A stretch of DNA of 56,893 nucleotides, counting the filler, from Platydemus manokwari (taxonomy: Eukaryota), in the NCBI GenBank assembly GCA_037951405.1. It is 4 parts of 4 records of this genome, joined end to end, with 100 filler letters (N's around TTAATTAATTAA, not from the genome) between each part and the next. Parts side by side here need not be neighbours in the genome. Positions count along the whole stretch, not along the records: positions 13,199 to 33,128 come from JBBMOY011689177.1; 3 more parts are not named here. The stretch is one strand, 5' to 3'. Made by a program: the position numbers and the translations under genes. Position 1 is the first letter of the stretch, and every line of letters starts with the position of its first letter. The notes below the pieces were generated by a model that was given only the letters and a program-made list of their open reading frames with translations, made no database searches and was not told the DNA's origin. Shown one piece after another: positions 1 through 56,893 of the stretch.

Positions 1-157
1 AAATAGTAGCGGCTCACACAGATAATGTAAATATATAAACAATATAATAATATATTTTGCTATGACAAACATTACCAACCATGTAATGCAATCAATTTAA
101 AATCAAGAGAGTCTAGCGACCTAAAGATTTTAACAATCGATGAAGAGAATTAATTTC

Positions 158-313
158 CACTTTATTTCGTTATGAAAGCTAAATAGATAATTTTTGACTC
201 CCCAAAATGCCTTTGGACATTAGTTAGTATTTGTTAAATTAATTATCACTTTATTTTGTTAAAGAGATAAGTTTTGACTCCGTAAAATGCTTTTGGACAT
301 TATGTTGTATTTG
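158..313. repeat. Imperfect tandem duplication, two ~70-75 nt copies
   Basis: cactttattt...gataa.ttttgactcc..aaaatgc.tttggacatta..gtatttg at ~158-233 and ~248-313. Confidence 0.75.
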
Positions 314-1537
314 AGGAAAAAATTTATAAGGAATCTCTTTTGGGAGATTATTACAATTTAGACAAGTATAAAACTAAATGAATTTAGACTGATCCAAGAA
401 TGAAGTTCAACTTGAAATGATAATGTCCACTTATATGATCCACTTATATGAGTAGGAAAATTGTGATGAGGCAGTTCTCAAATATGGGTAAATTTTTATG
501 CAACAATATCGATCAATAAATTTGTTGAACAGTTAATTTGTGGTGAATTAATGTGCCCTGAAATAAGCTGTGTAGTTCTGAATTTTTCTGCTAGTCTTTG
601 ATTTGTGGGTTTAATTAGTCATTTTTCAGTCATTTGTAAATCACTACAGTTATTTTTCAAGTTCCTATGGTTATGTGGATTTATATTTTAGAATTTATGC
701 TGACATATTAAGTTGTCGTGGTAACGGGGGTTTCCTACAAATTAATAATTGCAAATAATATTTTAAAAAAATTAAAGAATAAATAATTATATATTATGAA
801 CATAAATAATATCACTCATTCAACCCAATTAAAAATATTATATGAATAATTATAATTAATAATAAACAAAATTAATAAATTAACTTCATTAAAACGGCGA
901 ATTTTTAATAATTTATTCATTAAAATTCATAGAAACTAAAAAGCGATTCAATTGAATTAAAATTCAATTTGTTTAGTCGAAATCAAAAACTAAATTTAAA
1001 TTTTTTTTAAAAACTGTAAAATAAATCATGTAATTTATTACAACATATTACTTAGAGCGAGTATTTAAACAAATAGGAAATTTTATTTACATCGATTCTT
1101 AATTTTGAAAATTGATTTCTCTTTTCCAGAATGCCTTTAGCAGCGATTTGTTGAGTGATATGGACAATATGATCCAAATGTTCTTCATTTTATAAATAAT
1201 CGATGTTGATGCAAAAATTTATTAAATATTTTATACTGCTCTACGAATTTAAAACGGGATTTATTTATTTAATATAATAATACGTGCTCGCTCCGAAGGG
1301 GGATTCAATAAAAGTTTTTATATCGAATATATGAATGAAATGTGTTTCTTGAATTCATCAATGAGTGAGTAGAAAGCAAACCCAAATATTAGGTGGTAAT
1401 GACAGTGAACTGCTATTTGTGTAACATAGAATTTGATTAATGAGATTTAGTGCACCTGTGATTTTATTACACTATAAATTTAATTATTAATCGATATAAA
1501 CTTGGTAATCATAATCGTGCAAATGAAAACCGGATAT

Positions 1538-1785
1538 GCACCCTGAAACCCTTGTTTTAACACATTAAAGGTTTGTATACCTACAGAACCATACAGATGT
1601 GACAATTTACCAATCACAGCCGAGTTAAATGGAAAATGACAATTGGAAAAAGAGACAGTCACACAACAACACTTACAGAGGGTTTGACCAATCCTACACA
1701 TATAAAAACCAATAAGCCCAATAGAAACATGGAAAAGTAAAGATCAAATCAAAAAGTTACATAAGCAGATTTCCAAACATAAATA
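1538..1785. repeat. Dispersed repeat family B, copy 1 (other copy ~48600-48835)
   Basis: Colinear shared blocks: cacc.t.gaaccct, gacaat..accaatcac, aaaaaccaataag.c.aa.agaaac, taaagatca.atcaaaa, atttcca.acataaat. Confidence 0.65.
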
Positions 1786-3170
1786 CCGATGTAAAGATGG
1801 CCAGCTGCCAGACTGAAGCCAAGTTTTGGTTATGAGTTGGGACATTGTATTAAATTACTTATTCGTATTGAGTAGTACACGTGTTATTGGAAGTGAAGTT
1901 ATTATGTAAATGTGTGATAGTAAGCAATGAAGCTATAACCTTTGAATTTTGGAGTCAGTAATGATTTGTTTATTCAGAATTAGATGCCAACAATATTCGA
2001 AATTATGTTATCAAAATTGCCATTAATTATTGGACTTAGTAGATCGATATCAAAACATATTGATTATTATTATTATTATTGGGTTGTAATTAATGAGTTA
2101 AATTTTTTATTTTGTACCGAGACATATCAGAATCGACAAATTTTCTAACCGATTCTGTGGCTCTCATAGAAAAAAACACACAAAAGTCTGTTGATAGGCA
2201 AAGCATATCATTTATAATCTTAACTTATCCTTCAGAAATGTATTCATATATTTCCTTCACTTATACGTCCATGTAATATATGTCAATGGATTGAATTGGT
2301 TTTAGGATTTCTCGCGACAATATTTGTATTTCAAACGAAACCCTGGACTAATTTCTCCAAACTTTTTATTTTCTTCTTTCATTGCGGGTGTGGTATATCG
2401 ATTGTGGGAACGAAATTCAATGAATATATTACAGGCTAACTAATTAACACGACAAGTACATTCAAGCAGCTCAGTGAGCATTTAATGGATTTCCTGTGAT
2501 AAATGAGAACTGAAATTGTAAAACATTTTGTGTTTCGAAAAATTATAATGAAACTTGTGATTTAAACACTGTTTTCTATACGCATGCGAATTGGAATTAA
2601 TCTACATCACAAAATCATGTGTTATTGTTGAAAATAATTTTTAATATATTTCACTTAAAACTTCATGAATTCTGTTACAATAATCAAAGTGGCGTGTATT
2701 GAAGAAATTAGAAAAACCAATTCTCGCAAAGTATTTATTAAAGAAAAAAGAATACATTATTGTTTTTTTTAATATTTCTAATTTGACCTAATTTTTTTAT
2801 ATTAAAGAAATTGTTGGTACAATAATTGGCTCAAATTAAAGAGTCCTAAAATGAAATTTTAAATTTGTTGAGTGTATTGCAAAATTCTATATAGTTTATT
2901 TAATATATTATATTCTTTAAAAATATTTTGAATTTTTTATTTAAGTACTAAAGATGAATATTAGTTGTTCGAAATCAATTATTAAATACACTAGAGCATA
3001 AAACCTTCTAAAAATTGTTTATTTGAAAAAATTAAAAAAGTAGGTCGAATTGCAATTTATTGAAAATTAGCGAGGACTCCTTTTTTAATATTCAAAGAAA
3101 ATTGACAAATATTTTCAATTTTTAAAATTATTTTATAAAAATAAGCAATGATATTATTAAAAATATCTGT

Positions 3171-3439
3171 AATTAACTAACTTGATTTATAATTATAAAC
3201 ATATAAAGTTATAAACTGAAACAATCATATAGAAGTGTTGTGCTTAGAATAGAAACTTGGTTTTAAAACTATGTTTTGTCACTATTAGACATCTTAAAAA
3301 TGAGATATTAACTGAATTATACGAATAAATCCAACATAGCGGTTATATATAAAATTAAGTTATAAAATTATCCCATGCGCGAAAATTCATTATAATGAAA
3401 GTAGGTCAAAGGACTCTTTTATTTTAACTTAAGCCCAAT
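3171..3439. repeat. Dispersed repeat family A, copy 1 (probable non-autonomous TE)
   Basis: aattaactaact.gatttataattataaa...aacttggttttaaaacta...gatattaactga...catgcgcgaaaat.cattataa..aaagtaggtcaaaggac...ttaacttaagcc recurs at ~20650-20895 and partly at ~37053-37246. Flanking similarity also at ~3040-3090 vs ~19950-20000. Confidence 0.8.
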
Positions 3440-6400
3440 AATTTATACAATAAATAGTTCCGTTGACAGCACTGTCTCAATAAAAAATATTGAAACAAAA
3501 CACATTTTTATGTATTGATTGATTTATGAGAAATTATTTGTTTATCGTTTTGAGCTTCTAACTTTATAGAAAGATTAAATTATGGTGACGTAAACTCCAA
3601 ACAATCCAGCCAGAGGAAGGAAAAATTGATTCGCGATTACCACAATCAAATAAATCACGTTCAGTTACATTCAGAAAAGCAGTGATCAACAATTGGTTTC
3701 GGAGCTTAATAAGAAACAATTATCGATGAATGAGTTGACAAATAGAGTTGAATAATAATCTGGAAATTATAATATGCTAACACTTCCTAATAATTATTGT
3801 CTAAACTTTATTCCTCTTTCTACTGATTTTATAGGATAATTTTTATTTTAATAATATTTTCTCATTTGTCACCTTTTAATTTATCTCACATCTTTGTATT
3901 TTATGTATTTTTATTTTTTTTTAATTATTTATGGGTTTTTTTAAAAAAATTTTCAAAATTATCAAACATGATTGTAATAGCCGTTTATGTATAACGTGAT
4001 TTTCTATTTTATTTTTAATGTTTCTTTAAATTATTCACATCACATTTTAATTATTGTTTCTTTTATTTTCTGGAAATGTTGTGTTTAGTATATTCTCAGA
4101 ATCACAAAAACTAATTTTGTTTTTTAAAATTAGTCATTTCAATTTATTTCGATTTTAAGGCCATGCTTTTGTGAAATGTCAAAAATTAACAAGGTATTGG
4201 CATTGATTTGTTTATGAATGTCCATCACTCAGTATTCAAAGCAATCTCAGGTATACAGTTTCGGGTTCTAGTTACCTGCAATATAGTGTAAACTCTCAGA
4301 ATTCTTGAGTTAAAAATATATTAACCGACTCGTGCTTTCGGTGAGACGTTAACCGGAGATAGTCGTAAATTTTTGAATATCTTAATTATTCTTTTTTGAA
4401 GGTTTCTAGTTGCGGGTAGTTAGAGATGAAACTCGAAATTTTTCTTCGATTCGTCTTTTTTAGGATGCGAATTCCATAGAAAACTGATTTAAACTTTCAC
4501 CACCTTTTTAATATGTTCGCCAAAATCGTAATAACGATTCTTGGAATTCAATGCTGTATTAATCTGATTGTGATCTTGATTTAGAAATTGATTTTCTTCG
4601 AGATTTTTCACCTGTCTTGGCCAGTCTGCTTTTGAACAAAAAATGTAACAAGATAAAGTCCACGCTAATTCTTCTACAATTTTATCTACTTTTTGTGACC
4701 TTGGGAAAGATTTTTCTGGAATAATTATATTTACCTCTCTAATGAAAGAGCATTATTATTTGCTATTCATTTTACAATATTTCGACTGTCAATTTAATAA
4801 TAAGCCTTTCTGATTCTTTTTTTTAAGTAGATAGTTGTTGCATCGTTTCCTGCTATGCAGATCTCTATGCAGAGGCTTACTTGAAAAACCAAAATCATCT
4901 GATCACCTTGTCAAAAGACTTAAATAGGAATTTGTAGTCGTGGAATTCGGATTTCATTGATTTTAGTAAATATCGAAATTTGTTACCTTCTTGTTTCCAA
5001 GTCAAACTAGCGCAAGCTCAATACCCAAAATTTAAAACAAAATTTCACATAAAACCAATAGATCGACAATGTAAATAACTTGGAGATTAAAAATCCAAAT
5101 TATTTAGAAAAATTAATATCAACAACCGAAAGATAAAAATCACCACAGGAATTAAGACATTAAAAGACTAACAGTTATCCTCGAAAGTCGACTTCTTTTA
5201 TAGATTTTTTGTGTGTTGATATGTTTTGTTAAATCTTAATTTTGCATTCGTTTGAACCATTATTACCTCATCTTTATCTTCGTTGTTTTCTTTTAGAATG
5301 TGAAAACTGATGATCGAGATGCAGTCAGACATTGAAAGTTTCAATTCATATGATTGGATACTGACATGTGTATTTATCATGGCCGCGGTAAAAATCCTTT
5401 AAAGGTTTTGTCCATTGTTTCCGTAGACATTTTTCATCGATTTTGTCACATATTCCGCAAAATGAACATTATTGAATTAAATAATAACTAAAAATTATAA
5501 AAAGTTTTATAGAAAATATTGATTGATATTGATAATAGATAGATATTTTTCTGTAATCAATAATAAAAGTATTATTACTTTTCCCTCATCAATAAATTGA
5601 TAAATTTGTGATGCAACAAGTACCTTTTGTTTTTGTGTGTGGAATTGTGAGCCTTATTGAATTACACTGTTTCCCAGGTTATTGAAGTGCCTGAGATATT
5701 TTGATTCTTTTTGAAGAGTTCTCCTTGAGTAAATGATGTTTTTCGATGTCGTTAGAAAGTTTGTTATTTTGGAATTCTCCCACTTTAAAGACACTGGCTT
5801 TCTGAGGGTGTTGGGAGAACAAACAGCTACTGCTAAGAACGACAAAGAAAGTCTGAATGACATCAATCCTCCAAGAGTCATATATATATAAAAGATAATT
5901 TAACAAAACATAATAAAGCACAAATATTGAAATCGTAGAATATCAATACAGCCGTTCTGGTAACAAAATCTATAATAAGCGATCGTATTGCTACTAAGTG
6001 GGTTTTTAAAAATTCAGTAAAATATTATTTTAAAAAACTATTAAAAATAGTTAAAGCGGTTATTACGAGCAGTGACTTGGCTTCACAAATAACGAAGTTT
6101 ATTTTCTGTCAATTCCAATGATAACTCATATTGGAACTGTAAACATGTCCTGATATCCTGATATCCCAATATATCATAAGTAATACATTAAAAAAACGAA
6201 TTACATGACATCTCTCTAAAGCTAAATTATATATTTTAAAAATCAAATTATAATATATGAGAAATGTATATTTGGTTACGGTGTTATTAACCGAGTTTAT
6301 CAGTATTGAATTAACAGCAAATCGCCTACATATTAATATTTTCTGTCAGCTAAGGACAAATTCTTACCACAATTATGATATACATAAAATAATTTACCTC

Positions 6401-9400
6401 ACCAGTGCCAAATTTCATACTGCAAACTTGGCATACGTCGCAGGAAATATTTATAATATCAGGTTATTTCTAAAAAGAAAAAATATAAAATAGATTATTA
6501 TCTTCTTCATTCAAATATGTGTCACTGCAATAAATGATAAACCTTATTGGAAGTGTTATTGGATTTCTAGATCCTTTTCTATTGCGTTTCTTAACTGACT
6601 TCATTTAATTGTCGAAATCAACGAATATTAATACGTTTGGGGAAAAGTCATTCGTTAATTGAACTACTTTGTAAAATAAATAGCGTGTTATAATAAAATA
6701 CAAAAAATTTAATGAAATCAAAAATTTTGAAATTATTATCAGAACACCCAAATAATTGATTTGATAATTTCTAAATCAAAATCAATACATTGATAAAAAA
6801 CGGTCAAAATATTAAAAAATTAAATGTTTCCCCGTGTGTTACTATTTTTAAATTGTTTTTAGGAATTTATTTTATGAATGTATTGCATTGGTCATAAATT
6901 TATATCGATTTTCTGAGGTGGATATATGATTACCAAACAGTATTAGATAAATATCTCATTAGCTCAACACTCATCCATAAAATCTGATATTAGTGAAGAT
7001 ATTTAAATCAATTTAGATGCCTACGACGAAACTTGGAAATTGATTTCGAGTTTAATCGTGTTTTATGTGGGATCCAGATGAATCAGAAATGAAATAGTCC
7101 TGCTAGTATTGGTTTTCATTGGGGAACCAATCATAGAAATATTATAAATGAAAATACATGATGTATTTTCCTGTCGACACAGGGGAAGTTTGTAGTAGGC
7201 GGTAGTGCTTATTATCCGGAATGAAATAAATAAAATTTCAAAAGGATATTTTGTAGTGAAAGTTTCAGAGCACATGTGTGCAATTATTTAGAATTCCATT
7301 GATTTCCTGGTCTCTTTATAATTTATTTATTTGTTTAAACTATTAGACAATACCCGTGCTTCTGATAATCATATGGTAGTTTTTCCGGTTATAGGACATT
7401 CTCAGAAACGAATCCAAATTCGTGGTCGGCATGTAAGCAGCTACTATTTTATAAAGCAGACATTGGAAACGAACTCAAAACTCAAGACACCGAATTATAT
7501 TTATTCAAAAAAATTAATTCAAATTACAATTCATTATAAATCCCTACAATTTTAACTTTTTTAATCACAGTTTAAAACAACAACCTCTTCAACTCTCAAA
7601 GACGGTTGAACCAAAATCATTGATTGTTGCAATCCATTCAATGATCCTTATAGTGAGATCTTCAGGCGCTTGTTTAAATAAAATTTATCAATATCACAAA
7701 ATTTGGTCCTGACAAGGGTACTTACTGGATAAACTGACAGGCAAAAACATTTCGTTTACTGAAATTTTTTATGGAACTCCATCTTTTTGTTGTAGCAAAA
7801 TCGAGTTTTAATAAGGGTAAGATTATATCTATAAATAGGAAATATTTATATGAATCCCAAATATAGAAACGGTTATAAATAATAGCTGAGAATACTATTT
7901 CCAGTAAATGAACAGGAGCGCATCTTCATGAGAATCATACTTGACGAATTTGATCATGTTTCAGCAAATTACGGCAAATTTCAACAGTGGTTTCAAAATT
8001 TTGGCTTTTTATAATATGATTCCATTATTAAGTGATAATGGTTTCTAATTATTATGATGTAATGGGTAGCTTATTTCATAAAGTGCTTTTGTATATAATA
8101 TGGGTTTAATAATCATATAATTCATTTTAATTTTATCATATATTTTATTATTCTATTATTGCATTCCACAGTATATTTTTATACGGGATTTATTGAACAT
8201 ATTTTTGTTAATTTATTGATATTATATATTAATGGATTTTTTCTTTATCGATGACTGTTCTATCCTAATAATAAAATAATAATTCATAAAAATATGCAAT
8301 ATCCATTTTGAACAACTTGAAAATATATCATCATTCAAAATAAAACAGCATCAAGGTCTATGTAATGGAAACGTGAATGTGACATGTATGATGTTGATGT
8401 ATGTTTGTTTTATTGCTTATTGATTAGTGATTGTGCTTTTGTCAGTTATTACGATCCAATTAAGCTCCCAAGGTGTGTTTAAATCATCAAATCAACATCG
8501 TAATTGTTGTCAATTTTATAATTATTCCTTACTGAAAGTCTTAAGGCTAACAGCCTTTATAGTTGTTTTATCTCTACAAATTGTGACTGATTTCTGACAA
8601 ACCAAAGCTTATATACTGTATTAACTTGATGAGAGAATTCGAAATATCATTAGCTCAAATCAATATATATGTCATGAATCAGGCTTGAGAATAATTTCAA
8701 AAAACCTGCTCATAGTTATTCCTGTGTGGCACCAGCAAAATTATATATTCACAAATTAAGAAATTTATAGGTTCTAATGTTTATTTTACGTCCGCCTGTA
8801 GGAAAAGAATGTTTAATTTAATGTAATCCCAGAATTCAACCAATAAAGAAGAAGGCAAAAAGAAGACCTAATTTGATGTTTACCGGTGTAGTGTAAATTG
8901 TGCGAACCAGCACAGTTGATCGAATGACTTAAAGAAATGAAAGATTTGTTTCGATAATTGGTGGTTGCCTTTAAATTTGCCAAAATATTAAATTCAGTTT
9001 TGAATATTATTGTAATGGGCACATCTCTAAGGAAATTCAAATTGTAACGCTGGCATTGATATAAATAATTTAAGCTATTTGTCGTTTAATGATTTCATAA
9101 TCTCTCATTTGTTAAATGAATTTTTTTAATAATCCTCAAATATACATTAAAACTATAATGTCCAATCATTGTTCACATCTTTATATGTTAATAATAAGTG
9201 CCTCATTACGTTTTTTTAGCTTGCTGCCTCTCCTACACCATATAAGAATCTGATAACTCTTATTGTCAGCAGTATAACAAGTAAATATATATATGATATG
9301 ATATGCTCAATGATGTTTTCATATTAATTATATTATCGAGACTCAAAACAGTCCGAAGAATTATGTTTACCGCTGGGAAATTAAATTTTTTAGCTCATAA

Positions 9401-11223
9401 AATTTGACTAGATAAATAACAAAAACGGTTTAGTTTTAGTTTACACCTTTAAATTCTCTTATATTACCTTATTATGATACATTTTCGCTTTATTTAATAA
9501 CTTCTTCCCGTTTATTAGGGGTCATCTTATGCATATGAGTTCACATCTATTGACATTAGATTTTCTCGGTTAGAAGAATTGAATGCCTTATCATCATATA
9601 TATATCAATACAAATAATTTCGATCAACATTTTTTAAATATTCCAAAGGCAAAAATTATTAATAAATTGATTAATTTTTCCTAGATTTGTGTTACCATAT
9701 AAGAGAATTAATATGTTGCTTTATATTTATTTTTATTCATTTCTTACTATGATTTATTGTAAATGTGTGACGATGATCGAAGCTTGAAATAATTGCCTTA
9801 TATGGCAATGAATTTGATGATCGTCAAGATAATAATTCCGATTCGATATTCACAAATACAACGAAGTTATTAGCAGAAGATCAACAATAAATAAACCCTA
9901 ATAAGAAATATTCTGATATTCAAAAACACCAAAACATACTGGTGATCCTAAATTGTTTTGTCGTTTATTGCCGTACTAAATTTTCCAAAGAAATAAATTG
10001 ATTTTCTAATTTTGAACAAACTATGTAGTTAAGCTTCTATATCTTGTATTCTTATGTAATTACATCCAAAAATATATTTAAAATTCTAGAGTCGTATTTT
10101 GAACTTAATTTTTCTTGATGATTCTCAGCGAATCCTTTCCGGCGATAGAAAGTAAGAAAATTTGAAAACAAAGGTATTCAAGTAGAGATTTTAGACTATA
10201 TTAATAAAAACAACGGCAATCATTTAAGGAACCATTAAGTTAAATGAACATATCTATCTATCTATCTCAGCTCGGAAAGACAATAAGTTGACGACTTAGA
10301 TTTATTTGATACAACAATTTACAAAAATTTAATATAAAAAACCAAGCCCTTAAACGAAGTTCTGTCAATTAAACAAAAACAAAAATATCGATGTTGAGAT
10401 TGGATAATTTGTTACTCTATCTACTATCATCGATCTCTATATCGATATTTTAATTATTTTCCAAACATACAATCAGCAGTGATTTTTTAAAAAAAGTCTC
10501 AACTCGTTATTATTATTCTTCATTCTTTTAGATCTTCCAAATATTTTGATTCAAAATTCATATGTGATTGCTGGAAATAATATATTCAACATATATATAC
10601 AACACGCATTCCAGATGGACACAATACGAATGCCTCATCTTGATATTACTGATATTAAATTTCATAAACCTTTTCTTTTTGAATATATACAACAGTATTG
10701 ACAGTCCTTTGTAATCCAACAAAACCATCTATTGTTACTACAATTGTATTACTATCCACAACGTAACATCTTGTACCAAGTAATTGGAGATGAAAATCGA
10801 AGTCTTCTAATACAAGTTTAATTCATTTTTAACATAAAAATTATCGATCATTTTCTACTATTTATTCTAAATATTATTGATCCACTCAAGCACATCAATT
10901 TTTATCATATTTACAAAACAGTCATTTAATTATCAAAAATTTTGTTATTAATAAACTCAACGCCGTGTAAATCGTACAAGACGTCCAAATAAATAACATT
11001 AAAATTCTGGGTTTTGCTATCTGTTGCCATCAATACTTATGTCATGACAATCATACACATTGATGTACAATAGGTGAAACTTTTAAGAACGACTTCTTTG
11101 CTTTCAAAATAGTTGAAAAATTCAATAAACATTTGATGAAATATTTGATACTGATTTTGAAAATTTATAATGAAATCTTACCTTTCAAAACAATTTAAAA
11201 GACATGCACACTCGCACACTCGC

Positions 11224-11246
11224 ATATATATATATATATATATATA
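11224..11246. repeat. (TA)n microsatellite
   Basis: Uninterrupted AT dinucleotide run. Confidence 0.9.
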
Positions 11247-12537
11247 ATGAAAATCACACACATACGTTTGCACACATGTATATTTGAAAGTTTTCTGATC
11301 ATATCAGTCATTATCTTCATTTCTCGTGAATAAATGCCAATTTGTTGAAATTTTATTTAAATGATCTCTTAAAAATCATTCGTATTTAAATTATATAGCT
11401 ACAGCTAAAATGGTTGCTATGGGAAAAAATGGTTCTACGAAGATCGATACGTAAAACTATGGAATTTATAGAGAAGATAAAATGTCTGAAGAGTGATAAC
11501 ATAGGTAATATATGAAGACAAAGAGAATTTGATAGAAAAAATATGGAGAATGAATAAAGAATGAAATGACGAGAGAAGTGATTAAAATCAAATATTTTAA
11601 AGTTTTATAAATAATTTTCATTCGTTTTAAACAAAATAATGATAAAAAATGTTTTTGAATAATTAGCTTGAATATTTTTGTTAAATATACTTTTTATGTT
11701 GACTTTCATATGGGTTTTAATTTCCATTTTGTGAATAGAAAATTTCCAGTTGGTAGACAAATTATTTTCAAGAATTAAAATGTTCAACATTAAAAGTCAT
11801 CTTAAAAGGTCATCTTGAGCACACTGATGATGATTAAAACAAATTTACAAATATCATCTAATTATACAGTCAATATTGATCGATAACATCTAAAATATTA
11901 TTTAAAAAAAATCGAATCCTAATCAATAAAATTTCACAAGGCTCACAGTTTTGATTCACAAGAGATTTATATTGTATAAAATGAGAAAGTCATTTACATT
12001 TCATACTTTCAGGAGCAGATCGATTAAATAGGTTGGAGTTCTTATAATGAGATTTATTGAAATACTCGAGATGCATTTGAGATTGTTTAGCACTCTATTA
12101 ATTCTCATTAAATTTTCAATGGAACTGTGGAAAAGGAATTGATTTATGCATATTGTTATCTAGACTGACATTGATATATTGTCTGTGGTTTTGTTTTAAT
12201 ACATAGCTAATAATCTACCGACGTAAATCCATCATTATTTATAGTTCTACAACGTCGCTTGGTGATTGTTTGATAAACAAAACCCAACAACAAGTGAGAA
12301 TTTTTATCATTGATTTTACAATTAGAATTTTTAAATTTTCTGAAAAATATTATTGATTTATCGTATAACAGGATTTATTGAATAAATATCGAGAAATAAA
12401 AACACAACAATCTATCGAATTATAATCGAATTAACTGCAAATTCTAGCCAATCAAATGTCAGGAAATAGGATATTGATAATGGATTTCTGAAACGAAATC
12501 TCATTTCTTACTAAATGATTGATACTATAATAATAAG

Positions 12538-12996
12538 ATGAACAGCGACAAAAGAGCATCATCGGCACCGAGTGTCATTGAATTAGCCATTTATCAACCG
12601 AACAGAAATGCCAAGAAGTCCATTGTCAAATATAAAACTAAAGACAAAGTATTGGAAACTCAAATCATTGGACCGAATTCGTCTCCATCATCAACGACAG
12701 TCAGATTTTCCAATTCACTGGATATCGTTTCCAGATCAAATTCGGGAAATTATCATCTATTTGTGGGAGATTCTCGGGTGAGAAATTTGTCATTGGTTTC
12801 TCATCCCGATAGTTTGGCCATGTTGTCATTGAAATTGAAAACCGAGCAATTGCAAATTCACATTTGCCGCATCAAAGTTCTGCTGGTGACAATACTTTTG
12901 AGCTTGGGTATTTCCATGATTTCGGTCGGACTTCATTTGAAAATAAATATTTCATCATTGAATACAATCGATACTGGATATTGGGCTGCTTTAAAG
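12538..12996 (+). CDS. First coding exon of a probable CD20/MS4A/sarcospan-like tetraspan membrane protein (partial; rest lost at contig break)
   Basis: 153 codons from ATG: Ser-rich hydrophilic N-terminus, one TM helix (VLLVTILLSLGISMISVGL), then IDTGYWAALK, which resembles the G-x-x-W motif at the start of TM2 in CD20-family proteins. Donor AAG|gttatt at 12996/12997. Possible 5'UTR intron at ~12294-12371. Confidence 0.5.
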
Positions 12997-13015
12997 GTTA
13001 TTATTAATAATGTTA

Positions 13016-13016
13016 C

Positions 13017-13071
<55 letters not shown>

Positions 13072-13098
13072 GTTATTGTTATTATTATTATTGTTATT
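13016..13098. repeat. (ATT)n microsatellite ending at contig break
   Basis: About 27 ATT/GTT units running into the N linker. Confidence 0.95.
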
Positions 13099-13198
13099 NN
13101 NNNNNNNNNNNNNNNNNNNNNNNNNNNNNNNNNNNNNNNNNNTTAATTAATTAANNNNNNNNNNNNNNNNNNNNNNNNNNNNNNNNNNNNNNNNNNNN
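13099..13198. other. Artificial contig linker (44 N + TTAATTAATTAA + 44 N)
   Basis: 100-nt pad with a central 12-mer that puts stops in all six frames; identical at three places. Confidence 0.95.
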
Positions 13199-16100
13199 TT
13201 TGTTTAAGAATAGTATAATTCTTTATATATAAATAATATCATTAATATCGTGTTAAATTTTTTATGAATGGCTTTATGTAATAAAATCATTTCCGAAGAT
13301 TGAGCACAAAACATCGTTATTTATATGATTTTAAAAATGACATTAAAATTAACATTAATAATTATTTTAGAATTGGTGAATTTCATTATAATAATAACTA
13401 ATATTAGATATTCAAATAATCTTCAGCTAATGCAGTTCATGTAATAGTAAAATTCATCATGATCGATAAAGAATTTATGTAATTTAAAAATTATATTGAT
13501 GACAGTATATGACAAATTATTTCTGTTATTTGATCTTATATTTGGCTTTTTAGAATATACCGATTAGATTATCAGAGATATTGTGCGATGTATCGCATTA
13601 TAAATTATTGAATTATTGTAAATTAATAACATATTTCTTCACTGAAGCATGAATCTGATGAAGTTAAGTGGTTTTATGTATTGAAAATTTGTCAATCTTG
13701 TTGAAGAACTGAATTGCGTGAGACCTGGCCAAACACTTTTGAGTCTCCACCATCGAATCCGGGATAGCTGTATGAAGAGTGGATACATGATTATTATACC
13801 AATGTTGTTATGGTCATGCAACCTCAATGTTAGTTGGCTTTTTACAAGTTGGCGAAAGTAAAAGAAATATCTTGAAATGCATTCTGTGTAGCTCGCAGGT
13901 TGAATGTAAAATTTGAATAATATTGCCGATTTCTCTGAATGTTTTCTCTAATCTGTTCTACTTTAAAAAATATGTTGCAAATTATTTGTGCTACAGAATT
14001 TTGTGCGATTTTTCTGCCTATTCTATAATTTAAATAATGAAACGTTTAATTTTATCAAGCGAAAGAGCAAAGACAATTTCTATCATTAATTGAAGCAAAT
14101 AACATTATTGGATGTTGATGACGTTATCAAAAATCGTGCAGTATTGTAGTTCACCCGGAATTTCTAACACGATAACCTTGTGAATTAATTAAGAAAATGA
14201 AAGGATTAAAATCACTCGCAGTAAGTGTGCAATATCCAAGGCCTTGAACTTTTCTCAATGATCGATTTTTTGGTTCAGACTCAACAATATATAAATGCAC
14301 TTTTACTCGATTATGATCAATAATATAAGTGACGATATATCGACTCGATGGCCTAGCGGGCTTATTTTCGTTAGAAATGTTTTTTGCATGATGCATAAGT
14401 CATTAAATCTACGATTTTCTATTAAAACATGGAGTATCGGTCCGTGTCACCATAGGAACAATTAAGACCGCTAACTCAATTTTCATCATTTTATCCAGAA
14501 TTGATTAGGGATTTGTAAATAATTCTGTAAATAATGGGAAATTTTCCCTTGTATTTGAGTTCATAGTTACGCTTCACACCTGTAAAAAATTATTTATGAT
14601 ATGAATACGTAGTCGGTAATATAGAAATTTTGTTACAATTTTAATGTTACTTAAAAAAAAATCTATTCTTATTTTATTTTACTCGTTCGAATTGTTTGTG
14701 ACATTGAACTCGCGATTTTGCGGGTTTTAAACCTAGGGCCACATGAATCATACTTTATACAATAAACCACTGGATTTTACGCATCTGATTTTGCTTTTTT
14801 ACTGAAAATTATCAAGTACGTCATAGTTTTCAAAGATCATTTAAAGGTAATTTCTTTCAGAAGTAAAGTTAAAATGAGCTTGGGAATAATGCAATAATTG
14901 AAACTGTTGCAAAAGGTTGGAATAATATTCTTCAATTCACTTGTAGGTGTTAACCAAGTTAATTCAATACTAGCTTTTGAAGAGCAGCGTGGAGGATGAG
15001 GTTGTCGCCAAGACCACAAAGTCAACTCCAGGACAATTTGAAACATGAAGTCATATATCGAGTCTGCTTGATATAGAATGAGCACAAGTAATGACATTTT
15101 TATAGAATTCGTCAATATCTTAACAACGAGAAAGTTTGATCGAGAATATAAGATAATTACTGAGGTATGTCTAGCACTAATGGGAAACACAACAAAAGAC
15201 CTCGAAGCCCAGACAAATTAAGAACAGGTATTTCGATCCAATTTAAATGTTGTACAAAACATAAATTTACTGATTATTTGATTTCTGTGTCTGTTTTGCT
15301 CATGTAGAACTATCGATTATCGTACAGTGTTATTTATATTAATTCTATCATAAAAGAGGAGGATATAACATTTTTATAATGAAATAGTCTCGTAATATCG
15401 AATACCGACATCAAAATGGTATAAAATCAGAATGATAAAAAATATTTGTTCATAAAAAACACAAATATTAAAAAAAATAAATGTTAAATAAGCGATAGAG
15501 AAAAGATACCAAGTATTACAAGAATAAAAATGAATAATTTCATTCAATACGACTAACCGAAATAATTATAAACAAGACAGATTTTTGAAATGTATAATAA
15601 GTATGAAAATCTTGCCACTTTCACAATTTCAGGGCAATCAATTAATTGACGAATTTTAGAATCGACAATGGAATCAGTGACAGGTAAACAAGCTACTAAA
15701 GAATCACTAGAACATTACCAAGGAATTGTTTCAGAGATATTAGGAAACATTTTGAGAGGAAATAGATGAATAAAATGAAATTTATCTGAGAATCTTGTGA
15801 GAATTTGAGAACTATTTGAAAAATATTTGATGGTATTGTTTATTAGTTGATTGTCGCTCAAAGAATCATGCTTTGAGCATTTGTGTTTTTATATATGAGA
15901 TCTTGCGTTTACTTCAAGATTGTGTCTTCATTTTTATATTAAAGCCATTCTGTTAGTAAATATTATTTTAAAATTTTGCCGTAATCAGGAAGTGGATAAT
16001 TTATTATTATGGATTTACAAGGACATTAGAGACTGATAAGAAGGAAATTTTAACATTTGATAAACTGCCAAGGTGAACAAAAGCTTGGATATAATCTCTA

Positions 16101-16545
16101 AATTATAATCTATTAACACACTTTTAATCCAGCACTAGATAAAAATGGTTATGGTTTTATTCATTTTTTCTGATCATTTTGGATGGATTATGGTGGGGTT
16201 ACTTGATAGAAGCCTATCAAATTTTTAAAAAAGCGAAATTTAAACTTTTATTAGCGGTGTTAAGTAGGCATCGATATTAACGACATTTTATTTGAGGTGA
16301 TATTAATCTTGTGATATGCACTAAGGTATTTAAATATTATTATTTAATAGCTAACGTTGCTATAATTCTGGTTACGATCACTAGTACATGTATCGTTATG
16401 TAAATATATACACGGTGTGAAAATTGGGTTTATATTAAGAAGTCAGCACATGAACGAGTGACATAAATTCAATACAAATATGGTAATTTAATATAAACAT
16501 AAAACGCACATTAAAAAGGATTTTCAAAATTAATACCTGTACTTA

Positions 16546-18120
16546 ATGATCCAATCTTTTTTTAATTCTAAATTCTATCCATATGGGTGCCTGGTTGCTC
16601 TGGTGCTTTTAGGGATTTCGATGGTGAATTGATTTTTTGGAAATTATTTGTATTTCAACTTTACAGGGAATATGGCAAGAAAGCATTTATTCAACCTTGC
16701 CAAATTTGAAAGAGAAATTAAATGTAAGTTACGAAACCATGGGGAAATTAATAGCTGTTCGGAACTCAGGTAGTGTGGTGGCATTATTGATTATAGGATT
16801 TCTGTATGATACATTTCCAATATATGTTCCTTACATGATGTTTGGTGAATGTTTTTTGGCTGGAATCTGCACGATAATTATTCCTTGGTGTACTAAATTT
16901 TGGATTGTGGCACTTTTTTTCTTTATCCAATCAGGATCGCAAAATGCACTGAATAATGGTGAGGATTAATATCATTGTATTAATATTGATCATTTTTTCA
17001 CTTTGCCTTAGAGTTATGGATAAATACTCAAAATTTTTATAAGAATATTTTTAGACAATATTGTTTTCTGTTATCAAATATTTATCTTTATTAAATTACT
17101 TTTCATTTAGGGGGTCAATTGACCATTATGAACTTATTTAAAGAAAAATCAGTGGGTAAGATGCAATTATATCATCTCGGATACGGAATAGGAGGACTTC
17201 TTTCTGGATTCATTTGTCAGCCATTCCTTCCGAATAAACCATCTTCTTCAGGCAAAATCACGAAATATTGCAAAACGATTCTCGAAAGTCAAAGTAATAA
17301 AGCTGCAGAACTCAATTACATCGGTAATGTCACAACATTAGAAATAGTCGATAAAAGCATGTTCGAATATATTTATCTCATATCTGGACTCATTAGTATT
17401 ACCAACTCAATAATATTTGTAATTTTCGTGAGTTTCAGAAATCCCATGTCTTCGCAGAACAAAATTAAACAAAAGAAAGAATCATGGTTGACGAAAATTC
17501 AACCTAATTATATAGCAAATGGTAAAACCCTTATTGGTGTTTCTATGACAATTTTATTATTTATATATTATTTTTTCTACATTTTTGGATTGATGCAATT
17601 TTTTTCCTACCTTATCGTTTACGCTATCGATCCGTGCAAAGAATACTGGATGGATCAAAAAACTGCCGTGTATCTTTTTTCGGTTACAAATGGGTGTTTC
17701 CTTTTAGGAAGAATTTTTGGCAGCTTAATTATTGATTTACATCCTACTCTTATTATTTTGCTATTTAATTCGTTGAATATTATATTTGTTCTTGTGCTGT
17801 TATTTTTCAGTAACAAATACTCGCTAGCATTATGGATTGGTGCATGTGGAATGAGATTTTGTAACTCTATCGTATATCCATCTGGAACGAGTTATACTAA
17901 TCGTTATATAATTGTCACAAGTAGTTTGATATCTATCGCCTTCATTGGTGCAAATGTAGGAGAAGTTCTCGGACCGTTAATTGGGGGTTTAGTAGTGGAT
18001 AATTATCCATCATATTACCTATTTTATCATACTATAACCTTTTTTACCTTGTTCTTGATCGTTATAATAATTATAGTTATTTTGGGGATGAAGATAGGAT
18101 TAAGAAAATTTGGAAATTAG
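16546..18120 (+). CDS. Major facilitator superfamily transporter, MFSD4/NaGLT1-like, 459 aa, 3 exons
   Basis: Exons 16546-16623 (MIQSFFNSKFYPYGCLVALVLLGISM), 16667-16958 and 17111-18120. GT-AG introns of 43 and 152 nt with matching phases; 1380 nt total. Motifs STLPNLKEKL, GFLYD, MQLYHLGYGIGGLLS, FLLGRIFG, SIVYPSG, LGPLIGG and about 12 hydrophobic segments. TATAAA at 16492; AATAAA at ~18183. Confidence 0.88.
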
Positions 18121-20649
18121 ATGACACTGTCAACTGATTCAAAAATTGAACTTCGGAAATTATAATTGATTGTAATAGCATAAATAAACATTGATTCTGA
18201 TTTTCTTATTGTGTTAAAAGTAAATCGAATTGAAAAGTAAACATCGATAAACATTTCAAAGCCACTTTGCTTATGATGTCTAATTTCATATTGAAATTCT
18301 TAAAACTATCTTGATTATAAAGCCCACCTCAAGGTATATTTTATATGGATTGACTGCTGAGAAAGTTCAATAAACTGAAACTATTGAAAAAAATAATACA
18401 AGAATAATGAATTACTCACTGTGAGTTGACGAATGAAGTTTAATAAAAATGTGTTATGATTTGGTATTGAAATCTGCGATAAATTAAAGTGGCCCACCTA
18501 TTAATTTCTTACAACATTAAAATTAAAAGCGCCACGGGAAACTTTTTTTCTAGCCTTATAAGAAAATCTATTTGTTTCACATGAGTGTTTATCCTTTAAG
18601 TAGTTGATATACCTTGGCCTTAAGGTTTTTATATTTTCACTCTATGGTGGAATATTTGAATTGGTGATAATTCTCTCATCTTTACCAGATTGTTTGAGTT
18701 CTTTTTGAAGGCCACATGAGTATTATTTCTGATTTTGTTCTTTTTTTGGGATCTCAGTCGTCAATAATGTTGAGATTATGAAAGTGGCAAGAGTAGTGTT
18801 ACCTATGTAAATGTCAAAGTTGGCCTCATTTTATTATTAATAATTTCATGCTTGATTGATACAACTTTATCAAATCTTAGTTGGGGTTTCTAAAAATAAG
18901 ATTTTATAAACATTTTTGAATGATTTTTAGTGATTCAATGTATAAAAGTATTTATCACTGTATATCAGCAGTGAATAATTTATATTAAGTGTCTGTAAAA
19001 AACTGTAAGATGATTGTTTGGAATATTAATTTTTTATTCGCATTTTCTTCAACGGGCAACTATTCCGAAATCCGATGTTGAAAATAATAATTTCCAAATA
19101 GTTTAGATAGAAATTAGTGAATAAGAATAATGATAGTTTTAGTTGATAATAATTATGATTTTAATGATAAATTTAAATATTTAAGTAAATGGTAATATAT
19201 TATGTCATTGAATTAAAATTAAAATTAACTTGGATAAAATAAGTTTAATAACAATTAAACTTATGATTCGATTGGCTACTAAAAATATAACAATGAAATA
19301 AAATTAAAGCCATTATCCCGAAAATAATAGGAAGAATTAGACTAGCATGACAACCCGATAGGGATACTTTCTTTTTAAAATGAAAAAATCAACAACAATA
19401 AACATTGTAACCCATTATTTTCCTTCGCTCGGTAACCCACTATATAAAGCACTTAACAAACAATGCCTTTACCCTTTAATTAGAAACCACTAAACCCTTA
19501 AGTTATTCCAGAAGACAGAATATTCGGTTTCGCCGAGCCAAGTCAATGTTTCAATCAAGTCAAGCAGTTTTAAATTCCATGTAATTGCTCAAGGAGAGAA
19601 TAGAAATATTTCGAGTAAAGATCAAAGCAATATAGTTCTTGTAAAATTTTATATAAGCCATATTCTTTTTAATTAAAGTTGAAATTCCTTGAAATAGACA
19701 CCTCCTCAATATCGATGAAAAGGCTTGTTTGGTGTACGCTATTTTACCCTGAATTGCAGATTTATTTCCAACGGTTTTAGTACATAGTGCAATATCAAAA
19801 CTCTAATTATATAAAAGTATTGAGTTTTGCATATTTGATATTTATAATACACATATTTAAGTACTCAGAAAGAATTTTAGTTGTTTTAATCAAATATTAT
19901 GTATAGGAGTTTTAAAATATACTCAAAATTAATTATTTGAAAACCGGTCAAAGTAGGTAAAAATGAAATTAATTGAAAATTAGCTAGGATCTCTTCTTTA
20001 ACATTAGACGCAAATGGAACGATATCTGATTTTTAGAGTTGTTTATAAAAAAGTGTTGAAATTGCTAGGAGGATTGCTAGGAGCTAGATACTTGTGTTTT
20101 ATCTCAAAATAAGTATATTAATATCTATTTAATATATTGAACGGAAAGATCCAAAACCTGTCGATACTATAATGGAATAAAGATTAAATAGAAATTTTAA
20201 ATTTAAAATGATACTTTTATTTAATTGTAGGTTTGTGAAACAATGATTTCCTATTAAATCTAAAAATTTCATTAAAATATGATTACAAAATATGATTACT
20301 CACGAAAAATCATTTCATTAAAATTGGGTCGAAGGATTCTTTTCCTTAACCTAAGTCAAAATACTATCAACCCTTATTAATTCAAACTTCAATAATCTGA
20401 AAGCTTTATAGTCCAAAAAAATATTTATTTCGTCAATTTTCGAACATTTTCAGACAAATTTGATCCATAAATCCGAAACTTTATGATGCGCAATCGGAAA
20501 GTTCTTTTTTGAATTAAATTTATAATAATTCTGAAGTTTCGGATGTTGTTTAAATAATAAGTTTGTTTACAATTTTAATTTATTTATTTTAATATATTTT
20601 CAATTTTTACAATTATTATATAAAACTAACTAGTGTACTAAATATGTGT

Positions 20650-20895
20650 AATTAACTAACTCGATTTATAATTATAAAAATTTAAATTTAAAAACTCAAA
20701 TAATCATAAAGAAATGTTGTGATTAGAACTTGGGAACTTGGTTTTAAAACTAAAATATAAGATATTAACTGATTTGTACGAATAAAGCAAACATAGCAGT
20801 TATATATATAAAATTAAGTTATAAAATCATGTCATGCGCGAAAATCCATTATAACAAAAGTAGGTCAAAGGACCCATTTTATTAACTTAAGCCAA
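20650..20895. repeat. Dispersed repeat family A, copy 2
   Basis: Colinear high similarity to 3171-3439. Confidence 0.8.
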
Positions 20896-20919
20896 ATATC
20901 CATATACCTAGAAAAAGAA

Positions 20920-22150
20920 CAGAAATTTACTACTCATCCATCTCGAATGAATTCGATAAATGGTTACGTGATGAAATATCATTATCATTACAAAACCATG
21001 GGCATTTGGACCAAAACTAAAGGTTGATGACCTGCAATTCAACAGAGGATGGCTCTATAGATTCAAAAATCGATTTAATCTGAAATTGAATGTTCTCCAT
21101 GGATAAACAAATTCAATGAATGATGTTGATGTTTCAGGCTATAGAAAAAAAATGTTTGAAAACTTGGTAGGAAATGACCCAGAAGTTATACACAATATAT
21201 ATGAAACTAGACATTTTTTCAAGCATTTTCTACAAGAACAATTTTATAAAATGAAATGAAAGGCTCAAAACAATTTAAAATTAGAATAACCATAGCTTTA
21301 TGTTCAAATATTAGTGGATCAATTAAAATGACCCCCTTTGTTATTAGATTTAGCAAGAAACCAAGATGTTTTAAAGTATTTAATGTTTCAAGATACTGTA
21401 TTACCACGCAAATTCGAATGCATGGATGACCACTGATTTGTTTAATTGTTTTCTGCTGCATCTTGATGATGAACTGCGAAAATGCAAAAAAAAATATCTT
21501 CTTGATACTGCTCTAAGTCATATCTTGAAGAAACGTTTTCAGGACACTGAAGTTATAATGATTACAAAGAACTCAACTACTCATCTTCAATCCATGGTTG
21601 CAGGTGTAATACAAAATTTATTATTATTACAGAAAAGGTTAGTAGTTCATTACATGAACTCGCTTGATCAAACAAAAGCCTTTGTTGTTAATCTTAAGAA
21701 AGCTATATTGATACTTCACGAAGATTATTAAGATATAAAAGAAAAACCCATCAAAAATTATTTCAAAAAGGTTGCGATTATTAAAGGTCTTCACGGTTCT
21801 TGAGACACACAAGAATGAACCTGACCATATAATGATTGAAGAGGATATTTACCAAACAGAAGAGGTCATTCATGATGATGAAATCATTGAACTGTGTCAA
21901 GAAGAATACACTATTGAAGATGTTGTACTTAGTGTTGAAGATGATCAGGTCAATGACAGTTACAACATAAGTCCAAGCAATTTATTCCAGGCAATTGAAA
22001 TTGTCATCAAAGCAAGTTCTTCGTCAAACAGCTCTACTTAAAATATAACCAATAATACAATAAAAAATTTAAAAGACCTCAAAGTTTATTTACAGAAATT
22101 TATTCAAAAGAAAACTCTATAAAAAACTTAAGACGATTTTTTAAATAAAT
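20920..22150 (+). mobile_element. Decayed Tigger/pogo (TIGD-like, DDE_1) transposase pseudogene
   Basis: Frameshifted or stop-interrupted motifs in the expected order: IHNIYETRHFFQ (N-x-DETGLF), GSKQFKIRITIALCSNISGSIKMTPFVIRFSKKPRCFK, NSNAWMTTDLF...LLDTALSH, KNSTTHLQSMVAGVIQN (NTTS-LQP-D-GVI), acidic TEEVIHDDEIIEL tail and KTLDDFLNK end. TIRs not found. Confidence 0.85.
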
Positions 22151-23829
22151 AATTGTCTTTTTCATAATAATATCATCATTGATATGGCGATCAGTTAGAT
22201 TTTAAATTCCTTCAGGAAGTTATTCTAAAATTCAAATCCATTATTCATTTGATACATTTTGATGTTGACCATGATTTGACACATGTCGCATTACATACAA
22301 CTTTAGACTCTGACATTATTGTCAGAGACTTTAAAAAAAGTCTTAATGGAATCTTGGACTTGAAAATATCTTATGACTTGGTAGAAAATTTTTAGAGGAA
22401 TTGTTCCAATAACTGAGATAATCATACACACTTGCCGATACGACTTTTACCTTAACTTCATAAATCTTGGTATTCTTGGTTCCTGGAAGCCTCAAAAGGT
22501 TTTCAATATTTTAGGCTTCGATAAAAAGATTATATATATACTTCCTGTGAATAAAAAAGTGATCCGGTCCGCCCCTAATACCTATTTGAGTAACATTTGC
22601 AGTGATAACACAATAAAATAAGTAACAACTGCATCTTTATCTCTCTCTTCTAAACTATCATCAACAAAACTAATTGACCCAAAATAATTATATCGTCTTG
22701 GAAAAAGCCTACTTGATTTACTTCTTTAATATATAAATAAGTAGAAGGGACTACTTTCTCCAGATAAATTTTATCAGTTATTGGGCATTCACATTTGTTA
22801 ATATAAAATCAGAAATATTTATTTTATTTTCAATTAAATGAGTAAAGCCTTACTATTATCAAATCCTAATAGTGATCCTAAAGTAATGAATTTTATATTT
22901 TTCCTTCCGTATTTAGTTTTCATTTTAAGATTCATAATAGAGTTTCCAGAATCTTGTCTAATAGTTATATCTTTATCAAAATAATCTCATTCATTGGATA
23001 TTTGTGTTATTCTTTCTTTTGATAATCTTTTTTTAAATCCGTGACAAATGATTTGATATTCTTCTTGATAAACAGTTTTTGAAAATATTATTAAATTGTC
23101 ATTGGCTAAAGATGTTGATATTAATAAGTAGTACGCCAAAATGAAGACAAAACCAGATTACAACTCGAATCTGCCAGTTGGTGAATCGTGGTATCATCAA
23201 TTAAAAGTCCTGACTGGTTCTGGTGACTAAAAATGAATGTCAAACCAGTTTATCGATTTGCAATTTTCATCAGCTTAGTAAAAAACAATTCTTTTATAAT
23301 AAAAATACTCATTTAAAATCATTTTAATTTTTAATGAATCTATTTTGAAACGATGATACATTCAAAATATCATACTCATTTTCATTTTTTATAAATTGTT
23401 TACAATCTAATTACTTAAGGTAAAATGAATGAAGGAATAGAAAAGATAAATCGAACTTAATGATACATAGTTTTAATGAGAAATTTAAACAGTTATGTCG
23501 ATGTTAATTACTAAAATAATGTTATTCTAATGACTTGTTATGGGGTTGCTTGCTAATTTTTATTATCAGTCTCTATATACTATGTTTTATTGTGGATCAA
23601 TGCCGTTCTGACAAGTCTCTGTGAGCTCCGATCAACCCCTTAAGGTACACTCTATAAACCCTATTTTATAATCTTCTATCTTCATCTCGCTATCAATACT
23701 ATATGGAGATAGTAAGCAGCAATGATCCAAATGCTATATTTTATAACTATCAGTCTCAAATTTTAATGTCCTATACCTATATCCTATCTAATCAACAACT
23801 CAACAAACAATTGATACAGTAGTGTTTAT

Positions 23830-24260
23830 TAATTACGAAATATACACCAAACATAAAATTATAGTCAAATTGTTTGGTTAAAACTACACTATACGACGAA
23901 ATAATGAACCTAGACGATAACACCTACAACTTCTGGAAAAGAACGGTTTCTAACTTTAACTCAAGAAGTAGAACCTTTACCCATAAGAGTTTATGGTGAG
24001 ATAAAGCTCTATAATTTGATGATACGACGGTACAATATATAATATCGATTATCAGTTTACAGTATCAATCGAACTCACTTAATATCCTGACAAGAACACA
24101 ATCAATATAATTACTTTGAACAAAAATCAAAAGGCATATATCGGTAGGCTTCTATGGCAAATATGTATCCTTATCTTCAAGTATTCTTCTTAATGTTAAA
24201 TTGACTTCACGTAATTCAACATAATGGTTTCTGTAAAATGACCGAGTTGTGATTATTTCA
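23830..24260. repeat. Diverged dispersed repeat family C, copy 1 (other copy ~31780-32200)
   Basis: Shared colinear blocks: taaaactacact, acaact.ctgga.aa.ga.acggtt..taac.t..actc, aacc..ttacc, aagag.tt, tacaatatataatat. Boundaries approximate. Confidence 0.5.
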
Positions 24261-26146
24261 ACTCCTATATATATGTTTTGTCGGCGCTATTTAATCTCCC
24301 CGAATAAAATAATTGGGTACAATTTTTAGAAAAATGCTTCCTCTTTAATTCATGAAGTTTCTTTAATTTTTTCCGAAGTTATCTTTGTTGCCATTATATT
24401 AATCAGTTTATATATAAAATACATTTTATTTTAAATAAATACCGTAATAAAATATTACATAATAATACATATATATTTTCCAGAAATGTAGGATTTTAAC
24501 ATGACATTAAAATTATTGTTACAACATAAAAATATATAGCTACAATGCCATAAACTAAACAAAATAGTTGCTTCGTGCAATAACAACTAAATGTTTCAAT
24601 TTTCAGCTCTTCATAAAAATTAAATTTCGTCACAATCGTAACAATTTTCACCAGCTGAAACTTAATTAAATAAATTTTAATTACAACACAATAATAAAAT
24701 TATAAATTACTACACATAGAATACTTTAATACACAGAATAAACAAAATATTGTCATAATTACACAGGATATTTGTCACATTTGTCAGCACATCTACAAGA
24801 ACCCCAACAATAAAACCATTTCTAGATATTTACATACAACGAAAACAATTGCGAGTCAATGTTATTCAAATCTAGGCATCTCATTTAATAAATATTATCT
24901 TATTAATTTTAATTAACTCAAGTACTTACCTCTAATATTGATGATTTTATTTAATTTTTGGATCAATATTTCCTAACTTACATATAGATTTGCTTAAATT
25001 CAAAATTTATGATAAACGTTAATGATATTTTCAAGGCATTAAATGAAAACTCAAATCTAAATTTCAAAGATGGTTAGATAGGATTATTGAATTAATATCA
25101 CTGAACAATGAAATAATTTAAAGGTTTAAAGAGAAGGATATATGGTTTCTTCCATACAACGAAATTTCGAAATTTAAACAAATACCGACATATTGAATAA
25201 TGATTACGATATGAAATCTACAACTGAAGATATTCTTGATGTAGTGATTAAAATAAGATGATGAGTCATTCAATAACTTTTCAATCGACTACTGGAATAC
25301 TGCTGGTAAAAATATATATTTATTATTTCAAAGTTTAAAACTGAGATTTATGTTTTATTGAAGACCACATTTAAAATTTATCTAAAATTTAATGTAATGA
25401 TCAAAGTTTGAATCTGTCGAACTGTTATTTATCTGAACAGAGTTTTATTCTTAACCTGAGTTGATATGATAGTTATTTAGACTATATTATGATTGTTGAA
25501 AAGGTAAATAAGATAATTGCTGTGTAAATTTTTTATTTTTTTTAAAGATAAGATATATCAAAACCATAAAAGAACAATACAACAATAAGTTCAATGTCCG
25601 ATGCTTCATTTAAGTGACTTATTGGAAGTTCAAGCAGATGGAAAAGATAAGTAAATTTATGATTAAAATATGATGGCTTGAATTTGAAAAATAATTTTCA
25701 AATTTGTCGTCATGAGAATTGAATTAATTTATGAAAAAATACTTATACAAAAAACGTAAATTACCTTTACTATTCTGCAATCAGGTAATTTTATTTTAAG
25801 AATAATTTAAGAAAAATTTTATAATTGGTAAAACCGAAGAACAAATCACCACATTGATTCCATTGCGTATATATTTTCTCTATTAATATATATACGTGTG
25901 TGTGTGTGCAAACCATTATATTAATAATTATGTATGTGTAGAAATGTGTTGCTATTTCATTACGATTTCGAAGATATATATTGAGGAGCATACGAATCAG
26001 TTTATTTATAGCATCAAAAAGAAACCTTATTCATTTCTTTGTAAACCTACTAATAATCTAATGACTAGAAATGTTATTTATCAAAAACAGTAATGTCATA
26101 TCAATAAATATCAAATAGAGACAAAACTCAATTTATTGAATTTTCA

Positions 26147-29100
26147 TTAATTCATTTGTTTTTTACAAATGAATTGTTGACGTATTCCACAGTTCGTAAA
26201 TTTTGTAATAAATCCGTTATTGTCTTTTCGAACATAAGAACAGAAGTGAAACGGTCGTAAAACTGAAGGGCGTATCCTAATCAAATAAAATAAAACTAGA
26301 ATTAATGCAAATCTAATTTACCTAGAATTAAGCCTGATTAAAGATTTCGCATCAATACCATTAAGTAAATTTATAGCACTACCAAGTAAACTTAATGTTT
26401 TCCCAATTTTGTATTTCGATCCACTAATAATGTTCAATCTTCCACCTAAACGTTTTGTTACTTCACCGACAATATAAGATGCTTTATTGACATGTGCTGA
26501 GAATTGTACATTTATAGCTCTTTTCATTCGGAAATTTTTCTTTTCCCACATTTTAGTTCCTGAATTATATGTGTATCCGCTTTTAATGAGCTTATTCATT
26601 TTAGAAAACGTATCAAATGTTTGTACAAACCAATTTATGAAAGCCGTGTCAATTTTATCAAACTGATTATTATCTACTGCTGTTATTATCATTTGGATAT
26701 TATCCTTTATATTTTGACGACTTCCTTCATCGATGTATTGTAAAAGATTTGTCCACTGATAATGTTTCAATAATTTAACTTTTTGTTTAAATTCTGCTTT
26801 TGTCTTTACATCGAAGTTGGTATTGGAAATTTCATTTCCACTACTTTCTACAACGCGCTTTTCCCATATTTTCGTTTCAAGATTGTACTTGTAACCGTTC
26901 TTAATAAAGCCATTTATTTTAGATAATGTTGTGAATGTTTGCATAAACCAATTAAGGTAAGTCATATCAATTTTATCAAACTGATTATTATCTACTGCTG
27001 TTATTATCATTTGTAAATTATCTTTTATATTTTGACGACTTTTTACATCAATATACTGCAAGAAATTTTTCCATTGATAAACTTTCAACAATTTAATTTT
27101 TTCTTTTAATTCTGATTTTGTCTTTGTATCGAAATTGGTTATGATATTTCTAGTTCCACCGGTTTTCACAACATGCTTTTCCCATACTTTTGTTTGGGAA
27201 TTAAATTTGTAGCCTTTTTTAATGAAGCCATTTATTTTTGAGAGATTATCAAATACTTGTAGAAACCAATTATAACTTCCTTTATCCAGTTCGTCAAATT
27301 GCTTATCATCAACAAATCTTACTATTTCTTTTATTTGTTGTCTTAATTGTTGCCGAATATTTTCTCCGATATACATCATTAAAGTTTCCCATTGAAATTG
27401 TTTTAATAGTTTCACTTTTTCTATCAAAGTAGATAATAATTTTCCATCTAATGCGTTTAATTTCTTAATTTTTAAATTTTCTTTATTAATCAAATCGATA
27501 ATATTTTGTATTTCATAAACCCAATCGAATTCAATGACGATTGGTTTACCATTTGATTTTGACATTACTTTTCTAATTCTTTCAATCCACAAGCTTTGAT
27601 CGATTCCGGATACTCGTTTGATAAGTTCAACCCAATTACTTGGAAGACTAAATTGCAATGAATTAATAATTTCTGTTGATGTTTGGGGAACGTTAGCAAT
27701 CTTTAATTTTTGTAAGTTGAAAATAATATCATTTAACCATTTCAAATAATCTAAATTAATTTTATCATACTTTTTAGTTTCAACAAAACCAATAAATTCT
27801 TTTATCTTTTTCATCATCACAGCTCTCTTAGTTTCATCTATATATTTAGCAAGTGCATTCCAATTAATTTGTTTCAAAAGATTTCTGTATTGCAATGATA
27901 ATTTCACTAAAATATCTTTGTTGCTATTATTTGGTAATTTTGGAGGGGCCTTTATATTAGCAAGTCTCTTGAAATTTCGAAGAACTTTCTTAATAAATTT
28001 TAAAAGTGGAATATCCAAATTTTTGATATCTTGTTTTTTAACCAAATTAATATATTTCTGGATTTTCTCTGAGACTTCAACTCTTGAAGTAGAATGAAAA
28101 TATTTAAGAAATTGAACCCATTTCATTTGTTCCAAAAGTTTGACAATGTGAACATATTCCTTAAGTAGACCACCATTATTCTTCGATTGATAACCAGAAA
28201 CATTCCCTTTCTCTTTATCTGTAATTGCTGGCAATTTACTTTGGACTGTTTTCACTACTAGTTGAACAAAATTCATTAAATCAGGAGTAATTTTATCAAA
28301 TTGTTTGCTAGTAATGAAAGAAATAATTGTTTTGATTTTATTCGTAACTTCGAGTCTTTTATGTTGTGGGAATTGATGAGTAATTTTGTCGATTGGTATT
28401 TTCATCAAATAATCAATAATCGTTGGATTTGGAAGTTTATATTTAACTTTGTCAATGGTAGCAGTGATAAATTTGATTAGATCAGGAGTAATTTGATGGT
28501 ATTGTTTTATTGTCATCAAATGAATAATGGATTTGAATTTTTGAATAACTTGTTGTCTATTAGGTTGTGGTATATGCTTGAGTATATTTTCCAGAGGCAT
28601 AATTTTCAAAAATTCGACAATATTGATAATTCGAGGTAATTCCTTATTACCTTTTGGCAATGATTTATTATCCACTGGCAATTTACTTTGAACCGTTTTC
28701 ACTACTAGTTGAACAAAATTCATTAAATCAGGAGTAATTTTATCAAATTGTTTGCTAGTAATGAAAGAAATNNNNNNNNNNNNNNNNNNNNNNNNNNNNN
28801 NNNNNNNNNNNNNNNNNNNNNNNNNNNNNNNNNNNNNNNNNNNNNNNNNNNNNNNNNNNNNNNNNNNNNNNAAATTCGACAATATTGATAATTCGAGGTA
28901 ATTCCTTATTACCTTTTGGCAATGATTTATTATCCACTGGCAATTTACGTTGAACCGTTTTCATTACTATTTGGATTTTTTCAATTAAATTTATTATAAA
29001 TTGAAGTAATTCTTTATTTATTTTGTTGAATTCGTTTTTCTGAATAAAATTTTCTAATAATTTGACTTTTTCTATTGTTTTTGGTCTGTTATTTGGTTCA

Positions 29101-30936
29101 ATTATTTGAAGTAGATTTTCCCAGTTGATTCTTTGTAGAACATGTTTTATTCGATTAAATTTTTCGGCTTCTTCATCTTCTTCAATGTCAGCAATATCAC
29201 AATCGCATGTTTGTCTAATTTTGATTTTTCTTAAATAACGAATTATTTCATGCATAATCTCTAATAAATCCAAACTAATTTTCTTCACATCTCTCATCTT
29301 TACAACTTTTATAAAATATTTAATTTTATCAATAATTTCTGGTCGAATTTGTCCATGAAAATCTGTTATTAGTGATTCCCAATTCAAAGTTTCTATTAAT
29401 TTTACGAATTTGAAACTGGTATCTAGAATGACTTTTTCTTTTTCGACATTTGTTTTTTTCTTATATGTTAGCCGTATTCTCAATTTTCCCAATGATGTAA
29501 TTATTTCATTTATTGAATTAATGAGTTCAATGTTAATCTTTTCAAATTCTTTGTTACGAATCCTATTAATAAATAACCGGATTTGTCCAGAAATTTCTCT
29601 TTTTTTACTTTCTTCTATGTTGATTATAATGTCTTCCCATTTCAAATGTTCTAATAATGAAAGATATTTATTAGCAGTATCCTTTATTAATTGTGCTCTA
29701 TTTCTGTCTACTCCCTGATCAAAGATAATTCTTATTTTAATTTTTAATATTTTTTTAATTATATCACTGAAAAATTCAATCAAATTTCTATCAATTTTAT
29801 CTACTTGATTTTTTCGTATAAAATTAATAAACATCTTTATTTTTGTTATAATTTCCACACTTCGTGCTTCATCGTAACGTTTAACTAAATCTTCCCAATT
29901 AATTTCTTCAAAAAATCGAATACATTTCAACACGTTTTCTATTGTTAATTTTTGCTTTGCGACATCTTTTTTAACATTTACGTAATATTTGATTTTGAAA
30001 GTTATTAATTTCGATACGATTTTAGTGATGAATTCAATTGTATCACTATAAAGATTATCAACGTTTTTCCCTTTCACTAATCTAATAAATGTATTGATTT
30101 TTTCCAAAATATCTGGTTGTTTACATTTGTCGAAATAGTTGAGAAATTCATCCCAATTTGTACTTTCAAGTATATCAGAATATTTCGATAAAATTTGTAA
30201 AATTATTTTTTTCATTTTTTCATTTTTGATATCACTGATTTTTATTAATTTTCGTTGTGTATGTGATTTCAATTTGATTCGGAACTTTTTTGGTAATCTA
30301 AAACACAAAGATCATATTTCTTCAATTATATTTATCATTATAAAATTTGTTGTTGATAATTTTTACCGTATATTTTCATATTTATTATTAGTGGTTAATT
30401 TTAATTAAATTTTTACTTTCTTAACTTAAATTTAATTATTCTTTTAGCTGATTAAAAGTAATAAATATGTTTCACCTTCCAAAGTGTCCCCCACTGTAAT
30501 CGACCATCCAATATCTATTTTTCGTTATTTTATTAGCCACTGGTTTCAAAACAGTCTGTAATTAAAATTAAAATTCATTAAAAAAACATTTCTTTACGAG
30601 ATCAATCTAACCATATCGTTATCGCTAAATGGAGCTGAATTTTGTTGTTGAGTTTTTTGTTGACAAATGACTTGAGCATCTTCATAAGTTGATTTGAATT
30701 TCGACACATAGTAACACGCTTGGTTTGGCACACAAATTGTTTCTAAATAAAAAATAAAATTAATTATTGTCTAATATTAATATATTAATGTTTCTATTTC
30801 TCATACCAAATTCATTTTCTTTACCGTCGGCATGAATGGCCATACCTACAGAAATTAAATGAATCGTCGAAAACATTAGCAATGAAACAATAGTCTTACA
30901 TATAATTGTAAATGACAATAATGTTATTGCTAACAT
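26147..30936 (-). CDS. Large secreted protein (>=~1,525 aa): signal peptide + N-half of C-type lectin-like domain + >=13 helical repeats + RMKR site + C-half of C-type lectin-like domain
   Basis: Exons (minus): 30936-30900 MLAITLLSFTII; 30845-30807 CMAIHADGKENEF; 30742-30612 ETICVPNQACYYVSKFKSTYEDAQVICQQ...; 30555-30476 TVLKPVANKITKNRYWMVDYSGGHFGR; 30297-26322 (giant exon, ORFs 28755..30308 and 26318..28882 joined across the N gap); 26276-26147 RIRPSVLRPFHFCSYVRKDNNGFITKFTNCGIRQQFICKKQMN*. All five introns are GT-AG with matching phases. AATAAA at 26137-26132. Confidence 0.85.
28772..28871. other. 100-N assembly gap inside a collapsed 447-nt coding tandem repeat
   Basis: Both flanks match internal parts of the 447-nt unit (gtaatgaaagaaat at 28311 and 28758; the VDNKSLPKGNKELPRIINIVEF block on both sides). 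No TTAA linker. Confidence 0.85.
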
Positions 30937-30973
30937 TTCTTATCGCAATTATTTTCCTCAACATCTTCGAAGC

Positions 30974-30981
30974 TATTTATA
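30974..30981 (-). promoter_or_regulatory. TATA box of the split-lectin repeat gene
   Basis: TATAAATA on the minus strand, 38 nt upstream of the ATG at 30936. Confidence 0.55.
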
Positions 30982-31779
30982 CGAATTGAATAAAGTAAAG
31001 GATTCCAAAATATAAATCTCAAGAGTCAAAATCCAATAATCAACTCAAAATAAGTGTTTTTATTAAATCGTGGTACGGTTTAAGATTTTGAAAATCTCGG
31101 AAACAATTCCTACTTTTAGACTCTTGATTTTACAAATTTCAATCAACTTATAAAATAACCCTATCACTGATATATAACACTTGTGTTTTGAAATGTATAT
31201 TTGAAGTTTTTCGTATATGCTATATGCAATTGAAAATTTCGATCGTATTGATTCAATATTATATTAAAATTAGTCGTCGTCTCAAGTTCGAAAGGTTTAG
31301 AAAAATGGGTGGAATTATTCATAAATTAATTAAGTGATTTTCGTATTTTAAATTGGTATAAATCTTTACTAATAATATTGGACATTATTTATCTTTATTT
31401 TTGGAAGTTATAATTTATATATGCTGTAATTTGATGTTTCTTTTTTTGAACATTATCTATTTATCTATAACTTACGTACATATTAAAAGATTTAGAAAGA
31501 TTTTCTAACCAAATTAATTAAACTATTTCTTCGTAATTTTGGATAATGATCGTGGTCAAATTGATTATAAAGACAATAGAAATATTATTTATTGTTTATG
31601 TTTTGAAGAAATTAATATCAGTATAAGAATAAGTGTAGTAGTGGTGATATATTTTAATTAACTTAGTTATGAGTCTCAAGTTATTTAAACAATGAGCTAT
31701 GTTTATAACAATGGATATGAATAATGACTTTATGATCCCTATATGATTGAGAACTATAGCTTGCTAATACAAATATTTA

Positions 31780-32200
31780 TTAACAATTAACAACAATACA
31801 AAACTGATAAACAATAATAACATAAAAATTACAAATTTTAAAACTACACTTTACATCAACTTATGCATATAACAAAGCCTAACAACTCCTGGACAAAGAG
31901 ACGGTTGATAACCTGCACTCTTGGAGCAAAACCGATTACCTTTCAAGAGCTTTGAGCAACAAACTCGATAATAGAAAATAAAGCAATACAATATATAATA
32001 TGAATCAGTATTTTACGCAAATGGATCTTACTTTTGGGTTTTCCAATAAGATACTGGGTATATAAAAATACCATCCTTCTGCACTGAATGGTCTTCTATT
32101 GTGCGCTGGTCAAATTGTGAAATAATGTTTTCTTCTGTAAAAGATAATTGGTTGACACGTAACGGCAACTTCGTATAATTGTGGTTGTGGAATAATAGTA
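31780..32200. repeat. Diverged dispersed repeat family C, copy 2
   Basis: Same orientation and colinear blocks as 23830-24260. Confidence 0.5.
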
Positions 32201-32414
32201 GTGAAATTATGGCTTAATTAATTGCGACTGCTGTCTTGTATAGGCAGTGTGAATCACTCGCAGATATTCTCTGCCATTAAACCTAATTCCAGCGAATTTA
32301 TTATTTTATCGATAGAATTTATTCACTGGTGAGAAAAATTCTCTTAGAATAAATTTATTTCACTAAGAAAGTATCTCTCGATTAAATTTAATCTAGTGGT
32401 TATTGTATTCTGTA

Positions 32415-32485
32415 ATAATAGATGACAAATTTGTCGATGTTATAGCGCGATAATAGATGACAAAATTTGTCGATGTTATAGCGCG
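32415..32485. repeat. Near-perfect 35/36-nt tandem duplication
   Basis: ataatagatgacaaa(a)tttgtcgatgttatagcgcg x2, head to tail. Confidence 0.95.
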
Positions 32486-33128
32486 ATATCTTATTATTTT
32501 AGGGAATTTCGACGGATATGCTCTTGGTGATTTTACTGATATTATTATTTTACGTATATATAAATAATAATTAATATAAGAACCAATATTTTAGGCTGGT
32601 TTTTGCTCAAAAATTCCAAAAGAACCCCAACAATATTATTAATTTATATTGAACGGTTGTTTAGGATTTGGGAATCTGAATTTAAACGATAAATGAGAAT
32701 TTATATTCGAATTTGAAGTTTTTGTTTATACTAATGTAATATTTATTTTGACCTACTTACACCAGCTTTTGGACTATTTTTACTGACTCTTCAATAAATA
32801 AATTTAAAAAGGTGACTGAAGAAAAACAATATTCCAAAATTTTATTAAACCAAAGTATCGGTGAATTTTCTAAAACCATTATTAAAACCTGTAATTCAAA
32901 ATAATAATAAGCAAACATTAGCAATAGCAGACGAAAATAAAAATTTAAAAGCTATTGAAAATAAATAGTAAATGCAAATATTGAATATATATTGAACAAA
33001 AAACAGATAAAATTAATAAAGAAATAAGAATAAAATCCTGAAAATTTCGTATAAAAATAAATATAAATATAAAATTAAATTAAAAAAGAAGATATTTGTA
33101 AAAGTTTTTTGGGATATTTAATTAAAAT

Positions 33129-33228
33129 NNNNNNNNNNNNNNNNNNNNNNNNNNNNNNNNNNNNNNNNNNNNTTAATTAATTAANNNNNNNNNNNNNNNN
33201 NNNNNNNNNNNNNNNNNNNNNNNNNNNN
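33129..33228. other. Artificial contig linker
   Basis: 44 N + TTAATTAATTAA + 44 N. Confidence 0.95.
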
Positions 33229-36200
33229 TTTATTTATTCTGCCACCACATTGATTTCCTCTCTTGTCTAACAGAAATAATAAGCAACAATTGGTTTATTA
33301 ATCAATATTTTATAAAATAACTCACAAATATAACGCTTTGAATAAAAATAAAAAAATAAAACAATAATTGAATTATTAGTCAGATTCAAAAATCAGAATC
33401 AAATTACTTTTTTCGATAAATGCGAGATAAAGATATCGAAGGTTAGAATCAATTGTTCCTAAGACTGATCTGCTGAACTGGCAATTTATTGGGTTATTGA
33501 TTGGAGTTGCTCACTGAATTAATGAGTTGCTTCAATATAGTCACACTTACTTACATCAGTTTACAACGTTCAGTTAACTTAAGATTCAGATGAGTCTATA
33601 TCCCAACTCTCTTTTTAATTGGAAGATGATCTTTTGTAAATTTCTGTGCTTATAGTTTTTGTATAAATGCATCAATTGAAAACCGAAATTCAATTAGAAA
33701 TTGTTAATTTGAAACCATTCGATCGGATATTGGAGTGGTGTCTGTTATTTGAAAGCTTTTACATCTGTGTATTCCAACCAAGATTTTTAATCATGGCTTT
33801 CATTGATTTCTGATACTCTTCACGTATCCCCCCCCTGAACAAAAGATCTTGTTTCCATATTTTAAATTTATAATGGCTTGCGTTTTTGATGAATTCTGAA
33901 TTTTAATATTAATTTCAAATAAATTATGTTGAAATAATTGTCCAACACCCTTTCTCGAAGATACTAAATTGCCCTGCACTGGAAAGTTTATTTCAGATAT
34001 GATTTTTTATCTAAAGGGTGCTTTTATAATTTTTCAAGAGACTTTGAGTCACTTGGTACATTGATAGTTACATTTTACCATTTGTGATCTAACTGAATCA
34101 AATGCCTGCGTACGAGATTAATGTTCTGTGCAATTCCTGTGTACATGCACATGTTAATTAATAATATTAGCGTGGATAATAATAGCAAGGATAATAGTAA
34201 TAACGGGTCGTTGATTATGAATAATAGTAACTGTAATAATTACACCAATGACACTAATTACAACAATAATTATTATTAACAACTCAAAATATTAATAATA
34301 ATTTATTTGTTGATATATTTCTTATTTCATTTATCGTATTCGTTATCTATAATCCACCAGTCAGCTGTCAACTCACTAATGGACTAATTCAGTGAATTGA
34401 TGATTTAATGTGTACTGATATTAGCGTAGGAACTGTCTGCAGATCAAAGCTCCACCAGTCACCCAGTTCTCCCCATTAATTCTCTTAATAATTCTCAATC
34501 GTCATCAATGCTCCGCACTCCATGGATGGTATGGATACTTTGAGATTGATTATTTTTAATTTATTAAATTCAATAATTTTCATTGATTAATTTAATTTTT
34601 TATTTAACCCATTGAATACAATTATTAGCTTTTATTACATTTATTAATCTTATTTATTTATTTTGAATTTATTTATTTATTTTTTCAATCGGCTTATTTT
34701 TTGCTTAAAAATATATCAGTTGTACTTTTTTAATTCAAATAAACCACCTAGAATAAGCATAAATTTTATGAAATCAACATTAAAGAATCAAAAAATCAAG
34801 TCGAAACCAAACCGAGTCCTTTCTAGAGTAAATAAATATATAAAATTAAATTAATACCTTACTTCATATCTTTTTGTAAAATAAACAGCAACACGAGTTA
34901 GTACCCCATTTCAAGAAGCACGAAATCAACAATTAATAAAGTATTGAATTTAAACTTTGAAAAACTTAAAAATTGTAAATCTGCTAACTTTGTTATTTGG
35001 TATAATTTAGGATTTTAGTTAATTAGGTTTTATATCTTAAAATATATAAAATTAAATACTATTTATAAAGATTATAATAATTAAAGTGTATATTAATTAA
35101 TTAAATTTAGCATTCGATTTATTTTACTGACGCCTGCATAGACTGCGAAAAGTAAAACAAGCAATATAATTTTTGTTAAATCGAGATAAAGTGATAGGTA
35201 ATTTACTAGAGTTGAGAACATTTATCCTTTTTTTAAAAGTGACATTTAAATGGGAATTCTAATTGCTTTGAAACAGTGCAGTATTTTAACAAAATTTTAC
35301 ACTAAGTTGAAATGCTTCTTTTTCTTTATGCATTTTGGCATAAAATAGTGAATATAGCGAACTTACCCGTTGAATGAGCTCATTCCAAATATTATCAAAC
35401 CAAACACAATTTAATGCATTCACTCTTTAATGTAATAATTGTTTTTAAAAATAAGTTTTGGAAATAAATATTTGCAGAGTTTTAAAAACCAATGTTCATT
35501 TTTGTAGTGAATTAAAATTTTGTACTCAGGTGTGATAAGGTTTTGTTACTTTAATGTTTATCGTAACAAAGGAGTCTGTTTTTAGCCAAATGTGTAAATC
35601 AATTATGTAAGATATAACGTTTGTAAAATATAAAACGAAACATAGGAAACAAGATAATTATCAAATCAGTAAAATTAAAAGAAATAGTATATAAGTGAAC
35701 AAAATACATTGAAGGAAGACCTCAAAACTAACAAGAGCACGAATTCGCAATAGGAAGACAATCGGAGAATCAAGCCACCAAAACCAAAAACATCAGTTTG
35801 AATTCGGATACTATAAAAATTAGGAAAATAATAAATCGATGTCTAGAAGGTGTTCTGCTATCTCAGATATTTGCATAACACTCGACAGAAAACATCACAA
35901 TGTGATAAAAAAATTATCATTTCATAATTGAACTTGGAACTTGTAAAAAAACCTTTCAACGATGAATAGTCAATTTTTAATTTAAAAAAACACCTCTTTA
36001 TTCTCTGTACTGATTGTATTATTTTTCAGTTGAATGGAGTCCAGGAACAAGATTTTTGCTTTCCTATGTTCTATTAATAAATTTATATCAACATCTAGTT
36101 ATTTTCGTTAACTATAATTACATAGATTTTGTTTCCGCAGTTTGTCAGAATCTAAAAGCATTGCTTGGATTTAATATTAATCGATTTTAAACATCACAAC

Positions 36201-37052
36201 TTAATGAGGTTTTGTGTATGTGATTTAGTACGCAATATCTTAATTATCTATTTGACTTTAAAATGACAATAAGTGCTATCACTAAGTTGTATTGATATCA
36301 CAATGTATACAGAGATGTACACAAAGCTTAATGCTGAATAACTGAAGGGCCAAGTTCTTATAAATCACTTTTATACAAATAAGGACTAAGTCTGTTCACA
36401 AATTTGTAATACCGGCCTAAAATCAGCTTCAAGTCTTACTACTACCTATGTGAATACTTTTACAAATACGATATTGTAATAAACAATTGAAAATATTAGC
36501 ATTTGCAATAACTATTACGAATACTCTGCTTAGAAATAAAAATTTTAATATTTGATTGTGGTTGTCAAATATTCTTTTACCGGCAGTCTTCAATTGACTG
36601 TTGTGATGTTTATATCATTCTTACTTGCACCACTGTATAGTAATCATAACGCACGTTAGCTTGTTTGATTATAAATTATTTAGTTTAAACAAATTTAATT
36701 GGTTTAAAAAGTTTTATTTTTATTTCTTTATTTCATTTTCTTATTTATTTTATTTTAAAATTATTTACTTATTTTGGCTAATTAATACTTAAATGAGTTT
36801 TTAATTAATTAATTTTTTTTAATTAAATTTTTTTTTATTAACTTATTTTTATTAATATATTGAGCTTTTCAATATCATTGCTTCATTGTATTAAGACGAA
36901 CTTTATCCAGGACTCCTTACGGATTTAAACATTGGTCAAGGATAAATTTAAGAGGACATTTAGTCATTAATAATAATCGAAAGTAAATAAAATTATAATT
37001 TTGTTGAGTAGGTCACAAAAACAATGAAAATATTTACGGAAACCGTGGAAAT

Positions 37053-37246
37053 AATTATATAATAATTATATAGAAGTGTTGTGATTGAAATGAGAACTTG
37101 GTTTAAAAACTATGTTGTGTCCCTATTAGACATCTTAAAAAGTGAGATATTAACTGAATTATACGAGTTAATAAAACATCGCAATTACATGTAAAATTTA
37201 TTATTACGAAAGTAGATCAAAGGACCCCTTTTCTTAACTTAAGTCC
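37053..37246. repeat. Dispersed repeat family A, copy 3 (partial)
   Basis: atatagaagtgttgtg...aacttggttt.aaaactatgtt.tgtc.ctattagacatcttaaaa.gtgagatattaactgaattatacga...aaagtag.tcaaaggac...ttaacttaag. Confidence 0.8.
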
Positions 37247-40200
37247 ACTTTTATTAATACTGGAAGGAAGCTTTTTAAAATTATTTAAGGAAATGAATTA
37301 ATAAATTGCAAAATGTTTACATGTTAACTAGATGAACTTATATTGAGGAAAACTTAGAACGTCTAAGATTTATGTAGTGTAAAAGAATTGTTGTACCTAT
37401 TCTTTCTAAAGAAAATTAATTTCAAATACATATGATTTTATAGTTTAAAATGCGTACTTGTATGCAGAAAAACGAATTAGATAAAAAATAAGTTTAAGCT
37501 AATCATTGACAAAAATAAATTCAATGGTAAGAAAATATGAAACATAAATAGAAAATTATTGAATATAAAATATAATATTTAACTTTCGAACAGAGTCAAA
37601 GAATTAATGCAAGCATATTAGAAAAAAATTAATCCTTGCACGAGTTCAAATTAAAAAATTTAAATTGTTCATTTTAAGTCTCATTCAAACGAATTCTATC
37701 CCAAGAAGACTAGTTTTCATTAAATAAAGTGAATGTGGTAGGAAACAATTACTTAGACAGTGAATTAGGAATTCAAATAAAGAGAAAATTGGTTAGAAAC
37801 AAAATTTTAGGTTTTTTAGTTCGAACTCAATCGCGCTAATATGTATGAATCATTTTAATTGATGGTTTTAAAAACAAATTTCATATTATATAAAAGATTT
37901 AATATTCATAATATTTAATTCGAAATCCTATCAAAATCTCTTGAGAAATCTATTTCGGTCCTTTTAATAGATTTAAATTACACAAATTTAAAACTTCTTT
38001 TGTATCTCTGGGGTCTTGCTCTTAATCTTAAATTATCTGAGCTTGGTTGAAAATTATTTGTAAAGGAATCGTTGAGTTATTTAAAATACAAACTTTACTC
38101 ACTGATTATTCGTTATTTGAGTTTAACAATAACTGATTGGTCGATATACAAAAATCAACAATAGTAGTCGATTTTTATTTAGTCCAGAACATATAGAGTT
38201 AAAACTGCTTAACAATATGTTGAGTTCGTGAATTACATATCTTAATAAGTCGGGTTTTTTGATACAGTAAATTCTTTAATCACGCTCTTGTATATGATTC
38301 ATCAAGTAAGCTCGTTTCATACATTTTAAAACTTGTTTAAAAATTCAGTGACTACAAAATATATTGAAACGAATTTAGAATTTCATCACGTTTCAACAAT
38401 TTGCAAACTGTACAATTATCATAATAATTTAACTGATATTATTGTTAATTTCAACGGAAAACTGGAGAACAGTTTTAATACTGATGTTTCGATTAATTAA
38501 AATTCAGAATTTAGATACTCAATTTTTAAATATCGAACCTACTTACTAGTCATAAAAGATTATTCTCAAGCGCCAGGCTTTGAAATTAATCTTAATTTGT
38601 TCTTTAAACTCTTCTAATATTAGAAATGAAAAAATTTTGACGTTTACAAAGTTTAAGGTCACGTTTAGTTCACTAAGATCATTTCCGTAAATTTTATAGA
38701 CTTCTGAAGTAAGTACTACTTATAGTATAATGTTCTAATATTACATTAATATCTTCTTTTTTCTCAAATAATTCGACATTGCTGCACATGATAGTTCGGT
38801 TGAAGACTTTTATTCTCCATTTAGGTTTCCATCTGATATAACTACATGCAAAGAAATAGGGTTATTTTCGTCTATAGTTCGTCTGTGGTTCAAGTTATTG
38901 ATTCAATGTTTTATTAATTTAAGTATTTACAGCTTTCGATTGCACATGTAGTTCTATTGCATTGAATTTTTATTGAAATTAGCTATCATTCCACATGAAA
39001 TCGCATGGAAAAATTACAAACCACAATGATAATAAATTCAAGATTTATGATTTAGACCTCAGTGCAATCTATTTAAAAGTAGTTGATTACTTGAGATAAT
39101 CAACTAATACACACATCGCACATCTGTGTATTATTATATTTGGAATTATTATGGTATAAAATAGATAAAACAGCATATTCTAAGTGCCAATGGGGAAAGT
39201 TACCATTACTTCGGATGGGTTTGTTGAAATCTGGAGCGAATTATTATTATTATTATTATTCTATACCGATGGGTACTTAATATAATATTACCAGTCTATC
39301 GACATACAACCTGCTTAGAATGTCATTCAACAAACAAATTATCACTTTATCATTAAAAGATAGGACACTGTCAAAACAAAATGAGATACAAATTACTTTT
39401 ATGAAATTTTTGTGAAAATTGACAATTTTGTCATTGATTATTATCTACAAATTGGCACAAAAGTCATTTAAAGTTGGCTACTGATCAGGATGATATTCAA
39501 ACTTTATATTTATATATCAACTATTGACTCTGATTTTCAAATTAATGATTTGACAAGACTATGGTTCATTATATTAAGTCTTTGACAGTCTATGATAGAT
39601 TAAATTATGATGGCCGATTTGATTAAATCATGTACCCTTCATATTGAACTGAGTCTATCAACACAGTAATAAGATGATCAGAACTTTAAATGGACTTTGG
39701 TGAACATAATACTTGCCGATTATAAATAGTTAATAAGGAACATAGACAGAGATTTATTAACCTGTTAAAAAATCATAAATAAATTTAAATTTGAAAAAAT
39801 TTGATTTTATACACATAAAAATCGATTTGTAACAGTTCCGTCAGTATTGAAATAAACACGAGCTTAATCATTTTAAAAGACCTAATGAAAAAAATGGATT
39901 CCCTCTATATAATAACTATAGAAAGATGAATATAAAAATAAACTTTATCATGTTGATTTCTAATGGGGGTATTTTGTTAAAATTAATTCGAGCAAATTTA
40001 AAAATCATAAAGATAAAAGAATTAGAATAGACAAACATAGGATAGACAGCAATTGTGCTTAAATGATTTTATTTACCAAATTCTCGACTGAGTTCTCTCG
40101 TTCGATTTATACGTTAAAATTTTATGCTTAGAGTTAATGTGTCATTTTCCTTGATTTGCGAATGCATTTAAATACCATTGATTGTACTTTTTTTTAACCA

Positions 40201-40590
40201 ATTAGATTTAGTTACTCGTTCCTATGTTTATTTGACAGTTGTCATAACAATGTCTGCGTTGTTGTTACAACTAGTGAGTTACTGCATCAGTATGTCTGAA
40301 TGTTTTCGTTTCTATCAAAATTGCTTTAGTCAATGCTTTATTTTAAAAAAAAATTTTAATAAAATTTAATTAAATTATTATTTAAAAAATTATTAAAATT
40401 TGTATTTTTTAACCAATAAAATAAAATCCATAACACAACTATTAACGAAACAAAGTTTATTAAAAACAAAAGCAACAATTATAATTATATAAATCTCTTC
40501 TCACTACAAAGCAAAAAACTGATGGCATATATAAAGAGAAGAGATGATTTGAAGAGAAAAAAACGTCATGTAACAAGAATATCAGATTAT

Positions 40591-41260
40591 TTATTTAAGA
40601 TCACGAAAAAGCATAGATAAGATTGGATCATCTGAAGGTGCATCGGTAAAAATTATTCCCATGAATACGTTTTCTTTCCAAAGCGGATGGCTCAGCACTT
40701 TACAACATCCGAGATCTTGAATCTGTAGTCCGAAATTTCTAATTCTTGGATCAGTTTCAAACAACGTATCATTGGTGTGTTCTCCGTAAAACTTATTATG
40801 TGAAACAATAATCAACCTTTATGTGAAATCAACATACTGGAGATCCACTAAAGGGATCAATAAAATCAGCCCAGAATCCACATTTCGTTAGAGAATTACA
40901 AATCTCCATAGATGAACTCACAAACTACAATGATGAACAAATTCAATAACACTATATTCAGCTACTGATAAATGATTACAAGATTAGCGATTAATAATCG
41001 TTCATTACCCACTGCAGAATCCCAATTTGACATGTTTTCCTTGGTATGATGATTCAAACAGATGGCAGTAAACGGTGATTCTTCTGATTGAATATCGCGA
41101 CCGGGAAATAAATCCTTCAAATCTGCCATGATTCGAAAGAAAACGATTGCATTAGATTAAATAACAATAACCATATATATATTCATGGTAAAGCGACTAA
41201 TTTCGAACTTTTACCTAATAATACACCGTTATACAAACTAAAAGGCGATAGCAGCAGCAT
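40591..41260 (-). CDS. MMADHC: Cobalamin trafficking protein CblD homolog (5' end uncertain)
   Basis: Exons 41122-40980 (DLKDLFPGR...HHTKENMSNWDSAVGNER), 40924-40838 (FVSSSMEICNSLTKCGFWADFIDPFSGSP) and 40791-40591 (FYGEHTNDTLFETDPRIRNFGLQIQDLGCCKVLSHPLWKENVFMGIIFTDAP...*). WADFIDP, TLFETD and DLGCCKV are MMADHC signatures. Introns of 55 and 46 nt. Putative phase-compatible upstream exon 41260-41215 (MLLLSPFSLYNGVLL). Confidence 0.9.
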
Positions 41261-43502
41261 TGATTTTACATATAATGTTCTTGAAAAGTATTAGAACAAG
41301 CTCTTTCTAAATCAACACAAAAACCAAACATGCACATGTTTATACGAAATATAAATTCAAAATATAATTCAATTTCAAATATTATTATAGGCATTATAAT
41401 TTGGTAATTATATTAATTTCCAGTCTTAATTTTAATCGAAATGCTGAATAAGAAGAATGTTGATTCCGTGAATTGTCTGTAAAAATTTCTCACTATCTCA
41501 ATAAATTTAATAAAATACAAGTAGAAATTAAAAAGTATCGATTTTTGAAATAACACAGCCAATCATTAGTAAGAGAAGTTTTTGAATTCTTTTATAATTG
41601 CGACGAAATCTAAGCGTGTAATCATGATAAATCATTAATTGAATTTAATCAAAACTAAGTCAAAAAATAAATAAAAATTGCGTTCGTTTTTATTTTCATA
41701 TTCATGAACAGAGATTATATTTTTTGCTTTTCTATTTGACAGGATGTTTTTATTTATCATTTTAAATTTAAGAAATATTAAAGATTAATTCGTGAGATCA
41801 TTAATTTTGTACCAGATATCAATAACTCTATGTTTTATGATTCTTAGAATACTTAGACCACACAAGTATCAAATTAAGAGTACTCGACGCATTCTTGTAT
41901 TTATCAATCTATTTTTAGATCCTGAAATGTAATTGGTCGTTTCATTATATTAACCATTAAAAGCGACTCATGAAATTTTAAGGATGACTGCAAATATTCG
42001 TCGAGAAATGTTTTACTTTTCCCATTGTGTCAGTACACGGTTGTATCGGATGAAATATAGATTTTAAAATGATTCAATCGATAAACAATTCTCAAAATTT
42101 AGTTACTAAAGATTGTGTATACTAATAATGATGTAACCAAATTTCAGAAGAAAAATGTATAAGCCCTTAAAAAATTTCTCCAATGGGTGATTATCAGTAT
42201 CACTTGAGACCAATGGAATGCGCGAAAAGTATTTCTATTTTTGATGGAAACTATCACCTCTGATAACTAATGCATACACAGAATTGACTTTTGAGATATT
42301 ACATCCGCAATCTGCATCTTTGCTTCAGAACATCACACTTATCAATAAAATCAGTATAATAAGAGATTTATTTATTTAAATAAAGTAACACAGGAACATA
42401 TCTCTAAAGTACTCGAGGGCATAGTTTTAGATTTAATGGAGTCTCAATAACTAAAAAAAGTGCTGTAGGGAATCTAAAATAAAAAATTAATAAATTCCAT
42501 TCAAAGGAAAATTACAGAGTATGACATTTAAATGTCACTTATGGAATTCCAATAAAGGTTGAAAGTCTTCCTGTCACCAAATGTTGCGACCAGAAGTATG
42601 CGGGGTACTGTGCGCAATACTGCCAAATAAAGTATAAGGGAGCAGTAAAACCATAAAAAGAAAAGTAAATGGACAGAATTGACAAACATTTTCAAATTTT
42701 AGCTAAAAATGGATAATTTTTTTATTGAAAATTTTGATATCCATAATAGATTTGCAACAACTCCCAGACAGTTAACCATGTACCAAACATATAAGTGAAA
42801 ACTTGCTAAAACACTTTTTGCCGCCCACACCATTAAAAACTGATCAATTTCCTTTGGAGTAGTGTCGATAACATTAGCCTCGATCCAAGAATTTTGCAGC
42901 CATTCTTTAGACCTAGACAACATGTCGTTTTAAAAATCATAACAGCGCATTTGAATTGAATTTATTTATTGTATTTATGTGTGTGTATAATTTAAGGAAT
43001 TGGTTTGCATTATTAATAAACCTTCGTTGAATATTTCTCAATGATTTTACACACAACCAATAATTTAAGAGAGATCAGATGACCAATAGGAAAATCCAAA
43101 TCCCCAATAAATCGAATCAGCCTGTAACCAAACTCAAGTCAAACCTCACCAATACCAGTGATTAATATGAACAAATAATTCACATAAAATTAAAATCAAA
43201 ATTAATAACGTACTAATTGAATAAACCATCATTCTCACGAAAGAAAATTTTCAAAGACAATTTTACTTTCAGTTTAAGAAATCAAGAACAAAATTTCACT
43301 TCTCTTCGAATATGATAACAAACTTAAATCATGATAAAAATTGCTATCTAAATTGCATTTAAGTTTCAAGTTTCGTATTCTGTACTCAGACAATTAATGG
43401 GAAAATTATTTTCCTTGAAAATTCCATTATTTAATGCATATGAGAGCAAACAATTCGTTTTTAATTATTTAGAATTAACGATTATCAAGCTATGCTCATT
43501 TG

Positions 43503-44065
43503 AAATGTTTCATCTAGCAAAAAATTGAGTGTAACGCATTTATATTGTTATTTATTTTTAATACGATCTCGATTATTCTGGAACCACTAAACAAGTGTTC
43601 TAGTTAGAATATCGTTCAAAGCATCGTCTATAAAATATATCATATTCGGAAGCAGGTTAAAAACTACTTACTAAATAAAGTTATATTATTGATATGTGGC
43701 AAACATAATGGATGCAAATACAGCGAAAAAAGGGGCTTGGCTGTAGAACATAGAAAAGATCAAATTGTTTTCTAACAACACAAATGTTTTCCAATAGGCA
43801 GTAATATCATCAATTGGTGAATTAGCTTGCACTATATGTCCGCAGTCACTCAGATAAGATTGGTGAGAATCCAATTGGCTGCGTAGCAAGAAATGTTTCA
43901 TTTAGCAAAAAAAATTGAGTGCAACACATTTATATTGTTATTTATTTTTAATACGATCTAGATTATTCTGGAACCACTAAACAAGTGTACTAGTGAGAAT
44001 ATCGTTCAAAGCATCGCCTATAAAATATATCATATTCGGTAGCAATTTAGAAACTACTTATTAAA
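43503..44065. repeat. ~173-nt direct repeats (43503-43675, 43891-44065) separated by ~215 nt
   Basis: aaatgtttcat.tagcaaaaaa..ttgagtg...gattattctggaaccactaaacaagtgt...aaagcatcg.ctataaaatatatcatattcgg...aaactactta repeated with few substitutions. Confidence 0.9.
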
Positions 44066-44450
44066 ACTACTATTATTTAAAAAGAAAAGCTTAATACGAA
44101 TAAGTAGTATAAACCAACATTCGTTTATTTATTAAGATATAAATGATATAAATTGAATACGTGTTTATCATTTTTTAAACAACTGGAAACACATTTCACA
44201 AAATATGGAATTAAAAGTATTTCGCTGGTAAGAAGTTAGGACTCATCACAATTAAGGTGTATAATTCATCAATAAATCTCTGATGTTTGAAACGAAACAA
44301 TGTCTTTTTTAAATAAGTAATGTGAATATAATATATTCAAATATTAACCAATACATTTAAACCGGTCTAACAGTTCCCAGCATTTCTAAACATTCAAAAT
44401 TACTTTATATAAATAAATAATATTAAGAAAATTAATTTTTCTTTTAGTCT

Positions 44451-44550
44451 NNNNNNNNNNNNNNNNNNNNNNNNNNNNNNNNNNNNNNNNNNNNTTAATT
44501 AATTAANNNNNNNNNNNNNNNNNNNNNNNNNNNNNNNNNNNNNNNNNNNN
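44451..44550. other. Artificial contig linker
   Basis: 44 N + TTAATTAATTAA + 44 N. Confidence 0.95.
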
Positions 44551-44599
44551 TAATTATATCTTATTTCAGTGCGTTATTGTTATTTATTATTATATTGCT

Positions 44600-46630
44600 A
44601 TTTACATTATAAACTACTTCTATCGAAAGTAACCAATCGTTTGGAGTCCGATTGGAATCGACGAACACATTAGATAAGTAAAGCGCAACCAACTAAAACC
44701 AATAATAACAAACCTCTATATCATAAAAACCAATACCAACATACAAGTGATCCCCACTGGATTTATCAAAAACTGGCGAAACCTCCTCATGCAATGTCAC
44801 AAAATATAGAAAATCTGGGGACAACCTCGCCCTATTTTCTCAACTCATAAGCTATATCGGATCATTGACATGCTGCTGTGGAATATGTACCAAAACAACC
44901 AAGGATTACAACGAGCACTTCTCACCGACTCCATCAGGCCGAAATCCAACTTATGCACCGAGAAACAGAAACGTTACAAAAATATAAGAAGATCAACTCC
45001 ATGATTGATCAACTATTGTGCAACTGCGCACAATGCTGCTACAAATATATGAAAACCTTCAGCTCACTCGAAGCTTTCAAATCCAATGTATATCCCTTCA
45101 AACTGGACATTTGCGTCGTTATCACAAGCACAGCGCGCAACATTGAACTGCTAACTTCGTTCAATGCACTGCAGTATATGAAATGTGGATGCACCGATTG
45201 TACTCACTTATTCAACACGGCAATCTCCCCATTAATCTCAGCTAATCACTTAACTGAATTACCTACAAGCGAAATTCTATCCAGGAATCCAACACCCAAA
45301 AAAATAATCAAAACAGCATCCCAAATCAAGTTCAACCCGGCAATTGAAGATTCAGCCCACTAGCTCCTTCATATCGCAGTCCGCCTAGTGTTCTCCTGCC
45401 AATCATATTACCGATCAGCTCTAGACAAATTTATAATTCTCGCAAATGGTTTGAGAAACTTTGGAAAATTCTTCTACCTTAATGCACCCAACAACCGAAC
45501 AGATATTAGCAACAACATAATACAAACCAACAGCGAAAACAATTAATACCACTGTGCAATTTGAAAAATATCAAAATGAACCTATGACAATTGAACTCAA
45601 AAGCCGCAGGCTTACAGAACAAGAAACTGAGCCCTTCGAAGAAATCTTAATCGATAATGACATCGATGACATCGTCTTTACCCAATCATCAGATAGCTTG
45701 ATAGATTCACCATTCACCCTTTCAGACTCTGAAGAAAACTTAATATAAACTATTGAAATCACAACAACAACTACAAGCGCCCGACTAGGTCAAATTCAAC
45801 TAACCCAATTCCTTTCTAATCTTTATGGAGGTGCACCCAGACAAATGCATATATGACTCTATCAGATAAAAAAAATACCAAGTGTAACCTGTGCCCAAAA
45901 ATTTACAGGTTCCCACTTGCGAACATCATAATTGTTCCGAAGCATTTCAGCCAAACTCACAACATCAACTTTCAAACGGAATTTGCTGTCCAATGCTACT
46001 GCGGATACATTGAACCAGTAACTGGATTTAAATACCACTTGGAGAGTCACAAGCCACAAACAAACAGCGCAAAAACACCGATATTGATGCCTTACTCCTC
46101 ATAACTGAGAATCTAACTTCGAAATAACTATCAAGCGCTGCCATTGAAGCCCATCTGATCAACAAAATCTCAGATAAATAATGACTAACAATCATTTTAC
46201 AATTGTTTCAAGTTCCAGAAGCTGGCAACATGGAAAAGCGCATTTTGGTTAATCCACTGGAACAACTGCCATTGGAACCTGTACATAGTCGCCCGCGACA
46301 AAGAATGATCTTACTTCATCGATCCAGCAACGAGGCATCTCTCCCCAGCCTAAAAGTCTCTATGGAACAAACTGGACTCAATACTACAAAATCTAATTGC
46401 AATCAAAGAACCAATCAATCTGAAACAATCAACTTTAGATGAACTTCCACTTCCACTAAACTCACCGGACTGTGGCCTCTTCGTGATACAACACATACTG
46501 GACTATGCAAACAAATGTCCGGTATTCCACACCCTAGTCATATCTCAGCTTCGAAATGACATCAACATCATCCAAAGAATTTCGACAAGAATACTCATCG
46601 GAAGAAGCGAAAATGTACATACTGTAAATT
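44600..46630 (+). mobile_element. Decayed TE fragment with C2H2 zinc fingers and Ulp1-like (C48) cysteine protease, NeSL-clade non-LTR-like
   Basis: C/A-rich, GC-elevated, intron-free, frameshifted coding sequence. Zinc fingers CNLC...HFSQTH and CYC...HLESH (45853-46104). Ulp1 motifs in order: *LSSAAIEAHL (W-L-x-D-x-x-I equivalent), HWNNCHWNLYIV (His, 46270), YFIDP (Asp), PLPLNSPDCGLFVIQH (Cys, 46471). Confidence 0.65.
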
Positions 46631-48599
46631 GATGTGAGAACATGTGCCACCGATTCTTGAAGAATTTTATGTTTATACTGAATACATTTTAGTTTTTTTC
46701 ATGATATTATATTTTTCATTTATTTTTGCGAAATAATTTTTATATTTGTTCGGATTTTTAGCGATATATTAAGAGACTTTCAAAACATTCGTTTTCATTA
46801 ATTATTCTATTAATTGCAAAATAAATATCCATGTTGAACATAAATACAAAAATCAAAAAAGTATACACAGATAAAAAATAAACAATTTTATTCAATTCGT
46901 TTCTATTTTCTGAAAAAATTGTAAAAATATAGACGATTAAAGCGTATTTTTCAATTCAATTAATTCTACAACTTAACTCTATTCAATTCTTAAACCAAAA
47001 TGTCATTCCGAGATTCACTTATTCAATTTAAAATCGAATCTGAAAAAGAATAATTAGCAAAAATCAAAAAGACATACTTGTAAAAAAGTTATGAAAATTA
47101 TTTCCAACAATGAATGTTATTTTAATTAATTAATTTTGTTCAATTGATTAAATAATTATCGGTAAATATAATAATCGATGATAAAAAATTTACAGACGAA
47201 GTAGAAACCAAAAATGGATTATAAGAAACTGATCTGTTGGGTTTATGGCTTTTTATGTCTTTGGATACTTAAATCTTAACAAAAATGATCTAAATTAATA
47301 TGATATTATTAATTTGATAACCCAACACTATTGAGATCTTTTATTTATAGTATACCTGACTCCGAAAGATGTATGTATAAATTTATGAACAAATCTAGCT
47401 AATAGATAACAAATAAAATAAATAGAATTAATAACAAATAATATAAATGAAATTACAATTGAATTAACAATCTTTACAGATGTCTTAATAATAATGATTG
47501 ATAATAAATAATTTATTAATACTTTAACAAATAACCTGGGGATTAAGGGCAGCGACTTTAAGTTGTCAGCTTTTCATTATTCTGATAGACTCTTCTGATA
47601 GAGTCGTGGTTCTATTTGAGTTCTTATGGCCTTCCACGTAAGAATCCTTTGTGATTTAGTCGGTGGTCGGGCATAATGGCACCATAACTACTACATTAGA
47701 TTTGTTTGCAAATTTGTTTTAATTTTCTAGTTGAACTGAATACAAGCTAGAATTTGTATGTAAGGAAGTAACAATATAAAAGAAAAGTAACTGTTAGGAT
47801 TGAATAAAATATTTAAATCAACAACTTGAATAAGATGAATTCATGAAAATAACTACTTTAAAGATAATTATGATTTCACGAATTGAGAATTAGTTGAATT
47901 AGCACTTTCTTACTCTATCGATGGTTTGTCCGTTATTGTTCTAGAACCTAAATATAGATATATTTAGTCTCAACGGATAATTAGTCTTTCACGAATCAAC
48001 AAGAATGATTTTCTCTGAATGATTTACTCTGAATTTCTATAAGTTGTTCTCACTTTCTAATTTTTGGGAAAATCGTGTTTATTTTTATTTGAGAATACCA
48101 AACATGGATAATTTCATATAATTCCACCACGTTGCTATGCTTGCTACCTCTCCAATCTTTCTATTTGTATTCTGATAGTATTACCCATTCACGTTTTTAA
48201 TTGGGGACCAATTTTTTGTTGAATTTAAAAAACTGAAGCTATATAATTTGTGCGTATAATAAATTTCTTCCAAAACAGATGTTGTCTGAAATGCTTAACG
48301 AATTTGCGAATGACCAAAAGGTCATTCGCTTTTCATGTATTTCCTATCTAGTCAAAAGCTATGATTTGTAAACGATCACTACTTTCAATATATCTTCTAT
48401 AATGTGACCCAGTACTGCAGCATTACTCCGAAACTTTTCATTTCTTCATTCTTTCTATATATCACCTCATTTCTCTAAAAATTTCATTTATTGTAATCAT
48501 CACTTCTTATTGAACAAACTCCACTGATAAAACATAAGGAACAATCCTGCCCAAGCAGTTTTGAGTAGAGACGAAATCTTGCAAAAGAAAAATGATTTT

Positions 48600-48835
48600 G
48601 CACCTTGGAACCCTTTTTTTTAACGCATAAAGCACTTACATGCCTACACATGCATGACAATCAACCAATCACGAGTAATTAGATGGAATATAAAAATTTG
48701 AAAAAGTGACATAATCACACAGTGACACATACGTAGCAACTGAACAATTCCGCGTATACAAAAACCAATAAGTCTAACAGAAACCTGAGAAATTAAAGAT
48801 CACATCAAAATGTGATACAAAATTTCCACATAAAT
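48600..48835. repeat. Dispersed repeat family B, copy 2
   Basis: Colinear with 1538-1785. Confidence 0.65.
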
Positions 48836-51151
48836 CTAAAATTTTGGTCAATTTGTCGCAGTTGGGTTTTGAAATAATGAACTTTTCTTAATGAGAACGA
48901 TTGTGGTCTGATCACAATGTTAGTCTGAATTGGATTTCGTAATAAACGATTGTTATAGGACAACAATAATTCGTTTAATAAGCTTTTGTAATATGATTTT
49001 TCAATTGATGTGAAACATGAATGGCTCCCTTTTAAAAACATCTAATAAAATTTTAGGATATTCAAGCATTTACTTAATTTATTAAATAACATTTTATCTT
49101 GCTATTTTTGGAACACGGTAGTTAACTATTCGATCTATTGACGTGGCTTGATACAACATATCAAGGTATTTGAATTGCACTTCCTAATAGCCGAGTGCTA
49201 TAAAATAGTTAATTGTGGATAGAGTTTTATTGCAATTTAGTTTTCAATTATTTATTCGTATACATGATTTTTATCATAATGTTAATTTTACTACTACAGC
49301 AAGATCAACTGGTAGTTCAAATCTGGCTCTGTTTTACTACCAGGTTCTGATTGAAAAGAAGATTGAGTTTTATTATATTTTTTATAAAAACAATTTACAC
49401 ATTTTAAAATTATGGACAGAGGAACAATCCTTAACTATTATCAAGTTAAAATAAAGAACTGGTCCATGTTCAAGTTTGAACTGCCAATTACTGTCTCCCT
49501 CCAGCAATATATCTTTGTAAAATATCGTGCTATACCTTATAACGCTTTCTCTTTAAAATACTTTTATTACCTTTCCAGTGGTCATCCCGGCGCTAATAAC
49601 TACCTTTAATAGAGAGTATTAAATTAAACTCAGTTATGATTGCTGTTTCTCGTTAAGTTTTTGAAATGGCAAATACTACTAGTTTTTAAGTGTTTTTATC
49701 CAGCATATGAGAGTTCAGAATGAGAAAATGGTAAGCCTTTATCCTTATATTTAGTTTCTAGATCAATGTTTGAAAATTAGGACCCAATAACCAAGGCTGC
49801 TCCAACATCTTGGACGATAAAATGGGTAAGTGACCTCTACTCTTTCATTCATTCTTTTTCTTTTCAAATTGGATTACTCGTCCAATCATCTAACTTTAAT
49901 GTTCTATTCTTAGGGGATACTGTTAAACATCTTTCAAGCCAGATAATTAACCTCATCTTAATTACTCATCTTAAAATTTAAGTATCTAACATTTTCTCGT
50001 CATATTAATCGAAATCTTATAATTCTTTATAGAGATAAATAACCATGTTAACCATTGCCTATTCTAATACACATCTAATACTATCATAAGCAATAAATAA
50101 AAGTTTGAAAATATTCCTTTTTATTGATGATCGTCTGGATTCTAATACTTTAATATTATTTAATTTCGTAACACTGAAATATGAAAGTTGAATATCTAAC
50201 ATAAACGTTGATTAATCGATGTATATTTGTATTTGTGTTTAAGAGTAAATTAATTTCATTCTTTATAAACATTAGCAAAACTTGTCTAAGGATGACGGAG
50301 CTGGTGCGAGATATAAACTATTTTTATTATGAAATAAAAATTTTCCGGTACGCATTTTATAGAAATTCATGTAGTTAGAACAGTATTGCAAGACATAAAA
50401 TGAGAATTACTTGGCAGAGATATTCACTAATACCCAACTACCCTTAAGTTATGTAATCACACTACTTATTCTTTCATCTCTTTTCTTAGTATTTCCTCAT
50501 GATACATGGTTGAAAATATCTTACCTTTATAGCTAAAATTACTGGGTTTCATTGGATTACTTTAAGTAGCTATTACTGTTTCCAAGAATACAGTTTCGTT
50601 GAGAATTGATGTATCTAATAAGATACGTTAAAACATTATTCTAATAAAGTATTTTACATTTCACAGATTTTTGAAGAGACTATTAAAGTCCCTCCAAGTT
50701 TTTGATTGTAAATTAATCTTTAATAAAGTACCTTTCTTTGTAATTTGTCGAGTTTCCAATTAACTAAATCTAATTTTTTGATTATTTCAATTTTTCATAT
50801 ATTAATTTTTCATTGTCTTTAACAATAGGAAAATTTAATAAAAGAAAATTAAATAACATTTTTGAATATTTTCATACCTTTTATGAATTGTTATTGCTTA
50901 ACTATTTGCTTATTAATAAATTATGAAATTTAATTTTAAACTTAAAAATTTTAAAATTATAACGAAAACAAATAATTTTTAAAATGTTTCTTATTACAAT
51001 ATTTGATCATCTTTATGGAAATTGTAAAAAAGTTTTTCTCATAAAAATAAAAATCTTCATTCAAATTACATTAACATCAATTATGAAATTAAATTTTGTG
51101 TTGCATGGTTTAAATTCTTCATTTTCATCACAAAATATCTGACATATTTTA

Positions 51152-52052
51152 ATGATGAATAAAATATTTTGGATTATCATTATTTTGAGTTTTTCCCATC
51201 AGACTTTGGGGTTTTGTAAGTTATTGATGGATTTTCTTTGCTATCGTGTTGTGTATGCAGATAATTTTATCGTCTCTTCCATTAATTTCAGGTCTCCAAT
51301 ATCACCCATTCACAATTATCGTTCGGGAAAACGAGCCGTTATCGTTGCCCTGTTTCACCAATGCTCAAACAACCTCAACGAAATGGATCAAATACGATTC
51401 CGATTTCCGACCGAAGCTGTTGTCAAACAGCAGCAATTAGTAGGATTTTTCTGACAATCACGCGACAACCAATGTTAATGATCACCGATTTCATTTCAGT
51501 TCCATCAGCCCCAACGGAATGATGGTGGTGAAAAATATTAAAGCTACGCAATCATATTATCAGTGTGCAATGTTCTTTGAACAGACAGTCATTTTTGAAA
51601 AGGTTCTCCAACTCGTTACCATTGGTAATGGATTGTGATGAATGTTTTGTAAATCGATTGAATAATGAAAATTCTCCATTAGGATCATCATCTCCAATCT
51701 ATCATCATCAGTACCGTGGATCGATGATGGAATTTATCGACCCATTCACGTTTCAGAGCGGCTTAATATCGAATAGGGATTTGAAATTGATGTTGGTATT
51801 ATTAGATGTGTTTTGGATATGTTGCCCATTTAACACCATTTGATCGTCATCATTATAGATGGTTGATGTGGAGCGATAATAAACTGTATAATATTTCCAC
51901 ATCCAAAGATGTCAATGCGTTCGACCATAGCGTTTCACTATATCGATTGCCTGTCACAAATGATGTCAGTTTGGTTGCCTGTCTGATGGAGAACGAATCG
52001 AATAAAATATCGATCTGTGAACAACCACGATTTATTCGATCAGCTCGGCTTG
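51152..52052 (+). CDS. Signal-peptide, immunoglobulin-superfamily cell-surface or secreted protein (first five exons; 3' part unresolved)
   Basis: Exons 51152-51215 (MMNKIFWIIIILSFSHQTLGF), 51292-51439 (TIIVRENEPLSLPC...TKWIK), 51500-51624 (ISPNGMMVVKNIK...YYQC), 51683-~51791 and 51859-52052 (WLMW...VSLYRL...VACLMENE). Ig pattern C...W...YxC. GT-AG introns of 58-76 nt; the exon-4 donor is the least certain. Confidence 0.7.
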
Positions 52053-52994
52053 GTGAGAATTGTTTGTATCGATTATCATATTTTATCGATTATTATCCTT
52101 CAAACATATTTGTTTCATATTTGCCATTTAATCAATTCAGTCATTTGTTTATATTGAATATTATATGTATGTATATGTTTTAATTGAGATATTTCCCCAT
52201 AATCATAAATGTCAAATCATTGTGACAGAAATACTCCCGGTTTATTGGGGAAAAATTACTTTCTAGTTTGACTATTATAATATTATTTCATTGATTATTA
52301 TTATTATTATTATGTTTGATCGTTATTATTTTATGTCAATTATTTCAATAATTATCGATTATTATAGTTCGGTAATATTTTATTGATTTTCTTTGATTTA
52401 ATTGTTGTATTTAATTGATATTACTTAGATAATTAAAATTGTTATTGATTATCTTCCGTTAATATTTAATGAACGGTTTTAATAATGCTGAATAATATCT
52501 GGTAATATTTGATAAAAAACGTATTAAATACTTTTTTTAAGAAAGTCAAACCACAAAGTATATTTAATCAATATATTCAAGCAAATCAAATGAATCGTTT
52601 ACAACTTTTAATATAAATATATTTTCCATTTAAAATTATTATTTTAATATTAATTTATTTGAAAATTTTCGAGTTCATTCTTTCTATAAAATATTTGATT
52701 TTCTTCATATTTCTTCATATAATCAAAATCTCAATTTATTTTCTATGTTCTCTATCTGAAATTCTCTTTATATTCTTTATGTTCTTTGTATCGAATTTTC
52801 CATATATTTATCTATATCTATTTATTCTCCATATCTTCTATTTACTTCTGTCTATCTTCTTATAAACCAATCGAAATGCGTGATCACTGCTAGTGAAATA
52901 CGAATTGAAAACGAATTTAAGAACTTCGAACCACATAAATATATTTCATTAAATTTTTCAAAAAAAATTGAATTGACCGCTTATTCTCGTATAA

Positions 52995-53544
52995 TATATG
53001 ATTGGAACCAAAGTCTTGTCCGATAGATAATAATATTTATTTAACCAATAAATAAAATATATAAATTGAGAAATATAAACAAAACAGCATTCGTTTGTAA
53101 ATCTAAAATGTTGAAAATAGTCACATTTAAGGTGCACACACTTTTGCCAGCGTTCTGGAAGTTGTTTTATGTCATTTTCGTAGAATTCCGCAGGTTTTGA
53201 AGCGAATCACTTTTTCAAATCATCGTTAAGCTCTTCAGCGGAGTGATACGTTTTCCGACGGTGTGAGTTTTTCATAGGATAAAATAGGTAATAGTCTGAA
53301 AGAGCAAGGTCTGGGAAATATGGTGGATGCGATATTACCGTAAATGGTAGCTATCTGAAACCAATATCTAATTATAATATAGAAATTAAATATTTTAAAA
53401 AGGATCTAATAATCCATTTAACCGAAGCATTTCTTCATAAAACATTGGATTTTTTCAGACGGTTGATGTTTTGTTTATATTTCTCAATTTACACATTGTC
53501 TTTATTGGTTAAATAAATATTAATTTCTTCGTTCCAATCTTATA
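52995..53544 (-). mobile_element. Non-autonomous mariner-derived element with long inverted ends
   Basis: Minus-strand remnant at ~53335-53105: HPPYFPDLALSDYYLF...FASKPAEFYENDIKQLPERWQKCVHLKCDYF (mariner YSPDLAPSDY..LPERWQKCV). Ends TA-ta(t/a)gattggaac inverted; inverted block 53031-53089 vs 53464-53522. Confidence 0.85.
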
Positions 53545-54707
53545 AATATATTCGCAATGACTATTAAATATAATATTAACGATCCCAATTGTGTGCCACA
53601 AGAATAGATTGTATTCGAAGTCACAAAACAAGTAGTTGTAAAATGATATGAAGTGACCAATCATTTTTCATCTATCGATGGATGAAAAATGTTGCATTTG
53701 GTAGTGATGGGGATGGTATACATAACTATACCAGTTTACCATAAAATTAACTGTTGTGAATAGGTATGGTTTAATCAACGTTTTCGAAATGGATACAGAC
53801 GACGGTTTAAACTGTTATCTCATATAATCGATATCATTTAATCTTCCAAATGGACTTGATTTTTATTTTGATTTCGACTAATATCCTTAATTGGAGATTC
53901 CACGATTTCAAATGTATCTATTAATACGATTTCGTTATTTTTGATGATTAAAACAATCATATTAATGAGACAAATACGCCAGCAAATCGACGGAAAGAAT
54001 ACAATATCAGTAATTTCTTCTAAAAATATTAGAGATCAATTAAAAATCGTTAAACGTAAACAAAATTGTCTTCAAATCAGCATTGATTTACGGTCACCAG
54101 TGTATGCTAATAGACTATGGATAATGGTTTCGGGTTTTTTTTGAAGTGGAGTTAATCATTTGATTAATAATATTACCAAGCGGATTATGAGAATGTGAAA
54201 AGGAAATAAAAATGATATCGAAAAAATGATAAATGGTAATAATAACAATAATGATTGTTATTATTGTTATTCCACTCTGACAGCTACGCATAAATAACAA
54301 CAAATGACAAACTATCAATTAAGTAGTTGACAATGTCTGCGGAAACATCATCCAGGTGATGGTCGCCAATTCCTTATTAATAAACGAGTGAACGCGCATT
54401 TATCAATCGTTTCATAAACCGAAACTTCCGCTTTGTAGACTATTGGCGGCTTGATGCAAAGACATTGGGTTTATGATACCGATGCAGTCAATGGTTACCG
54501 TTGCAAGATTTAACAAATAAAGTCACCTTGTTCCTTTTCATTGAATGCCTGGATAATGAGTTCTCGAAATTACACATTTATATTTTTATAACGCACTGCA
54601 ATTTTCAGTATTTTTAAATGAAGCGTGAGCAATTGATTGAGAGATGACAATGGGCTTCGAACCCACCAATTATCGATTTGTAAAATATTGGATTTGTGGT
54701 TCTAATG

Positions 54708-54812
54708 CAGAGGTGGCCAACTTTTGTGTACGTAAGATCGACTTTTCATTTGAATAACATCTCACGAGATAGACTAAAATTGACTTCAAGATCGACCGGT
54801 TGGCCACCCCTG
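54708..54812. mobile_element. 105-bp hAT-superfamily MITE
   Basis: TIRs CAGAGGTGGCCAAC / GTTGGCCACCCCTG (13/14 match). Perfect 8-bp TSD TTCTAATG at 54700-54707 and 54813-54820. Confidence 0.9.
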
Positions 54813-56519
54813 TTCTAATGGATACTGATGAGTAGAAATGATTGTCGATAAATGTTGGAGTTGCTTGTTTCTCAAACAGCAAACCATTATATCACTTACA
54901 TGGTGACCATTAACAAATACCCGAATTAGGATAATAAATAAAGAAAAAGAATAGCGTGTATCGAGATGTCGAATACCAAAAGAAGACACCTCGTTAAAAA
55001 TCTAACTTAAATTGTTGTTGATATATCATGTCATGTAAATTACCTTTTAATTATTATTTCACTAAATGTAGTAACCTAACGCTCGCTTATTACTTTTCTG
55101 ATTCAGTCCGAAATTGTAATTCAATTTATTTGTGCTTGGCATTTCTATTTTACCAATGGATTTCATCAAAGATATCACAACATTGCAAATTATCTTCGCC
55201 TACCAAAAAACTTTTCATTTTCCGCTGTCTTCTTTCGTACATTATTATGATTTTGGTTTCCAGAATAATTTCGTTCCTGTTGCATGTGTTCCCTTAATAG
55301 TCGATATTTATTTATTTGCAATTCTAATAGATTTCATAATTCACAAAAATATCGATTAACATTTAGAAATTTTGGTTTTGTAATTCACTATTTTTGAAAA
55401 TCATTCCTACGGGTATGATCGATAAAATAGATTTCATTTCAATTCATCAATAAATTTCCCACATAATCAAGTGCTGTCACACAAGTTTTATAAGAGAAAA
55501 AAATGATTTCAGTATCATATGACTCTGGCATTTCCGCTAACCCGATGTCTGGATTGAACGATCGTCTTCCTCGATTGGAAGTTTTATGAAATCTAAAAAT
55601 TGTAATTAAAAGAGATTTTACCGATGAAAATCCGTACGTAATCAGTGGCTTTGAAATCTTTCATTGTATTACTGAAAGTTATCGGAGCCATGAAACTAGA
55701 AAGCAAACGAGACAGCCATTACTAGACAGTTTTCGTGATGTGATTATATATATAAGTATTGTCATACTGGAATAGTGATAAAACCGAAAGTTCTTTCTGT
55801 CAGTTTAATGTTCTTCTACCCGTTGTTTACAAATTGATAAAGCACTGATAACACAGTTTATATGGATTTATTCATTACCTCAAAAAATTGGCTTAGGAAA
55901 TATATTTTTTTCCCATCTATTTATACTGATAAAATCGAATTCTGTTGAAAAATCTATTGAGACTTATTAATAAATATAAAAATATATATTTATTATTTTA
56001 TACTATTAAATCAAGCCATACATGTTAAATTATGAATATCGGTGCTTGTAAAATATGAAGGTAAACACGGAACGCGTCGATAGAGCGGGCTGTCATAGAT
56101 TTTCTTATCTAATGTTCCAATTCACGAATTATAAAACCAACAGCTGTGATTCCTAACAAGCGAAATATCTTCAAATTGCGCAAATGGGTTTGTGAAATTT
56201 GTCAAATAAAATTGAGTTAAAAATGAAATTATTAATGGGAAATTGGGAGGGGGGAAATGCGATAATATCCCTTTCCAATAATGAATATGATTTCCAAAAT
56301 GGAATTGCTTTTGATTCTTATTTTATTTCCATTTATTACCGTCAAGGATATCTCATTCGCTTCCTATCATTAAGGGAAATATTTTTGTAACATAGTTTCC
56401 GGTTGGTTAAATCGTAAAAAATAATGATTTTGGAATCTAAAGCAATGTCAATTTGGTTCCGGTATTATTATTATACAGGAAGGTATGTCATATATTAATT
56501 TGAACTAGAAAAACTGTTG

Positions 56520-56893
56520 CAAATATAATCTCAAATTATTATTAAGTATTATTATTACAATTATTAATAATATCATATTTGTTATTGTTATTGATTTTAT
56601 TATAATAATAATAAATTAACTAATTAATTATTATGTTTATTAGACTATTTACAGATAAATTATAGTTTATTAAGGATATAATAATAACTATTATTATTGT
56701 ATTGTTTATAATGGTATAAAAGTTAGTTATAAATAATCATTGAACTTATTATTATTACTATTATTGTTATTGTTATCTTCATTTTTATCAGTATTATAAT
56801 CATTGGGATTTATCTCTACATCACTATTAATATAGTTTAATAATATTATCTTTGACTTATTCAGTTTATTATTACTGGACATCTAGTATTATG
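56520..56893. repeat. ATT/TAA-rich low-complexity tract
   Basis: Degenerate (ATT)n sequence to the end of the window. Confidence 0.7.

Follow-up and report, generated by a model that had tools for sequence, protein, structure and literature searches.

In the window, a 56,893-nt stretch of Platydemus manokwari DNA made of four joined parts, six minus-strand exons (30936-26147) are separated by GT..AG introns and join in frame, and all of the peptide strings quoted in the initial annotation were located where it had placed them (Table 1). The encoded protein begins with a signal peptide, followed by a half domain resembling the N-terminal part of a C-type lectin-like domain (CTLD; exons 3-4), a giant helical-repeat exon of 3,976 nt and, in the last exon, a CTLD-like C half. 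Read through, the six exons give 571 aa, an assembly gap and 859 aa, with one stop codon, at the end. The only strongly hydrophobic 19-mer is the N terminus, which leaves no membrane segment and agrees with the earlier description of a secreted protein, and the predicted pI is 9.8. The only sequencing run that holds the locus is a genomic one, X1, where contigs continue through the introns without splice joints. The neighbouring gene is an MFS gene.

Table 1. Features of the split-domain gene and its flanks, in window coordinates and in the order of transcription.
Feature	Position	Strand	Basis or remark
TATAAA box	30976-30981	-	45 nt 5′ of the ATG; sequence match only
Exon 1: ATG and hydrophobic start of the signal peptide (MLAITLLSFTII)	30900-30936	-	Hydrophobicity; same start in paralogs
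Exon 2: end of the signal peptide and short spacer	30807-30845	-	Paralog comparison
Exon 3: CTLD-like beta0/beta1/alpha1, with invariant C0, C0' and C1 (C-x5-CYYVS...TYEDAQVIC)	30612-30742	-	
Exon 4: CTLD-like alpha2 and beta2 (RYWMVD, W invariant); AG/gt end, phase 2	30476-30555	-	
Giant exon: helical-repeat insert, phase 2 at both ends; 1,292 codons read plus gap	26322-30297	-	
Five type-A repeats, 52-aa core, 86-aa period, all-helical	28989-30173	-	
CxC motif (CDC) between repeats 4 and 5, kept in five paralogs	29199-29207	-	
Tandem unit of 447 nt (149 aa), collapsed in the assembly: a complete copy, two partial ones of 77 nt each, and N gap	28248-28948	-	
Single-copy 'LPSNW...GID..LW' unit	27452-27658	-	Also in P0001, P0002 and other paralogs
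Three type-B repeats, ~106-aa period, each closing in an NGY.YN..TK.WEK beta hairpin	26537-27409	-	
RMKR, candidate proprotein-convertase site; only R-x-K/R-R in the giant exon	26519-26530	-	
Variable basic tail, 65 aa, from the cleavage motif to the C half	26324-26518	-	
Last exon: CTLD-like beta3-beta5, with invariant C2, C3 and C4 (FCSYV...TNCGIRQQFICKK), and stop codon	26147-26276	-	
AATAAA	26132-26137	-	Begins 10 nt past the stop codon; found by motif match alone

The initial annotation took the two ends of the protein for the halves of one CTLD, and such an ancestry is suggested by several lines of evidence (PDB profiles, cysteines, a tryptophan, an intron and a three-chain fold prediction) that are individually weak but agree with one another. 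The test set for it beforehand came out negative: the joined halves (113 aa) gave no full-length match to Pfam Lectin_C at E<=10, and the separate pieces gave no match at the same threshold. Against the PDB, 32 of the 37 matches to an exon 3 profile were CTLD chains, at beta1/alpha1 (best E 0.011), and the top three matches to a C-half profile were CTLD C-termini (E 0.008 to 0.46). The joined halves matched seven PDB chains, all CTLDs, the best a weak match to agglucetin alpha-1 (E 0.0041; query 7-110 against residues 12-129 of 131). The divergent paralog on contig C426666, with its halves joined, gave ten matches, all of them CTLDs, and the best, also weak, was to CD72 (E 0.067; query 6-106 against 13-116); the 17 CTLD matches from the two paralogs align end to end. 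Lectin_C clusters are also among the language-model neighbours of each half.

Residue by residue, six cysteines are invariant in the family, C0, C0' and C1 in nine N halves and C2, C3 and C4 in nine C halves, and in the alignments to agglucetin and CD72 they fall on the CTLD cysteines, which supplies the core cysteines expected of a CTLD. The WIGL-strand tryptophan, W16 of exon 4, does not vary among paralogs, and the alpha1 W/Y..A...C motif is present in all of them as TYEDAQVIC or NWETAQQMC. The last intron is in phase 2 and lies 11 residues before C2; in the ordinary CTLD genes of the same genome, 10 of 10 terminal exons are preceded by a phase-2 intron 13-15 residues before C2. When the halves were compared with 29 ordinary CTLDs of the genome, hhalign found the correct register at low stringency only (P=0.03) and misaligned them in global mode. 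An HMM built from nine ordinary CTLDs scored the joined halves at 5.4 bits, within the range of 1,000 shuffles (maximum 6.5).

The insert lies just past the WIGL strand (beta2), at the point from which a CTLD extends its long loop, as had been proposed from the first reading, and the alignment with CLEC9A ('yw..gh gr') reaches the insertion point. The nearest comparison is with the canonical CTLDs (PF00059), represented by agglucetin and bitiscetin (snake-venom snaclecs), CD72, CLEC9A, CD69 and REG4. The split family has in common with them the order and spacing of the six cysteines, the alpha1 (W/Y)-x-x-A-x-x-x-C motif, the WIGL tryptophan and the C-terminal 'FICK' strand, and with their genes the phase-2 intron ahead of the last exon. 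Unlike canonical CTLDs, it is Pfam-negative, its domain is broken by at least 1,300 residues, and the features of calcium-dependent carbohydrate-binding C-type lectins, namely the long loop, EPN/QPD and WND, are missing, with 'KFTN' at the place of WND. This absence of the sugar-binding motifs had been noted at the outset; ordinary CTLDs of the same genome do have EPN. Zelensky and Gready are said to have described, in 2005, compact CTLDs without a long loop, among them the Link module, endostatin and intimin/invasin. These retain the core fold with a short beta2-beta3 connection in place of the long loop, and the insertion point would therefore be a tolerant hairpin. The family differs from them in having a giant array where they have a short turn, and we saw no sequence relation.

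The array itself is a new helical repeat family, nearly without relatives in 1.84 billion protein clusters. Eight giant-exon ORFs together hold 71 repeats, and the repeat profile matched only 3 of the 1.84 billion cluster representatives. Searches for homologous proteins with pieces of 816 aa and 277 aa returned no match, and Pfam returned none for 24 repeats or for long pieces of the insert. An AF2 model of the first four type-A repeats (29244-30173) is all-helical with a pLDDT of 83.8; the alternating 'KIKIRI' linkers were considered as beta strands, and AF2 places them within long helices. Two candidate assignments were set aside: P0001 as DUF4042 (E 5e-12), where no single stretch passes alone and which we read as summed composition bias, and P0003 as kin, a low-complexity repeat protein that was left out. 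With the four-repeat model, Foldseek found no match in the PDB at E<=0.001, a fold search of the atlas reached a best TM-score of 0.34, and the top VIA-align Z of 7.5 was to generic four-helix bundles. Its best structural neighbours are four-helix bundles of the kind found in helical-bundle rods (talin rod domains, alpha-catenin and vinculin): alpha-catenin and the vinculin head by Foldseek, and alpha-catenin and talin R3/R7R8 by VIA-align (Z 6.0 to 6.7), at scores under the level that is meaningful for helical proteins and with no sequence relation. Unlike those rods, the protein described here is basic and predicted to be extracellular.

The assembly gap at 28772-28871 is a placeholder of 100 N, which would move the reading frame by one base. 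Its flanks (28695-28771 and 28872-28948) correspond to positions 1-77 and 363-439 of the 447-nt unit at 28248-28694 and both stop on codon boundaries, and the minimum missing is exactly 95 codons of the unit. Because the flanks are parts of a 447-nt (149-codon) unit, the true gap is 285+447n nt, which keeps the frame. Read depth in the X1 genomic contigs is 245 over the unit and ~24 alongside, which suggests ~10 copies; the insert may therefore be ~2,600 aa rather than ~1,300. The gap conceals a collapsed tandem array that the initial annotation had missed.

Also missed there was that the gene belongs to a multigene family. The genome holds at least 10 such genes, with arrays of 1,000 to 2,700 residues per gene, and the layout of N half, giant exon and C half repeats on every contig of sufficient length. 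Intron positions and phases are identical on C295225, C426666, C1117441 (two genes), C674430 and C946640. Repeat sequence precedes all 11 C halves found in the genome, and the giant exon comes after the N half in six cases. The second gene on C1117441 is a short paralog of ~1,100 aa. Since the same three parts recur on other contigs, the six-exon layout is not due to chance. In another species, the UniParc fragment P0002 carries repeats, an RKRR, the tail and the C half within one protein. The small exons are under purifying selection, the median dN/dS, at dS ~1, being 0.22 (exon 3) and 0.38 (last exon); exon 4, at 0.64, is weakly constrained.

Each of the 8 tails checked carries a single R-x-K/R-R right after the last repeat, one per giant exon. 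This site is new here, together with the conserved CxC and the giant exon having the same phase at both ends. The divergent paralog C1284761 has just KR at the cleavage position. In the present gene RMKR lies where a stretch of pLDDT below 50 begins, so that the motif has the character of a proprotein-convertase substrate, an accessible and conserved R-x-K/R-R in a secreted protein; cleavage itself is predicted. A cut after RMKR would leave AINVQF as a new N terminus. The first reading, which overlooked both the site and the matching phases of the giant exon, had proposed that a disulfide between the halves closes the array into a giant loop, and a cut here would open any loop so closed. Proinsulin is a convertase-processed two-chain secreted protein held by disulfides, and by analogy with such proteins the N and C parts would be expected to remain joined by disulfides once the basic site in the connecting segment is cut. 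In contrast to proinsulin, there is a single conserved site here, so nothing would be excised, and it is the motif that points to cleavage.

We consider it reasonably likely that the gene is a member of a lineage-restricted family of large, basic, secreted proteins in which a CTLD is split by a helical-repeat array. The ancestor of each gene would have been a CTLD gene in which the beta2-beta3 stretch, normally the sugar-/calcium-binding long loop, was swapped for one giant phase-2/phase-2 exon encoding at least 12 copies of a new helical-bundle repeat of ~86 to 106 residues, so that the CTLD remnant would be a compact non-lectin core. An intron that pre-existed in ordinary CTLD genes may have allowed the giant same-phase exon to occupy the domain. 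We hypothesize that the N and C halves pair in the ER, where a cross-half disulfide would lock them and tie the array to the small domain, and that a furin-type convertase cuts just past the last repeat. The resulting product would be two disulfide-linked chains, one of the N half and array and the other of the tail and C half. Because tandem units expand and collapse fast, we favor a secreted structural or extracellular-matrix-like role over that of an enzyme or sugar receptor.

Each half has an odd number (three) of invariant cysteines and a cross-half disulfide is therefore required, which compares with C1-C4 of canonical CTLDs; the candidate bond here is Cys52-Cys1425 in model numbering. 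A three-chain fold prediction lends weak support to pairing, with a score of 0.46 against 0.01 for the best control, one chain being shorter than 30 residues, unlike the calibration set. Of 78 solved complexes, 51 reached the mark for this score, as did 2 of 108 mismatched pairs, and scores up to 0.60 include only 5 of those 78 complexes and all 4 of the passing mismatches (of 180). At least 86% of contacts are shared between prediction runs, with partner pLDDT of at least 63. The split PH domains of PLC-gamma and syntrophin are small domains in two distant pieces around an inserted module, and the small domain here is likewise expected to refold around its insert. They differ in having another fold, in being cytosolic and without a disulfide lock, and in the size of their inserts, which is in the hundreds of residues and not in the thousands. 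Few extracellular domains have been studied as much as CTLDs, and none is known, or was found described in a full-text literature search, in which a module of a thousand residues takes the place of the long loop. Should the halves refold, the protein would offer an extreme natural example of a discontinuous domain locked by a disulfide, and it would show that the beta2-beta3 hairpin of the CTLD core can accept almost any cargo, which would be useful for protein engineering.

The same cysteine count also fits pairing between molecules, since one disulfide must leave each half in either case. Here the N half of one protein would complete the C half of the next, disulfide-locked, giving head-to-tail covalent chains or rings that form a secreted fibre or gel, a network modulated by cleavage and the CxC. 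The array strings many helical bundles into a long series, nothing indicates that its ends meet, and with a rod of 13 to 25 bundles they may be too far apart to meet within one chain. Moreover, a conserved CxC is typical of intermolecular bonds, and a fold prediction on separate chains is blind to the difference between pairing within and between chains. However, no observation points directly to polymers, and split domains with large inserts, such as the split PH domain of PLC-gamma, usually refold in one chain; we regard pairing between molecules as unlikely. Taken further, the split CTLD could be a self-complementing, disulfide-locked connector that links arrays head to tail, building covalent fibres or networks outside the cell, with convertase cleavage and the CxC controlling chain topology. 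We find this rather improbable; if true, it would add a new mechanism by which secreted proteins polymerise.

It is also possible, at a low probability, that the end modules are CTLD relics that now act as separate cysteine-bearing caps, for instance in docking or in forming disulfides to other proteins, with the function residing in the array. The joined halves escape recognition by Pfam, they lack about half of a normal CTLD, and the constraint on exon 4 is weak, all of which would fit relics. However, the invariant residues are exactly those that build the CTLD core (C1, C4, C2, C3 and the WIGL tryptophan), the joined halves align with whole CTLDs over their length, and the fold score is 0.45 above controls, which argues against relics.

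That the gene model is wrong or incomplete, the giant ORF being a nested or separate gene or else a mostly skipped cassette with a compact 113-aa CTLD-like protein as the main product, is very unlikely. In favor of it, skipping would keep the frame because both ends of the giant exon are in phase 2, and read-through of either donor hits a stop immediately. Against it, no insert-free paralog was found in the genome, the parts are colinear in every long-enough locus, P0002 has repeats and C half in one protein, conservation begins exactly at the acceptor site, and the giant exon has neither a signal peptide of its own nor, in paralog comparison, a conserved ATG. For annotation, the family carries a warning, as ORF- or Pfam-based pipelines would report an orphan giant ORF only and miss both lectin halves.

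The minus-strand gene that the initial annotation had read as six exons held up in that form, with every intron bounded by GT..AG and all exons joining in frame (coordinates are collected in the table). It is carried by contig C1689177 of a 911 Mb, AT-rich and very fragmented animal genome assembly of ~2 million contigs. The N-terminal segment MLAITLLSFTIICMAI is the sole strongly hydrophobic stretch of the product and is likely a signal peptide; the product lacks membrane segments and is basic (pI 9.8), with a lysine content of 13.8%. By sequence match, TATAAA lies 45 nt upstream of the ATG and AATAAA begins 10 nt downstream of the stop. Contigs from the genomic run X1 are continuous across introns 3, 4 and 5 and contain no splice joints, and support for the gene model is comparative, from paralogs within the genome and from a UniParc protein fragment, P0002. 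On these comparisons, we regard the six-exon gene as very probably real. Both introns flanking the giant exon contain short tandem repeats of period 26 (~2 copies), with unrelated consensus sequences.

Features of the gene and of the contig that carries it
Feature	Position	Strand	Remark
Contig C1689177	13199-33128		
Exon 1	30936-30900	-	
Exon 2	30845-30807	-	
Exon 3	30742-30612	-	43 aa
Exon 4	30555-30476	-	ends in phase 2
Giant exon	30297-26322	-	phase 2 at start and end
Last exon	26276-26147	-	42 aa
Period-26 repeats	30395-30444, 26278-26331		
(K/R)F(R/N)I(K/R)L(K/R) motif	30276-30296	-	
Conserved CxC	29199-29207	-	
Assembly gap	28772-28871		100 N, placeholder length
447-nt unit, full copy	28248-28694		149 codons
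RMKR	26519-26530	-	where the confident AF2 model ends
MFS_1 transporter	16637-16969, 17119-18120	+	two exons
ORF	21426-21731	+	

Searches of the genome with exon 3 and the last exon returned 10 and 11 places, respectively, and no insert-free copy. Wherever the contig was long enough (C295225, C426666, C1117441, C674430, C835757, C1300139 and C1284761), the order was the same: a signal-peptide exon, exon 3, exon 4, one open exon of 900-1,500 codons and the exon for the C-terminal half. Splice sites fell at identical codons and phases where they were read (C295225, C426666, both genes of C1117441, C674430 and C946640), with exon 4 ending in phase 2 and the giant exon in phase 2 at both ends. On C1117441, a tandem pair of family genes is separated by ~3.4 kb; the giant exon of the second gene is complete, at 967 codons. 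Although synonymous sites are saturated between paralogs (dS ~1), exon 3 has a dN/dS of 0.22, the last exon 0.38 and exon 4 0.64. The giant exons share no conserved ATG, and their conservation starts exactly at the acceptor with (K/R)F(R/N)I(K/R)L(K/R). This alternating basic and hydrophobic motif occupies the same place in the paralogs, with a similar one at the giant-exon end in some; as paired strands, they might lengthen the beta2-beta3 hairpin. A decayed copy (C1586322, 1-1874), 90% identical to the tail and last exon of the window gene, has two stops in its last exon, has lost the donor and adjoins a transposon-like ORF. Against 1.84 billion cluster representatives, the repeat profile matched three proteins only. 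One of these, P0002, has the repeats, RKRR, the tail and the C half in a single chain; it is from another species, with an identity of only 48-51% to its closest counterpart here.

The ends of the product had been read as two halves of a C-type lectin-like domain (CTLD). A check proposed with that reading, a Pfam Lectin_C match to the joined halves, failed: neither the joined 113 residues nor the single pieces matched, and models built from this genome's ordinary CTLDs gave only marginal scores on the ends of the split family. In profile searches of the PDB with exon 3 alone, 32 of 37 matched sequences were CTLDs, aligned at beta1/alpha1 (best E 0.011) and including CD69, CLEC2D, CD209, CD94, SP-D and snake-venom CTLDs (snaclecs), and with the last exon alone the top three were CTLD C-termini (PLA2R, REG4 and bitiscetin). 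All seven PDB matches of the window gene's joined halves were CTLDs, the best being agglucetin alpha-1 (E 0.0041), where a single alignment paired residues 7-110 with 12-129 of 131. The joined halves of the divergent paralog C426666 matched CTLDs in 10 of 10 cases (best CD72, E 0.067, end to end). Both halves have Lectin_C clusters among their language-model neighbours, at weak scores that serve as leads only. Invariant in the family are three cysteines per half, the WIGL tryptophan and the alpha1 (W/Y)xxAxxxC, all fold-defining residues. Ten ordinary CTLD genes were checked, and in all ten a phase-2 intron precedes the terminal exon, 13-15 residues ahead of C2 and just before (R/K)NW..EPN; this intron looks conserved across the large CTLD family of the genome (at least 148 Lectin_C matches). 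The split family has a phase-2 intron 11 residues ahead of C2. These independent lines, together with weak support from a three-chain fold test (below), make CTLD ancestry of the ends probable.

In the CLEC9A alignment, 'RYWMVDYSGGHFGR' is paired with 'DYWVGLSQDGHSGRW', which places the insert exactly where the long loop begins, as had been claimed. Likewise borne out by sequence was the absence of EPN/QPD and WND from the split CTLD, and calcium-dependent sugar binding is therefore not expected; EPN is present in ordinary CTLDs of this genome. Because the family fails the curated model and lacks the lectin loop, we class it, as a probable CTLD derivative, under CTLD-like non-lectin cores rather than C-type lectins. 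Compact CTLDs (Link, endostatin, intimin) dispense with the long loop, and, as split PH domains illustrate, a small domain carrying a large insert can still refold around it. Full-text literature searches found neither a split CTLD nor a CTLD with a nested module. As read from the genome, the split-CTLD architecture is conserved, unusual and real. Transcripts that skip the giant exon would stay in frame, since its two ends share one phase, and would encode a compact CTLD-like protein of 113 residues; such a cassette isoform may exist.

By iterative HMM search, eight giant-exon ORFs yielded 71 repeats, at least 12 per complete ORF. The exon is not uniform. From 5′ to 3′, it encodes four type-A repeats in a strict 86-residue register in all paralogs, the conserved CxC, a variable repeat run (in the window gene including an expanded proline-rich unit of 149 aa), a single-copy LPSNW..GID..LW unit, two to four type-B repeats of ~106 residues that each end with an NGY.YN..TK.WEK hairpin, a basic cleavage motif (R-x-K/R-R) and a variable tail of 34-95 residues. 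AF2 modeled the four type-A repeats as all-helical (pLDDT 83.8, pTM 0.52) and the type-B repeats as helical with an added beta hairpin, with the tail below pLDDT 50. Structure searches with the type-A model returned generic four-helix bundles only (talin, alpha-catenin, vinculin), at scores that mean little for helical proteins, and Pfam was blank for the repeats. The repeat is therefore a new family by sequence, and its helical-bundle architecture is ordinary.

At its placeholder length of 100 N, the assembly gap within the giant exon sets its two sides one base out of frame. Its flanks correspond to positions 1-77 and 363-439 of the 447-nt unit and both end at codon boundaries, and the minimum missing is exactly 95 codons of that unit, so the true gap is 285+447n nt, keeping frame at any copy number. 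Depth over the unit was 245 versus ~24 on either side in contigs of X1, the sole public run containing the locus, and all other places in the assembly share at most 77% identity with the unit. We infer ~10 tandem copies collapsed by the assembler, which would bring the insert closer to 2,600 than 1,300 residues. The closest paralog, C295225 (exon 3 95% identical at the protein level), has a 100-N gap at ~3600-3730 inside near-identical type-B repeats, and collapsed repeats seem to be a general problem of the family.

With three cysteines per half, one must bond outside its own half, and to our knowledge every CTLD has a C1-C4 bond of this cross-half kind. We lean towards a secreted precursor in which the two halves would pair and be locked by the C1-C4 disulfide, after which a convertase would open the chain behind the array. 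In the main rival reading, which we consider unlikely, the halves would pair between chains and build covalent head-to-tail polymers. R-x-K/R-R, the consensus of furin-type convertases, directly follows the last repeat in 8 of 8 tails checked and is the sole such motif per giant exon: RMKR in the window gene and the decayed C1586322, RKKR in C426666 and both genes of C1117441, RIKR in C1665325, RRKR in C1300139 and RKRR in P0002. The divergent C1284761 has only KR at this position. The predicted cut would yield two chains, one of N half and array and one of tail and C half, which would stay joined only where pairing and a disulfide link the halves. When exon 3, exon 4 and the last exon were folded as three chains with ESMFold2 without alignments, the score was 0.46 versus 0.01 for the best control. 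This result was rated weak support. In the calibration, 51 of 78 solved complexes reached the mark, as did 2 of 108 mismatched pairs; at scores of 0.60 or below it was reached by just 5 of the 78 complexes and by all 4 passing mismatches (of 180). Contact agreement between runs was at least 86% and partner pLDDT at least 63, with one chain shorter than any in the calibration set. We infer a structural extracellular role from secretion, basic charge, missing sugar-binding residues, fast tandem expansion and the presence of a multigene family.

The contig has just one further clear gene, for the MFS_1 transporter; the atlas clusters closest to it contain animal 'sodium-dependent glucose transporter 1'/MFSD4-like proteins. 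The remaining ORF in the table matches DDE_1 transposase weakly (E 0.0024, short of the Pfam cut-off) and is probably a decayed pogo/Tigger-type element.

Follow-up and report, generated by a model that had tools for sequence, protein, structure and literature searches.

A tandem array of four-helix units appears to interrupt a C-type lectin-like domain in a predicted secreted protein of Platydemus manokwari

The window analysed here, a stretch of 56,893 nucleotides from Platydemus manokwari, contains a tandem array of helical repeats that we assign, with fair confidence, to a six-exon gene on the minus strand (30936 to 26147) whose product would be a secreted precursor at least 1,430 residues long. 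The array would fill one giant exon inside a protein bearing a signal peptide and a C-type lectin-like domain (CTLD), an arrangement that, as part of the best explanation taken as a whole, we judge rather probable. A first-pass annotation had described the array itself as it is seen here but had missed this gene context, namely that the array is a single exon within a secreted CTLD protein.

The repeat array

On the minus strand, the tryptophan codons (CCCA on the plus strand) at 30152, 29894, 29636, 29378 and 29120 are separated by constant steps of 258 nucleotides, and translation of the piece 28872–30308 (minus strand) yields Trp only at residues 52, 138, 224, 310 and 396. The autocorrelation of this piece, scored with BLOSUM62, amounts to 1.0, 0.80 and 0.81 at lags of 86, 172 and 258 residues and to at most 0.03 at other lags. 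The exact 86-residue period first read from the five Trp codons is thus confirmed by codon positions and autocorrelation alike. A unit HMM, refined over paralogues and used for counting units in exon 5, recognizes five units before the 100-N assembly gap (28772–28871) and eight complete units and one truncated unit beyond it, with E values between 1e-7 and 1e-24 for each match. The array therefore comprises 13 complete units and one partial unit, that is at least 14 copies, in agreement with the earlier estimate of at least 13.

The five type-A units with the exact 86-aa period, delineated by periodicity, HMM and AF2 models, extend over 28959–30197 (minus strand), their cores lying at 29991–30197, 29733–29939, 29475–29681, 29217–29423 and 28959–29165. 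Nine further units, found by HMM and TRF, occupy 26591–28771 of the same strand and show other periods, of 66–117 aa. They consist of the truncated unit abutting the gap (28682–28771), two Trp-less, Pro-linked units (28436–28633 and 28235–28426), two units at 27956–28162 and 27698–27904, a divergent ‘SNW..GID..LW' unit (27476–27682) and a final group of three (27227–27433, 26909–27148 and 26591–26797), for which TRF gives a period of about 106 aa (318 nucleotides) and each of which is followed by a GYxYNxxTKxWEK motif. Duplicates flank the gap: 28872–28973 and 28610–28711 are identical at 99 of 102 positions, and 28675–28771 and 28228–28324 at 95 of 97. Since the reading frame differs on either side of the gap, its size is arbitrary.

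The 86-aa repeat is made up of a 69-aa core and a linker, mostly 17 aa long, that reads K-I-K-I-R or similar and is devoid of RxKR. The consensus of 82 aligned units, in which W20 is conserved in 95%, matches the one drawn previously from this array. Likewise, the conservation of exact length despite low identity extends to the paralogues, where the Trp-to-Trp interval is 86 aa in 37 of the 67 cases measured and 85 aa in 7.

Fold and relatives of the unit

AF2 predicts four helices for a single unit (pLDDT 84.9, pTM 0.69) and, for three units, a continuous helical array with helical linkers (pLDDT 84.9, pTM 0.66). The hydrophobic core positions of the unit are conserved in the 82-unit alignment, and the unit carries a charge of about +4. 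The 86-aa modules are accordingly modelled as rigid, with a four-helix core and a predicted helical linker. These models, together with the conserved core positions, support the small, folded helical bundle that had been proposed, and they predict neither disorder nor a coiled coil. The strictly kept length of 86 residues makes the unit a candidate rigid building block.

The repeat had been called unrecognized, and a profile search as well as structure prediction with Foldseek on one repeat had been suggested. When 1.84 billion proteins were searched with a profile, 3 fragments were the only matches. A Pfam scan of both protein pieces, all exons and the 82 single units gave nothing consistent, with no named repeat among the matches, and a PDB sequence search with the protein and the unit profile gave chance-level matches only. 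Piece B had no match in a word-based search against 5.8 billion proteins, and piece A no usable one in a feature search of the ESM Atlas. The one- and three-unit models found nothing above the noise of helical models in Foldseek searches of the PDB, in the ESM Atlas shape search or in a wide VIA-align search; the best structural neighbour, residues 433–586 of SUGP1 (Z 6.4 and 7.6), does not stand out from the noise seen with such models. DUF4042 (PF13251) matches 3 of the 82 units, weakly (best E 0.0083), and its 46-bit match to the sequence P0001 was rejected, the score being a sum over three near-identical units. The sequence P0003 originates from JGI sample 3300031231. The four-helix module lacks a name and, in the 1.84 billion proteins searched, has almost no relatives.

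Gene model

Exon 1 (30900–30936; all exons are on the minus strand) is 37 nucleotides long, ends in phase 1 at the donor GTAAGA and provides the putative start codon along with a predicted hydrophobic signal peptide (MLAITLLSFTII). The start codon is kept in the paralogues L002 and L004, and the paralogue L041 has the same 37-nucleotide exon followed by the donor GTGAGT, where read-through runs into a stop. Exon 2 (30807–30845; 39 nucleotides, acceptor tctgtag, donor GTATGA), which contributes a Cys followed by MAIHADGKENEF, is flanked by introns of 54 and 64 nucleotides and has a small equivalent in L041. Exon 3 (30612–30742; TICVPNQACYYVSKFKSTYEDAQVICQQK) would encode the N-terminal part of the CTLD with three invariant Cys, as indicated by paralogues, a PDB profile search and hhalign. 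Exon 4 (30476–30555), kept in paralogues and ending in phase 2, would continue the domain and carries YWMVD where a CTLD has its WIGL motif. The giant repeat exon 5 (26322–30297; acceptor tttgtgttttag, donor AG/GTAAAT), of about 3.9 kb including the assembly gap, has phase 2 at both ends and is separated by a 45-nucleotide intron (gtaaat...gattag, 26277–26321), equivalent in position and phase in L041, from exon 6 (26147–26276). This last exon, for which nine paralogous copies are available, ends in FCSYVRKDNNGFITKFTNCGIRQQFICKKQMN and a stop codon and would encode the C-terminal end of the CTLD; an AATAAA read from the sequence at 26132–26137 (minus strand) lies about 10 nucleotides past the stop. 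All five introns are of the GT..AG type, exon lengths of 37, 39, 131 and 80 nucleotides give consistent phases, and L041, 42% identical, has the same exon structure and phases. The whole protein contains 252 Lys and Arg against 152 Asp and Glu, a net charge of about +100. The MFS gene that adjoins the repeat gene has relatives 54–57% identical to it.

Among public sequencing runs, the stretch is present in one DNA run and in no RNA run, so that all splice junctions are inferred. This leaves room for a reading in which exon 5 is a mostly skipped cassette or a separate nested gene and the main product an ordinary secreted CTLD, compact at about 113 aa; the matching phases of exon 5, which keep the frame when it is skipped, and the higher conservation of the CTLD halves relative to the repeats speak for it. 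We regard it as improbable. A frame of 900–1,500 aa is kept open in about ten paralogues with dN/dS below 1, and P0002, from another species, runs its last repeats uninterrupted into the CTLD end as one chain. On contigs long enough, moreover, the halves occur solely beside repeats. As for a nested gene, in-frame Met is absent from the conserved N-terminal KFRIKLK segment of exon 5 in paralogues, and translation could not begin there independently. An isoform lacking exon 5 is as possible as the long form and would be a compact CTLD of about 113 aa.

Identity of the split domain

That the exons before and after exon 5 encode two halves of one six-Cys CTLD is supported by several weak, colinear lines of evidence. 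Exon 3 is 61–95% identical in most of its 10 paralogous copies (51–55% in the weakest). In a PDB search with the N-half profile, 31 of the 37 matches are CTLDs, at their N-terminal β1/α1 (best E 0.011), and hhalign against the canonical CTLDs of this genome places the N-half at columns 4–29 of 133 (P 0.0019). The C-half profile retrieves the C-terminal ends of the PLA2R, bitiscetin and REG4 CTLDs from the PDB and is placed by hhalign at columns 84–119 of 133, with three Cys aligned (P 0.0026), while the language-model neighbours of exon 6 are all Lectin_C clusters. Between the two, in exon 4, YW[MIV][VF][DN] is conserved across paralogues, and hhalign places the YW alone, at CTLD columns 53–54, colinear with the halves, with a P of 0.21 that is not significant. 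Colinear profile similarity to known CTLDs is thus present, each line being weak individually.

The invariant Cys agree with this placement. Residues C3, C9 and C26 of the N-half and C12, C29 and C37 of the C-half, the latter three spaced C-x16-C-x7-C in exon 6, conform to the C0, C0′, C1, C2, C3, C4 pattern of CTLDs. The C0′–C1 distance of 17 residues matches that of CD69, and the C0–C0′ spacing is shorter than usual, 5 residues versus about 10. Pfam Lectin_C (PF00059) gave no match when the exons and P0002 were scanned separately, the pieces of 26–43 aa being too short for its 22.6-bit cut-off, and the hhalign probabilities of 12–14% are low for the same reason, the shortness of the pieces.

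Alternatively, the Cys-bearing ends could resemble a CTLD by chance and represent a pair of small, unrelated disulfide motifs or a split fold of another kind. Such an explanation would suit the lack of Pfam matches on separate exons, the marginal single values (E 0.011 and 0.18, P about 0.002), the short C0–C0′ spacing and a WIGL match limited to YW, but it would leave unexplained why three kinds of search agree on the CTLD and each time hit its colinear part, why six Cys are invariant with the C0′–C1 distance of CD69, and why C2-x16-C3-x7-C4 aligns with Cys in the CTLDs of the genome itself; we consider it unlikely.

If the flanking exons are the two halves of a CTLD, the array sits in the long-loop region of the domain. 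The same colinear lines, weak one by one, support an insertion point that follows the WIGL-like strand and precedes the place of the EPN motif. The primary Ca2+-site motifs EPN/QPD and WND are absent: hhalign of the C-half finds RPS at the EPN position, and [FLY]T[NKD], mostly FTN, precedes C3 in place of WND. The split CTLD is probably non-sugar-binding, and without these sugar and calcium motifs the protein should not be classified among the sugar-binding lectins. No relatives turned up when metagenome contigs were scanned with profiles of the N-half and the C-half. A literature search on inserts in the CTLD long loop gave nothing relevant, and a CTLD split by an array was not found described there. 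The planarian SCARF C-type lectin genes were rejected as a match, the literature describing plain dual-CTLD proteins.

Paralogues and selection

The same genome holds about 10–12 paralogues, carried by about 12 contigs, with open frames of 900–1,500 aa. Values of dN/dS of 0.56, 0.36 and 0.23 show that they are under purifying selection. Units within the array are 26–35% identical to each other and 49–83% identical to their positional counterparts in paralogues; the array is old, and each unit position is conserved separately. Copies of the N-half (10) and of the C-half (9) flank repeats on the same contigs, and wherever contigs extend far enough the halves are found solely beside repeats. They are also conserved beyond the repeats (95% versus 73% and 68% versus 42%). 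The assembly is fragmentary and contains at least four distinct COX1 genes.

One copy, on C1586322, contains stop codons; this copy and the fragmentary assembly would be in keeping with a decaying or selfish repeat ORF without function. The dN/dS values, the long open frames kept in many diverged copies, the conserved exon structure and the relatives of about 50% identity in another species make that interpretation scarcely credible.

Proposed architecture

The last unit is followed by RMKR, a furin-type RxKR site (26519–26530, minus strand, read from the sequence). RKKR, RRKR or RKRR stands at the equivalent place in L041, L042, L045, L006 and P0002, and 6 of 7 sequences keep the RxKR. A secreted array of small helical bundles whose hydrophobic interior is conserved, with a signal peptide and one convertase site, recalls the analogy drawn by the first-pass annotation with lipid-binding polyproteins such as NPA/ABA-1 and Bla g 1, which would be cut into single lipid carriers. 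The site is single, however: RxKR is lacking between units, whose linkers are predicted to be helical and have a fixed length. The units are position-specific across paralogues rather than interchangeable, and their strong positive charge fits polyanions more than neutral lipids. Pfam, the PDB, Foldseek and VIA results hold no sequence or fold match to the NPA or Bla g 1 families, as the same annotation had noted for sequence. The analogy is not upheld, and we hold a lipid polyprotein to be very improbable.

We favour, at the same fair level of confidence as the gene model to which it belongs, a secreted polyanion-binding scaffold whose ends may be clasped by the split CTLD. The two CTLD halves, from one molecule or from two, would join in a fold locked by a disulfide (C1–C4), a clasp that ties both ends of the helical array. 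Outside the cell, the basic array would serve as a scaffold, binding polyanions such as sulfated glycans, mucus or acidic surfaces; a glandular secretion or an adhesive or defensive coat is one conceivable setting. A furin-type convertase could cut the conserved RxKR after the last unit and leave two disulfide-linked chains. A straight array of at least 14 units puts its ends far apart, and cis assembly would consequently need bends or hinges.

A bolder and more tentative proposal, which we put forward as a possibility, is that the CTLD serves as a covalent clasp and not as a binding module: its halves, separated by about 1,300 residues, would either make a disulfide-locked loop of the giant basic array or complement each other in trans and so join molecules head to tail, and a convertase cut at RxKR would open the loop. 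If true, this would be a new way to build an extracellular scaffold, confined to one small animal lineage. The CTLD is among the most studied animal extracellular folds, and its binding functions evolve in the long-loop region; a conserved folded insert of about 1,300 residues in that loop, kept in some ten paralogues and a second species, would extend the known tolerance of the domain and raises the question of whether the halves pair within one molecule or across two. Were the protein part of a secretion that is glandular, adhesive or defensive, the way it binds by charge would be of practical interest. A wrong gene model would reduce the finding to a repeat protein of the ordinary, lineage-specific kind.

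Comparison with known systems

As an all-helical tandem array of fixed unit length, the repeat region resembles generic helical repeat rods (HEAT/ARM-like, spectrin-like) and DUF4042. With NPA/ABA-1 and Bla g 1 it shares the secreted tandem arrangement of small helical units of fixed length, whereas the units here are position-specific, strongly basic and without an inter-unit cleavage site or a sequence or fold match.

Within the CTLD superfamily, the predicted domain shares a CYYxS...(T)(W/Y)xxAxxxC start and a C-x16-C-x7-C ...FICK end, and its profile matches fall on the corresponding domain parts of CD69, CLEC2D, CD209, snaclecs, PLA2R and REG4. It differs in the insert of about 1,300 residues, with at least 14 helical units, in the long-loop region, as well as in the missing EPN/QPD and WND motifs, the short N-terminal hairpin and scores that stay below the Pfam threshold on separate exons. 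The signal peptide, the six Cys and the CTLD-like spacing are features in common with non-sugar-binding CTLDs (CD69, NK-receptor-like proteins, snaclecs). In snaclecs the long loop departs from the core and swaps into the partner, which indicates that this loop tolerates excursions.

The flatworm temporary-adhesion protein Mlig-ap1, likened here by description, is also a large secreted protein with very basic repeats and a C-type lectin domain (PMC6410801). Its charge-based binding to negative sugars has been shown experimentally, and its Lys/Arg-rich repeats, with a reported isoelectric point above 14, flank intact CTLD, vWD and EGF modules (PMC6410801). In the protein predicted here, folded Ile/Lys-rich four-helix units would interrupt the CTLD instead of flanking it.

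The repeat array

The repeat locus lies in an AT-rich piece of the window (GC content of 24–32%), where an open frame on the minus strand runs from 30308 to 26318 and is interrupted by a 100-N assembly gap (28772–28871) whose size is arbitrary, because the reading frames on its two sides differ. The five CCCA sites that the first-pass annotation had placed 258 nt apart are found exactly at 30152, 29894, 29636, 29378 and 29120. Upstream of the gap, the frame encodes a 479-aa piece that contains just five Trp residues, at a spacing of 86 residues, and whose substitution-matrix autocorrelation displays sharp peaks at 86, 172 and 258. A unit HMM, built from five units and then refined over paralogues, detects 13 units in full and a further one truncated at the gap (E values of 1e-7 to 1e-24), in agreement with the earlier proposal that the core recurs at least 13 times; the count covers the sequence on both sides of the gap and is a lower bound.

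The repeat core encompasses 69 aa, with a linker of 17 aa in the first five units. Downstream of these the period ranges from 66 to 117 aa, and the last three units adopt a 106-aa period (318 nt, TRF) owing to an added GYxYNxxTKxWEK motif. The segments flanking the gap are nearly identical to segments located further down (28872–28973 versus 28610–28711, 99/102; 28675–28771 versus 28228–28324, 95/97), which places the gap inside a recent internal duplication, 28228–28973, made up of Trp-less, Pro-linked units. This duplication is probably what caused the assembly gap.

Conservation and fold of the unit

An alignment of 82 units from the window and the paralogous loci (A1) reveals a Trp at position 20 conserved at 95% and a hydrophobic core formed by regular Leu, Ile, Phe and Val positions. 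The units contain 15% Ile, 14% Lys and 0.1% Cys, and carry a net charge of +3.9 each. The AlphaFold2 model obtained with A1 consists of four helices (residues 5–17, 20–27, 32–47 and 56–76; pLDDT 84.9, pTM 0.69). In a three-unit model (pLDDT 84.9, pTM 0.66), computed from 11 sequences in register (alignment A5), the last helix of each unit extends through the linker, with a break of 1–4 residues before the next unit. The suggestion of a folded unit, rather than a coiled coil or a disordered segment, is therefore borne out by the helical fold of these models.

Across paralogues, 37 of the 67 Trp-to-Trp intervals measure exactly 86 aa. Units share 26–35% identity with their neighbours, whereas they share 49–83% with the units occupying the same position in paralogues, which indicates that the array is old and that every position has been maintained individually. 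Taken together, these data establish the repeat as a real, folded and unnamed four-helix unit of fixed length.

Relatives outside the genome

Neither the pieces of the protein nor the 82 single units yield a consistent Pfam family, so the repeat keeps the unrecognised status first assigned to it. Sequence searches of the PDB and a word-based search of 5.8 billion proteins returned no match to the repeat protein, and an Atlas feature search gave nothing usable. When all 1.84 billion representatives were scanned with a profile, just three proteins were retrieved, all fragments: P0001 and P0002, which are UniParc entries, and P0003, encoded on a contig of a JGI metagenome. Against the best-matching loci of this genome, P0001 and P0002 reach only about 50% identity and thus come from another species. 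Fold searches with the one-unit and three-unit models gave no match above the background of helical models, the best being SUGP1 433–586 (Z values of 6.4 and 7.6).

P0001 scores 46 bits on Pfam DUF4042, against a cut-off of 27 bits. Membership was rejected, since this score sums three near-identical units of about 15 bits each, and the case exemplifies how a repeat can exceed a curated threshold through summation.

A multigene family

The search for paralogues covered 911 Mb in 1.99 million contigs of this genome, and about 12 contigs bear family members, with open frames of 900–1,500 aa. The dN/dS values of the window gene against three paralogues are 0.56, 0.36 and 0.23. The repeat genes constitute a multigene family under purifying selection, almost without relatives elsewhere. 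One locus, L042 (G000:C1117441:1-10000), contains two members in tandem on the same strand. Another, L022 (G000:C1586322:1475-1597), is a copy of the C-terminal exon, 90% identical to that of the window; it shows an in-frame TGA in place of the C3 cysteine, plus a TAA, and is likely to be a pseudogene of the closest paralogue.

Gene model around the repeats

The start of the giant frame (..KFRIKLK..) is conserved among paralogues, has no Met and follows tttgtgttttag, and the small exons upstream are more strongly conserved among paralogues than the repeats themselves. The predicted gene, on the minus strand, comprises exon 1 (30936–30900), encoding a predicted signal peptide, exon 2 (30845–30807), exon 3 (30742–30612), which reads TICVPNQACYYVSKFKSTYEDAQVICQQK.., exon 4 (30555–30476), which contains YWMVD, the repeat-bearing exon 5 (30297–26322) and, after a 45-nt intron, exon 6 (26276–26147), which reads ..FCSYVRKDNNGFITKFTNCGIRQQFICKK and has an AATAAA downstream of its stop codon. 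A search of sequencing runs found the locus in none of RNA. At the inferred junctions of this model all introns are GT..AG and phases match across exon lengths. The paralogous locus L041, 42% identical in the repeats, displays the same exons and phases, and in P0002 the last repeats are continuous with the counterpart of exon 6. These observations give good, albeit indirect, support to a six-exon gene that would encode a secreted protein. As both ends of exon 5 are in phase 2, an isoform without this exon would remain in frame.

The flanking exons as probable halves of a C-type lectin-like domain

The exons of the gene model were searched one by one, unjoined. When compared with solved structures, a profile of nine exon-3 copies matches C-type lectin-like domains (CTLDs) in 31 of 37 cases (best E value of 0.011), all placed at β1/α1 (CD69, CLEC2D, CD209, snaclecs, CD94 and SP-D), and the exon-6 profile matches the C-terminal ends of the CTLDs of PLA2R, bitiscetin and REG4. 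Alignment by hhalign to this genome's own canonical CTLDs positions exon 3 at columns 4–29 (P 0.0019) and exon 6 at columns 84–119 (P 0.0026), with three of three Cys aligned and RPS falling on the EPN position; for exon 4, only YW is aligned, at the WIGL position, without significance. For the last 54 residues of P0002, every language-model neighbour is a Lectin_C cluster (scores of 0.86–0.88), which we treat as a lead only. The two halves contain six invariant Cys with CTLD-like spacing; a Pfam scan of the separate short exons gave no match, and the sugar and calcium motifs of CTLDs are absent from the halves.

Ten copies of the N-terminal half and nine of the C-terminal half share contigs with the repeats and flank them on their two sides wherever contigs extend far enough. 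In L042, the C-terminal half of the first member lies at about 3084–3200 and the N-terminal half of the second starts from about 6855. On this evidence, the repeat array probably splits one CTLD across its flanking exons, and likely occupies the place of the CTLD long-loop region.

Processing and proposed function

An RxKR motif, RMKR, follows the last unit of the window gene (26530–26519, minus strand) and is also found after the last unit in five of six other sequences; none occurs between units. At its start, the array has a basic segment that does not amount to a consistent convertase site. Over the whole protein, Lys and Arg amount to 252 residues versus 152 Asp and Glu. We propose that the CTLD halves would act as a clasp locked by a disulfide, whether in cis or from one molecule to another, that a convertase cut at RxKR could open the loop, and that the basic repeat array may bind polyanions extracellularly.

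The tail between RxKR and the C-terminal half (26322–26518 in the window; 1670–1760 in L041, G000:C426666) is poorly conserved but rich in Gly, cationic and amphipathic, as illustrated by GLLSGVANLIRGVGRTIGGLFG.. in L041. Its release would presumably yield something resembling a host-defence peptide.

Other features of the window and assembly

Two adjacent open frames on the plus strand, 16637–16969 and 17119–18120, both have matches to Pfam MFS_1 and probably belong, as exons, to a single gene for a major-facilitator transporter; their best database relatives are just 54–57% identical. A 101-aa open frame at 21426–21731 (plus strand) weakly matches DDE_1, a pogo-type transposase family (E value of 0.0024), and is probably what remains of a transposon. 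Full-length COX1 occurs in at least four different forms in the assembly (contigs C1514745, C1389203, C1344449 and C1440324), each with TGA as Trp. The assembly therefore contains several organisms or large mitochondrial inserts, which bears on the assignment of the repeat-gene contig to an organism.

Comparison with known systems

The analogy with lipid-binding polyproteins drawn in the first-pass annotation finds no support, as the defining features of such polyproteins are absent from the repeat protein. Our literature search turned up no publication that describes large inserts in the long loop of a CTLD. Planarian SCARF lectins simply consist of two CTLDs (PMC514892). In the flatworm, an adhesive protein, Mlig-ap1, has strongly positive repeats alongside a C-type lectin domain and binds to negatively charged sugars (PMC6410801). 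Its repeats and layout are, however, different from those of the repeat gene, and the likeness between the two is one of functional analogy only.
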